A DNA stretch of 64,000 nucleotides from Mizuhopecten yessoensis (lineage: Eukaryota). The notes below the pieces were generated by a model. The model had not been told where the DNA came from and searched no databases. It worked only from the letters and a program-made list of their open reading frames with translations. The stretch covers positions 1-64,000 of the forward strand of contig NW_018479965.1 in NCBI RefSeq assembly GCF_002113885.1. The letters are read 5' to 3'. Positions 1 to 64,000 of this stretch are shown in pieces. Each line of letters begins with the position of its first letter. Within the stretch, counting starts at the first letter, position 1. The position numbers and the translations under genes were made by a program.

Positions 1-3000
1 ACCCTGAAGGTTTCCCGGTCCACGGATGATGCCAACAGACTTCTTAGCCCTTAACATATCAAGAACATGACCAGAAAGTTTGCCACCATCTGCATTTCTG
101 AAATCTTCTCCTCCTCCGTCTTTAGATCCACCTTCTGTGTCTGTTTGAAATTCACATATGAATACATAATCCTAACCAGTAATTTCTATCAGGTATAATT
201 GTACAAGTGTATATGACAATGCCATATGATATAAAGTTCATATAAGTATAAGTATACAATAGCTGCAGGTATCTGTCAGAAAATCAACCTCCTTTATTAT
301 AACCCAGCTTGGACAAAGTCAGAGCATATCTTAGCTGCTATTTCATGAATGGGCATCAAACACATGTACATGGAAAGGCAGTATGTCAAATTCTAAACAC
401 AAGTGCCCTCAATTTCACCTTTGACCTGTACTTCAAGTTATAAAATGATAGTTTTCTGAGCATATCTCAGCAACTATTTCATGAATGGATATCAAACTTT
501 GTACATAGGTACATCGTCCTAAACCAAAGTCACTGTGACTTTAATTTGAACTTGACCTTGCCTAAAGTGCTCAAAATAATGGTTTCTACAGCATAGCTCT
601 GCTGTTATTTCATGAATTCAGGCATGAAATGTTGTGTATAGGTACATCATGGTTAGGTGGTATGTTGTATCTTAAATAGCGTTACTGTAACCTCAATTTG
701 ACCTTTATCATTGACCACAAATAATAAATAATGATAATAACTTCAGTTTCCTATATACTGCTTTATCACGACCTAGATCCCAGGTCGTCTCGAAGTGGTT
801 TACAGATTTTTACCTGATTTGTTTTTGAGATACTCTGGAGGTTTCTTTTTTTCTCGCTTTGATACATTGTAGTTGTTTGTGATAACCTTACTGTTTGGAC
901 CAAACTGCATTACCCCCACATGATCTATCACTTGTGTTCGAGGACCTGTAAAACAATATAAAGACATTCAACAATAAAAACAATAAATGGCATGAAATCT
1001 TTATAGAAGAACAATGTTATCTATCAGTTATGAAGTGAATCATGAATTAGTCCTATCTTCACGCAGCTGTTGATCAGTCTTATAAAAGCAACTTTCCTGT
1101 AAGTCCCTTGTGATTGGTTTATTCACTGGCCTCTGGATCAGGAAACAGTCTTATGAGATAATATTGTTTTATCTATTGAGGTCACAACAATAATTAATAT
1201 AAGTTGCCCTTGCTGTGACTCTGATGATAAAGTGATAAAGTATGACCCCATGCACAGTGATATGAAAACAAGAGGCCCAGGGGCCTTAATAGCTCAACTG
1301 GTATTTTACTTTCAATTTTAAACCTTCTGAGTACCATACCAGTTTATCAAAGGAGCACAAGAAATACAAGTTGCAAGAAGGACAAAATCTGTTTGGGTTG
1401 GTAAGACACCAAGAACATGAGTGTATTTTTCATATCCAACAATTTTGTAAATGGTTATAGTGTGGGGATCTCAATTGTTTTCATGTTATGACCCATGGAG
1501 GTAGTCTCCAGGGAATGGTCTGGAACTCCGGGCCAATCCTGGAATGTTATAGAAATTGTATACTGTATAGTAATTAAAACAAGGCAAGGGTAGAGCCAAC
1601 GCTGTGGTTTTCTTAATGGTGGAATAATTTGGTCCTTTGCTCCTTGTCTGGATACCCGAAAGTATGCAGGGGATTGAGTAAAATAGATTCAATCACAACA
1701 GGCGAAGGAGCAATAAGTTGTTCTTATAGTTAATTAGGGATTTGTGTGCACAGCGAAATTGAACCCCCGCGAATATGTACTGAATACGAAATCGCAAAAT
1801 ATTAGCCCAGCGAAATTAAAGCGCTATATACAGTATTTGGTTATGATGTAAGGAAGAATCCCTTTCATTCATATGGAATATGAAGGATGTTATTGATTTA
1901 CCTCTATTTCCCCTATGAGGCCCTGCCCTCTGCCCCGTGGGTGGCCACATACTCTGTTTATACATTATAGAATTCTCTTTACCCAAATACGCTCTAGAAT
2001 AAGTTTGGTTCAAATTGTTTCACCGGTACAAAAGGAGAAGAATTTTAATATTTTCCTCCATTTCCCCTAATGGGCCCCACAATTCTGCCCAAAAGGGGGA
2101 CCACAGTTTCAACCATTAATACAAAATTGATTCTATTTGCCTAAAGATGCCCTACAACAGAAATTTATAAAATCCCTTTATTGGTACAAAAGGAGAAGGA
2201 TTTTATAATTTCCCTCTTTTTCCACTATTGGGCCCCATCCCTCTGCCCTAAAGGGGGCCACAGCCTCAGTTCATATAAAATTGAGTCCTTTTTCCCTAAG
2301 GATGCTCCAGATCACATTTGGTTTTAATCCCTTCATTTGTACAGAACGAGAAAAAAAAAATGCTCAAGACCAAATTTGGTCAAAATCTGCTGAGCCATTA
2401 AAGGACTAGCAATGTTTTAAAGGAAAAGGATGACGGTTGAGAAATCTACGTACCAGTATGTACAAAATTTTATTAAAAAATATCAGTTCATTAGAATTTA
2501 TTGTAAGACCACTTGACCTGTCATGTTACATTTATCTATCAAGTTTCAACAAATATAACTTAAATTCATTCTTTCAAGAGTTGATGTCCAGAAAGCATAT
2601 TACCTGTAGTGGAATGATTGACCTTTAAGGTATATAGATGTTGGTGGTATTGACACAAAATACACATTCATAATCTGTCTTAAGTTCCTATGATGTTTCA
2701 AAATACTTAAGCTACATGCTGTTATTTAACCATCAAAATACAGACATTTAATGTCATTAGAGCAGTGCATGGCGCACTATGTAGTCATAGACATTTACAT
2801 ATAGATATATGTATATATGAAATCTCAGCAAAAAATTATTAGCTCTTCATATTAAACTGTTCAGAGAAGCAATTCAATAGTTTCACAATTTCCATTTTGC
2901 TCCACCTTCATGATAATAAATCGGAGTGGTTTGTAACACACTGTTTAGACACAATATATGTACATCTTTGAATTTTTATCAAAAAATGTGTATCCATTTA

Positions 3001-5211
3001 AAGTTTAAGACCAAGACTTAATGAATTAAAATTAAATTACATTTGTTCTAAATGTTAGGAAAATTACCAGCGTGAATGTTGCATTTATTTTAAAGTTTAA
3101 TATCACAAAAAAATATTGATGATTTTTGTAAAAGTACATCCACTGACGATTACTACACATTGTATAACAGTAAAAGAATACCGTTAAATCCACCTCTCCT
3201 GTGGTCTTCATCTTCACTATCAGTATCGTCCTGAAAATAACAAGTGTATATTGATATTTATTAACCATTAAATAATTCGATAATTACATTCGGAAGTACA
3301 TGTAGATATAACGCTTATTACGTAGAATTCACATCTTAAGGCAAACTAATTAAAGAACCAATAAACCAGCATGAGTAAAAGCAGTAAAAATGAAAACTGA
3401 GAACAGAGTAATTTCTTTATAGGAGCATGAACTTGTACTGTTATTAGCTAAAAATCAACATAAGATGGAAGCAACACAACAACCTGAATCAAATTCTATT
3501 GTATTTTTGTATTTTATGATTTACTAAATGATATTTAATATATATCAGTATGATAGTTATTGTAGAAGTTTAGGACAAACAGTTGCAATAGAAAATAAAA
3601 TTACTACCCTATAATTAATGTAGTGGAAAGTGCTGATGGATGTATTAAACCTCAGTAGATAGCAGATATCCTAACGCAGTAATGGTAATACACTACTGCA
3701 GGATATACAGGCTAGGGGAACAAATGTGTACACAAGCTCTTAGTATCACATAAACACAAGTGAATAGCTCAAAACTGGTGGATGAATTGCTAAACTTCCA
3801 GATAGAAACTTAAATGCAAGTTGTAATTGGATCACAAGTTCTCCCCATTCTCCAGTATTAAAAGTTTATCAGATATGTACAAAGCTGCTACTTGGACAAT
3901 AGAGGATCTAGCGAACAGTTCTCGAGGATTTTTCTCAGAAGAAGGAGTTAAGTCATACTTCATAAGGATACCACACAAAAAGGATCAGTGTAAATCATTT
4001 TTATCACATGTAAGGGATTTTGTTTCTCCCTTAACTCCAAAACACATAACATGTGGTGATATGGAGGGAATGGGTGACCTTGATGTAATGAAACTCACTA
4101 TTTTGATAAAACGCTTTAAGATCTTTCCATCAATGTAAAGTATTTGATTTTAACATATCTAAATCTGAAGAAGAAGCCAATTTGACCCCTTTTACGGATG
4201 CATGAAGCACTGTGAAAGATGACTGACAAACGACGATCACAATCGGTCAACCTATACCATTGTCTCAGGTGACCTAAACAATACCGTTCTCTAGTTGATA
4301 TTTATCATACCTCCGATTGTTCTCTAGTTGGCATTCACATCACCCCTGAACATATCACCTCTGGATATAGTTTCCAGTAGTTGACATTCATATAACATCT
4401 GAATATACATGTAGAGTTTCCAGTAGTTGACATTCATATCACCTCTAAGTATTGAATATCCAATAGTTCAAGTTGGCATACATATTGCCCCTGAATGTGT
4501 TTGAGTGCCCACACATCAGTTTTACTCAAAACTCAAAATTACTTACCTGCATGTGCTTTTTTCGAGTCTTGTTTTTACTAGAATCTGATGGAAAAAAAAG
4601 GAAAAACCCAAATTACATATTTACCAAATATCTGTTATTATATTTTAAGGATTCATCTATTAAGCACAGGTACTTTCTAGGGTTTTTAAAGTGAAATTGA
4701 TAAAAAGAAATCTTCATGTTCTTATATCATGTATAATAAATTCTTTATTTAAAGTTTACGTTGTGATGATGAATGCCTTTGCCTGAAGTTGCATGCCTAG
4801 AAAAGTGGAAAGTTGTTGTTATTATTATAAGGTTAGCAAATGAAATCTTCAATAGTAATTATATACACCCAACAAATAAACTAGGTCTGTATATATATAT
4901 TTGTACAGTACAAGAGGATATTTCTCCCAAATACACCAACATACCTTGTCTCCAGCTCACACACACAAGCACGCATACACAACACACATGGAGGCAGGTC
5001 CTAAAATGATCTTAGCTGTTAATAGGACGATAAACAAAATAAAACCAAACAAACCCAAATCTGTCTTGAATGTCTCGCCTTGTTTGGCAGTAATGGCTAA
5101 CTTCTCAGCGTGGGACGTTTGATCCTCTTGAAAATGCTGCACATTTTTGTCTGCATCTTTGTTACTACTCTGAAGACAATCTGGGCACATTTTACTTCCC
5201 CGTCCTCCCAT
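1..5211 (-). CDS. Spliced gene (3' part outside window): N-myristoylation motif, RHIM-like motif and probable start of a FAM111/trypsin-like serine protease domain
   Basis: Coding exons 5211-5079 (GC donor; alternative GT donor after 5055, same phase), 4584-4547, 3230-3182, 945-814, 140-<1, all with AG acceptors and matching phases. Protein: MGGRGSKMCPDC...KQ/DSSKNKTRKKHMQ/DDTDSEDEDHRRGGFN/GPRTQVIDHVGVMQFGPNSKVITNNY...NKS/DTEGG...LDMLRAKKSVGIIRGPGNLQG. The protease call is inferred only from the final SVGII..G(T) segment. Confidence 0.7.
305..715. repeat. Intronic degenerate tandem units (TTGACC-rich, HINE-like internal array)
   Basis: About three degenerate copies of gcatatctc/ttagc..ctatttcatgaat...caaa...tacat...ttgacc. 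Confidence 0.5.
1267..2630 (-). mobile_element. Helentron-associated (HINE-like) non-autonomous element with about 157-bp internal tandem repeats and a nested MITE (about 1561-1835)
   Basis: Starts aacaagaggcccaggggcc...gctcaactgg, which resembles the reverse complement of the HINE end at 50606-50639. The unit aaggagaag...gggcccc recurs near 2032 and 2189. Nested element ends tactgtata...tatacagta. Confidence 0.6.
4310..4495. repeat. Short degenerate minisatellite next to a HINE terminus
   Basis: Repeated tagttgacattcatatcacctctg-like units; the HINE-type end tcaggtgacctaaa lies near 4265-4279. Confidence 0.5.
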
Positions 5212-6104
5212 TGCAGTGACTATGAAGGTTATACAAATTCTTGTTTCATAAAATTCTTCTAATTTCTGATAAGCGTTGCACGCTTTCACCAGTCTGAAAT
5301 AAAATTTAACAATAAAAATTGCTTTTGAGTCTACCAGTATATATGCATTTGTCTTTTCACATTCAATATGTAGATGTATGTAACATGTGTTTTTGGTTTA
5401 GTTAATTATGATAAACTTTAATATGCATATTTAGCAAAATTGATAGCAATATTGAACATATAAACATGAAAGAAGGGGAGCACAGACGATCTTGCTGCTA
5501 TATTACTATGCAAGATTTTATATTTTCGATGCCACCAAGGGTGGAACCAGGGCACCGTGTGCTCTTCCCCTGAATCCACCACTGGGTCCACCCTCGTCCA
5601 CCCTCATCAGCTCTTATAAATAGACAAGTCTGATTGTATATCCTAACACTTTTTTTTATCTGTGAAACAAAGTTTTACAATGAAAATGAAGTCATTTTCT
5701 TTTCATTAATATATATTTATCCAAAGTAAGCTAGGTGGTAGGTCAATTGCCTGTGAATTGGTTGAAAGTTTGAACACCACTCTGTCTCCGTTTCACTTGA
5801 TTTTCCTCTCCTGTTAAAACATGCATGTATTCATAAAGAACCCAATGATATTATTTTTAAGCCATTATTCACCAAGAAACTAAAAACATCCTCTTTGTTT
5901 CTGGACTTTAAGATGACAATAACATAGCATTTTCTATCCTTCGTTACAATTAAAAATCACATTATTGCACAAACATATTTCTGTTACCTTATTAAAGGAC
6001 ATACAATGATGTACCAAGATTGTTATTTGACGTTTATTATGTGTCACAGTGCTCCTGTTTACAAGCTATTGTTGGCCAACTTTACTGAACGCGAAGAAAA
6101 ACCT

Positions 6105-6358
6105 ACTTTCGGTTTGACACTTGAAACATATGAAGTCATGATAACATATTATTTCTTTTGATTATCCTATAGTATAATATTAATAGCAGAATGACTGTAA
6201 TATAGTGTGAATAAAATATACATACCTACAAGAGAGTTTTAAGCTTCGTCATTGACGATATCTCCAGCTTGTAGTTAATTACGCTAAACGTACACTATAT
6301 AACAAAACTAAAATTGGGGATTTCCAGTACATCACTAACTAACCCCAACGTTGACTCA
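6105..6358 (-). promoter_or_regulatory. Putative innate-immune promoter cluster: IRF element, NF-kB site and AP-1 site
   Basis: AAACCGAAAGT (minus strand, 6105-6115), GGGGATTTCC (6316-6325) and TGACTCA (6352-6358), just upstream of a likely 5'UTR exon with donor AAG|GTAACA near 5987. Confidence 0.45.
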
Positions 6359-7717
6359 CAATATATAACATAACAGAAGGTGAAGCGAGGGGCGTATATT
6401 GATCACGTTACTTCGACGTGTACAATGTAAACGTCAGCATCTAAAATATAAGCATGTTCGACACGTATAGATAGGGATTGTTTTTCGTTATTGTTTGTTT
6501 TATTATTTTTATTTAGCAATCTCTTTTAAAACTTTATTCAAAAACATTACATAAAAATATTGTAGGCCTAATATATAGAAAATATTTACCTCTAATTTAT
6601 TTGATAATAATAATTTATTTTATTAAAGTGTCACATATCAAACCACAATTTAAAGTTTCAAGTTAAAACAAATTGATAGAATTTTATATCCGGCCAAGTT
6701 GACCTATGAGACACTATTTCAATGTTAAATACAGACTATATATATAAATTTATATATGTTGTACTTTGATTTAAAAAATAAAGGTACAAATCATATTCTT
6801 CACAGATACTGCATGGTAACTTAATAATATGATAAAACAACTAGATAGTTCTTTTGTAATAAAAATAATTAAGTGTGCCCACCTACCCGCACATATACAA
6901 ATATGTGTACGCATTCACACATTCTCATACAAAGTACACTAACCTACTTGTACATGCACACGTACGTGCAACCAATCATATCTACTCAATCATATCTACT
7001 TACAGATTGAACATACATACCAAAGTGGGTTTTTTCCCCATTACAACCACTTACCTATATATTCAACAACGGTTTGCACATACGTGTACATACTTAATTA
7101 AACCCTGTCCAATGCATACAGCTTTTTATGCATTACATACCAAAACCAACATACTTTCTTATTAAAATTCTATGCAAGGGACGCTTGCGCCTATTAAAAA
7201 GAATTCCGTAAAAATGTCACTTTAGTATTAAAACATATTGTGCTAGCAGGAAACAGCGTTTCACTTATATATATATACCCAAACAAGCCAACAGAAAATG
7301 GTAACAAAATATTATTTAGCATTTATTTCCTGTCACCGATTAAAGTTTGAGGCCTTTACCTGAAAATGTATATTTTTCAAAAACACATGACCTACTATAT
7401 CCCACAATTAGATAAATATATTCTCCGTGTCATGAAGATAGAATCGATCACCTTCACTTGTATCATGGTTTGAGATTACCAGTCAATGATTTAAGTATAA
7501 TACAATTTTAATTCAATATACCTGCACTATAAATAAGAAAGAGTAAAATATATACATAAAATCGTGATTTTATACTTTCAAAATGCACTAAATAAACAAA
7601 CTGGTTTTACGTGAACAGAAACAGTTTTTCTGATTGCTAATATCGTGTAGCAATTGCGTGTTCTTGCCACATATAGATATATATAAATATCACTCGATGG
7701 TGTCCTCTTGGTTCGAT

Positions 7718-7864
7718 CACAGGGGTTCGTTACAAATGTCTGAAATACACATATGCTATACTGATATGGGTCACAGCACACATTGACATAAACATACAAT
7801 GTGTGCTGTCACCCATATCAGTATAGCATATGCGTATTTTAGACATTTGTAACGAACCCCTGTG
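7718..7864. mobile_element. Hairpin MITE with 7-bp target-site duplication
   Basis: About 68-bp near-perfect inverted arms (cacaggggttcgttacaaatgtc...gacatttgtaacgaacccctgtg) with an 11-nt loop, flanked by GTTCGAT on both sides. Confidence 0.8.
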
Positions 7865-8149
7865 GTTCGATGGCACATTTCAAGTATTGGCCCGCATTAA
7901 CCTCTCTAGATAGCGGATTGTAACCAGCCACGACATGCGCGATCGATCATTTGATTTAAACATATTTTTATTTGCATCTAATATACAAAAGGGATCGGGC
8001 ACAAGTTGTCCAACTTATGTAAAGCCCTTTCCCTATAACATAATGAAATATATATATACAAGATGGCAATTTTTAAATTAATTAATATTTTCAATTAAGT
8101 TAAGTGTTACTGACAGACTGACGATCGATCAGCCTCATTGTTTTGCGGT

Positions 8150-9100
8150 AAACTGTTTCCAGAAGTTCCGATTTCATGTATGCCGTGTATCTTGAAAAGT
8201 CGATAATTCAGTATTGTGACAATACTCTTTATCAACAGATGTATGTTTGTGGCAGGGTTCCGATTCGGTCCGTTTTTACCAAATATATATAGTCCTATTC
8301 ATATCGTCGTGTTTAAGACCATCCTTCCAATCAAAAACTTATATTTGAACCATATTTTGCTGAGATTAGTGCTGTGAATAATCCCGAGATGTATGGCTTC
8401 TTTACCAGCGGAGGTCTATTTGGTTGCGATGTGATATGACCACGAAAACTCCGCCCTGGGGGAACCCTGCTTCACTGACATCGCCATCACAATACACTTA
8501 TCCACGCACTTCGTTGTAATCTGCAACACTATCAATGAACCTCTGGAAATACCAGGGAGTTTGCCACTAGGGACACATCATCGGCGCATATAGGTGCATT
8601 GCAGAATACGTCTCCACATACTCATATTCTAAGTTTTTTAATACCGACGAGACGCGATTTTGTTTTCGTTCAGGTCACGAAATAGGTACAAATAGATGCA
8701 ACAGAATGTAATCAACCGTAGTGAAGGCTTCTTGGTATCTACGTAATTACAGCCTCCTGAGAGAGTTGGTGACCACCTCTGGGAAATATGTCTTTGAAGT
8801 GTGTTGAACTATTACGTTATATGGTGTCAAGGACTTTGAGTATGACTGACAATTAAAGAAGCTAGGGCAGTTAGACCTCTGCAGTGTGTTCAAAGCCTTT
8901 CTCCGGTCGCTTTCGTTTTTCATACGAGAATCACAGCCTCAATTTTAGTTTAATGTAACGTTTTCCAATCTGTCGCCGCATTTCTGGCCAATATGTTGTG
9001 GTGAACACTTAATGGGAGAAATAGGGAAACAGCGGGTTACAAAAATTCAGGTTCGCTCCTGTCCAGTATCTTGGAAGTTAAAAGAACTTGACAAACACGT
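8150..9100 (-). pseudogene. Decayed LINE reverse-transcriptase fragment
   Basis: Minus-strand fragments include a DTKKAF-like motif and CGDVFCNAPICADDVSLVANS (YADD-type), with many stops and frameshifts. Confidence 0.55.
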
Positions 9101-10543
9101 GAGTACAAATACTTAGTTCATTTATTATTGAAGCATGGATAATATTATTTACAATATAATGTGATAATCAGTACCGCCATGTAACACCATTGACGGTATT
9201 TTGTGAGAAATTTGGTAGTCAGAAATCTCAATGGAATTAGTAACTTATCCTTAGTTCGAGTCGCTTCCCTTGGATCGCGAATTACAATCACTAGGATAAT
9301 ACCCACAACCTATCATGAAGTCTGCATGACCCAGACATATATTTACGAAGAAACTATACCTCTAGGTTGAGATTGCATTTTAGATGTTCACGCCTCTGAG
9401 AGGAGATGGAGGAAGCGCAGGTAATTGTTTTGGTGTAGTAGCGAGACTTTTTAAATCCTCTTTCCACTGACTCCATCTTTTGTCTTTCTCATTCCTTAGA
9501 TTTTGTTGACAGCGCATATACATTTAAGTCTCAAACTGTCCAATACTAGTAAGTGAGAGAGAGGACAGATTTCGGCTATTACGGGTCGCTACAAGTTTTT
9601 TTTTTATGACGTATTGTTTTATGTATTTTTGTAATTTCACACACAGAAAATAATGCCATAAGCTTACCATGGAAGATGCAGAAATCAGCATATCGCTCAT
9701 AATAAACTAAAAATGTATCCAAACCGGCAAAGCTGGCCAACTTTGAAGGCTTATAGTTTGTGCGTGTGGTTGGGAAAGCAACAATAGTCATAAATGAAAA
9801 TTAAATACAAATATCTAATTTCAACAAATATTGCTATTAACTAATAGTTTTTATCGTCATTAAATGATAGCGAGAAAAACAATATCTGCAGTCTGAACAT
9901 GCTTTTAAGTCATACTGCTTTCAATGCAACTATTGCCACTGTGTAACCTTTTGGCAAATTTGAATAGTACTTCTGTTAGTTTTATATATTTAATACCACA
10001 AGCGCACTGTCTGGCTGCAACAGCTCGAAAGACACTAGCACCTATATAAACCCGTATATGACAACCCCTACCCCAGGTAATTCACACGCAACCCGTATTT
10101 CACCGCGTACGTCTGACTCCACGTCTAACCCTACATACACGGGTACTCTAGCACCTATGTAACCCCAGTGATCCCGTACCATTGATAAATGTAATAATAT
10201 TTTGTTCAATATTAAACGAACATAAGGCTTATAACTTACACTTCAAAGCTTGTCACATGTGAAAGTTTCCTTAATAATTTGTTAATTCAAAAAGGTTTCC
10301 ACAAAAAGTGTATTTGAAGAGATAATAACTGTTATAGTTTAGATAAACAACAATGTGAAACACTAAAAGTAAATTCTGTTTCATTTATAAGTTAAATGTT
10401 GGCAGGATTATTTTGTTCCTTGCCACTCTAATCATGACAGTGTACGTTGTAATCTGTCACATAACAGTCCACTGCTTTTGATGACAATTCACTTCTGAAC
10501 TGTCCTATTAAATCTACTGTTTTGGTGGTAACAATATGAAGTC

Positions 10544-10640
10544 TGCCAGACCGAGTTTCCTCTGGCCCTGACACCAGACTTGGATAGTTTGACAGATAAA
10601 CACAGTCTGGTGTCAGGGCCAGAGGACACTCGGGCTAGCA
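10544..10640. repeat. Short inverted repeat, probable MITE relic
   Basis: ccgagtttcctctggccctgacaccagact ... agtctggtgtcagggccagaggacactcgg. Confidence 0.7.
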
Positions 10641-11544
10641 TTCCGCCTTTTGCTGAACATATGTTCCCGGAAGCTCTAGATACCGACGTTCATTCTTACG
10701 TCCTTTAGTAACACTGATGATCCCGTAATAGAGAAAGTGGGGTAGTATACCTTCTCTTTGTTTGTTTAATACATTAACTTATTGAAGGTTTTAAATATTG
10801 CCTCTGTACTTGGTTTATCCAGTGATTGTCGTAAAATGTCACATACCATCTACTACTTTGATGATAATGCACATTGTAATATGTGAGTTATTGTATTACA
10901 GTTTGCTGCTTTGATTAATGTACAATGTTCATTTTGAGCTGTCACATGACGTACAACGTGAACAACCCATATACCAAGAGTTCCGTATTTATCAAATGGC
11001 ATGCAACTTAAACATGGATATCCTATGCGTTTGGCTATATTTTGCAAGTAAAATCTCTAAATAGTTGTGAACGTTTTGCAGTTTCAAAGAAATTACGAAC
11101 TTTCCGTTAAATACAATTTGAAAGACAACTACCCGACAAATAATGGATCGTTTTGCACTTAGTGTGAATCCAACATAAATCTCACAACCATTCGAACACG
11201 ATTCACTTATCAAGGTATTTTGTAATTCATTCGAATACTGGTTACTTTACTGTAGCATGCCTGTGTATTTAACGATAGCGCATTTTAACGAAGACTCGTC
11301 CGGTTTAAACATATATATTGCCGAAAGTAGAGAAGGGATTAGGCACAAGTTATACATAACAACTTTTCAACGCCTTCTCCCAATATACACTTTAAATGAC
11401 ATTACTAAAATGACAATAAGTATATACAATTGTAAATACAACTTGAGCTTAAAATCTCTTGCTGGATTTAATAAAGTTGTGCACATATCTAAAAATGTGT
11501 AAGTTGAGATCCACGGAAAATTGGAAATTGCCACACAACATTAT

Positions 11545-14330
11545 TTCTTAATTTAACACAACATTAAACTTATTCAAATTTTGAACCAGAAGACGTCATT
11601 CGTTTGTAAAAAGGTGACATTCCAAAATATAGTGAAAGAAATTCTCATAAGGATGACCACAATTACAAACTGCACTCTCAACAAGATTAACTCTAAAGAG
11701 GTCATAATTAAGGGAACTGCACTGGTGTCTGAGCTTAGTATACAAAATATGAAGTTTACGATTTGAATGAATTTATAGAGGGCAAGGATCGAACCGAATT
11801 TTCTTAGCTTTTCCAACAATGAAGAGTAGAAGGTATAAAAGAGTTAGTAAGAGACAGTATGAAAGAAGGAATCTTATAGTTATTATTGTTACGTAAAGTG
11901 TAATGGTTATTTTCTCCAGATAAGGGCGCCAAAAGATGATTGAAGTAATCAGGAGTTAATTTATTATGCGTCTTACACAACAGCTGAAGTTTCCTTCGGT
12001 TTCTTCGATTAAATAAAGTTTCAAGACCAGTTCTTTAACTATTAATAGGGGTATAAGAAGGAATTCCTAATATAATGCGAACAGCTTCAAGTTAGGCTTT
12101 TTCTATCTTTTCCGATTCTTTAGTGCAATCGTCCCACTACTTACATTCATGTAGTTGAGGAAAAGGAATGTGATAAGTTGTGAAAACTTGTGTCCAATTC
12201 TTTTGTAAATATTTATTTGCAATAAAATATGTTTAAATCAAAACCTACAAGCATATTCTAAAACTGGTAAAAGAAAAGTCTTGTAAATTATCAAAAGAGC
12301 ATCCAAAGTGTTTCAGTTTCCGTGAGACATTATTTCTTTTCATAACAGAATTGTAAATCCCATCGACATGATCTCCCCCACTTTGCATTTGAATTAAAAA
12401 TTACCCCTAAATGATTATGATAATCTGTAGAGTTTAAGCATTTCCAATCAAATTCTAAGTCTCAGTCTTCGTCGATATCAATGGAATTAGAAATAAACAA
12501 TACATCTGGGGTTTTTTCATGATGAAAATTAACCAACCAGGTTTTTGACCAAGTATTTAGAATCTCTAGGTCTCTATTTAAAGTTTTTAATTTCTAGACT
12601 TTAATAATGATGTATCGTTTGCAAAAAGACGAGACGTTGATTCAAAAATATCTGCTATGCCGTTAATAAATATAAGAAATAAAAGTGGTCCAAGAATAGA
12701 GCCTTGCGGAACTCTTGCCTCAATTAGACCTACAGAAGAATATGAACTGTTTATAAAAAAAAACATTTTGGTGTCTCCGAGACAAATACTTTTCTAGCCA
12801 TACGATTTTAATTTCACCATAAGACCTCTATGCTAAACCCTATCAAAAGCTTTGGATATGTCACAGAATACAACACATGTATGTTTTCTTTCCTCAAGTG
12901 CAATCTATATTTGGTGATAAATATAAATGAGTTGATACGCTGTAGATTGAACATGTATAAAACAAGACTGATATTTGTAAAACATAGAATTTTCTATAAA
13001 GTAGTTGTACAAATGTTTAAAAATCACTCTTTCAAAAACTCTACCAACAGTGGACAGCAAGGAAATTGGTCTATAGTTCGAAGGAGAATGCCTGTCACCC
13101 AATAAGTTCTATTTATTTGGATACATCCCTGTTAATGAGGACATATTAAATATTATTTCGAGGAGTACAAACACTGTGAGCATTATTCCTTAGCCTATGG
13201 TGGCTGGTTCATTCCCCACCCGAGGCCTTGCCGAGCTTCAATCGTAGAACATCACATATTTCAGTTGAATTTAATATAATTGAACTAATTTATTTGTCAG
13301 TTTTTGACTCAATAATCGGAACATCAGTGTTACTGTCATCTACTCGCAATACTACAAACATAGTCATTCAATAATTCAACTTTATCGTCATCTCTAGTAA
13401 CTATATGATAAGTAATAATATCTATGAAAGAAGTTATTGGTTGTGAAGTATAAGACGTTTTAATTAAGCTTTTAATCAATTTCCAATAAGACTTAGGATC
13501 AGAAGATGATTACCCATCAATAATATCATAAACATTTTCATAAAAAGTAACATGTGCATACTTTTTCATATTATTTACTTTGTTTCGCTGTGATTTGAAT
13601 TTGTTGATATCTACCAGACGTTTGGTTGAGATCGCTATTTTATGCAACCTATCCCTAATTATTCAGTTTGTCTAAATTCAGACGTCATCAATGGCTTATC
13701 ATTAGGTCTGATATTTACTTCTTTGCTAGGAATACATTCATTGGCAAAAGTTTAAAAAAATCAGTAAAACGATCACAGGCTAAATTAACTGAGTCACAAC
13801 TATAACAGATATCAATCTAAATATGTTTAGATATAAGTTCATAACATCCCCCCCCCCCCCCCCCCCCCCCNTCAAGTCGAAAGGGAGAATGAAAACCATC
13901 AATGCATAACTCATCAGTAGTGACCTGATCATCTAAATGAGTTTCGGTTAGACACACAATGTCGTAGTAATCTACTTTGTCCTCAATGAAGTTATGTCTA
14001 GCGCTCCTAATATTTAGATGAAATATAGAAAGCTCGCTAAGTCTCGGACCAGGATTGGACTCGACATCCAAATGCTGTAATAATAGCATTAATAAAATCT
14101 CTGAAAACTCGAAATTTCGGAAACACGAAATATATATGATATTTATCTGAATAATTAACCAAGAAAGATTTCTATGCAATTGATGAAGTAGTTTTAACCA
14201 AGAATTAAAACCAAAACAAAAAGTGATAAATGACTTCATCACACATCTTCCGTAGACCTTAGAATAAAAGGTACCGATCACTATTCTATGACACATACAA
14301 GAATTATCCGTTGTCAAATATGTAACACAA
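11545..14330 (-). mobile_element. Decayed CR1-group LINE with an N-terminal 2A-like peptide, APE endonuclease and RT
   Basis: ORF 13817-14317 contains LLLQHLDVESNPGP followed by LSIFHLNIRS..DIVCLTETHL (APE). Downstream lie NYRPISLLSTVGRVFER, PQGSILGPLLFLIFIN and LFANDTS, with many frameshifts. Confidence 0.85.
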
Positions 14331-15322
14331 ACATTAAGTAGAATAGCGAATCAGTATTCAGAATTTCATTAATAATGTGCAATGTGCAATCCAGCAATTG
14401 AAATTGTCAAACCTTATCACTATATATTTAGCCGAAAACAAACATGAAATGCCATGTAAACAAAAACACTGAATATTTGAAAATGAGCAAAGTCACGTGA
14501 AGTAATTATGAGACCAACATGAAAGAAGTCGGTTGAGTATAACACTGTCCTGTATCCATACAAAGAAACTTGTGACCCTTTAAAGGTTACCACCCAACGT
14601 GACTAGGTTTGAAATGTAAAACATAATATGTCGCCTCACTTCTGATGCTTCGTCGTCATGGTCGTATTATATTTTACCATATTTTTATGCGTAAATTATT
14701 TATTTCGAAAATGATCGGCATGATGACGTCTTATTATGTATTTGCAAAACAATATATTTATGCACATACAATGTCGTCAAATACATTTACTGTATATTCC
14801 CCAATGGTAATGTACGAACGTTGTCATCAAGGGCGTACTTCAGTGATAGTTAATATATGGTCATCGTTTATTTGACCTATAACCCGTAGTTTGATGTTGA
14901 TTTTGCTTTTGAACAATAAAAAGCATTCGGGTCGGGTGAAATTCTCGACCGCTCGTGGAAGTGGGTCGGGGGTACACCATGAAAGTGTGATGTGATTATT
15001 GACACAGGCGACGATATATCTTCCAATCTTTGTTGAAAAGGCACGTGATGATCATCGGGTACCTTTACCGACAAGGCCTTAATGTACTCTTTGCTAAATG
15101 TGGTAACGGTTCGGCTAAAACCTTTAGTGATTTCTTGTACGTAGTCTGGTCAGAGATAAGATGTATCCATATACATATATTCTGTTTATTAACGATGCAA
15201 TGATTATAAAGACTGAACTGTTTATCATTAATTAAAATATACAACAACGACACATTTTGACTTTACATGATACCATTATAACGTTTCAATGGAATGTAAA
15301 CTATGTGAATGTAGAGGTCGAT

Positions 15323-18300
15323 ATGTCGGACGCAGCACAGAAACTCACCTGTAACATAAGGACGAGGTTGGTATCCATTGGTATTATCACAATACTGACA
15401 TTGAGTATATATAGTGCTCGCCATTCACAAGAAGCTAGACGAACAATCTATACATCTAGGATGGTACGAGGTACTCAAGTCAGGTAAGAACTACGCTTTC
15501 CCATTGTGATAGTTTATATGACGACAATTGTTGTAAGCTGTAACATAATATATACTGCTTTGACGTGAAAGTGCATTGTAAGTTGTACCATTACATATAC
15601 TGCTCTAATGACATATGTGATACTGAAAACGCTTCTCCGTCCAGGATACTAGAATTCGCTTTCGTCGGTATCTTAGCCTGACTCTGGTTCAATGTATCTA
15701 GGTTCATTACTTGAGTATATGTACAGTCAGTTTGATTCCTTTAACAATAACAGATACTTGGTTTTATCAAACCCTAAATATTTATTATGTATTGCCTTTA
15801 TCACAGCGGAAGCGATACGAATCCCATGGTCACGCTCTACCAGCTAGGGCGCGCTCCACATTCGCCAAGTCTTACGCCATTTGCAATCAAACTTGAAACC
15901 TATCTACGGGTAGCAAACATTCCATATAAAGTGAGTTTTTACAATATTATATTTATTTTTAACTATGTAAACTGATATTGCTGTTGACACCCGGCATACT
16001 GATTCCCAGTGAACTTACAACGATAGGGGATAGATAGAACGGTTGTTATCAAACATGAGAAAATGATACTATTCGTTTGAGTAAATATACGTTTAGCATT
16101 TTAGATAAAAGAAGTGCTTGATATCAGTAGTATATTCAGTTAATGCAAATTGCAAGGCTCTCTTGACCTTTTCTATTTTGTTAGTTGCAGTGTGGCTACA
16201 AAAAAAAGAGGGCAGTAGTCAAAATTTGATAAAATGAAAGACTTGTTGATTAACATCTTTACCGCCCTCGGTAAAAAAATGTCCAATTGTTTTTAAAACC
16301 ACCAGCTTCCTGGATACATTTCTGCATGTATGAAAAATGTGTTTATCAATTTGTCAATTTAACTCCAAGCACATGCACTGACTCGTCACAAGTAATGTCA
16401 GTGTTAACAACGTTGAAATGATCAAAACCTTTTTTAAAATGTCTCCCAAAACATATGGATTGAGATTTTTTTAGGGAAAATATTCATAAAAAGTATATTT
16501 AACATGTTCTTTATGACAAAGATAGATGTTAGTTGATTAAGATATTTTGTCATGCAATCTTTTATCTCATATCATTAAAACGTTTTAGAATGACCACAGC
16601 GGAAAATCTAGCTCCAAGGGAAAATTTCCTTGGATCTCATATAATGGAAAGAAAATTGCCGACTCAGAATTCTGTATCGAATTTCTGAACAAGGAACGAA
16701 ATATTGATCTTAACAATCATTTAAGCGCCGAACAGAGAGGCGCTGGACGAGCTCTTCAGAAGATGGTGGAGGAAAATACGTACTGGTATGTTATGTTGGT
16801 AGCCGTCATTCCATCTCTTCATCATGTTATGACATAGTAGAAGTAAACTACTTCTTTAATATGGAATTGTCATATAACATATCATGCTATAACTTCGCAT
16901 AATTCAACTCCTCAATTTGAACAAATATGATCTGTTATTAAGTGCTCAAAACGAAGGTTGGGCTGCTGCTGCTTCCTTCTCCTCCTTCTTCTTTATTCCT
17001 GCCTCGTATCGAAGATGACCCCCGTAGCATCTGATTTGTCGAGATTTAAATATTGACTTATTTCGCTCAACATTGGTATGTATGTGTATTATGCAATTAC
17101 GAATACTACAGTGACTTCCGTTAGCATCACGACCACGAAAATATTGCCTGTACTCTAAACCGATCGGAAAAAATGTCGTCGCCATAGCCTTCGCTATCAT
17201 TGCTATGCTGATGACACATACACATTAATATGGTTCTCCTGTTGCACCATTTGTGCCTGATTGTCACAAAACAATAACTCAACAATTTCATAAATTGCAA
17301 CGGCACGACCACGCCGTGTACTGAGTTTATTACAAAAACACATTGCATCCTCAATATACATACTCAATTCAAATCCTATCAAATTCAATGTACATCAACA
17401 TCAATAGCGTTACTTAGATATACTTATCATACTCGCGTATCAGTTTCGTTAAAGTGATACAATGAGGAAATATCCTCAAAAATTTAGAAAATCTGTGCGA
17501 ACGTGTCGACGTGGTCGCTCTGAATGACCACCTTACACCTTACACACCCACCCGTGCGACACAAGCACGGACACTACATGCTGCCTCATGCAGCACGCAT
17601 ACGACAGGAGAAAACAATTTCAGTCTAATTCGTACCTCAAACGAATGAAATTATATTTCTCCTGTTGCACCATTTGTGCCTGATTGTCACAAAACAATAA
17701 CTCAACAATTTCATAAATTGCAACGGCACGACCACGCCGTGTACTGAAACCCAAAGAACGGGAAATGTGTATTAATAAAAAATGGCTAAATGCCTAGATT
17801 TTTTGACACCGACAGCCTCTCCTCCAAAGAATCATTGACATAACCGTCTTTAGCGTTTTCTGATCTCCATCTGCCGTGCCTCTTAAATAATCTATATCCG
17901 ATAGCTAAATTGGCTGACCTATTTGCACAACTACTAGCCCCTCCTGACCTTAAACTATGCATTCCATACTTACTAATATCCGACACAAACGGGGAAAAAA
18001 CTTCGATAAACAATTCGCGCATCCTAGTATAAGAAAGAGGCCGGTTGTCTGATCGTAGAACGAAACCCATATTGGTTTTTGTCAATGATCTGAACAGGTA
18101 ACTATCCGAACCTACTTGTATTCCTGCTAATTTGATATATATTACAAAGTTGGAAACCGGACATAACTTGGAATACGTTCTCGCTAGTACGACGAGGTTC
18201 CCATCTCTGTAGATATCGGTTTTACTTTGTTTGATAAAAATTGTCATATGACTTTCCGCCAATTCTATGTCGCACATTCTCACATTTAACAATTCCGATA

Positions 18301-21300
18301 CTCTGAAAAAACCTGCATACGCAATTAAGCATGAACAAATAGTACGCTGTGAATACAAATTACTGTCACTAAAATTTGCAGTATACATCAATTCCAATAA
18401 CTCTGGCGTTATTGGTTCTTTTCTATCTTTAGGACCAGATAAACGTCGCTTAGCCCCCTCCAAAATGTTTTTTACAAGCGCACTGTCCGTTGGCGAATTC
18501 CCACCAAAAATGGAATGAGCCCATTTTATGCTGTAAAAAGCCTGTACGATGGGGCTAGGCGAAGAACTTTGTTGCACTAGACACGCGAGATACAAAGCCA
18601 CATGGATGGCCTTAGCCGGTAAACAATCCTTCACCTCTAGTCCTTTAGACAACGCCCATTTCTTCCATCTTGAAAAACCTTGATAGTATGCCCTTGTGGT
18701 ATTATTAGCTTTACTGTCTATCAGAAGTCCAGGAAGAAGGCTGACGTGTCCGGCTAAGGCCCCAGGTAGCTCTGCAATCTCGTGCTCGAATGCCTGCGAA
18801 AATATATGTACACAAAAAACTTTTAATTACACATATCATCAAAAAATTTGTACAACAATACAAATATAAGTACAAAAAACAAACTTCTGCTTAATAGAAA
18901 AATACAAATTACAGACAGCCCTGTAATTTAGGACAACCACAGCTAATGCAGCCTGTGGTTAGGACAATTACAGACAGCACCTGTAATTAGGACAACTGCA
19001 GAAAGCACTACAGTTAGGGATGGTTAGTATTGGTTACATTAGATATCATCCAAAGTCTAATCGCAGAGCAATCATCTTGAAAGGCAGATCGATTCTCCCC
19101 AATACAGACTTATTTCCCTTCCCCAGAGAATATGAATCTTTATTAGTTGGTAAGTATAACATTCCAACCACCTCGGGTCTAAAGCCGCCACCACTTGGAC
19201 ATAAAAATGGCCAAAAACTGGCAGACCTCCACAAAGGTACAACCAACGTGCCGTATGCACCACACTGTTGCATATACTTTAGCACTCTATGCACCAAGCA
19301 TACTGGTGGCACGAACCACCCGTTCACCCCTTGCCAATCAGCTGTGAACGCGTCCATACCGGACGACTGTGTATCAAAATACCTAGAAAAATATACCGGT
19401 AGCTTTCTATTGTTGACACTGGAAAACCAGTCAATTTCGTGAGGCCCCCAAAGGGAATCTACATGGACAAAAATGTCCTTAGACACACCCCAATCATCAC
19501 AATCAATGATACGACTGATGTAGTCTGCCTGCTCATTTTCCCCTCGAGGGATCCATTCAATATCAATAGAAATACCATTTGCTAAACACGTGTCAAATAT
19601 TGACAACGCAAGACTTTGTAGCTCGGATTTCATACTCCCTTTGTTTACAATACACACAACGTTCTGGTTATCTGTGTACCATTTCACACGCTTACCTCGA
19701 AGCACGTGTACCAATGACAACAATACACTACTGACAGCTGACAATTCACGCCATGTCGAACTTTTCTCCTTCTCGCTATCACTCCACATACCGTGGGCGA
19801 AACCAACCGGGGTATCTACCTCATATCCCCCGAAACCCGTACCACTGGCGTCACTGAAAACTATTTTTTGACAGGAATAATCAAAATTAAACTTTTTCTC
19901 GTTTATTCGATCGACACTCCTTTCCCAAAAATAAAGTTGTTCAATACTTGACCTAGACAATACTATTCCGGCATTCCATGATGGGGCAGATGCTATATCA
20001 ATACTTAAGCTCTTTGTCATTATATATACAACGTTTCCCAAAATGTATGACATTGAAACTATCTGTCCTACAATAGATGCTACTTTCCTAGTCCAAACCG
20101 ACTCAAATTTTGCCATATCGGATTTGACCCCCAAAATACAGGACCGTAACTTGTCTATTCTGATCTGTGGTATTTTTAAAATGCCCAACACGGTGTCTAT
20201 AAAGTTTCCCAGAAACACTAACTGTCTAACAGGCACCCAAGTAGACTTTTCCGGTTTAGGAACAAAACCACTTTGGATCAGATCATGTTTCACCTGACAA
20301 GCTATCAACGTACACGCAGACTTGTCAGCGTGTGTACCCAGGCCGTCATCAAGATACATAAGAATTTCCTTGCCCTCAGATCGCCATTTTTTAACTAGAG
20401 GCCTGGTGATCTTACTATACAAATAACATGCGGAACTCAGACCAAAAGGTATAACTTCGAATTTGAAAAATCTGACTTTATTACCGAATCGCCATGAAAA
20501 ACCCAAAAATGTTTTGTGTGGTTCGAAAATTTCAATGTGGTGATAGGCCGAATGTATGTCAAATTTAAAACAAAAACAATCATTTTTGATAAATTGCATG
20601 GCCACCCTTATATCTTCAAACTTTACACTACATTTCCACAGGTGTGCATTGACGTGTCTCAAATCTAATATAAGACGTTTCTTACCGCTAGCTTGAACGG
20701 ACACTGTCAATGGGTTAGTGACGTAAGGCATCTCGCTACACTCTACAACCAATGACCTTGCTACCAGATCTAAGATCGCTTTCTCAACAAATGATTCATG
20801 TTTCAACGCCGACTGATTATTTTTTAACCATACCGAACATGGAGTAGAATAAAAGGGAATCTTGTACCCGTTTCTGATAGTATCCAATATAAAATTGCTA
20901 CATCCTATACTCTCCCAGAACGAAATACGTCCTTTTAATCTACCCTTGACTTTGATATCAGCTTGCCCTTGCTCGTATTCATAAAAATCATCAGTCAAAA
21001 AATACTCATCTTTTACAAAGTCACTCTTTTCCGCCTGCACGACTGGACTTGGCTTGGCCTGGACACTCGTTTCTCCAGTGTGAGAATGATCCACAGCTAA
21101 AACATCCGCCTCCAGTCGTCCGCCTTCGTTGTGGGTAAGTGTGTGCGTGTGCTGACCCGGCCTGGGATGCGGGCCACGCGTTGACCCATGACTCCTGACC
21201 TTGGGGCACACGAAAGGGCAACTGAACACCAGAAACACCAGGACCAACACTCGCAGGCTTGTAGACACTTTGTTTACGATTGTGCTGTTGTTGTTTTCCC

Positions 21301-24300
21301 TTCTTTTTCTTGAGGGCCCGATTCTCCGCCCTGTTGATTTTCCCCTCATCGTCAGAATTACTTGCTATTGGATTGTGCTCGTAATGACGCACAGTTTCCC
21401 ATCCACCGTCACTGGTATCCGCGATTTTAATTAATTTGTTTCGCTTGGACAATTTCTCCTGCACACTAGCTACTAATTCGCACGCATAGTCGACCTTTAC
21501 ATTTTGTAAAGCCCAAGACACTTGATCCAAATCTTCCTTTATTTCTGTGTTGAGGGCAAACTGCAGTCTATGACTCTCGCTTTTCCATTTGAAAGAATGT
21601 TCCACCTTTAAACGCTTGACCTGGGCGGACACCTGCCCGGCCGACCCCTTTACTTCCTCCTTCAATTCCCCAATTTCGCGCCGTAAATTTGCGTTTATAG
21701 ACGCAATACTGTCACCTTGCGATTTCACGGCGTTTAGAATGTCTCCTAAACTTATCTGTCCTCCTGAATTTAAAACTCCATCACTTGGAGGCAGTGAAGA
21801 ACCCTCTGCAGGATCAGACATCGAAAAATGTGTTTACTTTACCTCGCTCTCAGTACTTTAGAAAATCTGTGCGAACGTGTGTCGACGTGGTCGCTCTGAA
21901 TGACCACCTTACACCTTACACACCCACCCGTGCGACACAAGCACGGACACTACATGCTGCCTCATGCAGCACGCATACGACAGGAGAAAACAATTTCAGT
22001 CTAATTCGTACCTCAAACGAATGAAATTATATTCATCAAACAACAGGCCAGTTGGGATACAATTTCAGAAAAGCTTGTCTGACAAATATCAGTACCTGGA
22101 GGAACGCCAAATGCTAAAGCTTAATCAGGAAAAGACGGAACTAATCGTCTTTCCCCAAAGTGTCAGCAAACAATGACTCTCCAGCTCAAGGTTGGTGTCA
22201 GAACTATCGAGACTCTCCCAGCTGTTAAAAACTTAGGGGTATACTTTGATAGTTCACTGAACATGGCGAAACAAGTGAACGCTATTGCCAAATCCTGTTA
22301 TATAACTACCAGATCAGGAACATCGGCTGTTTCCGGAAGTTTATAACTAAAGATGCATGCAAGATTTTGGTTCATTCACTTGTTACCTTTCGGTTTAATT
22401 ATCTGTCAAACTAACTAGTCGTCTGCAGAGGGTCCAGTACACTGCAGCACGGCTGGTTACTCGTACTCGAAAGAGAGAGAGCACATCAAGTGGTATCTTC
22501 ATTGCACTGGTTACCTATACGATACAGGTCGCAGTACACAATTTTGGTAAACAAACAATGCACTGAATGGAACAGCTTCCCAGTACCTACAAGAGCTTGT
22601 TACCCTGTATCAGCCGTCAGAATCTTTGTTGTTTGTTCCAAACTCTCGTACTGTGACCTATGGAAACCGGTGCTTTGTGAGGATTTCGGCTACGTTATGG
22701 ATAAGCTTACCAAATGCTATAATAAAGTCAAATACCCTGGCCAAATTCAAGAAGGACATAAAAACTCACCTCTTTACGTCTGCATTTTAGGCTCTTTGCA
22801 AAGACGTTATGTAAATACCATCCTTTATTTATTCATTTATGTTCACATTGCGATGATTATCTGCTTGAGTAATGTATAAAGGTGATTGTAAGCTTTTTTG
22901 TTTCACAATTATAACTAATACTACTATTCATATGTTGTGAAGAGCTCTTGAGTAATTTTACAAATTATGTAGGGCGCTATATAAATGATGTATATTATTA
23001 TCATTAATATTATTATCATCTACGAGTGTTACAACCGCCTTTACCATTAGAACTTGTTTGGAATATGCTAGTAAACTAGCATCACAATCGAGTTCCGTTT
23101 TCTGAGACAGTCAATGTTTCAAAATAAATTCTGAATGCACAGAAAGTTAAGCTATGTGTTTGCAATTTAATTGCAACTAGATGTAGCAGCCAACATCGTG
23201 TGTTTGTGTTTCCCTCCCGGATGTACCAAAGGACGATAGTGTTGTCAAAGATCTTTTCGTACCTTCCAAATAGTCAAAGAGTGATGCATTAAACAAAAAG
23301 ATGTATAACGTTTTCCAAAGTCATTTCGAGTTATTTCGAGTTGCACAGCGACTATTACCAAATATATAGGATATAACATTATGCCATTACATTAGAATTT
23401 GGACTATTATCCGAATACATTAAAAAACCATTTCTGTTCATATTTTATGGCTTTTGTGAATTTTCAAATATTAATTTTGTTTTTATCTCAGGTATGATCA
23501 TGGTCAAAACTGAACAGAATTTACGATAGGGAATAATAATTCTTTAAAAATAGTTTTTGTCGTCCTTCATTAAGACCGTACTCCTTTCTCCTGATATAGG
23601 ACTGTAGTTCTCGACCGTTGGGTGTATGACAAGACGAACGGAGCTCCCACTGCTTTAGGGGTCCCTAAAATACTGCGGTGGCTCTTTAGGTCAAGGATTA
23701 AGACCGCGGCCAAAAAACAAGGGATGGGACGACATACCCAAGATGAAGTCGAACAAATCCTGCGTAGTGACATCAACGCCGTTTCTGATTATATTGGTAC
23801 GTAAAAAAAGAAGACAATTCTAGATGACGTAAAATGTAAGCAAAAGGAAATTGCATTATCGATTTGTTTAAATAATTTTGTGAATATATATAAAGAAATG
23901 ATACATTACTACAATGTACTAAAATTCGCGATTCTCCTCGGTGGATTTATGAATAACGACCTGAATAAAAACAAAAATGATTTGCTGACATCATCTTATT
24001 CATGGTGCGCTGATAGTACGCCCCCATTTGATATAAACTATTGTACGCTATGTTAGTGTAAATATATGAATACGAAATGCAGACACAACCTATCAATATT
24101 CTACTACTTACAGAAGACAGACATCGTATTACACCAGGTTGTGGGACGCGGTATCCCTATAAATAGGAAATATAAAATCACCAATAATGTTTACTTTATA
24201 TGATGGCGAACGGAGTTAAAAGTATCAATAGTTTGATATTTAATACAACTAATTGATTAACATGAAGTATGTTCAGGGGCTTCATAATGGGGGAAAAAAC

Positions 24301-25412
24301 ACGCACATTTGTCAAATCTTTGCTAATTTGCCTGATAAGATTTCAACGGAAGTTTATATTATATATATGTCTTTTTAAACTTTCTCCATGTATCTGTATT
24401 TTAATGCTTTCCTTATTGGATAACTGATGGACTACTTTTGGAGTAATAATATCTTAAATAGAAATATTTGTCTCAATAAGCATGTACCAGTAACATAACA
24501 TATAGAAACGGAGGTCCAATTTAGGTCAGATACACATACTTATGGCCTCGGCCACGAGGACTTTACGGTATGTGAGCTAGGTCAGATACACATACTTATG
24601 GCCTCGGCCACGAGGATTTTACGGTATGTGAGCTGTAGCCTGTCCAAGTTCAATGAACATCAAGGTGGATGTAAATAACGTAAATAACGTAAATAATATA
24701 CATAGTCACATACTTCAAAAGCTTCTTTCAATACATAACAGGCACAAAGAAGTTTCTGTTTGGAGATGCAGTGTCCCAGTATGACTGTGCCGTATTTGGT
24801 ATGATGGCAGCTATGTTCTATGAACCATTTGGTGGAATAGCTAGAGGCGTCATTACTGGTAATTGTTTCGATAAAAATATAAATCACCTGATAAAGCTAT
24901 CTGTAATTTTCGGATAAAAATATTAAAGTAAAAGGGGGACGATCACATGTTTTCTTTTTAAGTTTTGCGTAAACATATCTACTAATTTATATCAATGCTC
25001 TTAATGTACATATATTGAATAATGAATTAATTCATTAGTGTTCCATATTTGAAAATGGGAAATATCAGTTGTATTTCAAAATACATTTTCATATCAGTTG
25101 GCAATTGTGAGCTTCCAACATAATTGTGAGGGGATAGAAGTGTTCTGTACCCTTTTCTTTGGGAACATTGTAGAGACTAAATGAAGATATGTAGCAAACT
25201 TTCAATAGTTTCAATTTTATATCTTCATTTCAACTTTGTCGGTCACTCGTATTCTCGCTCCCTCTTGATTGGATAAATCATACAACCTTTGTTATACTTT
25301 TTACTCAGATTTTCCCGTTGTGCGTGGCTACTGTGATCGCATGAAGGCGGAGTTCTGGCCGGATTGGGAAGAATGTACGACCGGCGGAGGAACCAGGCAG
25401 GCCACCAAATAG
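15323..25412 (+). CDS. FAXC: Failed axon connections homologue (metaxin/GST-like), 299 aa, 6 exons
   Basis: Exons 15323-15483, 15807-15930, 16589-16785, 23600-23796, 24742-24858, 25309-25412 (900 nt, GT-AG, phases consistent). Motifs PSLTPFAIKLETYLRVANIPY, SSKGKFPWISYNG..IADS, GMGRHT.DEV, KKFLFGD...DCAVFG, YCDRMK.EFWPDW; N-terminal hydrophobic anchor. Confidence 0.9.
17786..18793 (-). CDS. DIRS tyrosine recombinase; frame open from a splice acceptor at 18793 with no 5' ATG
   Basis: Motifs AYAGFFRVSEL, KQSKTD, HSLRSGGAS, RHGRW and DGY. The frame extends 47 codons upstream of the track's TTG start to ttttcgcag|GCA. Confidence 0.9.
   Translation of the reverse strand, partial: AFEHEIAELPGALAGHVSLLPGLLIDSKANNTTRAYYQGFSRWKKWALSKGLEVKDCLPAKAIHVALYLACLVQQSSSPSPIVQAFYSIKWAHSIFGGNSPTDSALVKNILEGAKRRLSGPKDRKEPITPELLELMYTANFSDSNLYSQRTICSCLIAYAGFFRVSELLNVRMCDIELAESHMTIFIKQSKTDIYRDGNLVVLARTYSKLCPVSNFVIYIKLAGIQVGSDSYLFRSLTKTNMGFVLRSDNRPLSYTRMRELFIEVFSPFVSDISKYGMHSLRSGGASSCANRSANLAIGYRLFKRHGRWRSENAKDGYVNDSLEERLSVSKNLGI
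18906..19015 (-). other. Array of four tandem stem-loops with a constant linker in the DIRS pol-YR spacer
   Basis: Four 8-9-bp stems with compensatory changes, each separated by aggac (GUCCU on the element's sense strand). Confidence 0.8.
19046..21349 (-). CDS. DIRS pol: reverse transcriptase, RNase H and Dam-like methyltransferase domain
   Basis: 767-aa open frame with KKRLILDLR, FDIHSAYHHI, PFGLSSA, YLDDG; FSDAS, STWREL, WYTDNQ, NEQAD; and the C-terminal IDWFSS..N.KL..YFSR...DAF..W...PP. Confidence 0.95.
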   Translation of the reverse strand: MRGKSTGRRIGPSRKRRENNNSTIVNKVSTSLRVLVLVFLVFSCPFVCPKVRSHGSTRGPHPRPGQHTHTLTHNEGGRLEADVLAVDHSHTGETSVQAKPSPVVQAEKSDFVKDEYFLTDDFYEYEQGQADIKVKGRLKGRISFWESIGCSNFILDTIRNGYKIPFYSTPCSVWLKNNQSALKHESFVEKAILDLVARSLVVECSEMPYVTNPLTVSVQASGKKRLILDLRHVNAHLWKCSVKFEDIRVAMQFIKNDCFCFKFDIHSAYHHIEIFEPHKTFLGFSWRFGNKVRFFKFEVIPFGLSSACYLYSKITRPLVKKWRSEGKEILMYLDDGLGTHADKSACTLIACQVKHDLIQSGFVPKPEKSTWVPVRQLVFLGNFIDTVLGILKIPQIRIDKLRSCILGVKSDMAKFESVWTRKVASIVGQIVSMSYILGNVVYIMTKSLSIDIASAPSWNAGIVLSRSSIEQLYFWERSVDRINEKKFNFDYSCQKIVFSDASGTGFGGYEVDTPVGFAHGMWSDSEKEKSSTWRELSAVSSVLLSLVHVLRGKRVKWYTDNQNVVCIVNKGSMKSELQSLALSIFDTCLANGISIDIEWIPRGENEQADYISRIIDCDDWGVSKDIFVHVDSLWGPHEIDWFSSVNNRKLPVYFSRYFDTQSSGMDAFTADWQGVNGWFVPPVCLVHRVLKYMQQCGAYGTLVVPLWRSASFWPFLCPSGGGFRPEVVGMLYLPTNKDSYSLGKGNKSVLGRIDLPFKMIALRLDFG
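21021..21821 (-). CDS. DIRS gag with CCHC zinc knuckle
   Basis: 266 aa with RNKLIKIADTSDGGWETVRHY and CFSCGSFSHWRNEC; overlaps pol in another frame. Confidence 0.9.
   Translation of the reverse strand: MSDPAEGSSLPPSDGVLNSGGQISLGDILNAVKSQGDSIASINANLRREIGELKEEVKGSAGQVSAQVKRLKVEHSFKWKSESHRLQFALNTEIKEDLDQVSWALQNVKVDYACELVASVQEKLSKRNKLIKIADTSDGGWETVRHYEHNPIASNSDDEGKINRAENRALKKKKGKQQQHNRKQSVYKPASVGPGVSGVQLPFRVPQGQESWVNAWPASQAGSAHAHTYPQRRRTTGGGCFSCGSFSHWRNECPGQAKSSRAGGKE
24522..24633. repeat. 56-bp tandem duplication, each unit with a nested hairpin
   Basis: taggtcagatacacatacttatggcctcggccacgaggactttacggtatgtgagc repeated twice with one mismatch. Confidence 0.85.
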
Positions 25413-27329
25413 TCATCACTATTCTTGCGTACCTCTACCTGTAACTTTCTGACATCATATGTACGTGGAATGTAATGAGGACAATTCATCACTTACACGC
25501 TATATGCTAGTCCAAGTAAACGACATTTGACTGCATACATGTATCTCCTAAACGGCATTTATCATCACGTTTACTAAACGTCATTAGTTCACACATCGAC
25601 AAAACGTCATAGGCCAAATATCTCCCCTGCGTGGTAGAACAACATAATACATTACGTCACTAGGTACCTTTTCTCAATCAAATGACAATTAACCTCTCCT
25701 CTGTAGAGCACACATATAATGATCACAGGGCTTCATATCGCCTGCACCTTCCAGTACAAGTTTTCCTTATGACGTAGGACAAAAATGATGATCGTTGAAT
25801 TAAAACTTTCATAATTTTATTTGAAGGTGTTTTCAGGGTCTTTTTCTGAGAGGATTATTTCTGAAATACCATGTATGCTTATGAGTGGTACAAGCGTAAT
25901 GTAAATTATAAGTAAATCATATCAGGTCATTCGCTGTCGAGTTAGTTTAAGCGATTACCATATCAGTATAAATTATCTAGAACATGTTCAAGGTACAAAA
26001 GAAAGATTGCTTATCCCCTGACCTATATTGTCATTCAATTAGTTTAATCTGAATGGTATTATTGTAATACGTTATCATTTCATTAACAGAACGAAAGAAC
26101 TTCTTCTGATATTCCGCTTTTCTTTTCTTTAGTAATTTTGAATTATTGTGAAAGCTTTCTGGTCGTTAAATTGTTTTGTTTTGTATATTTGTTTTCAAAT
26201 ATTGACCTTACCCCTCGATGCTATTTGTTTATATATTTTAATTTTTTTTATTCAAAGTGCCGTTATTCTAAAATGTTGAAGGCACAGGGTAAATGACTGG
26301 TACACGTATGACTTTAACTTTTTTTGTTAATGAATTGTTTGGCTGTTGATAGCCTTTATTCGTACGTGAATGGTATATCTATTTTGTACATATGTAAATA
26401 AATAGTATGCTAAGGAAGACTATTTTGATTATGATTATTGACTTTTGTTGACCAATCCGCCTTTGTTTGGAAAATATTGTTTGTTAAAAAGACGCTTGAT
26501 CTCGTCTTTGAATGATACTTTTTTTTGTTGATGACTAATATGACTGAATTCATTTTTTGCCGATGAATTATTTGACTTTTGTTTATTATTCAGTTTAAAA
26601 TGTTACTTTGTTGCTGATTGCTAATATGAATTTGGATGACATGAGGGGTTTAGATGACTTGTACTACTTTGGATGAATTTCTCTTTTTGTTTATGACTTT
26701 ATGACAAATTTCGGTTAATAACTAGCTAATTTAGTTATGCACTTTGCCTTCAAGGTGAATAATAAGTAAAAGTTCATACGAAAGACTTTGTTTTATAAAA
26801 GAAATATTAAATGATTTTGGTGACCACGGTGTTAACATATTGCTATCTCTCTACACTGAAACTTGTATGCAATGACTTCAGTATACATACATCTCTGCAC
26901 AACAACTTAGTGTCATGTTTTTAGACATCAGACTTGCCGCATTTTTGCATTCCATGGGGAACAAATTTCCTCTATGTAACAGAGCAGTGCATTTCCATAG
27001 TTCGACCCCTATATAAACCAATCAATTAACCATGACAGACAAAACTATACTATTCGATGAGCGTATGTATTTATTATTTGTACTATTTCAGCATAGTTAT
27101 GTGTGATATCCTTGTAGCTGATTAAAGATAGTTGTTATATTCATTGCAAAAATATCAGATTTGGTGTTCGTCGTTCCTCAATCATTGAATTAGATTGCTT
27201 CAAGTCAGCAAACTGTTTGTATCGAAGTTGATATTCTTATTATAAAATAGTCTATGATTACGTCTTGAAGAAGTTCACGCGTCACGTAGGTGTCCAGACA
27301 CGGAAATTGTTGCTGCTTAAACCTTACTG

Positions 27330-30300
27330 TTAATATTCTGATTTGTGAGCCTTGACCGTGTTGTCGACATCAGGATCCAAAAATTCCTTTCCAGACAGGT
27401 CGAAGTAGTTTGTGCACTCTTTAATGGCCGAGTTGGGAACCTGTTGTAAATCAAATATTATAAAATTCCTATATTTATGTTTGCTGTATACATGTTCAAA
27501 AAGGATAAACAGAGAGTGTTGAACAGCGTTAAGAATGTAGTACATGTGTGTGAAAAACATGAAGGCAAAAGTGAATCATATTAGATGAAATGAAAAATGT
27601 TCATCTCACTTCGCATAAAAGTACGTAATTTGTAAAACTCATGCAGGAGAGTAGGATTCAGTATTGGATTGGTTTGAATGGCTGGGGGGAAACTGGGAAA
27701 ATACATCAAAGTCACTACATGATACAAATAAGTAATAATTACAATATTCAAACAGTAACTTGAAATTGTATGTGTTGCTTAATTGACACTTAAAACCTCC
27801 AGACATGCATACATAAATAGTATTATATTCCAGTCTTGTGAAAAAATTAAAGCATTCCCTAACTATTACTTGAGTTACCTCCCTGTACTCTACATCTTTC
27901 AATTGACAAGCTACCAAACAATTGTGTGTCTACACACAATATTGGAAACGGTGTACATACATGTTTATACGTAGTCTTCAAAATGTTATTTTGGTTAATA
28001 TTTTTACGGGCAATCCAATAATTTAAAACAAACGATATATATTTGTTTGAAGAAAACACAAACAAGAACACAGAATATGGTTATCAAATCATAAGTACTT
28101 AAAACAGATGCATTATATTTAACTAGAAGGATGTACCTACCTTCTCTATTGGGGTGTACTGGGGATGATGATGTGGGCGCAAGGAGTTGTTAGACTTAAG
28201 GTTGTACGAATACAGGAGAACCCATCGGCGGGTATCGCTTGTGTTTACGTCACTGGTGTGAAGCAGATTGCAACTGAAGAATATTGCGTCACCTACAACA
28301 AGCCAAATGATAGTGTCCAACACAAATATGGGAGATATTTGAGTGATGTGTAATTGATATGGATAAGAAACCAGGAACCAAAACAACGTTAATGATTGCA
28401 TTGTTTTGGTGTTGATTACCATAACATAACATTACTAATGTTATTGCAACATAAACACCGACTAGATTTCTCGAACATATCATGAGAAAATATCGAGAGT
28501 GTATATTTGAAAAAAATCAATATAATTAATCATGTTGGATTGATATTTAAAAGAAAAAATATTGATGACGACTCTCAAACACCCTTTTGGCAAAATAAAG
28601 TAAAATGTACTATACCGGGGTTCATTTCCACGTATTCCAGGGGACATTTCGCCTTGATGTCTTTTACCCTATCCAGCTCGGCCTGGTGTTGTCCTGAGTA
28701 GGGTAAATGGTCGATACGGCCACATTTGTGGGACCCTCGTAGGATCTGAATAACATTTAAAGTTTTATAAGACGGAGTCTATAGATGTGATTAAACAGAC
28801 AGCATCTCTGGATTGACTACATTCCGCAGTTAGGATATGTATTTATACTTGTACCAAAAATACACGGTTTAGGTATTTATTAGCTCAACTTCCGAATGGT
28901 TATCAAATTATAATCAAGAACTAGCTGTCGCCTTGCATAAAAAGGAGACTTGTCGTTGATAGCTAAAAACTCAAAAAGGAGTGGACTTTTTAATCTCTGG
29001 TTCTGGTCTTTTGCTCTCGTTTTATAAATTCTTAAAGAATGTTGAATTATCTCAAATATGTTTACATAAGTCACAAAATCCAAAAAAATAGGATAAAAAC
29101 AGTCGTGGTATGTAAATTGTATACTTCATATATTTGCTAATGAAAAATGGTGTAATGTTACCATACTATACCGTTACCTGTTTAAACAAATCATTGCATA
29201 AAAAGAAACCTTTATCATAAAATAATATGACGTGTTTATTAACTCTCAATCCGTGTAATAATTTGGTCTAAAGAATCTTAAACGAAGCCTTGGTGACTAA
29301 AGAAATTAGGTTGAATTGATTGGATAAAAGGATGAGTGACGTCACCTGTAGACAGCCATTAGCCTTAGTGCACTTGTCCACAGCGATAAAGGACGTCAAA
29401 AGTTGGGGGAACAAGATACTATTCTTGTACCAGTACCTACAAAAAACCGTTTATGTTAAAGAAAATATAAACTCAAAGATAATATACCCAAACGCACAGT
29501 TCTCGTGAGGGTGAATTTGTTCGGGTCATCAACGTGAGAGCGGAAATATGATCCACCGAAATAGCATGACACGCTTGAAAATTAGCCGCAAACTACACTT
29601 TCGTCATTGAATAGCGAGAATGTTGCTGTAGTGATTCATATAAAAGTTCAATGTGGTTGTTTGAAAATAAGAAAAGATAAAATAAGCAAGATATTTGCAT
29701 ATAACCGGAGTATTTATAAACTGTATTAGACTGTATTACAGTGCAGTGATACATGTCTACCTACCTGATGGTAGGTAATATAAACTGAGTGGGTGTAGTT
29801 CAAACATGTTTTAACAATTTAAACTCTATCCATTACCATCTTTATTATTATGGCGACTGCATGCGGGTTGATGTCTTCAATTGATAAGTCACAATTATGA
29901 GAGAATGGTGGGGTAATTGATCATAAGGCCACATGCAAAACTATACTTAGCAGAATGTCGTTTGATTAGTAATTGTATGAGACATATTGCATAGTTTAGT
30001 TGTTCGTATAGACACGGACCTAAATTATATCGTGAAAGGTTTTAAAATAGCGATAATTTAACTAATGTAAACTCAATTTGTAACTTTCAGTCAAAGTCGT
30101 GAAAAAAGAAGCTGGTGTAAAACAACCCCACTATGAAGCAGTATAATAATGGATGTGTATATATATAGATATTTATATATAACATTGGTATAGTATACTA
30201 GTGAACATATATTGTAAGATTACCGTGTATGTAATAATGGTATTCGGACAGTCAGTTTACACAATAGGTATATATTTTCGTAACTGATATTGATTGCAGA

Positions 30301-33053
30301 ATAAATAGTTATTTAGAATAATGTTAAAAAACACCATCTCTATGTAAGGATAGTTGACCTACCCGTAGTCCTGGTGCCACAGTAATCCCCCTCCTGTTCG
30401 GGCATCCTTTTGTACAAACTTAGCGTGATAATGGTAAACCTCTCCCCCTAATAACTATAAAACAATTCAGCAATTAAACTAAAATTAACTACAACATGTG
30501 CCAATAGTACGTTGTATAGATTATTTTACAATATTAACTTTTTAACAATACTTATCACAGAAAAAGGTCTACCCACCTTTTCACTTGTATTTACTACTTT
30601 TTCACTTCTAGCTACCATCCCAGTGACGTCATTTCCGGGATGGCCCCATATGACAAATTTGGGCTCTTTTCCGGTTCCATCGGGTAGCTTTAACACAAAA
30701 CATCACATCAAAGACTCAATGAAATAGTTTTAGATAACTCCATTGCAAAGCTAAAGAAACCAAAATAATGACTGACTCTCTAAACATAGGATGAAATTAA
30801 TGTATACTGAAGAATATACGTTCCAACGCAATACTTCAAAACGAGAGAACTGCTGGTTTTACACATATTCAGAAGAATTCCCCATTAATTCATGACGAAA
30901 AAGCAATATTGGACCCGCATTTGGTATTTTTAAACAATTGGTATGACTTCCGTTCAAAACTTGAGGAAAGGCAATTAGAAAACCACCTTTATATTTGGCA
31001 AACGTTCTGCTCTTTGATTCTTATATAAATTGAGGTGAAAAGTTGATATCATAAATTTGTTGCTGAGACGTCTCAACAATAGCAGCGTTGCAACGTTTTT
31101 CCGTTTTTATATAAAATGTTTGCTTCAATGTTATTTATTCATTAAAATGGGGTTTAAGGCAAACACATGTTTGCGTGGTCCCTCTGTTCAAACTGTTGCT
31201 CCGGCTGTGTCATCAGCAACAGTCTGACATTCTGGGCTGTTGCCCATAAACAGTCAGCAACAGTAGGATTAATGTTACCTAGTTGTTAAACGTGATTAAC
31301 AATTCAGTAGATATTTACCCCATAGCCATATTTGCTCCTCATTTCGGACTCTTCCAATACTTTGGTCACTTTGGTCGTTTCCTCTTTGTCCAGGAATCCA
31401 CTAACAATATATAATAATAAGACAAAATTGATTGATATGCCAAGGACCAAATCATCCCTAATGTTGACAAGAAAAAAACAATCAAGGGAACTTAGAAGAC
31501 AAGACATAACCATATCAATGATAATAAAGGTTGCTTTCTGTCGTTTGTCTTTTATGATCGGGGGAACACAGCAGTGGATAACAGAGTTGATATGAGCAAA
31601 TATTAGCCGATTGTGTGTGCATGCATTATCACATAATGTTTTCAAACATACTTATGTATCATTTTGTATTTCTACCCTCTTAGTGGTGTATGTATTACAA
31701 TTAAGAGATGACAAATATTCACTATCGACATGCTCGTTTGGCATGTGTTTGTGTTATTCAAAATACAGATGGATATTATTGATTTATTCAAACAGAGACA
31801 TTATAAAAAATGGTAAGTTTGTTGGAAAGTGTCGACGGACATTGTCCTTTTAACCCGAATCGACATGATCATTTACATTGACTACCCCCTCAATGTTAAA
31901 TTGTTTGTTTATCCGTACGACATTGATGGTTACTTGTTTATTGTGAACAACCTTGACACTTCATCTTTGGAGCTTATCAATACTACATTGACAGTTAAGT
32001 GTATGTAGTGAACAGCCTTGACACTTCATCTATGGAGTTTATCAATACTACATTGACAGTTACGTGTATGTAGTGAACGACCTTGACACTTCATCTATGG
32101 AGTTTATCAATACCACATTGACAGTTACGTGTATTTAGTGAGAACCCTGACACATGAGGTATTGAGATATGTATACTACAGTAATTATCACTTACCGAAT
32201 CATTATGTATCCATGCTCATTATAATCCTTTAGCATTTGTTCCGTCACCTCAAAGTTGTCGGGGTTATATTGATATTCTGCAACATAAAAGGTCGGTTGA
32301 AGGTGCACCTCATCACTTATAATGAGCTATATTGACGACATAAACAATCAGCATGTATACAAAGGTCAACCCCTCTATAAAATTGCAATAGAGTAAATGC
32401 TTTATTGTATGGTAAGCATCTTGAAGCATATACATCATTTAGACAGAGGTAACTAATCTATATATGAAATATAATTAACATGTAATAGATTAACTTCATT
32501 AGAATGCTTTTACTGCAACTATTTGACCCCCCCCCCAACAGTAACACAACAGGACTCAAACAAAACCCAAAATAACAGGTGAGCTTACCAACAAATTATG
32601 ACGTAAGAATTGGTCATTTATCAAAATAATTGCAATTTTCGTCAGCGATAGTTGTATTAAGATGAATTATTGATATTACGGGTGAAATAAGCACTCATCT
32701 CTATCGATATATTGACATTTAAAAATATGTTAAAAAATTGAAAGTTTATAGATAAATAAAGGTAGAAATACAACGTAATGAATCACCTATTAAAAAGTAA
32801 TCGATACAGAAAGGCAAGCATACTACCGTGTAAATAAATTTAATTTACCATATAGCCTTTTCGTCCTTTAATGTAATTAATATCGACAGCAAAACACAAT
32901 CAATGTTTAAAGTGTTCCGCAGTTTAAATACGTAATACTGCGTTTATGTATCATCAATCCTAAATCTGAATACAGTGACAAACTATGTCAGCATTTAAAA
33001 CCCCTGGAGTGGGTGTACACACACACATACTTACCTGCGCTTGTGAGTTCCAT
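27330..33053 (-). CDS. PhyH-family Fe(II)/2-oxoglutarate dioxygenase (proline 4-hydroxylase/ectoine hydroxylase-like), 289 aa, 9 exons
   Basis: Exons 33053-33035, 32277-32196, 31400-31319, 30687-30577, 30454-30363, 29436-29346, 28745-28616, 28292-28141, 27440-27330 (870 nt). Motifs YNEHGYIMIRGFL, LLGGEVYHYHAK, WHQDYGYW, NGCLQILRGSH, PGDAIFFSCNLLHTS.N.S..RR. Confidence 0.9.
31918..32153. repeat. Intronic 65-bp minisatellite, about 3.5 copies
   Basis: ccttgacacttcatct.tggag.ttatcaatactacattgacagtta recurs at 31951, 32016 and 32081. Confidence 0.85.
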
Positions 33054-35366
33054 GGTATACCTCTTTATAGCTGACACGCCTACCTATATCAAAACATACA
33101 ATGGCATTACAAGTTGATAATTTCAGCATTGTAGCATTGTGTATGTCTTCTTCTTAATTGTTCGATACCGTGTCGAAACAATGTAAATAATTCACATGAC
33201 ACAGCCTCATGCGATGACTAAATTCACATCGTCTAAATTACTATTATTTTGGCATTAATGAATCTCCGAGATTATCAATCCATAAATTAAAAATGTATGA
33301 TATTCAAATTCACAATACCTGTTTTAAATTAGAATTATAATCCACAAAAAAGGCGTTGATTCTCGAGAGTTTTCACCTTAACCTGACCTTTATGTAGGCG
33401 CTGACCTATAAGCGTATGTTTACACAGACCTCGATGTGTACACAACCATGTTGATTACTTGATCTCTAAATAAACAGAAATATATGGAAATATCACCACG
33501 ATATTCACGGCCTCCATGAAATGTTAGATGTCGGTTAAGTAGGTGTTATATAGTCGCAGATTGTATAATTTGACCGAGCATTCTAGGTCTCCAGAATATA
33601 AAAATTATTCACGATTCGTGATTCGCACTTTTAATTGCATTAAAAGAACGTAAGACACACACATGTAAATGCACCTCTGGAATTTGGTATTAGATTCGTG
33701 TAACAAAATAGGCCCGATAATAAGACAATTAAGGATAACATGTAAGTCAGTTGGTAAAATAGAGAGCAGCACTTTGGTCAAAAGTACAATCGGGGTCAAA
33801 TCTTACGAGTTGGGAAACACCGTGCAGTGACTGACAGAGGTGCTGTTGAAATGTGGATAGTGCTACAGGGCTACCCATCAAGTGGAGAGACCAGGTCCGT
33901 CATGGATGACATAGATAACCACGAAAGTGTGAACTCTTAAAACCGGACAGAAGTAACTGTCATTGCCATATGGTTTATCTAGTATTGTTGTTTTGGTAGC
34001 TAGGGGAAAGTTAGATTAGAGGTTAGATTAAATTGTCGCACGTGCCAAATTATTGCCAAATTATATATGAACAAGAGGTGGTACGGGATCATTGATAGTT
34101 AATAAGATATGTACATATGTATTATGAGTTTTGATAAAACGGAATTACATGGGGCAATCAGAGGGAGGCTCCAAAAGACGTGTGTGAGAGAGAGAGATGC
34201 TCCAATGGACTTGAGAGAGGGAGTCTGCTCCAGTAGGGGCAAGACAATATTGTCGCAGCCACAATGCGAAGCGAATGTTAAGTCCACATATGTTGTTAGC
34301 GTGTTATGTAATATACAGTAAGCATAAAAAATTAACAACACTGCCCTGTACATTCATTTTTCTTAGATTTCATCAGTAATACTACGTAGCCAAATAAGTG
34401 TTGGACTAAAAGGAGGGAAGGTGCATAAACACTTCAATTGTATGGTTTTCAAAAGTACAGGATAATTGCTTCAGTCAAATTTAATAATGAGTTAAGGGTG
34501 TATATCATGAACCGTGCCACCTCAAAAGAGATAAATGTGACCATTGATGTTACGGCAAACTTAGGCAACTATGAAATCCACCCGCAAAGTCTACCACCTT
34601 GAAAAAAGAACACACATGTGACTGCATTTATACAAGTGTGTAATACATTACACCGCACCATACCGCTGTTCCGTCCTTTTAGGACTCATCGGTGATGATA
34701 GGGACTAAATAGTGGAAATCGAAACATATGTTGCAGGTTCCCGTTTTAGAGGCTGAAAGGTGCTATTTGAAAATTGGAGAAACGTATTGATATTCGGATC
34801 AAATATTGCAGACTACAGTAGCAATTGAGTTAGAACGTACTGAAGCAGCTCTTACCTATCTTAAGTCGAGCAGGGTACATCACCACTATCTAATTGTACC
34901 AGTTGGCATGATAACTTCAGAAACAAGTTATCAAGAACAACACGGGAATAGTATTATGTTTCTTCGACGGTCTGAGCATACAATTTATATGTCTATTGCT
35001 GCACATATGAAAAGATTATTAGTTATTCATGAGTCGCGCGTAAGTCATAAAATATAATTGTTCATTGCCAGTAATGTAATGCCCAAATAAAATATGGCCT
35101 TAACGTATACAATTGAACATGTGATTTAGATTGAGCCCGCAGATGCGCATTGCCTGCAAAACACTATACCAGTCTTAAGATTGTCATTCGACCGGTTTCG
35201 CCTAGCAGGTTCCGAATTGGTGGTTGTATGAACTATTCTCCCATCTGCAAACAAGGGAACATTGTGGGGCTTTTTACAAGCAAAAGGATTTCTTTTTTTC
35301 TAAAACATAATAGCTTATTTTTTCAATTGAACTTTTAATACAATCATTTTCCCAATTGGAGTTAGT

Positions 35367-35828
35367 ATTAAATAAATAAATATACAACATTTGATATATC
35401 GCCTTATCTAGCTAACATAAGCCACTCTAAAGCGCTTTACAGTACATAGATACACAATTAATACAAATATCATATACATTAATCATTTCAATTTTGAGGA
35501 ATTATCAGGCGCTAACAACTAGTCATATGCCACCTCGCTAATATCTCCCTATGTGTGTATGCCTGCGTGTGTGTTGAAGTTGTACTGTGTTCTGTTTGTA
35601 GTTGGACCGTGCTTCCAACGGCATCATTTATATTGCCACCTCACTTGATGCTACAGCACAGATACAACATCCACCCCAGATCAATCTATACTCCATCTGA
35701 GTTGTTGGAGTTGTGTGGGCAGGAGAAAAACACTTTCTCTGAATATCCATTCGTACGCTGACTTCGGGGATCGTATCCCGGCCGGCTGTGTGGAAGACCG
35801 GAGTGTTAATCACTCGACCAATCCGCCC
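35367..35828 (-). mobile_element. tRNA-derived SINE with an L2-like tail
   Basis: Minus-strand head gggcggattggtcgagtgattaacac...gggatacgatcccc (A/B box-like); tail tgtaaagcgc...tttatttatttaa. Confidence 0.6.
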
Positions 35829-37495
35829 ATATAAAAATGTTAATATAATATAAATAATAATATATGGTTCGTTGTAAATGTACATTTTGTAATCAACTCA
35901 ATATCAAATGGTAAAATTAATGGGTTTTTAAATTTAAAAAAATGAATGGACACATATTTCGAGTCGAGCGGATAGAGTAGGAGAGAAATGATGCATTCGT
36001 TCAGAGAAAATATATTTCCCCACCCCCATCCTTACATTGTACATATGTAAAACGCATGCCTTATACTCATGTAGGATATTTTTTTCTTACTCTGGACAGG
36101 TGTATCAATACTTTACTTTATATGAGGTCAAGAGTATAATACGGCGGTCATGTATCATTACAAAAATGATTTAATCTGCAACAACGTTGCACATATGGGG
36201 GGACTATCTGAGAAGCAGAAAAAGAGTGTTTTGATGAAGGTAATATACATTCGTATAGACAGACTCTTTTTCTGCTAATATGTATTAAATATCTAAAATG
36301 GATGCAGACACTCTACAAAACGATTTATAGTATGTAGTCGAAATCCAGCAAAGCCTCTGTACTGTCCTTAAATGTTATACCCTCGGGTACAATATCCATC
36401 ATGTTCGGTTGTAGACATGAAGGTCAGAACTGAGGCTTTGCTGAGTCTCTGACCCAAATCCAACGCCTAGGGGAAAATAAACATACCAAACATACCGATG
36501 TATGGTGTCCATTTATTGGTGTCTGGTTGGGTTAATCAAGTCCTGAATGAATTTGTCTCTGGTAGACAAGTTTCCTTTAGTCGTCATATGCCTCCTGTGG
36601 CAGCTGTTTTTGTCTACATTATTTTCTCTTGCACTGTCAAAATGGCATCTGTCTTGTCCTTTGTCAGTGTTCACAATCAAATGGAATCCGACGATAACAA
36701 GTGTTTTAGTAAAGTTGAAAATTAAAAAATAAATACAGTTACAGTGTTATGGGTTGGTGTGTTTGTCATCCCATTGTTTATGTTTAGTCGACTGGCCAAA
36801 AAATTGAAGAGGCATACCTCCCCTTTTCTTGATTAGGAATTGTTTTTTTTATTCACGTTGCTTTTGTTATTTTATCTGTTAAAAAGCAAAAATGCTAGTT
36901 ATACAAACATCGTGTTGATAGCTTTGAAATGTAATTATGTTTTAACAAAGAATACAGAACCATAACCTAGATTGTTGTATAGCTATGTTAATGTTTGATT
37001 TATGCTTTTGAACTGATGTAGCAGAACGCATTTCTTGGACATAAGTGTTTATTATTTTTTTACAGAATTAATTAAAAATGAATCCAGTATTTACTAGTTA
37101 GAATTATTTATGAATTTCAAAGTCTGTGATTGTATGACAAAGTCTATCCTTTGGTGAACTGTTGCCTGTCAACTTACCGAACATCTTTCATTTGGTTTAT
37201 GAATTGAATGTCAGTTAATACGAATGTATTGGATTCTTGACTGATTTTTTACATGTCCGTACATATTATATTTATTTATATATACTTCTATTTCTGCGCA
37301 CAAAATGCATATATACCAACACAAACGTGTTTTAAACCTCGTAAATGTTGGCCGACATTAGGTCCATTTGTGATAATGTTTTAATGTTAATTTCTATACA
37401 TGTAGTATAAAATCATAAGATAAAACTGTTTATATTTTAAATACAAATAAACATTACAAATACAAAAAGTACTCAGTTGACAAATATTTATTTTT

Positions 37496-40400
37496 CTAAG
37501 ATGTACAAAGACCACAAAACTTCATGCAATACTTAACCGCAAGATTATGGACAGAGCAAATGTTAATTTCAGCCATAAACTCGCATTGAATCCCAGGCCT
37601 GTCACTACAAGACTGTGCAACACCTTAAAGAAAAGACAACGCCATTAGAGACAATGCATTCCAAGGTAAAACACAACACACACACACATAAACGAGTGTA
37701 ATAATGAGAGTATCTTCAAAAACAAAACAATGCCCCGAGATCAACAATATCTACTCAATCATTTCAAGATCTTGTTTTCAGGTCCGAAACAAGTCATCAC
37801 AAACGCCAGTAATTGACCATGTTTCAACAATACAACGGAGTACAATTACTATATGTCTTACGGTCGACTAGGACTGGTCCCATCGAACCTGATTGACTTT
37901 TCTGATTACCTTGTTTGAAATGCTACTTGTGGTATTAGTTTTATATATACAGGTGTGACCAGAGCTTCATCACAGATCGACTCTTGACATGTAGTAGACT
38001 CACCCGATGGTGTAGCTGGTGCAGTAGCAAGAGTTTGAGTCACTGGATCAGGTGTTGGTGGAGTTGGTCCTTGACTGGTAACTGCTACTGGTCCTGGGCT
38101 CATTTGAGTTGGTTTAGGAGTAATATTGATAAATGGTGTTAAAGTCGGAAGAGTTGGCCAAGGGCTGGAGGGAGTAACTGGTCTAGGTGTTGGAGGAGTT
38201 AATCTAGGACTGGTAATATATACTGGTGCTGGGGTTGGTGGAGTTGGTCTGGGACTGGAAGGAGGCACTGGTCCAGGTGTTGTAGGAGTTTGTCTAGGAG
38301 TGGATATTATTACTGGCGCTGGTGTTGGTGGAGTTGGTCTAGGAGTGGTTATTATTACTGGCGCTATTGTTGGTGGAGTTGGCCTAGGGCTGGTAATGGT
38401 TACTGGCGCTGGTGTTGGTGGAGTTGGTCTAGGGCTATTAATGGTAACTGGCGCTGGTGTTGGTGGAGTTGGTCTAGGACTGGTTGTTATCACTGGAGCT
38501 GGGGTTGGTGGAGTTGGCCGAGGACTGGAAAAAGGTATTGGCATAGGTGTCTGAGTGGTTGGTCTGGGTATAGAATTTTTTAGTGGTGCCGGAGATGGTG
38601 GAGTAGGTACAAAAGAGCCATCAGGTCTAGCCCCAGGTGTTGGCGTCTGTGGAGGCGGCGGTGCACGTGTCAAAAGAGTCGTCACTGTTGACATTACTGT
38701 CGATAGTCTGAACATATCTTTTTCTGTACACTGAGGTGGAGTTGTTTGTGGAGATGTTGTTGTAACTTGGAAAAAAGCAATTAAGTCAATTTGTAAAACG
38801 ATGTAAGTGGTTGAACTCAATAGTGATGTACTTTGGTACTTTGAATGGTTTGTAAAAAAAAGATCATTTCTATCGACAATAATTATATCAGGAGAGCATA
38901 GTTACTGCGGATATTGCTGATGATTGGAATAGAGAGTATTACTTGACCAATATTTTGTTTTCAATCGAAGTAATACAGATAATATTTACCTTTCTTATTG
39001 ATAAATTAACCAAAAGAGTAATAACTTGTAGGCAGTGTATATTATACAATCTGTTGGTTATTCAAAGACGATTTACCTAAATGCAGAGTATCGTCGATAT
39101 TCTGATTGTTACACAAGACTGATTAAACTATAAGCAGAGTACCGTACATATTCTAATTGGTAGTCAACACTGATTTAAATAAGGTAAGTACCGTACATAT
39201 TCTGACAATCACAAATGTGGGGTTTATGAAAATGTTACTGGAAACAGCTTACCGTAGCTATTCCGATTGTTATATTGAGTGATTTAACTGTAGGCATTCA
39301 CATTTACATGTATGCAATACCGTACATATTCTGATTGTGACACAAGCCTTTTTTACATATAGGCACAGTACCGTAACCTGAGAGTACCCACACTAGACGG
39401 TACCCAAAATCGAACGTTTGACATTTATATTATGTAGCATTTTTATTTTGCAATAAAAGGAATGGTATCTATTCTTTATCACGTTTTATAGTTTGAAGCA
39501 ATTTGAGGAAAATGTGTATGCCTGCCTCTTGTATCTTGTTAGTTAACTTAATTGAAAACTTAAAAAATAAAATGAAATAAATATTATTTTCGGGAAATGA
39601 TAGTATGATGCAACAACGCCAATTTGCTTTAATTTTCTCATCACGGATTTTTTTGGTTAAACATATACTTGTAATCTTCATAAATGACAAAACTATCAGG
39701 AATTTGAAAGTTTCCTAAAAACATTTAACGCATGAGTAACGTACATATTCTGATTGTCAAACAAGGATGATTTACCTGTAGGCGTAGTACCATTTATATT
39801 CTGGTTGTTACACGGGAAAGATTCACCTGTAAGCACATGGTTGTACATATGCCGATTGTTACATAGGAAAGATTTACCTATAGGAGTAGTACCGTACATA
39901 TTCTGATTGTTGCATAGGAAAGATTTACCTGTAGGTGTAGTACCGTACATATTCTGATTGTTACACAAGGGACCATCACAACATCGTGTCGCCAGGACAT
40001 CACCATCGTGGAGCCGCTTCCTAATAGTGCTACTAACTACGTCGCACACCTAATGAATACAATCGAGGATAATATAGATATCATCTACACAATTATACTG
40101 TACTTTTATATTTATGTTCCTATGTAATCTATGTAATTATAGTATTGTTTTAAAAATCTATGTTCACAGAAAATTTGAATAAAACTTAAATCTATATATA
40201 AAGACGGTATTTAATAATATGAAACATTAGTATTTATGTCAAAGTATCCAAATGATCACCCATATAACACTATACTTGAATTAATTAATTCTACATACAC
40301 ACATTATTTCTTGAACACGACGATTTAGCTACACGTAACGCCTTTCGCTAGAACCCGGTCCAGGTTGTATTATATTTAACTTTTGCCAAATGAAACCAAA

Positions 40401-43400
40401 TTGCATATCACATACTTTCTTTGAGAGACATTCCATTTTCATATTTGCGTCCGGGTAGAGTAACGACGACGAACACATCTGAAAATGACACAAATTCATT
40501 TACATATACTGCAAAAAACTTGTAGGTTTAAAGGCCATACTTTCTTATTAATGTTACAAAGCTATTCACCTCGAGAGTAATAATAACAGATAATCCGTAT
40601 TCGCAACAGGTAGTATACGTTACCTGATCCTCGCCGCACTGTTTAATAGTGGTACAACTGTCTGCTGTTGCAGCATTGTCACATGTTAGACAAAGGCGGT
40701 TCCACGGGTCACTCACTAGATAACATAAATAACTTGGTAGAAGGTGAAGTGTCCATACATCAGTTCAGTGAAAAAAACAAATCATGAACAATTTAAGAAA
40801 TAAAATAGGGAGTATTAAAGTTTCAGTTAGACACACAAAAAACGATAATAAGATGTGTATCTTTGTTAATTAACAGTTGTAGAAAGATATCGATACGTAC
40901 CAGTGGAATGAAAACCTTGCGCATTACAAACATGATAAGAACAGCAGCGGTGGTATGTACGAATACCATCGTAACCTTTGACCGTCGCTTGTGAGATGTC
41001 ACCAGCGCACTGACTATCCGTACAGTGCTGTACCAATGATAAAATAGCAAATTGTTTATGAAATGTTCACTTGTATCCCTCTTTTGTGTTTCAAGAGAGA
41101 GCATGTAATTACAATAAAAACCGCGAATCAGTCGTGTATGATATGTTTTAAAGCAATGGGTATGCTACGTGGTGGATTAGATCAACTCGGCATAATAATA
41201 ACGGTCACGTTGTAAGTCTTACCTCACTGTCCTTACATCCAGCGCTATACAGGATAACCTCAGATGGCTGCTGTGCCGAGGAATTTGGATCTGTCCCGTT
41301 TAGAACGGAGCGTCTTTCAACGAAACAGACCTATAAAGGAATGAAGGAGTTAACATTTTAGAATTTTATCTACCATTCACTTAATCAGCAAATGATTGTT
41401 TGCCTGAATATTACAGAAAGTGTTCGGGAAGATAATCCCTGTGTTTTATATGACACCTAAGCAATTAATTTATCTCTTTCTGGTCATTTATTTGGAATTA
41501 GGACTTATCATGTCTGTTGTTCTGTCGTTTGTATTTATATCAATAAGATTCATTTCCCTTCTTCCTAACAACAGTTTCACAAAAAGTATTTCATTAATTG
41601 TTTTAACCTTTTAAAGTAAACAGTATGTTTTATGTTAACATCTTTGCATCGGAGTCACAGTTTTAACCAATGGTCAAAAATATCACTTTTTCAAGCTTTT
41701 ATAAAGTGAAAATGTCATGACAGATGTAATTTACGCTCAAACATAATAGTGATCATCACAAGGCATATCGCGTCCTAAGGTTAAGCTCGCCTGATTTGGT
41801 TTGCAGGTAACAGTCGTTAAACAGTTTGTTAGTGACGTCACGCCATCACATTGGAGACATGTAATAGGGTCGGCAGCTGGATAATCAGACAAAATGCAAT
41901 GAATTACATGTAGCTAATATCGGACTTTTTAATGTAAGGTAGTTATACATCAATTTGTAAATATTTCTTCTAAATAAAAGGTATTGCTTATTAGATATGG
42001 CAAAAGAGAGGCAAATTAATATAAAATGAAAAAAACACCTGATGAAGTAAATTATGAATGTTGCATATTGTTATTGTGTACAGTCTATTAATTGAATAAA
42101 AAAACATAGTATCCAAATGTTGAATAAACGGATATATTGGTATAGCATTAGCTTACATTTTCATATATTAAATCATAGCATTTCTAACTAAGTAGGTATT
42201 CTTTATGATCTGATAAAAAGTCATCAAGTAGACAACAATGGAAACATTTCTGATACCGAGATTATTTTTTCTTAATACTATTTTACATGTCGTTAGTCTA
42301 GAAATGGATATAAATAACACAATATTTCTGAAACGTAGACATCGTCATGCTCCCGTATATACAAAAAAACCATCAAATATTGTATTAAAGACCTTGAACA
42401 AATTTACATTACTTTATCCAGCACTTTCTAGAAAGTAAACACAATCAGGATTGAAGTGAAATAAATAGGTAACATTATCTTTTAGAACACACTTTATTTT
42501 ATTGCACTTACTATGCATTGTAACTCCAGCATCTTATAAGACTAGCTACCAGAATTTTTCGACTTCATTTACTACTAGCTTATATCTCCCTAGTTTAGAA
42601 CTTATGCTAGAATCAGACATCCAGTGATCAAACTTATAAGAGGTTTTTTTTCTCAATAATTGAATATCTATATGATATTCTAGAGACGGGGGCCAGTCTA
42701 GCTACTTATTTGATTCCTTAACTTTTTAAGCTAATGTTTCCTTTCAAAAAGGGAAGACAGCAGAGTGTATCGTGTATTTACCTTGTAGCGCACGCACCAA
42801 ACAGCAGGACAGAACAGTGACCAGTGCAACTGCGATAAAAAGGTGTCAATTAAAACCATCGGCGTGTGCACAAAAAACGCAATATCAAACATAAGAGCAA
42901 CGTTAAATTTATTAACGAGTAGTGATAATTAGAAAGAGGAAGACTTTTTAATAAGGGCATATTTTTTTGCTCGTTTTTGTGTGTTCAGCACTTTGGGCAT
43001 ATTTAATATATAAAAACGTAAAATGTCTTAAAACAAATATGAAAATATGATTTATTATCTTTATTTCAGCAGCAACGCCTCCAATACTATTTTTAATTTG
43101 TATTAGAAAATATTTGAACGGAATCTTTCGGAAGATGTAATAATGGTATCACCAAGTATTATCTGTCAATTTTTTGTGAAGCATACATGTGTACATTTAT
43201 CACGCTAACACCTAACATCACATCGTCGATTGGGACAATGCACAGATAGTTGAAAGGGAACAACACACAAAAACGAGACAAATAAAAGAAGCAATCAAAA
43301 TCAGGAAAACTCAGAACATGAACAGAGACGAGGGGGGCGGGGACCAGCTGAGTAATATGTATGATCCGATACTGACATAACAGGGGAGGGGGCTAGATCT

Positions 43401-44272
43401 ACACCCTACCTGTAACCTATCTGATGCATTGTGTAGACGCTTCCTATCGATAGGCGAAACGTCCCGGGTCGTTGACATAAACAATATACAATTTCATCAC
43501 ATCGTTGCACAGGTAAAACATACAAATCTCTCATTCAGTCATATCTTGACAAAGGGATCAGTTGGTCTTGAAACGTTGCTACACGTTTAATACTTAAATT
43601 GCTTGTACAGAAAGTAAAACTTGGATATTAAAATATCGTGTTTGAGGATCAACGTTTTTATATCTCGACTTTCGTTGTTATTGTTGAATTATCCGGTTGT
43701 ATATTACTAGGAACTGCCGATTTTAACAAATACATAAATACTCTGATTGTTGACAAACGTTTATCAAACCATAAAGGTGCAATAGTATGGCACTAACATT
43801 ATTGATTTCATTAGAGACACCTATTAGCAGTTCGTGTAGAGGTGAATTTCACTGATATCAGAAGCTTTGACCGGATAGATGTTGTCTTAGTAAGGCGCAA
43901 GACGGACAATATATACATACATGTATTGAGTTTCTCTGTGCATAACCGGGTCACGCGTCATAAATATGGCTTTGTTTTATGAACATAACTAATTAATGAA
44001 ACGCATTAATAACGATTTCCTAACTAAAAATCAATAAAATTATCAGACTTGTAAAGCATAATCATCAGATTGTAAGTATAATATACAAGACAGACAGACA
44101 ATATGGTATATTTCTCACAACACCGTCTGATCCGCTACCATATACATAACCTGTTACACACATGTAAGTAATAGCGAATTAGTCACAATACAACGACTAA
44201 GAGAAGATCATCCTTACGAATTGTTTACACAAACAAACACTCACATTTGGTGTATGCATTAATCCCTTCCAT
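37496..44272 (-). CDS. Secreted protein: signal peptide, two Ly6/uPAR (LU)-like domains, Pro/Thr mucin repeats and C-terminal ShKT; 520 aa, 10 exons
   Basis: Exons 44272-44245, 42829-42782, 41876-41791 (GC donor), 41330-41223, 41027-40901, 40715-40624, 40478-40416, 40049-39929, 38765-38004, 37623-37496 (1563 nt). Features: CLQC...CCSYHVCN and CLTC...CCDGPLCN; about 11 x 15-aa SPRPTPPTPAPVxxx; CSDRPGIQC...IC...YCMKFCGLC. Confidence 0.85.
39050..39965 (-). repeat. 51-bp tandem repeats derived from the exon-8 3' end plus splice donor
   Basis: CNNQNMYGTTPTG-KSFL units with donors after 39929, 39878, 39827 and 39776; more decayed copies at about 39050-39380. Confidence 0.85.
43201..43580 (+). mobile_element. 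Penelope-like element 3' remnant (GIY-YIG C-terminus) with hammerhead-like motifs
   Basis: HHIVDWDNAQIVEREQHTKTRQIKEAIKIRKTQNMNRDEG...LSNMYDPIL*, followed by ctgatg...cctatcgataggcgaaacgtc and cttgacaaagggatcagttggtcttgaaacgttg. Confidence 0.75.
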
Positions 44273-46439
44273 GTTCTTGTGACCTTCGTGACTCTATTCT
44301 GGCTTAATCGGGAGTTCAAAGGTCGGTTAGGCAAAATGAAAAAGTTCCACTGGAGAAGTCACACAATGAGGAGTTGTACATACGTACGTACTTTGTTTGA
44401 AAACGAATCATTTATTAGGAAACTCTATATTTAAATAAATATTGATGTTGAAATTGTTTTAAGTTACCATTGTACAAAGGAAGCTTCATGCAACTAGATC
44501 TACCTTGTCAAAAACACACATACAAATATATATTAATTCAGTGAATCTATTTATAGTGCTACAGTCAACTGGGAGACCACGTAACACAGGGTTCCGTTTT
44601 GCATATATGTCATCCAAAAATGTAATTATTTAAAGATCTGATTCTCTGATTATCGACGAAGTGATAAAAGAATGGGTTTAGAATATGTGTTTGCGATTGG
44701 AGACGCCTGTATTCCTTTCGTGACATCTTGTCTGCCATCTTGCTTGTTTCATTTTTGTTTCTTGACAGCGAATTCAACACAAGCCCAGAATAATTACGAG
44801 TAATAATTTGGATGACATAAAGAGAGCATAGGAAGAACAAGTATATGATGTAATTAATAAAATACCACACATGCATGGATATCTCACGATATAGAAACAA
44901 TCGTTCATACTGCGATGTACATATCCATGCATGTGTTACGAGTACCCGTGGATGTATTCGTCTGCACCAAAAAATATTTTATGCGAAATTAGAGAAAAAA
45001 TAATTATGCGTGATATAATTTATATATACACTGTCTAGCTCAAGTCCGACAAGTCCCATATTTTAAAAAAAGAAATCCTCATGCTACCCGCATCATTTGT
45101 TTTGAAGAAGATTTTGCCATCTTTATTCTTGATCACAGCGCTTGTTTATTAAAGAAGCTTATGTCACTTTGATGTTATTAAAATATTCATTTCAAAGTTC
45201 ATATGCACACCATACTAATTATGTAATAAGAAATGAACAATACTGCTCTAATTCAAAAAACAAAAACGGAAGGGTTTTTTGTCGAGAGAACCCTTTTATA
45301 GGGCACGTTTTCATCAAATGAAATAGGAATTGTTTTAATTGAATACATATGATAGTATATTTTCATCACATTTTGCACATTAACTGTACTCTACATAAAG
45401 TTAGTACCCCAAAACGAAATATTGCAAATACCTTTTTGTACATGTATTATTACAATATATAAATGAAAAAATAAATATTTGTCTTTATCATTATAAGGCT
45501 CTTTTGAGACCGCTTGATTTCAATCATCTAAACAGGAATAAATTCGGAAATCATTGGGCCAGAACAGCCTAACGGGAACCTAAAACGAAGTGAAATCAAT
45601 AACGTTTTTTAATTTAACCAACTATCGTGGTTTAAGTCTAAAAAAATATTGTTTCAAATTGCTGTGTTTTTTTGACGACGCCGTCTTCACTTTTCTCATA
45701 GCTGTTTTCATCGTGTCGTTATCATTAAGCTTTCTGATATGAGGCAATTGAAAAGCCATATAATGCTAGTTACTAATGATAAATAGTCCACATGGACAGA
45801 TTCTCTGTGATACAAAGACTTTCATTTCGCTTTAAAGTTTAATCATGATCGTTTATAGGATGACCTTGTTTGTTTCAACAGTTTATATCTTATCAGCTGT
45901 ACTTTGTGCCTACCTGCGGGAATGAATTTAGACGTATATCTAACAGGGTTACTCTCAGGTCAATTCATATGTAGGATAGGATTAATCCTAAGAGGACTTA
46001 TGAGAATTGATACGCTGAAACAAATCGTTGAGGATATGATGCCCTATTAAAGAATTTGAAAATAATGGACTGTTTTATAGTTTCATGTCAAAGAAACCTA
46101 CTGTGTATCATACTACCTAACCTTTAATTCATTGGTCACTCAAATACGGGAAATTATGAATGATTTATTTCAACATTACTTAAACGTTATATATGTTGCA
46201 AAGCAAAGAAATCAGTATTTATCAGTACGCATTCTTGAGATGAATTTTATATCCTATCTTACAACAGTAGAAACAACTACTGTATACTTTGCAGTTAATG
46301 CTTACCAATGCGATAGTTTGTCATAAGAGATCAATTTAGGGGTTATAATGTACTACAATCTATTCATGAATACAATAGCATGTTGGAGAAGGCGATGGAA
46401 CGCTATTAGGCAGTACTGGTGTTGAGTACCAATAATCCT

Positions 46440-46760
46440 ACTTCTCATCAATAGTTAATTCACTGCTCTGAGTAGGATGAATTTAATTTTTTATTAGTCT
46501 GTTCTGAATTCCAAAATCTCAGATCACGTATTATCAAAAGATGTTATTGGAAAAAACCCATCTGTGTTTAAAGTCGTTCAGTTATTGAGTGTCCATAATA
46601 TTAAAGAATTGTGTATACTAGTAAAATTCATCTATGAGGTAAACAGATTGAGGGTAATCAATTGTCCTCATTCTGTGTATATTGTCCATGATTTGTGTAT
46701 AATATGTATTGTATACTGATGGGCCAATGGCCTAAAGTTCGAATAAAACTTGTAAAAAAA
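46440..46760 (+). pseudogene. LINE 3'-end remnant
   Basis: DEFNF...YWKKPSVFKVVQLLSVHNIKELC, then a hairpin (ggccaatggcc) and aataaa. Confidence 0.5.
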
Positions 46761-47113
46761 ACTTGAATACGTCAGTATGAACGGTATTCTGCTAACAACA
46801 CAGTGTTATGTACACATTTAGGAACACATTTTATGTGAAATATCGAAAATGATGTTGGACGTTCAACTTTATTTAAATATGGAGTGTCCACTAATAAAAT
46901 GTCGTTTTTGTTATAAAGCTCGCTATAAATCATTCACTGACAATTTCGTTTTATAAGTCTAGGTTTATCTTTAAATATTACTGGAGACGATAACGACCAG
47001 TACCAGGTGCTTGTTTCCCTTACTTTGTACGCTATCTCTAATATAATTTGCGATACTGTCTAACAAAACTGCTATCACTGACCGTTCAAACTTCATATTA
47101 CTCTGTCAGACAT

Positions 47114-50100
47114 ATGTCAAACATGGTCTACAAAACAGCCCAGAGCTTTATACTGGTCCTAACCACTATTTTCATATGTACGTATAAAGTGGTTTTTTTC
47201 GAAATAGTGGCTCTTTCAAAGCATATTCTTTCATTTGTAATGTTAGTCATTGCATTGCTACTTGATATTATGTTTTATAACAGTATAGCACGTTTTCAAG
47301 GATAAAATGATGTACAGTATTCAATTTCTCATTTTTAACATTTTTCAATTTTCAGCTGTTCTCGGGCTTTCACCTCCTTTGTCAAACGAGGCACTGAAGT
47401 AAGTAAATGCAATCGATCTTCTTTTGATTTGTAATATTACGAGCTGTGACCAACAGCTACGAATACTATAATAACGTCATCAAGTCACGGTAATGGAATA
47501 TATAAAGGTATTTTCCTTTGAGTTTTCCTGTTTAAATAATAATAAAAAAATGTTCAATGGAACATGCCTTGTATGATAAAAAGAATCTAAAATCCGTTCC
47601 CATAAATTATTTGCTATAACATCGCTTAAATTCATTTGAGCAAAATCATATGTAAAAGGGGCTCATTTATATATTCTCTGTTAAGGTAAGTGCGTATACA
47701 ACCGTTTTCCTCAATTAAATTATGTAACTGCCTAATGACATAAAACTTGCAATCTTATGAAAACGAATATACACCTTTTTTGAGGGAATGCATGATAAAT
47801 AGGGAAAACATAGACATATTTTAGTTAAATTAAGTTTATAGTGAGTAGTTTAGTATATAGTGAGTAGTTAGATTAAGAATATATATTTCCATACCCAGAA
47901 AAAGACAACTCACACGCGCTTCTACTCTGTACACGTTATCATTGGTTCAATACCTTGTCAATGTTGTCTCACATTTTATGTCGCATAGTCGTGTCATAAT
48001 TCCTCTGATCTAGTCATGGTATAACCAACCTGTTTTAGTGAAACCATATGGTATAATTGGGGCTCCAACCCTTAGTTATTCCTCAGATTTGGAGTACCTC
48101 ATTGGTAGATACACCTAATCCAATGGAATCGATGATTGCCTATTAGCGTCAAATAAGGCTGTCAGTTTGAGGTACTACAAAACCGTGGGAAAATTTTAGA
48201 GACCGGAAATAAAGAAATCAAAACTCCAACAATGTTTAACAATTTAATTGATAAAAAGTAGTGGAATTGACCGTTACTGTCGTTGATTGTAAACAATGAA
48301 CTGCAAAGTCAATAATAGTTCAACGTACACATTGAACTGCAAAGTCAATAAAATTCAAACATTCATTTAGTAGTAAAATTGAAAGATACTTAGCAGTTGT
48401 GGAAAACCTGGCCCTGCTGTTGTACGTCAGAAACGTCCGTTAACGGCATTACTGTCTGTGGGTATATTTTCAATTTCGATTGTGGAGGGTTAGGCATTTT
48501 ACTAACCTCAATCGCCTGTGTGGGGCATGGTCGTTTGTAGGCTCTGACCGCCGTTCTCCGCACATCGTCTTCGTATCGTGCCAGAGTTGTGATAAATGTA
48601 TGTCGTCAAACTCATCGAATGATTCTACTATAATTTCTTATGTAATCTGACATCTTGACCTCTAAGCTCGAACTGATTGAATAAATTTGGGTTTTCACAC
48701 ACTTCAAATCACGTGACACTATATGCGACAAAAAACATATACCATAGGCTCTCGCGGATATGTCAGTCATCACACTCGAGGGGCGGGGCTCAACCCTCGT
48801 GCGCTTCGCGTACTCGGGTTGAAACCCGCCCCTCTCGTTGTGATAATTGACATATTCGCTCGAGTCTATAATATAACCATTACTTATCTCGGTACACTTT
48901 AATCCCCATTGTAATTGTAGTTTTAGGTATGGAAGTGTAGGAGAAAATAATAAATCAAACCTGTGCGCTGCAGTAAGAAATCTCAACCCTCGGGATAAAC
49001 TTCACAAATTGCACCCTCGAGTTGAGATAACTCTGACAACATTACACATGTTCAATAGATTCTACGATACGGTATAGTTAATTTTGCTCTTAACCTAATA
49101 TTTAATACCATGACTTTCGTATAATTTCCGTAGTGCCTTGGACAAAGACGTTCGTTATGCTATTCTTCATTCCAAGATCCACCAACATCATCACTTCACA
49201 AAGTCATCATTCAAGAGTATGTATGTTGGCGTAGGAGGTAAAATCTACACAACACCACAAATATTCGCACAGACCATCAATGTTGACGCAACTCAGGCCG
49301 TTTCTGATGACATCCTATGGAAGGTAAACATTAATATATAACTACATGCATGTCGCGCGAATTATATTTAATTAATACTTCCATTACTATTATAATGCAC
49401 TAGTACTATTTTAAAATTGAACTTTTTTTACTGTTATACTGTACTGTTAATAATATCATATTGCGCTGTTGATACAAAAGTATTGTTATATTGTGCTACT
49501 GATAAACTATTTTAACACGGTTTTTAGCTCACCTGGCCCGAAGGGCCAAGTGAGCTTATGGCATGGTGCGGCGTCCGTCGTCCGTCCGTCGTCCGTCCGG
49601 CGTCAACTTTTTACTTTAAACAACTTCTTCTCATTAACCAAAAGGCCTAGGGTGATGATATTTGGTCAGAAGCATGCTTGGATGAAGGGCTACCAAGTTT
49701 GTTCAAATAAATGACTTTCGTCAATTTTCAAGGTCACAGGGGTCAAATATGTAAAAATCTTTAATCAACTTCTTCTGAATAACCAAGAGGCCTAGGATGA
49801 TGATATTTGGCAAGTAACATGGTGGAATGAAGGGCTACTAAGTTTGTAAAAATAAATGACCTTGCCTTATATTCAAGGTCACAGGGGTCAAATATGTTCA
49901 AAACATTTAAACAACTTCTCCTGAATAACTGAGAGGCCTAGGGTGATGTCATTTGGCCAGTAACATGCTGTGATGAAGGGCTACCAAGTTTGTTCAAATA
50001 AATTACCTTGATTTATATTCAAGGTCACAGGGGTCAAATATGTTAAAATCTTTAAACAACTTCTTCTGAATATACAAGAGGGATAGGATGATGATATTTG

Positions 50101-53100
50101 GCCAGTAACATGCTGTGATGAAGGGCTACCAAGTTTGTTCAAATGAATGACCTTCATCTTTTTTCAAGGTCATAGGGNAATGAATGACCTTGACATATAT
50201 ATTCAAGGTCACAGGGGTCAAATATGTTTAAAACCATTGAATGACTTCTTCTTAATAAGCAAAAGGCCAAGAGTGATGATATTTGGCCATTAACATGCTG
50301 GGATGAAGGACTACCAAGTGAATGACCTTCACCCATATTCAAGGTCACAGTGGTCAATAGATATTTAAATCTTTAAATGATTTGTTCTGTATAACCAAAA
50401 GGTCCAGGGTAATGATATTTTGCCAGAAGCATGCTGGGTTGGAAGACTAAAAACTCTGTTCAACCTTATGTCATTGTTCGACATTCAAGGTCACAGGCAT
50501 CATATGTTTAAATCTTTTAATAGGTTCTTATGAATCAAACACTGATATTCTGCCTGTAGCTGTATTTTAGTCAACTTTTAAGGTTACAAATGTGAGATTA
50601 ATACCAGGTGAGCGATGCAGGCCCATTGGGCCTCTTGTTACAATCATATTGCACTTGTTATTCTATTGTCATGCACCGCTGTTAGTATTATTTGTTCTGT
50701 TGATATATAATATTATTATGCTGCTACTATTTTATTGTCTTGATACTACAATTGTACGATCAAGTTTTACTGTTGCTAGTATTAAATCGTGAGGAGACCA
50801 CTATTGTTTGATAGTGTCTGTCCATCATCCAAGCCGCGATGGCCGAATGGTTAAGGCGTCCGACCGTCTACGATCACTAGCCCTCCACGACTTGGTCGCA
50901 GGTTCGAGGCCTACATGGAGTAGTCGCCATGTACTGGCCGCAGGTCGGTGTTTTTTCTCCAGGTTCTCAAGCAATCATCAACCACCAAAACATGACACGT
51001 CCTTAAATTGACCATATTTGTTAATAGGACGCAAAATACATACAAACCAAACCGTTGTCACCACTGCAGGTCGGCGATCGATAAAGGAATACACCTGCTG
51101 TTATTCACGGCATGTATAGTAAGATGCGACTAATGTGGAATCCCTTGCATTATTTGGGATTTGCTTAGGTGTCCTCTATTTGGGGACACAAAAGCGACCA
51201 AAATAAATCTGTTTCACCCATTGCAATAGTTGGGTTCTTCATATTTCTCAATACTTCTAACTTCCTTTTATTTCCTAGAGCGTTGCTTGGCAACACCTTG
51301 CTTTTGGCTTTAATGTTGAACGTTCGTCCCGGTGAGAAAGGCGATGGGTTTTGTCCCAAGGCCGGGACATACCAATGTTCTTAAAAATGGTAGTTGTTAT
51401 TGCCTGCTTAACGTTCAGCATTGAGCGTAATGGAAGCAACTGGTTCACCCGTTGTCAGTATAATGTGACCGAGTGGAATGCTGTGATGGGTGCCTTGGGC
51501 ATGGTACATTGTATTTCAGAGAGATACCACTATAAAATCGGTATCAGATCCGCGCCATCAGAAGGAGGCAAGCACACCAACATATCCCGTCTACGGCACA
51601 TATACACATCTGAGAAGTAAAAAAAATCCTGTATTAAACTTTTTTTTCTTATATGGAATTTTGGAAAAGGGTGTTAATGAGTTAAAACAATAAGATTTAG
51701 AAATTTTACTTCCATAATTGTTCTGCATATGGTCAAAACCCCAAAAATCACCTTAAATCACATGTTGTGTTAAATTGGTATCATTGACCGATCATAGCAC
51801 AAAAACGAACACACGGACATATTTTTTTTTTGCATTTTCTACTATAAAGTTGTACAGCAAAATTGAACCTGCTACAATTTGAAACGGAAACTCAATGGCA
51901 ATTTAAGTGATAAATCTAGTGTCAAAAAAGGTTATTTTTTTTGCCTTTTTTGAAGCGCAAGTAATACACATTAAAACACATTTTCAAAATGGCCGCCGAA
52001 TTGTTAATTTTTTTAAATTCTTGTAAAGAAAAATCTACAAATAACAGTTTTTTTTACATATTTTTCAGATGTGCTTTTGCTAATAAACTTGATCATAATT
52101 TGTTAAATATTACAAAAACCTGTTACACCAGATCAAAACGAGACTCGAACGTGATGGAAACCTCAGAAGAGTACATCCTTAAATGATCTTAGCTGTTCAT
52201 AGGACGTTGAATAAAATAAAATAAACCAAACAAAAGCATTGTCCAACATTTTCCTTATTACAACAGGCTACACTTATTGTGTCCTACATGGTGAAAAACA
52301 TGCCTACGGACGTATTCTCTGGGGTAGCTAACAGCCATGGCGTAGGGATTTTCACTGCCGCTGACGGTGCCACTGCATTTCCCGAGAACGCGCATCTTGC
52401 GGACACTCCTCAGTGTCACGGTAGGATAATTTCCAGATTATTTCCTGTTCTGCTATCTAGTTGGTTTAAAATCGAACAAAAATGTGTCAGTGCTATTTGA
52501 TGATGATTTTTTTCCCTTTCCAAATGCTTCTTAATTGTTTTCACAACCTCTGTTCAGACTGCATTTGGTTAAACAGGCATTTGTACTGGAGCATGCGCAT
52601 ACACATGTACGTCTGACGGACGAAAGTATTCAACAATTGCCGGAATTACCAATTCCCGATCTGTGGCACTTTCGATTAATGTCGGCTGCCAGCCTGGCGA
52701 CCCACAAGGTGGACAGGAAAACATACTTGTGCACGAGTTTGGGCACTTAGTTTTGATGAATATGCCACAGTCATACAAGAATCAGGTGAGACAAAATGTA
52801 TTTAATTAAAGATTCGCAAGTATTTTTTTTGATCCACTAAGGATGATATCGAATTTGTCCATAAGATCTGAGCAACCAGTTTTCTATTTAAAAATGGTTT
52901 TGTTTTACCTTAACACCATGACATCTTGTATTTGTCGCCTACCCGTTTATCATTTACGATGCAAAAAATATATAGTATATTCGTTTTGTTCATTCATTTG
53001 GTAACAAAGAGTAACAATTCGAGTAAAAAAGTGATCAAAAATATAATATAAACTATAATAAATAAGGATTAAATGTCCATGTGACGTAAGTAAATATAGA

Positions 53101-54376
53101 AAAATAAGATTTAACGACAGACTAAAAAGCTAGCTGCTATCACCCTTCACATAGCTCTTTATGTTTATTTCAACGGCATAGCAAGTAAGTTGGCTTCAGT
53201 TTGTCAACCATTCTTGTGTACTTCGTGACGTCAGGTTACTATTGTAGTGTGATGACATGTAATTGTGAAGTCACGAAGTTGTTCTTTTGAAATAAACCTG
53301 AAGAGCCATGTGAAGGGTGAAAGCAGCTATTGTTTAAGTCGGTCGTTAAATCTTATTTTTTCTATATAAACTATATATATGTAATTTTATTCAATCCTCC
53401 TGCATATTTCGAAGGTGTCCAGAAATAGCAAAGAATCTACACGTTTTTCAAAGATATACATGTATATTCTCTGTTAAAAGCCACGCAGGGTGCCCGTTGT
53501 CTGATGGCAAACATTTTACACCCTAAATTTATGTTCATTTCAAACGGTCGATCTTATGTTCTTTAACATAAATATACCGTTTCCATCTCAAGGTGATCAC
53601 TGCCTACAACTACGCGGTCCAGCACAATGTGTGGTATCCCGGTTACGAACTTAGCAACAAGGACGAGTATTGGGCCGAGGCAACCGCCTCTTTCTTCAAC
53701 GTTATTACTAGGGACGATGGGCCTGCGGGAGGAATGAACAAGTAAGTATTGGGTTTGCTTATTGATATGGTAGAGAGATAGAAAGTCTCATGTACACAAT
53801 AAGTCGTGTAGGGGAAAAGCGTTCGAAATGGTAAAAAATAGTAGGTGCGTGTTTCAGGCATATTATGGAAAAGAATAAGAAAATGACTTGTGATACAGGT
53901 ATTTTAGAATTTTAGAAAAGGTAAAAAAGAAAGAGAGCAAAACGATGCTATCATCATGTTGCACGATATGTAAAAGAGGAGAAGTAATTTTGAATAGAAG
54001 GTTCCAGACAAAAAACAGCATACACCAATGTCAATGAGCAATCAATAGTTTTCACGAATAAACGACAAAATATATCCATTTCTTTTAATGAGTTTATATA
54101 GAGCATCAAGTTGTCTAGAACAAGTTTAGCAATTATATAAAATATTGCAATAAAACAGATTAACTAGTTTATCTTACAAAATTACAAAAGTATTCCTGCC
54201 AACTTTGCAATGCGTGCTGTTTTGCTTACAGGTGTGAATTTACCCACATTTGTACCTCGGAGACAGAAAACAGGGCCTGGTTAAAGAAACACGATGCATG
54301 GCTATTCAATGTTCTCAGTCAAGTCTACACAAACAATCACCCCGAGTACCCCAGTGGACTTCGGATATGTATGTGA
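47114..54376 (+). CDS. Secreted zinc metallopeptidase (HEXXH gluzincin, ATLF/PPEP/MtfA-like), 317 aa, 7 exons
   Basis: Exons 47114-47177, 47356-47398, 49134-49323, 52267-52420, 52577-52785, 53593-53741, 54232-54376 (954 nt, phases consistent). Signal peptide SFILVLTTIFISVLG; DPQGGQENILVHEFGHLV; Y..SNKDEYWAEATASFF; WLKKHDAWLF. Confidence 0.85.
48744..48871. mobile_element. Hairpin MITE core
   Basis: Imperfect inverted arms gatatgtcagtcatcaca...ggggcggggctcaaccc / gggttgaaacccgcccc...tgtgataattgacatatt. Confidence 0.65.
49521..50639 (+). mobile_element. Complete HINE (non-autonomous Helentron) with an internal about 145-bp tandem array
   Basis: 5' end tttttagctcacctggcccgaagggcc and a GTCC microsatellite; about 6 units containing tcaaggtcacaggggtcaaat; 3' subTIR caggtgagc plus hairpin ggcccattgggcc, ending tcttgtt. 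Confidence 0.85.
50833..51052 (+). mobile_element. tRNA-derived SINE
   Basis: A box tggccgaatggtt and B box ggttcgaggcc. The tail ccttaaa..gttaataggacg..aaaccaaacc is shared with copies at about 4995-5055 and 52175-52232. Confidence 0.75.
51322..52232 (+). mobile_element. Second SINE (Meta-SINE-like core) interrupted by an AT-rich insert
   Basis: Core aaaaatggtagttgttattgcctgcttaacgttcagcat; the shared SINE tail lies at 52175-52232. Confidence 0.45.
53094..53367. mobile_element. MITE with about 80-bp terminal inverted repeats in a TA context
   Basis: tatagaaaaataagatttaacgac..gctgctatcacccttcacat ... atgtgaagggtgaaagcagc..gtcgttaaatcttattttttctata. Confidence 0.8.
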
Positions 54377-56499
54377 TTCGTACTAGAAATAGGGTCTCAC
54401 GTAATACTTTAAATAAATATGAATCATTAAAATGTTTATTGTGTATTGTATGATACATAGAACTGTTGATGTTGTATAAAACTATAAGAATTATTTATAA
54501 TTTGCGAGATAAACCAATAAAGTCAATATACACAATTCAAACAACTTCGCTGATCGACAGGAGCAAAACTGCGTAAATAGACATTCACAAACATAAAAGA
54601 TTTACGGTAAGTTGATGCACGATCCAAACAAACATATTGATTAATAATTCAAAAATATGGATTTGGCTCATTCACTTAAATTGTTCGATGGGGACCAGGG
54701 AATGTTAATTAAAAGATTACAAAGTTACCTTTTCGTTATGTTCTACACCCTGGTCAGACATACTGTACTACATGTGATGACGACAAATGTAATGATGTTT
54801 CAAGGGAATCGGTCAATGACATAATGGACGGAGTTATGGACGGGCAACATCGTATCATACTAAGTAATACAACGTTGTGTATTTGGTGGTGTATAAAAGC
54901 AATTACACCAGGGGAAGGTACTCAATTTTGTGAGAAAATAGAACAATGATTATCAATTAATCATTTGGTATAGATAAATGAAATCAAATAATAATTTAAA
55001 CCAAGAAATTTTGTGTAATGAAACATCAAACTGTTTCGTCTGAAAAGGACACGGACAATTGTTTTATACGGGATAACCATCATCTATTATTTCTATTTAG
55101 GATACCCAAAATTACCTTTAATGATTTCCTCTTTGTATACCCCAAGAGGCTGATACCGAAATTGTGATAGTAAACCAAATATGACACAGTCATACTGGCT
55201 TGTGACATCTTTAAACAGGTAAAGTTTTGAACCTAGGATTTTATTAAACGGTAGCAATAAGTGTACAGTATTTAGTATAAAGTCGTATTACGTTTTATTT
55301 TCATATCAATAAAAATATAATAGAGTTTTGGTTATTTTTCCTCAAAAGAGAACTCCTCTTTCTGATTCTGTATTATCATCAGAGCAAAAGCATATCCAGT
55401 GAAACACAGAGGAAGGCGATGACGTCATATACATTTGTTTATAATTTTGCGTTCATCTTTTAACATCCGATTGGTTGAAGTTATTTAGGGATGAAATAAC
55501 AGCACAATGTAGTGTTCTGTACAACATTCATTCTTTTCATCAGACATGTCTACAATATGAACTAAAAAATGTCTATCTTTCTAAGCTAAATTATAATGAA
55601 TAAACATGATTATTTGGGTGTTATTCGATATTTACCGACAATCTGTGTGCATGTTTGTGCATAAACAGCTTCGAAGATCTATGCAAATTGCACAGGTTTT
55701 TTTCTGTATAAACCATATCCCCCAAAAGTTATTCTGGTTATTCCTTAAATAAATATGTCATAACACATATCAGCAGACGTATGTTTTGTTATAAACCGTT
55801 ATAGCTGTATATCAGCATATCTGTGAAGTCTGAGAGAGCGTGCAGATCTCCCCTCATTATGTCTAACACATCTCCCTGTGAGTGTCGTCGGATGCACTGC
55901 TCTCGGAAATCTTCGGAACATCTTTGGAACTTTCCAAATAGAATAAGCTTCTTCTCTTTTATCGTATATAAATCTGATAATCAAAAAAAGCATCGGATTG
56001 AAAATAAAACTTGGTACACATGCAGATATAACCAGTGCTTACAGGTTTCACTTCATACTATGACAACGGCATTGCTGTAAATAGACGTATGGCGTAAAAC
56101 TGATTGATGAAGCGCACATCAGTTCATAAACAAACTTCAGCGTATTTTGTCGCTGACAAAATACATTGTAAAAAACGTTTTGACGTTAATCCGAGAGCAC
56201 TGAATAGAACTATACATTTAATTAAGGAATTGATCAAGAAGCATGCTTTTTATGTTATCTGTAGCCTTTCGCGTATCTGTTAACTCAATGCTGGTATCAG
56301 GGAGTTTGAATAATCAAACAAAAATTATACTGTTTTACTAGAAATGTAAATTTTACCAATATGTGCTGTCTTCGACCAGTTTTTTGGAGTGCTCGATCTA
56401 CAGCCGTTTCCATATCGCTCAGGTGAAAATTTAAGACCATTCCAAGAACGTCGTTCAGGTTGACGTTGCCTGTAAACTCAGTTGGGATCAAGGTACAGA

Positions 56500-59400
56500 G
56501 GAAAGTGAGCGAGATCGCTGCAAACGCATATGTGCCCTAGATGGGCCACGTTTTGAAGGGTTTTTTTTCCTGAAGAGGAAGGGGTTTTTGAAACATTGAC
56601 TGTTGATGGTGGTGTCGTCTTTTGTTGTTTGTGAGGTTAATTGGTTTTAGTTTTGGCGGTGAAACGGGATGGATCTCCCGTGAGGATCTTCAAGTTATGT
56701 TGACCAGCCATGTTTGGGACTGGCGAGCCCCAGGCAGGTCTGTCCTCAGATACTTGAACCGAAGCATCTTGGACTGCGACATTGTCAACCGGCGACCGGA
56801 CTTTAGTCACTTGTGCATATGAGGGTGCAGCCACGTCTGAACTCTCCACTATCCTCCTATCCTCGAGAAAGGAGACATTCCGGGTATATTTGACCCGCAA
56901 TATCTCGCTTTCGCGATTCCAGACAGGACAGTCTCGAGACGAAGCTGCATGCTTTCCCTCACAATTGACAAAACGCAGAATTAAAGGCAAATATAGAATG
57001 ATCAAGTTAAACACAAATTTACAGGCTGTTGCTGTCTGTGCAACATTACACAGACAAATAACCGTCTGTTCAATTTATCATCCTCCGAGTATTGTCTTTT
57101 ACTTGTGAGCAACTCAATAACATCGTCTCCCAACTCCCTACACCGTTCATAATCCTCGGTGATTTTAATGGTCATAATAGCCTGTGGGGCTCTCCAAAGA
57201 CAGACGAGAGAGGAAGACGTATTGACGAATCTATAGATAAAAACAACTTGTGTCTTTTTAACAACAATACCCCTACCTATTTACATCCTGCTACATGCTC
57301 TCGTACCCACATTGAGCTATCATTATGCCATCCTTCCATTCTACTTTAAAATGACTGGAAGGTAAATAATGATCTTTGTGGGAGTGACCACTTCCTAATT
57401 TTTCACTCCTCTTGATGATCCTCTACCTCGATGGAATGTGCACAAAGCAGATTGGGTCCAATTCCAACACATGTGCAACGAGTAGCTTACCACAGAAAAA
57501 TTACTAACCTCGACGACGCAATCAAAACTTTTATTGAAACACTCACTTCTATTGCCCAAAAGACAATTCCAAAATCCGCTCCAAAACCTACCAAGTTCCT
57601 TTTATCAGAAGAATCTTTTACAACACGCAGTAATCGGGCAGCTGCTCTAAGACGCTACTTGAATTGCTTCAAACTATAGCGATTTACAAATTTGGCGGGC
57701 AAACGCTCGGCGATCAATTAAAATTGACAAAAGAAACAGATGGAGAGAATATGTATCCAAGGTATCATCAAACACGTCCTCCAAAAAAGTATGGGATATG
57801 ATTAGGGAAATAAGTGGGAAAAAGAAAAAGTCAACATCCTCCCACCTCATTAACAAAAACAAATGTTTTTCGTCTAAGTCTGAAATTGCTGATGCATTTG
57901 CAAAAAGCATTGCTAAAAACTCATTCCCTTTAAACCACTCTCAAAAATTCCAGTCTTTAAGGAAGGAAAAGAAAAGAAGCGGCTCAATTTCAAATCATCA
58001 AAGAAAGAAAGTTCCATAAACCATTTACCCTACCAGAACTTGTTGATTCGCTACCCATCCCAAAACCGGGAAAGGAAGCTATTGACCCAAACAACTATCA
58101 TCCTATTTCTCTGACTAGTTGTCTATGTAAAACTTGAGAACGCATGATAAACACAAGACTGGTTTGGTTTCTTGAGGCCAACGATTAAATATCCCCTCTT
58201 CAAAGTGGTTTTAGAAATAGAATAGGGACAAATGACCATCTCATCAGACTCGAGACATTCATTCGAGAGGCTTTCGCCAAGAAGGAACACCTTGTTGCCG
58301 TGTTCTTTGATCTTGAGAAGGCCTACGATACTACATGGCAGTATGGCATCATGAAAGATCTTCATGACCTTGGCGTACGTGGAAAACTCCCAAATTATAT
58401 ATCTAATTACCTATCAGATAAACACTTCAGAGTCCGTGTTGGTTTAACTTTTTTCTGAAATGTCTAAACAGGAAAAGGGAGTCTCACAGGGTGGACTCCT
58501 ATCAGTCACGCTGTTTGGTCTTAAAATCAATGATATAGCCAAATGTCTTGGTCAGTCAACAGAAGGGTCGTTATTCGTGGATGACTTCTTGATCTGTTAC
58601 AGATCTAAGAAAATGCACACGATAGAACGACAACTTCAACAGAGTTTAAACAAACTACAAAATAGGGCAGACGAAAACGGCTTCAAATTCTCTAAATCTG
58701 AAACTGTGTACACGCATTTCTATGGCAAGCCAACTTAACATTTATTCAAGGAGCAATGTCGATTCTGTATTTCATCGAATTATATAAGATATCTTATATA
58801 CTATATGAGATATCTTATATCGTATATAAGATATCTCATATAGTATATGAGATATCTTATATAGTATATGAGATATCTTATATAATGTATAAGATATCTT
58901 GTATACTATATGAGATATCTTATATAGAAATTAAATGAGATGCTATATAAGATATCTTATATGATATATAAGATATCTTATATCGTATATAAGATATCTC
59001 ATTTAATTTTCTATATAAGATATAAAATATCTCATATAGCTATATAAGATATCTTATATAATTAAAGTCTCGTTACTAAATAAGATATCTTATATAGGAA
59101 CGAGATTTTAACAAAATGTCGAAAATGAAGTCTCCCCGTCCGGAATATCTCGAGGATCTACGTAGGGACAGTAGGCTTGTTGTAACAACACGTGTTCCTG
59201 TCGCCGCCATTATGTCTGAGCCCACTTCAAGAGTGCGTAAAATGGCAGCCTCTGCTTTGGCCGCTAGAAGAGAGACAAGGCGAGCTAGTCCTAGGGAAAA
59301 TACAGCATCCGTACCATCCCTCTCCGCCATTGCGCCCAATGCAATCCTGAATGTTCTCCGAATGATTCTCGAGGGAGAAATTAGTTTCTGGTTTTTAATG

Positions 59401-61273
59401 CTACGAAATCTCATTCTATATCAGATATCTTATATAGCAACGAGATTTCAATTATATAAGATATCTTATATAGCTATATGAGATATCTTATATATTATAT
59501 GAGATATCTTATATAGAAAATTAAATGAGATATCTTATATGCGATATAAGATATCTTTTATAGTATATATGATATCTTATATACTTATATAAGATATCTT
59601 ATTTAATTTCTATATGAGATATCTCATAAAGGATATATATCCCTCGAGAATTTGCAGGATTGCATTGGGCGCAATGGCGGAGAGGGATGGTACGGATGCT
59701 GTATTTTCCCCAGGCCTAGCTCGCCTTGCCTCTCTTATAGTGGCCAAAGCAGAGGTTGCCATTTCCCACACTCCTGAAGTGGGCTCAGACATAATGGCGG
59801 CGACAGGAACACGTGTTGTTACAACAAGCCTACTGTCCCTACGTAGATCCTCGAGATAATCCGGACGGGGAGGCTTCATTTTCGACATTTTGTTAAAATC
59901 TCGTTCCTATATAAGATATCTTACTTAGTAACGAGACTTTAATTATATAAGATATCTTATATAGCTATATGAGATATCTTATATATTATATAAGATATCT
60001 TATATAGAAAATTAAATGAGATATCTTATATACGATGTAGGATATCTTATATATCATATAAGATATCTTATATAGCACCTCATTTAATTTCTATATAAGA
60101 TATCTCATATAGTATATAAGATATCTTATATATTATATAAGATATCTCATATACTATGTAAGATATCTCATATACTATATGAGATATCTTACATACGATA
60201 TAAGATATCTTATATAGCATATAAGATATCTCATAGGCTATATAAGATATCTTATATAATTCGATGAAACACAGGATCGACATTGTTCCTTGAATAAATG
60301 TTAAGTTGGCTTGCCATACATTTCTGTCAAAAACGAAAAGCACACAATGACCCAAATCTTTCAATCGATGGCACCAGAATTCTTGTTGTTGAACAGACGT
60401 AATTTCTCGTCCTCATTTTTGAATCGAAACTGTTATCTGAAGGATAAGTGTTCCAAGGCATTAAACATTATACGAGTCCTTTCTCATACTGATTGGGGAG
60501 CGGACCGTGAAATGCTTTTGCGCCTATACAGATCACTTATTCAAACAAAACTGGATTATGGTTCTATGGTTTACGTGTCGGCGCGCAGGTCGTACCTGTA
60601 GATACTAGACCCAATCCATAACAAAGGGCTACGTCTAGCCATTGGAGCTTTTCGAATAAAACCTGTAAAACAGTTTGCGGCTCAATTAAAATCAAACCCT
60701 AAAAATCCTGCTTTCGACCAAGTAATCAACCCAAAATACCAAAATATGTTTACGCAAAACCCAAAACTTCTGCCAACATTTGGTATCCGAATTTCAAATT
60801 TCCTGCAAGATTTCAACATAGAGTTGACTTACATAGCTGAATTTAACATATCTGATGTTCCTCCGTGGACCATTCAAACACCTGAATTTAACTTTACATT
60901 ACATGAGCGAGGGAAATCAAGTGTTATGCCCGAAGAACACAAATCCTCCTTTCGGGAATGCATTTCGAATTACCCTTCCCATACACAACTTTACACCGAT
61001 GATTCCAAAGAAGGTGAGAAAGTGACACCAGCCTGCTGTACTGCTAATTCTTGCACTTCAGTTCGACTACCAGACGGCGCCTCCATCTTTTCTGTCGAGG
61101 CATGCGCCATTGGTTTAGCCCTCGACCATATCGATGAACACCGCATTAAAAAGGCAATCATTTGTTCAGACTCTCTATCTGTCCTCCAGAGTTTACAGTT
61201 ACGAGATCCTAAAAACACACTCGTACAACCCAGTCGGAAAGATCGTAGAGAGGAATCTTGCATTGCTCCGTAC
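56500..61273 (+). mobile_element. Decayed I/Nimb-clade LINE (APE-RT-RNase H) with a 5'-inverted ORF1 fragment
   Basis: Plus strand from about 56973: LQAVAV, IILGDFNGH, SDH, FFDLEKAYD, QGGLLSVTLF, FVDDF, WGAD, RNase H (YTDDSK, CSDSLS) and RREE. Minus strand about 56972-56500: ORF1 knuckle NCEGKHAASSRDCPVW..EI. Confidence 0.88.
58721..60318. mobile_element. Non-autonomous foldback DNA transposon, IS3EU-like (TATGG...CCATA termini, 6-bp TSD CATTTC)
   Basis: About 630-bp inverted arms; TSD at 58715-58720 and 60319-60324; removing the element restores the LINE RT frame (H-F-C-Q-K-R-K); dozens of TAAGATATCTTA-type palindromes. Confidence 0.85.
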
Positions 61274-62236
61274 TGTGATGAATGTACATATCGTAATCCT
61301 ACCTTCGCTGATTTAGCATATTATTCAGGTTAGATACGTTGATCTGTTGGCGTTAATCATTTGTGTTATGTCTCCGTAATTCGAACGCTTAGAAGACAGA
61401 TAGTTTTCGAGGTACAATCAAAACGTACAGGTGATTATACCTCACTCACCGCTAGGTGTCGCTAGGATAGCAAGAGGGTATAAATAGGCAGAATCCAGCG
61501 ACAATCGGCCCAGTTCTGTTCTGATCTCGGCGTGTGTACAGCAGTGACAGATCGCAAGTACCTAATATATGCGAGACCGGCTTTGTGTTGGAAAGATAGA
61601 AGTGACTGAATAAGTCTTGCCTTGATCCACACACTGCCTGGAAGATATATTAAATAAACGATTGAGTGCTGTAGCGAGATACCGTTAGACAGAAGGTGTC
61701 ACGGGCATAGGCTGTGCAGTGCTAGTCGCGACCAGGCTAGTCGTGACTAGGTATAGTCGTTGGTGCTAGTCGTGACTAGGGGTAGTCGCGACCAGGCTAG
61801 TCGTGACTAGGTATAGTCGTTAGAGCTAGTCGTGACTAGGGATAGTCGTGGTCATTAGAGAGTGCTGTAGTTGTATACTAGTATGAGGCTGTCGTGATCG
61901 GCGCGACTAGGTCATATAGCTAGGTAGCTGACTATAGGGCAACTATAGTGACTAGGGCTAGCCGCGACTAGGTAGTCGAGTTGTGTACTGCCTGGATTGT
62001 ACGGTAGTGTGTGTAGTGTGTTATATTGATACAGAGCAGATAGCTTTGGTATTAGTTCTATAGTCGTGCAGTAATTATTCTGTTCATATCATGTATTAAG
62101 CATTAGGTAATAGGTATGCTGGTTACAAGGTAGTAACACATATTTGTATATATTTGCAACTGTAGTATAGTTATAATTAAGCTTACAGCACAGGGATCCT
62201 TAGAAGTGACTAGGGTACGGACCCCGGAACGTTACA
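61274..62236 (+). repeat. 5' LTR of a Ty3/Gypsy element (about 963 bp)
   Basis: TGT...ACA ends (the start position is inferred from where LINE similarity stops), TATAAA near 61480, AATAAA near 61653, internal ctagtcgtgactag repeats; followed by a PBS. Confidence 0.75.
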
Positions 62237-62242
62237 TAATTT

Positions 62243-62262
62243 TGGTGGCAGCGTGTGGGATC
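62243..62262 (+). promoter_or_regulatory. Primer-binding site complementary to the tRNA-Leu 3' end
   Basis: TGGTGGCAGCGTGTGGGATC begins 6 nt after the LTR end and matches the complement of ...AUCCCACCGCUGCCACCA with one extra base. Confidence 0.75.
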
Positions 62263-62361
62263 CCTGTGGTTAGGTTTCAGTATTATAATTTGTGTTTATT
62301 AGAATAAACCTGTACTGTTTTTATAGTCATACCTTATAGTTATTTGTATTGGTTTGTGAAG

Positions 62362-64000
62362 ATGGCTAGCTATGTAGAGGATGATGTTCTCAGTCCATTA
62401 GAGGATGTCGAGGAAACTGTTAGCCAGAGAGGGGACGGGTCGTACCATGGTCGTACAAGCCCTATGACACCAGGGATAAAAAGGCATGTCCATTATTCAA
62501 AATCTACACCTCGTAGACCTAGGGACTCTGGTATTGCATCGAGTGATAGAACTAGAGGGGAATATACACAGCACATAGATGTTCCCAGGCTATCCTCAGA
62601 TATGGCTGTTGATAAGGTTGAGGATGAAATCAGACAAATGAGGGCTGAGTTGTCTAGGTTACAGACAAAGAGTGAAGGTATTCTAAAACCGTCTCCAACT
62701 ACAAGGCCATATACTGAAAGGAAATTGGACCACCCCAGAGAGAGAGCCCGTTCAAGAACAGAGCAGCTCCCTGACTATGTTGGTGACATTGATGGAGGTG
62801 GTCGAGATTGGGTGACACAAAGGAACTCTCAGAGACGTCGCAGGAGGCCAGTATATGAGCATGACAGCGGTAGTGAGGATGATGAAGAACAAGAGTATTC
62901 CAGAAAACCACGCAACACTCCAATGAAGGTCAGACATGTGAAGGCTGCAACATATGATGGTTCCACCTCATGGGTTGACTACAAATCTCATTTTGAGACT
63001 TGTTCCCGTATCAACAACTGGTCGGATTATGAAAAGGGTCTTTATTTGGCTGTTGCACTCAGAGGTCAAGCACAAGGCATCCTTGGGGACCTGGCCATAT
63101 CAAAGCAAGAAGACTATAAGTCCCTGGTCAGCGCATTAGAAGAACGTTTTGCTCCTCCTAACCAAACAGAGTTATACCGGGTTCAACTCTTAGAGAGGCG
63201 ACAGAAAGCAGCGGAAAGTCTGCCAGAGCTGGGACAAGCCATTAGACGGCTCGTAAACCTGGCATACCCGACAGTGCCCAGTGATGTGCGGGATACCTTG
63301 GCTAAGCAGCAATTCATTGAGGCTCTAGCTGATTCAGACATGAGAATTAGGATAAAACAAGGTAGACCTCAAACTCTGACAGACACTATACGGCTAGCTG
63401 TGGAACTGGAGGCCTACACTCGAGCTGAAAAGAAATGGAGTGATGGTAAAGCTCATCTGAGATCCACAAACACAGAGGACAGTCCTACTACAGAGAAGGC
63501 TAGTGTGACTACAGAGAAAGCTAGTCAGAACTCTGATATGTCTAGTCTATTAAAAGGCATACAACAGCAACTACAGTCCTTACAAGATGAGGTAGTGAAG
63601 CTGAAAGGAAGTAATAGGAATTCAAGTCAGCAAAGACCAAATAAAGACAAGGCTAGTCGAAAAACTTGCTACTATTGCAATGAGGAGGGTCATTTTCGCA
63701 GGAATTGCCCGAAGTTGAAAAATCAGGCAACCACTGACAATGGAGCAGATAAGCCAGTGGCGAAGCGAGTTAGAACTCGGAGAAGACGGAAACAGACTGA
63801 ACAGAAGGCTAATATAGGAGTCTCATCAGCTGTTCATGAAGCTGGCATGTATATTAAGACTGACATACATGGTGCCAAGGCAAAGTTGTTGGTCGATACA
63901 GGGGCAACCATAACTTTGATTTCTGAAGATCTGTATAACCACATTTCTCCGGCGGCTAGACCCGAGTTAAAGCAGATAAGTAAAGAGGTCTTGACAGCAA
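62362..64000 (+). CDS. Ty3/Gypsy gag-protease polyprotein, open to the window end
   Basis: ATG at 62362; KAATYDGSTSWVDYKSHFE, KGLYLAVALRGQA, knuckle CYYCNEEGHFRRNC, aspartic protease LLVDTGAT; no stop seen. Confidence 0.92.
   Translation, partial: MASYVEDDVLSPLEDVEETVSQRGDGSYHGRTSPMTPGIKRHVHYSKSTPRRPRDSGIASSDRTRGEYTQHIDVPRLSSDMAVDKVEDEIRQMRAELSRLQTKSEGILKPSPTTRPYTERKLDHPRERARSRTEQLPDYVGDIDGGGRDWVTQRNSQRRRRRPVYEHDSGSEDDEEQEYSRKPRNTPMKVRHVKAATYDGSTSWVDYKSHFETCSRINNWSDYEKGLYLAVALRGQAQGILGDLAISKQEDYKSLVSALEERFAPPNQTELYRVQLLERRQKAAESLPELGQAIRRLVNLAYPTVPSDVRDTLAKQQFIEALADSDMRIRIKQGRPQTLTDTIRLAVELEAYTRAEKKWSDGKAHLRSTNTEDSPTTEKASVTTEKASQNSDMSSLLKGIQQQLQSLQDEVVKLKGSNRNSSQQRPNKDKASRKTCYYCNEEGHFRRNCPKLKNQATTDNGADKPVAKRVRTRRRRKQTEQKANIGVSSAVHEAGMYIKTDIHGAKAKLLVDTGATITLISEDLYNHISPAARPELKQISKEVLTA

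Follow-up and report, generated by a model that had tools for sequence, protein, structure and literature searches.

A molluscan family of FAM111-like proteases with a conserved lipidation-type N-terminus and a short motif island, traced from a truncated scallop gene

Based on a 64,000-nucleotide stretch of the Mizuhopecten yessoensis genome (the window), we describe a family of cytosolic FAM111-like serine proteases that spans the molluscs, is uncharacterised and has an undescribed architecture. The protein would consist of four parts: a dual-acylation-type N-terminus, a disordered and highly charged linker of ~120 residues, a strand-prone island within this linker that occupies its own exon, and, at the C-terminus, a FAM111-type protease domain whose opening helix is the one mediating dimerisation in FAM111A. 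As our best explanation, which we advance tentatively, this may be a membrane-tethered protease that is switched on by clustering through the association island of exon 4.

The window holds the 5' part of the gene, five coding exons on the minus strand (Table 1). AG acceptors and GT donors border each of the five, and the reading phase is consistent over every exon junction. No in-frame ATG of the open frame lies ahead of the one at 5211-5209, which has a G both at -3 and at +4. The spliced frame reads MGGRGSKMCPDC, followed by the acidic patch, which recurs in P0001, an annotated protein, then by the segment VIDHVGVMQFGPNSKVI (931-881) and the end ...AKKSVGIIRGPGNLQG; all the elements singled out in an earlier sequence-only reading of this DNA lie on the minus strand where that reading had placed them. 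Since base 1 of the window is also base 1 of contig C76638, and exon 5 runs off the contig end, the gene is truncated by the assembly and not merely by the window. The contig stops ahead of the His, and the window is without any catalytic residue. Exon 4 has the highest seven-residue hydropathy among the five exons, the rest of the N-terminal region being polar, and its motif is followed by a basic tail, KREKKKP. At the same place the motif has a separate exon in Pecten maximus and Argopecten irradians. The orthologue cluster of Argopecten includes Logan contigs of 1.6-3 kb with an uninterrupted 405-residue frame, and these look like spliced transcripts because the genomic gene has introns.

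Table 1. Features of the truncated gene and its surroundings in the window
Feature	Position	Strand	Remarks
Exon 1, coding, 157 nt	5055..5211	-	Start codon, MGGRGSK, Cys at residues 9 and 12; reads MGGRGSKMCPDC...ETFKTDL
Second conserved island of exon 1, ...EKLAITAKQGETFK...	within 5055..5211	-	AITAK/…FK island common to the Pecten, Argopecten and Ylistrum orthologues
Exon 2, coding, 38 nt, basic stretch SSKNKTRKKHMQ	4547..4584	-	AG/GT borders; phase fits exons 1 and 3
Exon 3, coding, 49 nt, acidic patch DDTDSEDEDHRRGGFN	3182..3230	-	AG/GT borders; counterpart on contig C3905 92% identical
Exon 4, coding, 132 nt, motif exon	814..945	-	Borders match the Pecten and Argopecten motif exons
Motif, three short strand-like pieces TQVIDHV / GVMQFGPN / KVITNNYNV	863..937	-	Homologous segments in 20 other family members
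Segment VIDHVGVMQFGPNSKVI	931-881	-	Inside exon 4; called RHIM-like in the sequence-only reading
Exon 5, coding, open at base 1, ending ...LDMLRAKKSVGIIRGPGNLQG	1..140	-	Cut at contig start
Dispersed repeat in intron 4, outside the gene product	320..730		>50 partial matches, 64-84% identity, spread over many contigs of this genome

Exon 5 encodes a glycine/acid linker and then the start of the protease domain, a helix (…HVLDMLRAKK) and the first strand SVGIIRGPGNLQG, both of which align with the corresponding elements at the N-terminal end of the protease domain in FAM111A. The exon is 92% identical to positions 30187-30329 of contig C3905, which run on into …TSYHL… with the catalytic His. This near copy in the same genome and the pectinid orthologues go on to a serine protease domain whose His-Asp-Ser triad is intact (TSYHL, ELDVAVL and GTSGSPG in the near copy), arranged in trypsin order and invariant in the orthologues (H182, D237 and S334 of P0002). 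When searched against the PDB with phmmer, FAM111A (8s9k) came first at E 1.2e-6, in an alignment that takes in the helix before SVG; Foldseek likewise placed it first (E 3.9e-17, TM 0.75-0.77), with the next fold at 3e-10, seven orders behind. Pfam Trypsin_2 (PF13365) scores at or slightly under its cut-off in pectinids and over it in several relatives, and AF2 models the protease domain with pLDDT >90 and predicts a helix, 138-153, ahead of the first strand. These matches bear out the earlier proposal of a FAM111-type trypsin-like domain downstream, and of its start at SVG, the segment where the PDB alignment with FAM111A begins. Both sequence and predicted fold support a FAM111-type trypsin-like protease of clan PA, with human FAM111A as the best solved relative.

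The kinship with FAM111A and FAM111B (PDB 8S9K, 8S9L) extends over the same triad, the helix followed by the 'SVG' strand and then a G-T-x-F opening, and the C-terminal position of the protease behind a regulatory N-terminal region. It ends there, with identity of only ~20%. The vertebrate proteins have two UBL domains at the N-terminus (in mammals also a PIP box), whereas a Pfam search of the N-terminal exons returned no domain, and Trypsin_2 is all that Pfam finds here; in place of UBL domains and PIP box there are a lipidation-type N-terminus and a disordered linker. This lack of a UBL in Pfam and the AF2 disorder over residues 1-137 of the orthologue speak against the vertebrate FAM111A/B architecture. 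In the FAM111 review, a coral and a lancelet are the sole sources of UBL-less relatives (PMC9798293). The N-terminus of the scallop protein predicts localisation to a membrane and not to the replication fork.

Substrates of N-myristoyltransferase begin with Met-Gly and have a small uncharged residue at position 6 and, favourably, Lys at 7. The scallop protein starts with MGGRGSK (5211-5191), which has Met-Gly, a small uncharged residue 6 and Lys at 7, and across four pectinid genera the start reads MGGRGSK, MGARGSK, MGTSGSK and MGTCFSK. Among 63 diverged molluscan relatives with an N-terminal extension, 18 begin with MG in an NMT-like pattern, 17 of these 18 with a Cys in the first 15 residues. 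The myristoylation consensus recognised in the sequence-only reading is thus conserved among pectinids and frequent across the molluscan family. That reading had joined it to a CxxC; here orthologues keep no more than cysteines close to the N-terminus, and the CxxC spacing itself is not conserved. We interpret the N-terminus as a candidate dual-acylation signal, in which the Gly would be myristoylated and a nearby Cys palmitoylated. The same layout, with Met-Gly, a small residue 6, a basic residue 7 and Cys in the first 15, is found in Src-family kinases and G-alpha proteins (MGC…-type), and the scallop signal resembles theirs in being kept across orthologues and paralogous subfamilies. It differs in that the predicted signal sits on a serine protease, a combination for which we found no description in the literature searched.

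The island of exon 4 follows a strand-prone pattern, hydrophobic-x-hydrophobic-G-x-N, read as VMQFGPN with strand-like flanks in the window copy, and the motif could be aligned across 21 family members. Its likeness to a unionid relative reached a BLASTP E of 7e-4 in a single pairwise comparison. The pattern occurs 16 times in 14 of the 63 N-extensions, as against 3.4±1.8 occurrences in shuffled sequences, none of 500 shuffles reaching 16. A profile built without pectinids placed exon 4 first of 2129 six-frame pieces, although with only 7.9 bits (E 0.49); owing to this weak score, the case for a homologous motif in all subfamilies is suggestive, not proven. As far as sequence comparison goes, conservation in orthologues confirms that both the MG start and the motif island exceed chance. 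The motif is repeated in P0056 (IIGGN…IGKN…INIGSN), and two or three repeats are present in several members. Many members have Ser/Asp-rich runs ahead of the motif, and most have a lysine-rich, NLS-like tail after it. In AF2 models, residues 1-137 of P0002 have pLDDT 28-57 and no secondary structure, with ~28 over the motif-homologous segment, and the motif of P0056 is just a weak hairpin. The motif region does not dock on the protease in these monomer models.

How might such a protease be controlled? We suggest that the enzyme would be held as an inactive monomer on the cytosolic face of a membrane, and that the exon-4 island, folding when it binds, would mediate self- or hetero-association. 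A trigger would cluster the molecules, and their protease domains would then dimerise and become active, as in FAM111A. Activation by clustering is plausible because the activity of FAM111A is dimerisation-dependent via its N-terminal helix (PMC10920703), and the corresponding helix is aligned and predicted in the scallop family.

Another role for the motif would be that of a plain docking peptide, which adds a strand to a folded partner, for instance by a SUMO-interaction-like hydrophobic core beside acidic or serine-rich stretches, with no self-assembly. Linear motifs typically take the form of short conserved islands within disordered linkers, and the Ser/Asp-rich runs ahead of the motif point the same way, as does the first strand in pectinids ([VI]-I-[DE]-x-hydrophobic), which together with the upstream acidic patch recalls SIM-type cores. 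However, the first strand is not acidic outside pectinids (TTIVSKK, TTIISNK), and the best-conserved part is the G-x-N turn, whose repetition is easier to reconcile with a strand-turn-strand stack than with a lone docking strand. On this evidence docking alone seems rather unlikely.

Alternatively, the islands of the linker might be cleavage or pseudosubstrate sites, so that cleavage of the anchored protease after a conserved hydrophobic residue, autocatalytic or otherwise, releases it from the membrane, perhaps bound for the nucleus through the basic tail. FAM111A prefers Phe at P1, cleaves itself after a Phe just N-terminal of the protease domain and has an N-terminal region that appears autoinhibitory (PMC10920703). 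In the scallop family Phe is kept in island 1 (ETFK, EIFK, DTFK), Phe or Ile precedes G/A in the motif, and most members have the NLS-like tail after it. We nevertheless consider this improbable: the would-be P1 of the motif varies among F, I and L in orthologues, with no constant aromatic, the candidate sites are 60-90 residues away from the protease domain, and in AF2 the linker is not docked in the active site.

The copy in the window could itself be a gene fragment without function or a duplicate in decay, in which case its conserved features would say nothing of a working protein here. Its contig ends within exon 5, the whole genome assembly contains just one close copy of the last exon, and the family locus on C3905 includes, besides a tandem copy, a clear pseudogene (TAA in exon 1, indels in exons 2 and 4). 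Yet all five window exons are open, their splice sites are intact, the start context is good, and the ~8% nucleotide difference from the C3905 copy comprises no disabling change. The assembly is fragmented and gap-rich, so that a missing 3' half is to be expected, and we judge decay of this copy an unlikely explanation.

Going beyond clustering as such, the motif of these dual-acylated proteases could be a self-templating, amyloid-like element that works independently of RHIMs as an immune or cell-death switch at the membrane. This stronger proposal is doubtful as it stands; if true, animals would have their own version of the amyloid-signalling effectors of fungi and bacteria, and its executioner would be a protease. 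The amyloid motifs of those systems (HET-s/HRAM, PP, BASS) are likewise short, G/N-rich strand-turn motifs beside an effector, sometimes in 2-3 repeats. They are defined, though, by sharing between an NLR receptor and an effector that are often encoded side by side, whereas no second carrier of the scallop motif was found in the genome: a profile search recovered only exon 4 and the C3905 copy (34-position profile over 1 Gb, of low sensitivity), a word-index search recovered only the query itself, and no receptor-like genes were found among the neighbours. The likeness we can point to is one of form.

The sequence-only reading had proposed activation by RHIM amyloid clustering. On this view exon 4 would be a true, divergent RHIM whose amyloid, built jointly with a receptor or kinase that also bears a RHIM, activates the protease. 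There is some resemblance to RHIMs (RIPK1, RIPK3, ZBP1, TRIF; the insect cRHIM of Imd and PGRP-LC), namely a strand-prone hydrophobic-polar-hydrophobic-Gly centre with Asn nearby in a host protein of likely innate-immune context. VMQFGPN of Mizuhopecten and YIQFGKN of Potamilus, with flanking N and NY, are similar to the RIPK and TRIF cores. Invertebrate RHIM-like motifs have been reported in innate-immunity architectures. RHIMs sit between disordered flanks (Kajava 2014, PMC4262963), and AF2 predicts the flanks of the scallop motif to be unstructured too. However, MQFG lies outside the strict core [IV]Q[IVLC]G, and it is not conserved, being replaced by MNIG, INII and LNIA in Pecten, Ylistrum and Argopecten, with loss of Q in all three and of G in two. 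The strict core occurs once in the 63 N-extensions, against 1.04 occurrences expected. The Pfam RHIM model (PF12721) had no match on exon 4 at E up to 1 or on the 21 homologous motif segments at E up to 10, its genome-wide scan did not recover the exon-4 locus, and a search of the PDB with the motif profile at E up to 10 returned no RIPK1, RIPK3 or HET-s chain. Genome-wide, the RHIM model scored best on two short open frames, which have the look of chance matches and supply no convincing RHIM-bearing partner. A RHIM in exon 4 is not supported by these data and is most unlikely.

What would a clustering-activated protease mean for the family as a whole? In relatives the same protease domain is fused to HEPN_DZIP3, Roc-COR and Ig-plus-transmembrane modules; such fusions, together with duplication and decay at the locus, make innate defence or regulated cell death the likely setting, in which the protease may have an immune role. 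FAM111A, which shares the domain and requires dimerisation for its activity, acts as an antiviral restriction factor and counts among human disease genes; in a review of FAM111 proteins defence was proposed as earlier than the role at the replication fork (PMC9798293). By pairing the FAM111 domain with a predicted lipid anchor and a putatively assembly-prone motif, alongside sister genes with HEPN, Roc-COR and receptor-like modules, the mollusc branch offers a concrete model, open to test, in which FAM111-type proteases work outside the nucleus as effectors activated by proximity. Should the motif self-assemble, it would be a new, non-RHIM case of prion-like signalling in animals and would define a new bivalve effector family relevant to OsHV-1, Vibrio and transmissible neoplasia. 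A parallel in organisation is with the trypsin-like peptidase effectors of conflict systems in prokaryotes and marine invertebrates (Kaur et al. 2021, PMC8195603), a paper from which this scallop protease family, FAM111, RHIM and myristoylation are absent. There the adaptors include Death-like and TRADD-N domains, unlike the lipid anchor and short motif of the scallop protein; in both cases a trypsin-fold terminal effector is combined with variable adaptor or sensor modules, in lineage-specific expansions in sessile marine animals.

The window spans the opening 64 kb of contig C76638 in a Mizuhopecten yessoensis assembly of 988 Mb and 82,659 contigs. Its minus strand carries the first five coding exons of a gene, all bordered by AG/GT and compatible in phase. 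The start codon is the first ATG of the open frame, with G at both -3 and +4. Frame, exons, the DDTDSEDED patch, VIDHVGVMQFGPNSKVI and the edge sequence read as the sequence-only reading had given them; splicing as modelled is predicted from consensus sites and orthologue gene structures. The contig end truncates the gene, so the window is without any catalytic residue. A dispersed repeat, probably SINE- or MITE-like, occupies 320-730 in intron 4; its partial matches number more than 50, are 64-84% identical and are spread over many contigs of the genome. Intron 3 contains about three diverged head-to-tail units of ~130-150 bases each (1857-2352; …tttcccctat.gggcccc…ctgccc…ggggg.ccaca…), which resemble one another and C3905:51741-52371 at 66-74%, and of which TRF gave no report. 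Farther along, 17786-21821 contains three long minus-strand open frames (288, 767 and 266 aa).

Coding exons of the window gene and of copy A, its relative on contig C3905
Feature	Position	Strand	Basis and content
e1	5211-5055	minus	AG/GT borders and phase; begins MGGRGSKMCPDC…
e2	4584-4547	minus	AG/GT borders and phase
e3	3230-3182	minus	AG/GT borders and phase; encodes DDTDSEDED
e4	945-814	minus	AG/GT borders and phase; VIDHVGVMQFGPNSKVI at 931-881
e5	140-1	minus	AG/GT borders and phase; …AKKSVGIIRGPGNLQG reaches base 1
copy A exon 3	C3905:32175-32223		
copy A exon 4	C3905: about 30984-31099		
copy A exon 5	C3905: about 30187-30329		
copy A last exon	C3905:23521-24291		

Full-length orthologues exist in three further scallop genera: Pecten maximus P0002 (424 aa), Argopecten irradians P0182 and Ylistrum balloti P0181. 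Whole-protein analyses were run on two full-length stand-ins, P0002 and P0056 (a relative with repeated motif units), and the window gene was analysed exon by exon. In Argopecten the cluster has an uninterrupted frame on contigs of 1.6-3 kb, which we take to be spliced transcripts because the genomic gene has introns. The protein very probably combines a lipid anchor, a disordered linker with a motif island and a FAM111-type protease. The protease had been proposed from its opening strand, and the full-length proteins uphold the proposal. Pfam finds Trypsin_2 only; pectinids score at the cut-off or slightly below it, relatives above it. In a PDB sequence search the best match was the protease domain of FAM111A (8s9k, E 1.2e-6), with the alignment opening at the helix and the 'SVG' strand, the latter named in the sequence-only reading. 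With 100 family sequences as input, the AlphaFold2 model of P0002 exceeds pLDDT 90 across residues 138-410; Foldseek places FAM111A at the top (E 3.9e-17, TM 0.75-0.77), the next fold following at 3e-10. The His-Asp-Ser triad is invariant among orthologues, and together the 8s9k matches, the modelled fold and the triad support a FAM111-type trypsin.

The proposed myristoylation signal is borne out as a conserved Met-Gly start. N-termini in four scallop genera read MGGRGSKMC, MGARGSKLWTCC, MGTSGSKMRTCG and MGTCFSKC, and of the 63 diverged representatives whose protease is preceded by 60 or more residues, 18 begin with Met-Gly in the NMT-type pattern. In all but one of these 18 (17/18) a cysteine falls among the first 15 residues, and several other representatives begin with cysteine clusters. 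A Met-Gly NMT-type start with nearby cysteines is the dual-acylation pattern known in Src-family kinases and G-alpha subunits, and lipid modification of the scallop protein would follow the same scheme. The CxxC also noted at the start stands in part: the cysteines are kept near the N-terminus and their spacing is not, on which ground CxxC was rejected as a metal site; the conserved cysteines would suit palmitoylation better than metal binding. In Pecten maximus, the neighbour of the orthologue is a palmitoyl-protein thioesterase gene (Pfam Palm_thioest; LR736839.1, 27891-28990), encoded on the other strand ~9 kb downstream. A thioesterase beside a protein with a palmitoylation-type N-terminus is curious and may be coincidence.

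Between anchor and protease lies a disordered linker with a conserved strand-turn island. Exon 4, which lies between an acidic patch and a lysine-rich tail, is the most hydrophobic part of the N-terminal region, itself very polar, and in Pecten and Argopecten the motif occupies a separate exon with borders identical to those of the window exon. The homologous segments read …IIIDYMESMNIGCTS…NVTYNIT in Pecten, …VIEYVESINIIHNH…TTYNNIT in Ylistrum and …VIDQLGQLNIACTG…TNYYIQ in Argopecten. These show that the 'MQFG' of the sequence-only reading is not conserved as such: the Q is not kept, and the G is lost in two genera. A unionid relative has YIQFGKNSTIKEYNIT, which in one pairwise BLASTP comparison with window exon 4 scores E 7e-4, and other relatives have two or three motif units in a row (e.g. 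…IIGGN…IGKN…INIGSN). Among the 63 N-extensions, 14 carry the pattern hydrophobic-x-hydrophobic-G-x-N, with 16 occurrences in total, against 3.4±1.8 in shuffles (0/500 reach 16). The segment is disordered in the P0002 monomer model (pLDDT about 28) and a weak hairpin in that of P0056 (pLDDT about 58), and docking on the protease was seen in neither. Of 2129 six-frame pieces, window exon 4 scored best against a profile built without pectinids, at 7.9 bits and just E 0.49, so we do not claim motif homology across all subfamilies as proven; one common descent is likely.

The alternatives were weighed one by one and are not mutually exclusive. The motif could be a plain docking peptide, which we consider unlikely. 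The linker islands could be cleavage or release sites. FAM111A prefers Phe at P1 and cleaves itself after a Phe just before the protease domain (PMC10920703), and exon 1 encodes another conserved island of the disordered N-terminus, at residues about 35-50, in which one Phe is nearly invariant (window …EKLAITAKQGETFK…, Pecten …EKIAITAKSKEIFK…, Argopecten …EKMVVTSKSGDTFK…). The shared Phe speaks for this explanation, which we nevertheless judge improbable.

Equally improbable, in our estimate, is that the window locus is a dead gene fragment. The same genome does hold a decayed relative, on the 71,043-base contig C3905 that carries the NCBI protein LOC110454370 and two related gene copies, A and B. 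Copy B (C3905:61800-66004; loci L002, L005 and L008) is a pseudogene adjoining the intact paralogue copy A: a TTA of its exon 1 (in …EKLAIT…) has become TAA, exons 2 and 4 contain indels, and exon 5 has diverged strongly. Copy A is 92% identical to the window over exons 3-5 and runs on into …TSYHL…, …ELDVAVL… and …GTSGSPG…, which supply His, Asp and Ser. Its last exon is the single close copy of that exon in the whole assembly; the 3' half of the window copy is therefore taken to be unassembled and, as the window opens at the contig start, the window copy cannot be completed. The NCBI isoforms of LOC110454370 (P0001, P0179 and P0180) lack an MG start and begin MDLNTEEDGHSV…, which is the copy B exon-5 region in another frame; because this stretch derives from the pseudogene, the public models look chimeric.

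The least probable alternative is that the exon-4 segment is a true RHIM. Invertebrate RHIM-like motifs do occur in disordered regions of innate-immunity proteins (Kajava et al. 2014, PMC4262963; review PMC13506858), so the resemblance was a fair lead. Yet the segment failed every membership test run: the Pfam profile PF12721 gave no match to exon 4 and none at E up to 10 to 21 homologous motif segments, and its genome-wide scan did not recover the window locus; a motif profile against the PDB returned no RIPK1, RIPK3 or HET-s chain; and the 63 N-extensions contain a single instance of the strict core [IV]Q[IVLC]G, against 1.04 expected. The two best, weak, genome matches of the Pfam profile were rejected as chance frames, and the PDB matches PARP3, a xylanase and Top7 are at chance level. 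A hallmark of amyloid signalling is the presence of the same motif on a receptor. Neither a motif profile of the genome nor a region-restricted word search with P0056 found a second motif carrier or receptor, and the Pecten, Potamilus and Argopecten gene neighbourhoods held no receptor-like neighbours, all of these being searches of low sensitivity. Judged by its sequence, the segment should not be classed as a RHIM.

How might such a protein work? The scallop protein would be tethered to the cytosolic face of a membrane, where the exon-4 island would drive self- or hetero-association. Clustering would let protease domains meet, dimerise and turn active, as in FAM111A, whose activity requires dimerisation through the helix that opens its protease domain (PMC10920703). 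The setting would be defence or cell death. This reading as a whole is tentative, falling somewhat short of an even chance; taken singly, the idea that the motif acts in association is possible and rather doubtful.

P0002, searched exhaustively against 1.84 billion representatives, returned only 162 proteins at E ≤ 0.001, the protease being C-terminal in nearly all. The named members looked up are all 'uncharacterized' or 'hypothetical' and all molluscan: they come from scallops, the unionids Potamilus and Sinanodonta, the clams Mercenaria and Ruditapes, Dreissena, Mytilus, Tegillarca, Pinctada, Saccostrea and one gastropod, Haliotis. A FAM111-like protease with a putative lipid anchor and a short, apparently assembly-prone motif occurs across molluscs. 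The literature searched, on FAM111 in molluscs and on amyloid motifs with trypsin-like effectors in animals, does not describe this architecture. A FAM111 review names a coral and a lancelet as having relatives that lack UBL domains, and lists neither molluscs nor lipidation (PMC9798293). Elsewhere the same protease is fused to HEPN_DZIP3, Roc-COR GTPase or Ig-plus-transmembrane modules, the kind of module that typifies the lineage-specific defence expansions of sessile marine animals (Kaur et al. 2021, PMC8195603, which makes no mention of a molluscan FAM111-like family). In Potamilus streckersoni (JAEAOA010002170.1), two members lie head to head, less than 500 bases apart; one (P0187/P0178) starts MDCFGFCG… and the other (P0020) MRCCCLGKKK…, and the pair bears different motif versions, IVDFGKHN… and YIQFGKNS….

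What the first reader, a model, noticed from the sequence alone, without database searches (positions are those of the whole stretch)
18906..19015. Four-unit co-varying RNA hairpin array between DIRS pol and recombinase
Seen on the element's sense strand: AACUGUAG-ugcuuu-CUGCAGUU, GUCCU, AAUUACAG-gugcugu-CUGUAAUU, GUCCU, AACCACAG-gcugcauuag-CUGUGGUU, GUCCU, AAAUUACAG-ggcugu-CUGUAAUUU. Stem sequences differ between units but pairing is kept by compensatory changes. The AG/CU closing pairs, a GC dinucleotide in each loop and the 5-nt linker are constant. The only non-Watson-Crick pair is a U-G wobble on the sense strand (a C-A mismatch on the other strand), which points to selection on RNA structure. 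The array lies 30 nt after the pol stop and about 110 nt before the YR acceptor. Inference: a multivalent protein-binding element, such as a Gag packaging signal present only in unspliced RNA, or a switch for YR splicing or translation. I know of no description of such an array in DIRS elements.
Basis: partly seen in the sequence, partly recalled or inferred. Interest (0 to 1): 0.78.

Follow-up and report, generated by a model that had tools for sequence, protein, structure and literature searches.

The report
Four-hairpin repeat inside a scallop retrotransposon
A jumping gene of a scallop carries, between two of its genes, four tandem copies of a short stem-loop whose stems differ but still pair; the feature is real and probably shaped by selection on folding, but it is confined to one small family, so its role remains a modest open question.

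Summary
Window 19020-18906 (minus strand, the element's sense strand) holds four 28-31 nt tandem units. Each is an 8-9 bp stem-loop, and the units are joined by a constant GTCCT linker. The array starts 30 nt after the pol stop and ends 110 nt before a conserved splice acceptor that leads the tyrosine recombinase (YR).

All 32 stem cells pair. Four pair columns vary, three of them on both sides, and there is one G.U wobble (null P 0.002 to 3.5e-5).

The host is an intact PAT-like (DIRS-order) retroelement, probably of the Yesso scallop. Three 99.5-99.7% identical copies have different flanks, so the array-bearing lineage moved recently.

- The array occurs only in this family. A sister family has one similar hairpin. 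Pecten, Argopecten, Mytilus and Pinctada relatives have none, and their post-pol sequence is not unusually structured.
- With RNA parameters the best fold is not four hairpins, because units 2 and 4 cross-pair.
- Tandem repeats are common in the non-coding parts of these elements.
- RNA-seq was too thin to show splicing.

Best reading (about 0.4): a lineage-specific amplification of a post-pol stem-loop that acts on the unspliced genomic RNA as a multivalent protein-binding module. Main rival (about 0.3): a neutral palindromic minisatellite. This scan had not noted it before on other DNA.

The parts
18906..19020 (-). The hairpin array: four tandem units including the leading TCCCT linker
18994..19015 (-). 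Unit 1: 8-bp stem with one U.G wobble and a 6-nt loop
18966..18988 (-). Unit 2: 8-bp stem with a 7-nt loop. Its arms can also pair with the arms of unit 4.
18935..18960 (-). Unit 3: 8-bp stem (TT/AA replaced by CC/GG) with a 10-nt loop
18906..18929 (-). Unit 4: 9-bp stem with a 6-nt loop. It is the unit most like the single hairpin of sister family L006.
19023..19029 (-). TACTAAC, a branch-point-like heptamer just upstream of the array. Each linker plus stem start also reads CTAAY (three of four units).
   Evidence: read directly; not tested further
19046..21349 (-). pol ORF: RT, RNase H and a weak Dam-like methyltransferase tail
21021..21821 (-). gag ORF with a CCHC knuckle. Its first 63 or 67 codons are the probable first exon of the YR mRNA. 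Candidate donors are CAG|GT with the exon ending at 21633 or at 21621, both in phase 0.
17786..18793 (-). YR coding exon. The acceptor AG lies at 18795-18794 after a T-rich tract. There is no ATG, because ATA stands where Mytilus relatives have ATG.
21879..22033 (-). Terminal repeat A1, identical to A2 at 17503-17657
17229..17324 (-). Terminal repeat B2, 98% identical to B1 at 17652-17747. The element's 3' end lies here.

Best explanation
The array is a family-specific, four-fold local amplification of one short stem-loop that sits just after the pol stop of a PAT-like tyrosine-recombinase retroelement. After duplication the copies diverged by paired transitions that kept the stems intact, while the GUCCU linkers and the GC-containing loops stayed constant.

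It most likely works on the sense-strand, full-length RNA. The short stems hold the constant linker and loop motifs single-stranded (UCUG occurs at three loop/stem junctions). Four copies give avidity for a protein that marks the intron-containing genomic RNA, most plausibly the element's own CCHC Gag for packaging, or a host export or stability factor.

The array lies in the intron that is removed when the Gag leader exon is spliced to the YR exon, so the spliced YR mRNA would lack it.

Shown: the anatomy, the co-variation, the conserved acceptor, recent mobility of array-bearing copies, and restriction to this family. Inferred: use of the splice, RNA rather than DNA as the acting form, and any protein partner. 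It is an accessory module, not a core signal of the group.
For: - Perfect pairing is kept through changes on both sides in 3 of 4 varying pair columns. Null P is 3.5e-5 or 0.0024.
- All nine stem substitutions are transitions, as expected for a path through G.U intermediates.
- Both non-Watson-Crick pairs in the clade are G.U on the sense strand: unit 1 here and the L006 hairpin.
- The sense RNA folds better than the antisense RNA: MFE -42.4 against -33.8, z -4.8 against -3.5.
- The linker is invariant while the stems vary.
- Sister family L006 keeps one hairpin very like unit 4, although the rest of its spacer cannot be aligned and the flanking coding DNA is only 68% identical.
- The array is intrinsic to the element. 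It is found nowhere else in the genome and is not complementary to the termini.
- Three copies, 99.5-99.7% identical, have different flanks and different 5' truncation points and carry the array unchanged, so it is compatible with transposition.
- Intron context: the T-rich tract plus CAG before the YR is conserved in 25 relatives, the pectinid clade has no ATG there, and a Pinctada model joins the Gag N-terminus to the YR.
- Gag has a C-x2-C-x4-H-x4-C knuckle.
- Cis-acting export and packaging elements of retroviruses are likewise lineage-specific and replaceable (PMC11379458, PMC5035971, PMC4829213).
Against: - The array is confined to one low-copy family. L015, two Pecten maximus copies, a Logan contig (L043), Argopecten, Mytilus and Pinctada relatives have no such array.
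- The first 90 nt after their pol stop are not unusually structured.
- A packaging or export signal would be expected in every family, though it could lie elsewhere in the element.
- Only four units in effectively one sequence carry the co-variation, so the statistics rest on nine substitutions.
- The RNA MFE is not the four-hairpin form.
- Tandem repeats also occur in other non-coding parts of these elements.
- No RNA evidence: raw RNA reads gave zero coverage over 18820-19305 and no junction.
- There is no Rfam match.
Confidence: 0.4

Rival explanations
1. It is a neutral minisatellite. A palindromic unit in an unconstrained spacer was duplicated by slippage. Complementarity of the arms is created and restored by a mutational process, such as intra-strand template switching during replication or snap-back by reverse transcriptase, not by selection. 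On this view the array has no function.
For: - Only one young, low-copy family has it.
- Relatives manage without it, with spacers as short as about 100-140 nt.
- Other families carry unrelated tandem arrays of 33-, 43- and 80-nt units in the same spacer. Copy number varies between copies (2.6, 4.7 and 6.7 units). Their small hairpins are not kept by compensation.
- Tandem repeats also lie downstream of the YR in seven loci.
- Template switching is documented to create and maintain perfect hairpins and to mimic compensatory change (PMC8794818, PMC5453318).
Against: - The linker stays invariant while the stems change.
- At least four separate paired changes, all transitions, with the one unpaired change being a sense-strand wobble, fit stepwise compensation through G.U better than block conversion.
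- The L006 hairpin is retained in an otherwise unalignable spacer.
- Other arrays in the same genome do not show this degree of perfect pairing: 5 strong hairpins against 0.4 expected here, while most others are at expectation.
Confidence: 0.3
2. It is a regulator of YR expression on the RNA. One version is a set of masked pseudo-3' splice sites: CUAAY branch-like linkers plus ACAG|G held in the stems, with UACUAAC just upstream. Another version is a two-state fold in which units 2 and 4 pair either locally or with each other. Either would tune how often the Gag-leader donor is joined to the YR acceptor, as the Rous sarcoma virus negative regulator of splicing does. A further version is a structure that promotes internal translation of the YR.
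For: - The array is 110 nt upstream of a conserved acceptor.
- Each unit carries CTAAY and ACAG|G, and TACTAAC lies at 19029-19023.
- Two alternative folds are close enough to coexist if folding is co-transcriptional.
- Arrays in other families repeat GGTGA(G)-type motifs.
- Decoy splice signals that keep retroviral RNA unspliced are established (PMC3082916).
Against: - The window units have no consistent 5' splice-site motif. Only unit 2 reads CAG|GTG.
- The branch-like A lies only about 7 nt from the AG of the same unit.
- Relatives with the same acceptor have no array.
- No splice junction was seen at all.
- The YR frame has no ATG in this family, which argues against internal initiation.
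Confidence: 0.13
3. It is a DNA-level element. One version is a block of paired transcription-factor sites acting as an internal enhancer or promoter for the YR. The other is a set of hairpins in the single-stranded cDNA intermediate that the element's own recombinase recognises by shape, as integron integrase recognises folded attC sites.
For: - With DNA parameters both strands fold as exactly four hairpins, z -5.6 and -4.2.
- DIRS-1 amplifies through linear single-stranded cDNA, and its priming is unknown (PMC7192593).
- The stems happen to contain TAACTG/CAGTTG (Myb-like), TGTGGTT (Runx-like) and TAATTA/TAATTG (homeodomain-like) words (the motif identities are from my own knowledge).
- Other notes of this scan report hairpin-ended YR DNA transposons in the same genome.
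- Raw RNA reads cover the YR but not 18820-19305.
Against: - The array is internal, not at the A/B repeat junction where recombination must occur.
- It is not complementary to the termini.
- The spacing between arms varies from 6 to 10 nt and the arm sequence differs between units, which is unlike sites for one sequence-specific dimer.
- The stems are perfect and lack the extrahelical bases that define attC.
- The wobble becomes a C.A mismatch on the minus-strand cDNA.
- Matches to short factor motifs are expected by chance.
- Read depth of 1-3 cannot define a transcription start.
Confidence: 0.1

Closest known systems
Retroviral packaging signals (Psi), for example the MLV and HIV-1 stem-loop clusters
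   Same: Both are clusters of short stem-loops present only in unspliced RNA because they lie inside the intron of the subgenomic mRNA. Both expose short motifs for a CCHC nucleocapsid; UCUG-type words occur at three loop/stem junctions here. Alternative pairings exist in both.
   Different: Psi lies in the 5' leader just after the major donor, whereas this array lies near the 3' end of the intron after pol. Nothing here shows Gag binding. The array is missing from sister families, whereas Psi is universal within a retroviral genus.
Constitutive transport elements and related export elements (MPMV CTE, MusD MTE, MER11 CTE)
   Same: Both are cis-acting structured RNA in intron-containing genomic RNA. 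They are built from degenerate direct repeats, are lineage-specific, are gained and lost, and work better in multiple copies. The nested fold here shows two similar internal loops made by the GUCCU linkers.
   Different: There is no sequence or Rfam similarity. NXF1 binding was not tested. Known CTEs lie near the 3' end of the genome and are 160 to over 1000 nt long.
Rous sarcoma virus negative regulator of splicing
   Same: Both are intronic elements that could keep genomic RNA unspliced in a retroelement whose subgenomic mRNA borrows the Gag start codon.
   Different: The NRS works through a decoy 5' splice site that binds U1/U11 and SR proteins. The window units lack a consistent 5' splice-site motif.
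Internal minisatellites of transposable elements
   Same: Both are tandem units of tens of bases in a non-coding part of an element. Unit number varies between related families. The same spacer holds unrelated arrays in other families of this genome.
   Different: Ordinary arrays do not keep perfect 8-9 bp intra-unit stems through changes on both arms.
Integron attC sites and other folded single-strand substrates of tyrosine recombinases
   Same: In both, the sequence is variable and the structure is conserved. Hairpins are associated with a tyrosine recombinase, and there is a single-stranded DNA stage in the life cycle (shown for DIRS-1).
   Different: attC sites mark cassette boundaries and need extrahelical bases and R/L boxes. 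Here the stems are perfect, the position is internal, and the wobble favours the RNA-sense strand.

Membership tests
DIRS-order retroelement, PAT-like type (the host element) | Reverse transcriptase plus RNase H in one pol ORF | tested here: met
   PF00078 at E 3.5e-12 and PF17917 at E 6.5e-6
DIRS-order retroelement, PAT-like type (the host element) | Tyrosine recombinase instead of a DDE integrase | tested here: met
   PF00589 matches at E 1.8e-4, below its cut-off. There are 761 homologues at E<=1e-30, many carrying PF00589, and the R..H..R..Y-region columns are conserved.
DIRS-order retroelement, PAT-like type (the host element) | Dam-like methyltransferase domain after RNase H (present in the DIRS1 and PAT groups, absent from Ngaro) | tested here: inconclusive
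   PF05869 matches at E 3e-4 with 21 bits, below the 28.1-bit cut-off. The same family is precomputed on many relatives.
DIRS-order retroelement, PAT-like type (the host element) | Split direct repeats (A1 ... B1-A2 ... B2) rather than inverted terminal repeats plus an internal complementary region | tested here: met
   The A repeats are 155 nt and identical, and the B repeats are 96 nt and 98% identical. B1 abuts A2. No inverted repeats were found.
Retroviral-type packaging signal | Present in genomic RNA but removed from the spliced subgenomic mRNA | tested here: inconclusive
   The acceptor is conserved in 25 relatives, and one Pinctada model joins the Gag exon to the YR. No junction reads were found in RNA-seq of this species.
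Retroviral-type packaging signal | Specific binding by the element's Gag/NC and a requirement for encapsidation | not testable with these tools
   This needs binding and packaging assays.
Conserved structured RNA family (any Rfam family, including CTE-like elements) | A match to a curated covariance model | tested here: not met
   There were 0 matches at E<=1 over 17200-22050 on both strands.
Conserved structured RNA family (a new one) | The structure is kept with covariation across independent related sequences | tested here: inconclusive
   Covariation exists among the four units and there is one similar hairpin in L006. It is absent from 8 other relatives.
Decoy 5' splice-site element (RSV NRS type) | A consensus-like 5' splice site able to bind U1/U11 | tested here: not met
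   Only unit 2 reads CAG|GTG. Units 1, 3 and 4 have no GT after the AG.
attC-like folded single-strand recombination site | Imperfect inverted repeats with extrahelical bases, placed at the boundaries of the mobile unit | tested here: not met
   The stems are perfect, without bulges. The array is internal, about 3 kb from the 5' end and 1.7 kb from the 3' end.
Simple tandem repeat (minisatellite) | Head-to-tail copies of one unit | tested here: met
   TRF reports period 28, 3.4 copies and 70% matches.

The most novel reading that the evidence does not exclude
The array is the first recognisable cis-acting structured RNA signal of a tyrosine-recombinase retroelement. It would be a multivalent stem-loop platform, carried only by the unspliced genomic RNA, that the element's CCHC Gag or a host export factor reads. 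It would have been born recently by amplification of a single post-pol hairpin and kept by compensatory evolution. A more radical variant is that the same hairpins act in the single-stranded cDNA as shape-recognised sites for the element's recombinase.
Probability: 0.3. Interest if true: 0.65.

Novelty: new variant of a known kind. Interest (0 to 1): 0.42.

Why it matters
Almost nothing is known about how DIRS-order elements choose, export, package or prime their RNA. The one experimental system (Dictyostelium DIRS-1) has not identified a primer or a packaging signal.

This family is short, recently active and low-copy, and it offers three things at once. It has a compact module with visible compensatory changes. 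It has a conserved splice acceptor that implies a Gag-leader-to-recombinase subgenomic mRNA. It has close relatives that lack the module. Together these give a natural with/without comparison for binding, export, splicing and transposition assays.

If the array proves neutral, it is still a clean example of how perfect hairpins can arise and diversify inside a tandem repeat. That bears on how much weight few-sequence 'covariation' should be given.

Tried and rejected
1. MAFFT alignments of the units and of putative homologous hairpins put the arms out of register. I therefore counted pairs on a hand-made structural alignment in a script and built no covariance model.
2. I tested whether every related family has a hairpin right after the pol stop. 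By eye L015 and Pecten maximus show 6-bp stems near an (A)ATCCT word. However, folding of the first 90 nt gave z-scores of -0.8 to +2.3 in 8 relatives, so I dropped the claim.
3. I tested whether hairpin arrays are a general feature of this spacer. Strong hairpins are enriched only here and in L035. Tandem repeats are also common downstream of the YR, so recurrence is weak evidence.
4. A count of G.U against A.C in stems across families gave 13 against 4. I did not use it because the sense strand is G/T-rich and no composition control was run.
5. I tested whether the array is an inserted satellite or MITE. It is not found elsewhere in the genome.
6. I tested whether it is an ICR-like complement of the termini. 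There was one 10-nt match against about 4 chance 9-mers.
7. I looked at GTCC as a recombinase target, a lead from note s1-528574. There is no GTCC at the element ends or at the B1/A2 junction.
8. RNA evidence for splicing was inconclusive. One read-laying run gave depth 0-3 and no joints at the acceptor. Contigs stop at 18832 and restart at 19022, on either side of the array.
Donor conservation was therefore checked only in external loci, where the GT is part of a conserved valine codon and so is uninformative.
10. I did not build or search the joined Gag-exon-plus-YR protein. Each exon was searched by reference only. The run of N in locus L004 was left as it is.
Full report
**What is there.** On the minus strand of the window, which is the sense strand of the element, the stretch 19020-18906 reads as TCCCT, then four units, each a 5' arm, a loop and a 3' arm.
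- The units are joined by three identical GTCCT linkers.
- The stems are 8, 8, 8 and 9 bp long, and the loops are 6, 7, 10 and 6 nt.
- The pol stop codon is at 19048-19046, 30 nt before the array.
- An AG at 18795-18794, preceded by a T-rich tract, is 110 nt after it.

**Is it more than chance?** Several independent measures say yes.
- TRF reports a 28-nt period with 3.4 copies.
- A degenerate unit pattern matches twice in the window and never in 100 shuffles.
- A looser pattern matches seven times in the 988-Mb genome, always in copies of this element. The reversed control matches zero times.
- The spacer has five strong hairpins against 0.4 expected from dinucleotide shuffles.
- On a hand-made structural alignment all 32 stem cells pair. 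Four of the eight pair columns vary. Three of them vary on both sides, and the fourth is C-G against U.G.
- All nine stem substitutions are transitions.
- The number of changes per arm was kept as observed and the changes were placed at random. The chance that both diverged units still pair fully is then 3.5e-5 for any substitution.
- For transitions only, with at least four pairs changed on both sides, the chance is 0.0024.
- These figures rest on nine substitutions in what is effectively one sequence.

**How it folds.** The fold depends on the energy model.
- With RNA parameters the sense strand has an MFE of -42.4 kcal/mol (z -4.8). The antisense strand gives about -34 to -35 kcal/mol depending on the exact stretch folded (z -3.5).
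- The RNA MFE is not four hairpins. Units 2 and 4 have the same stem sequence, so the outer arms pair with each other and the inner arms pair with each other around hairpin 3.
- The four-hairpin form scores -34.6, and local hairpins 2 and 4 have an equilibrium probability of 0.06.
- Co-transcriptional folding would favour the local form, so two states are possible.
- With DNA parameters both strands fold as exactly four hairpins (z -5.6 and -4.2).

**The host element.**
- The pol ORF (21349-19046) has RT and RNase H domains. Its tail weakly matches Dam methylase, and the same family is precomputed on many relatives.
- The gag ORF (21821-21021) ends in a C-x2-C-x4-H-x4-C knuckle.
- The downstream ORF is a tyrosine recombinase.
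- The ends are split direct repeats. A1 (22033-21879) equals A2 (17657-17503), B1 (17747-17652) matches B2 (17324-17229), and B1 abuts A2. There are no inverted repeats.
- This is the PAT-like architecture of the DIRS order, not the DIRS1 type.
- Protein hits name Mizuhopecten yessoensis and Pecten maximus as nearest, and earlier notes of this scan call the genome the Yesso scallop.
- The copies on contigs C76644 and C471 are 99.5-99.7% identical to the window copy up to the element's 3' end. Beyond it they have different flanks, and they have different 5' truncation points.
- These are therefore separate, recent insertions, and they carry the array unchanged. A fourth, gapped copy has one change in the outermost pair of unit 2.

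**Is the array intronic?** The evidence favours it, but use of the splice is not shown.
- The YR frame has no ATG near its start in this family.
- In 25 relatives from scallops, mussels, pearl oysters, a limpet and unnamed assemblies, the YR domain is always preceded by x-F-[F/L/S]-Q. That is a T-rich tract followed by CAG. Whatever lies upstream of it is unrelated.
- Mytilus copies have ATG at that spot. The window, L015, both Pecten maximus copies and two Logan contigs have ATA or GTA.
- A Pinctada imbricata gene model joins the first 47 residues of Gag (E 1e-10 against the window's Gag) to the YR exactly at this CAG, across about 2.7 kb.
- In the window two phase-0 CAG|GT sites lie at the homologous place, with the exon ending at 21633 or at 21621.
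- The GT is part of a conserved valine codon, so its conservation proves nothing.
- RefSeq models of Pecten and Mizuhopecten also splice into the same acceptor, from pol exons.
- The acceptor is thus well supported by conservation, and the donor by one model.
- In this species the splice is not shown. The one reads call gave depth 0-3, no junction, and no coverage over 18820-19305 in raw RNA reads. Contigs end at 18832 and start at 19022, on either side of the array.
- I did not build or search the joined protein.

**Relatives.**
- The array sequence occurs only in the four copies of this family.
- The sister family L006 (68% nucleotide identity in the flanking coding DNA, single degenerate copy) has one hairpin directly after its pol stop. 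It is very like unit 4 and has one G.U on the sense strand. The rest of its spacer cannot be aligned.
- The following have no such unit: L015 (YR 70% identical), two Pecten maximus copies, a Logan contig (66%), Argopecten irradians, two Mytilus-type copies and Pinctada.
- The first 90 nt after their pol stop fold no better than shuffles.

**Other families in the same genome.**
- Several carry unrelated tandem arrays in the same spacer: 10 x 43 nt (L016-19), 80-nt units x 2.6-6.7 (L023, L025, L026), 9 x 33 nt (L028), and irregular arrays (L021, L029, L031).
- Their hairpins are short and are not kept by compensation.
- Strong hairpins are enriched only here and in L035.
- Tandem repeats are also frequent downstream of the YR.
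- Recurrence is therefore weak evidence for function.

**What it most likely is.** Four observations point to selection on pairing in a single strand with the polarity of the RNA.
- The linker is invariant.
- The paired changes are all transitions.
- The wobbles lie on the sense strand.
- A single hairpin is retained in the sister family.

The intron context means such a signal would mark only full-length RNA. I therefore favour a family-specific, amplified stem-loop module that presents GUCCU linkers and loop/stem UCUG-type words to a protein. The protein would be Gag for packaging, or a host factor for export or stability of the unspliced RNA. Confidence is about 0.4. Retroviral export and packaging elements are likewise lineage-specific and replaceable (PMC11379458, PMC4829213, PMC5035971).

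**Rivals.**
- The main rival (0.3) is a neutral palindromic minisatellite whose arms are kept complementary by template switching, a documented process (PMC8794818, PMC5453318).
- Control of YR splicing or translation is a smaller rival (0.13). Each unit has CUAAY and ACAG|G words, and UACUAAC lies just upstream. The units lack a 5' splice-site motif of the kind used by the Rous sarcoma virus regulator (PMC3082916).
- DNA-level roles are also possible (0.1), either as an enhancer or as folded single-strand sites for the recombinase. DIRS-1 uses single-stranded cDNA (PMC7192593), but the array is internal, has perfect stems, and its wobble is on the wrong strand for the cDNA.

**Known or new.**
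- There is no Rfam family match.
- Four of the five literature searches bore on prior description, and none of them found a description of structured elements or arrays between pol and the YR in DIRS-order elements.
- The kind of thing, a cis-acting structured module in the intron of a retroelement's genomic RNA, is known. This form and host are not.
- I rate it a new variant of a known kind, with moderate interest. The anatomy is clean and testable. The evidence for function rests on few substitutions, and the feature is confined to one small family.

Noticed in passing
window 18793-18805 (-); loci L015, L042, L043-L045, L057, L058, L060, L084: The YR coding region of this whole bivalve clade is preceded by a conserved T-rich tract plus CAG, read as x-F-[F/L/S]-Q. 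Mytilus copies have ATG there, while the scallop clade has ATA or GTA. With the Pinctada model that joins Gag residues 1-47 to the YR, this suggests a Gag-leader-to-recombinase spliced mRNA, as in Rous sarcoma virus env.
   Followed up: partly
L016-L019 (10 x 43 nt), L023/L025/L026 (80-nt units), L028 (9 x 33 nt), L021, L029, L031: Other diverged families of the same element group carry unrelated tandem arrays in the pol-to-YR spacer. Many units contain GGTGA(G) or GGTGG words and 5-7 bp hairpins. Unit number differs between copies of one family (2.6, 4.7 and 6.7).
   Followed up: partly
L042 5800-5830, L082 4615-4640, L084 4560-4615, L044 3280-3300, L045 3840-3890: A GGTGGTGG-type G/T-rich word recurs shortly after the pol stop in Pecten maximus, Argopecten irradians and Mytilus-type copies. 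In the scallops it follows an (A)ATCC word. It is not present in the window family.
   Followed up: no
window 20065-20452: One contig of run X1 joins 20065 to 20452, skipping 386 nt inside pol, with ends TC..TA and so not intron-like. A deleted variant of the element exists in that sample.
   Followed up: no
G000 contig C76644, 84.9-87.9 kb and 89.3-92.7 kb: Two copies of the family lie about 4.3 kb apart on one contig in the same orientation, the second interrupted by a run of N. This may be a tandem or nested arrangement.
   Followed up: no
window 18906-19015, both strands: The stems contain words that match common transcription-factor sites: TAACTG/CAGTTG (Myb-like), TGTGGTT/AACCACA (Runx-like) and TAATTA/TAATTG (homeodomain-like). 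On the plus strand the linkers read TTAGGA(C), with one TTAGGG. These are probably chance matches.
   Followed up: no
window 18846-18865 (-): A fifth, separate 7-bp hairpin (ATTTGTA-ttgttg-TACAAAT) lies in the A/T-rich stretch between the array and the acceptor.
   Followed up: no
window 24522-24633: Two tandem copies of a 56-nt unit (98% identical) lie outside the element.
   Followed up: no
L042 8126-9666; L084 6780-7379; L025 3079-3912; L041 3416-3912: Long tandem arrays (28-nt x 55, 45-nt x 13, 137-nt x 6, 37-nt x 13) lie downstream of the YR genes of related elements. I did not resolve whether they belong to the elements or to the flanks.
   Followed up: no
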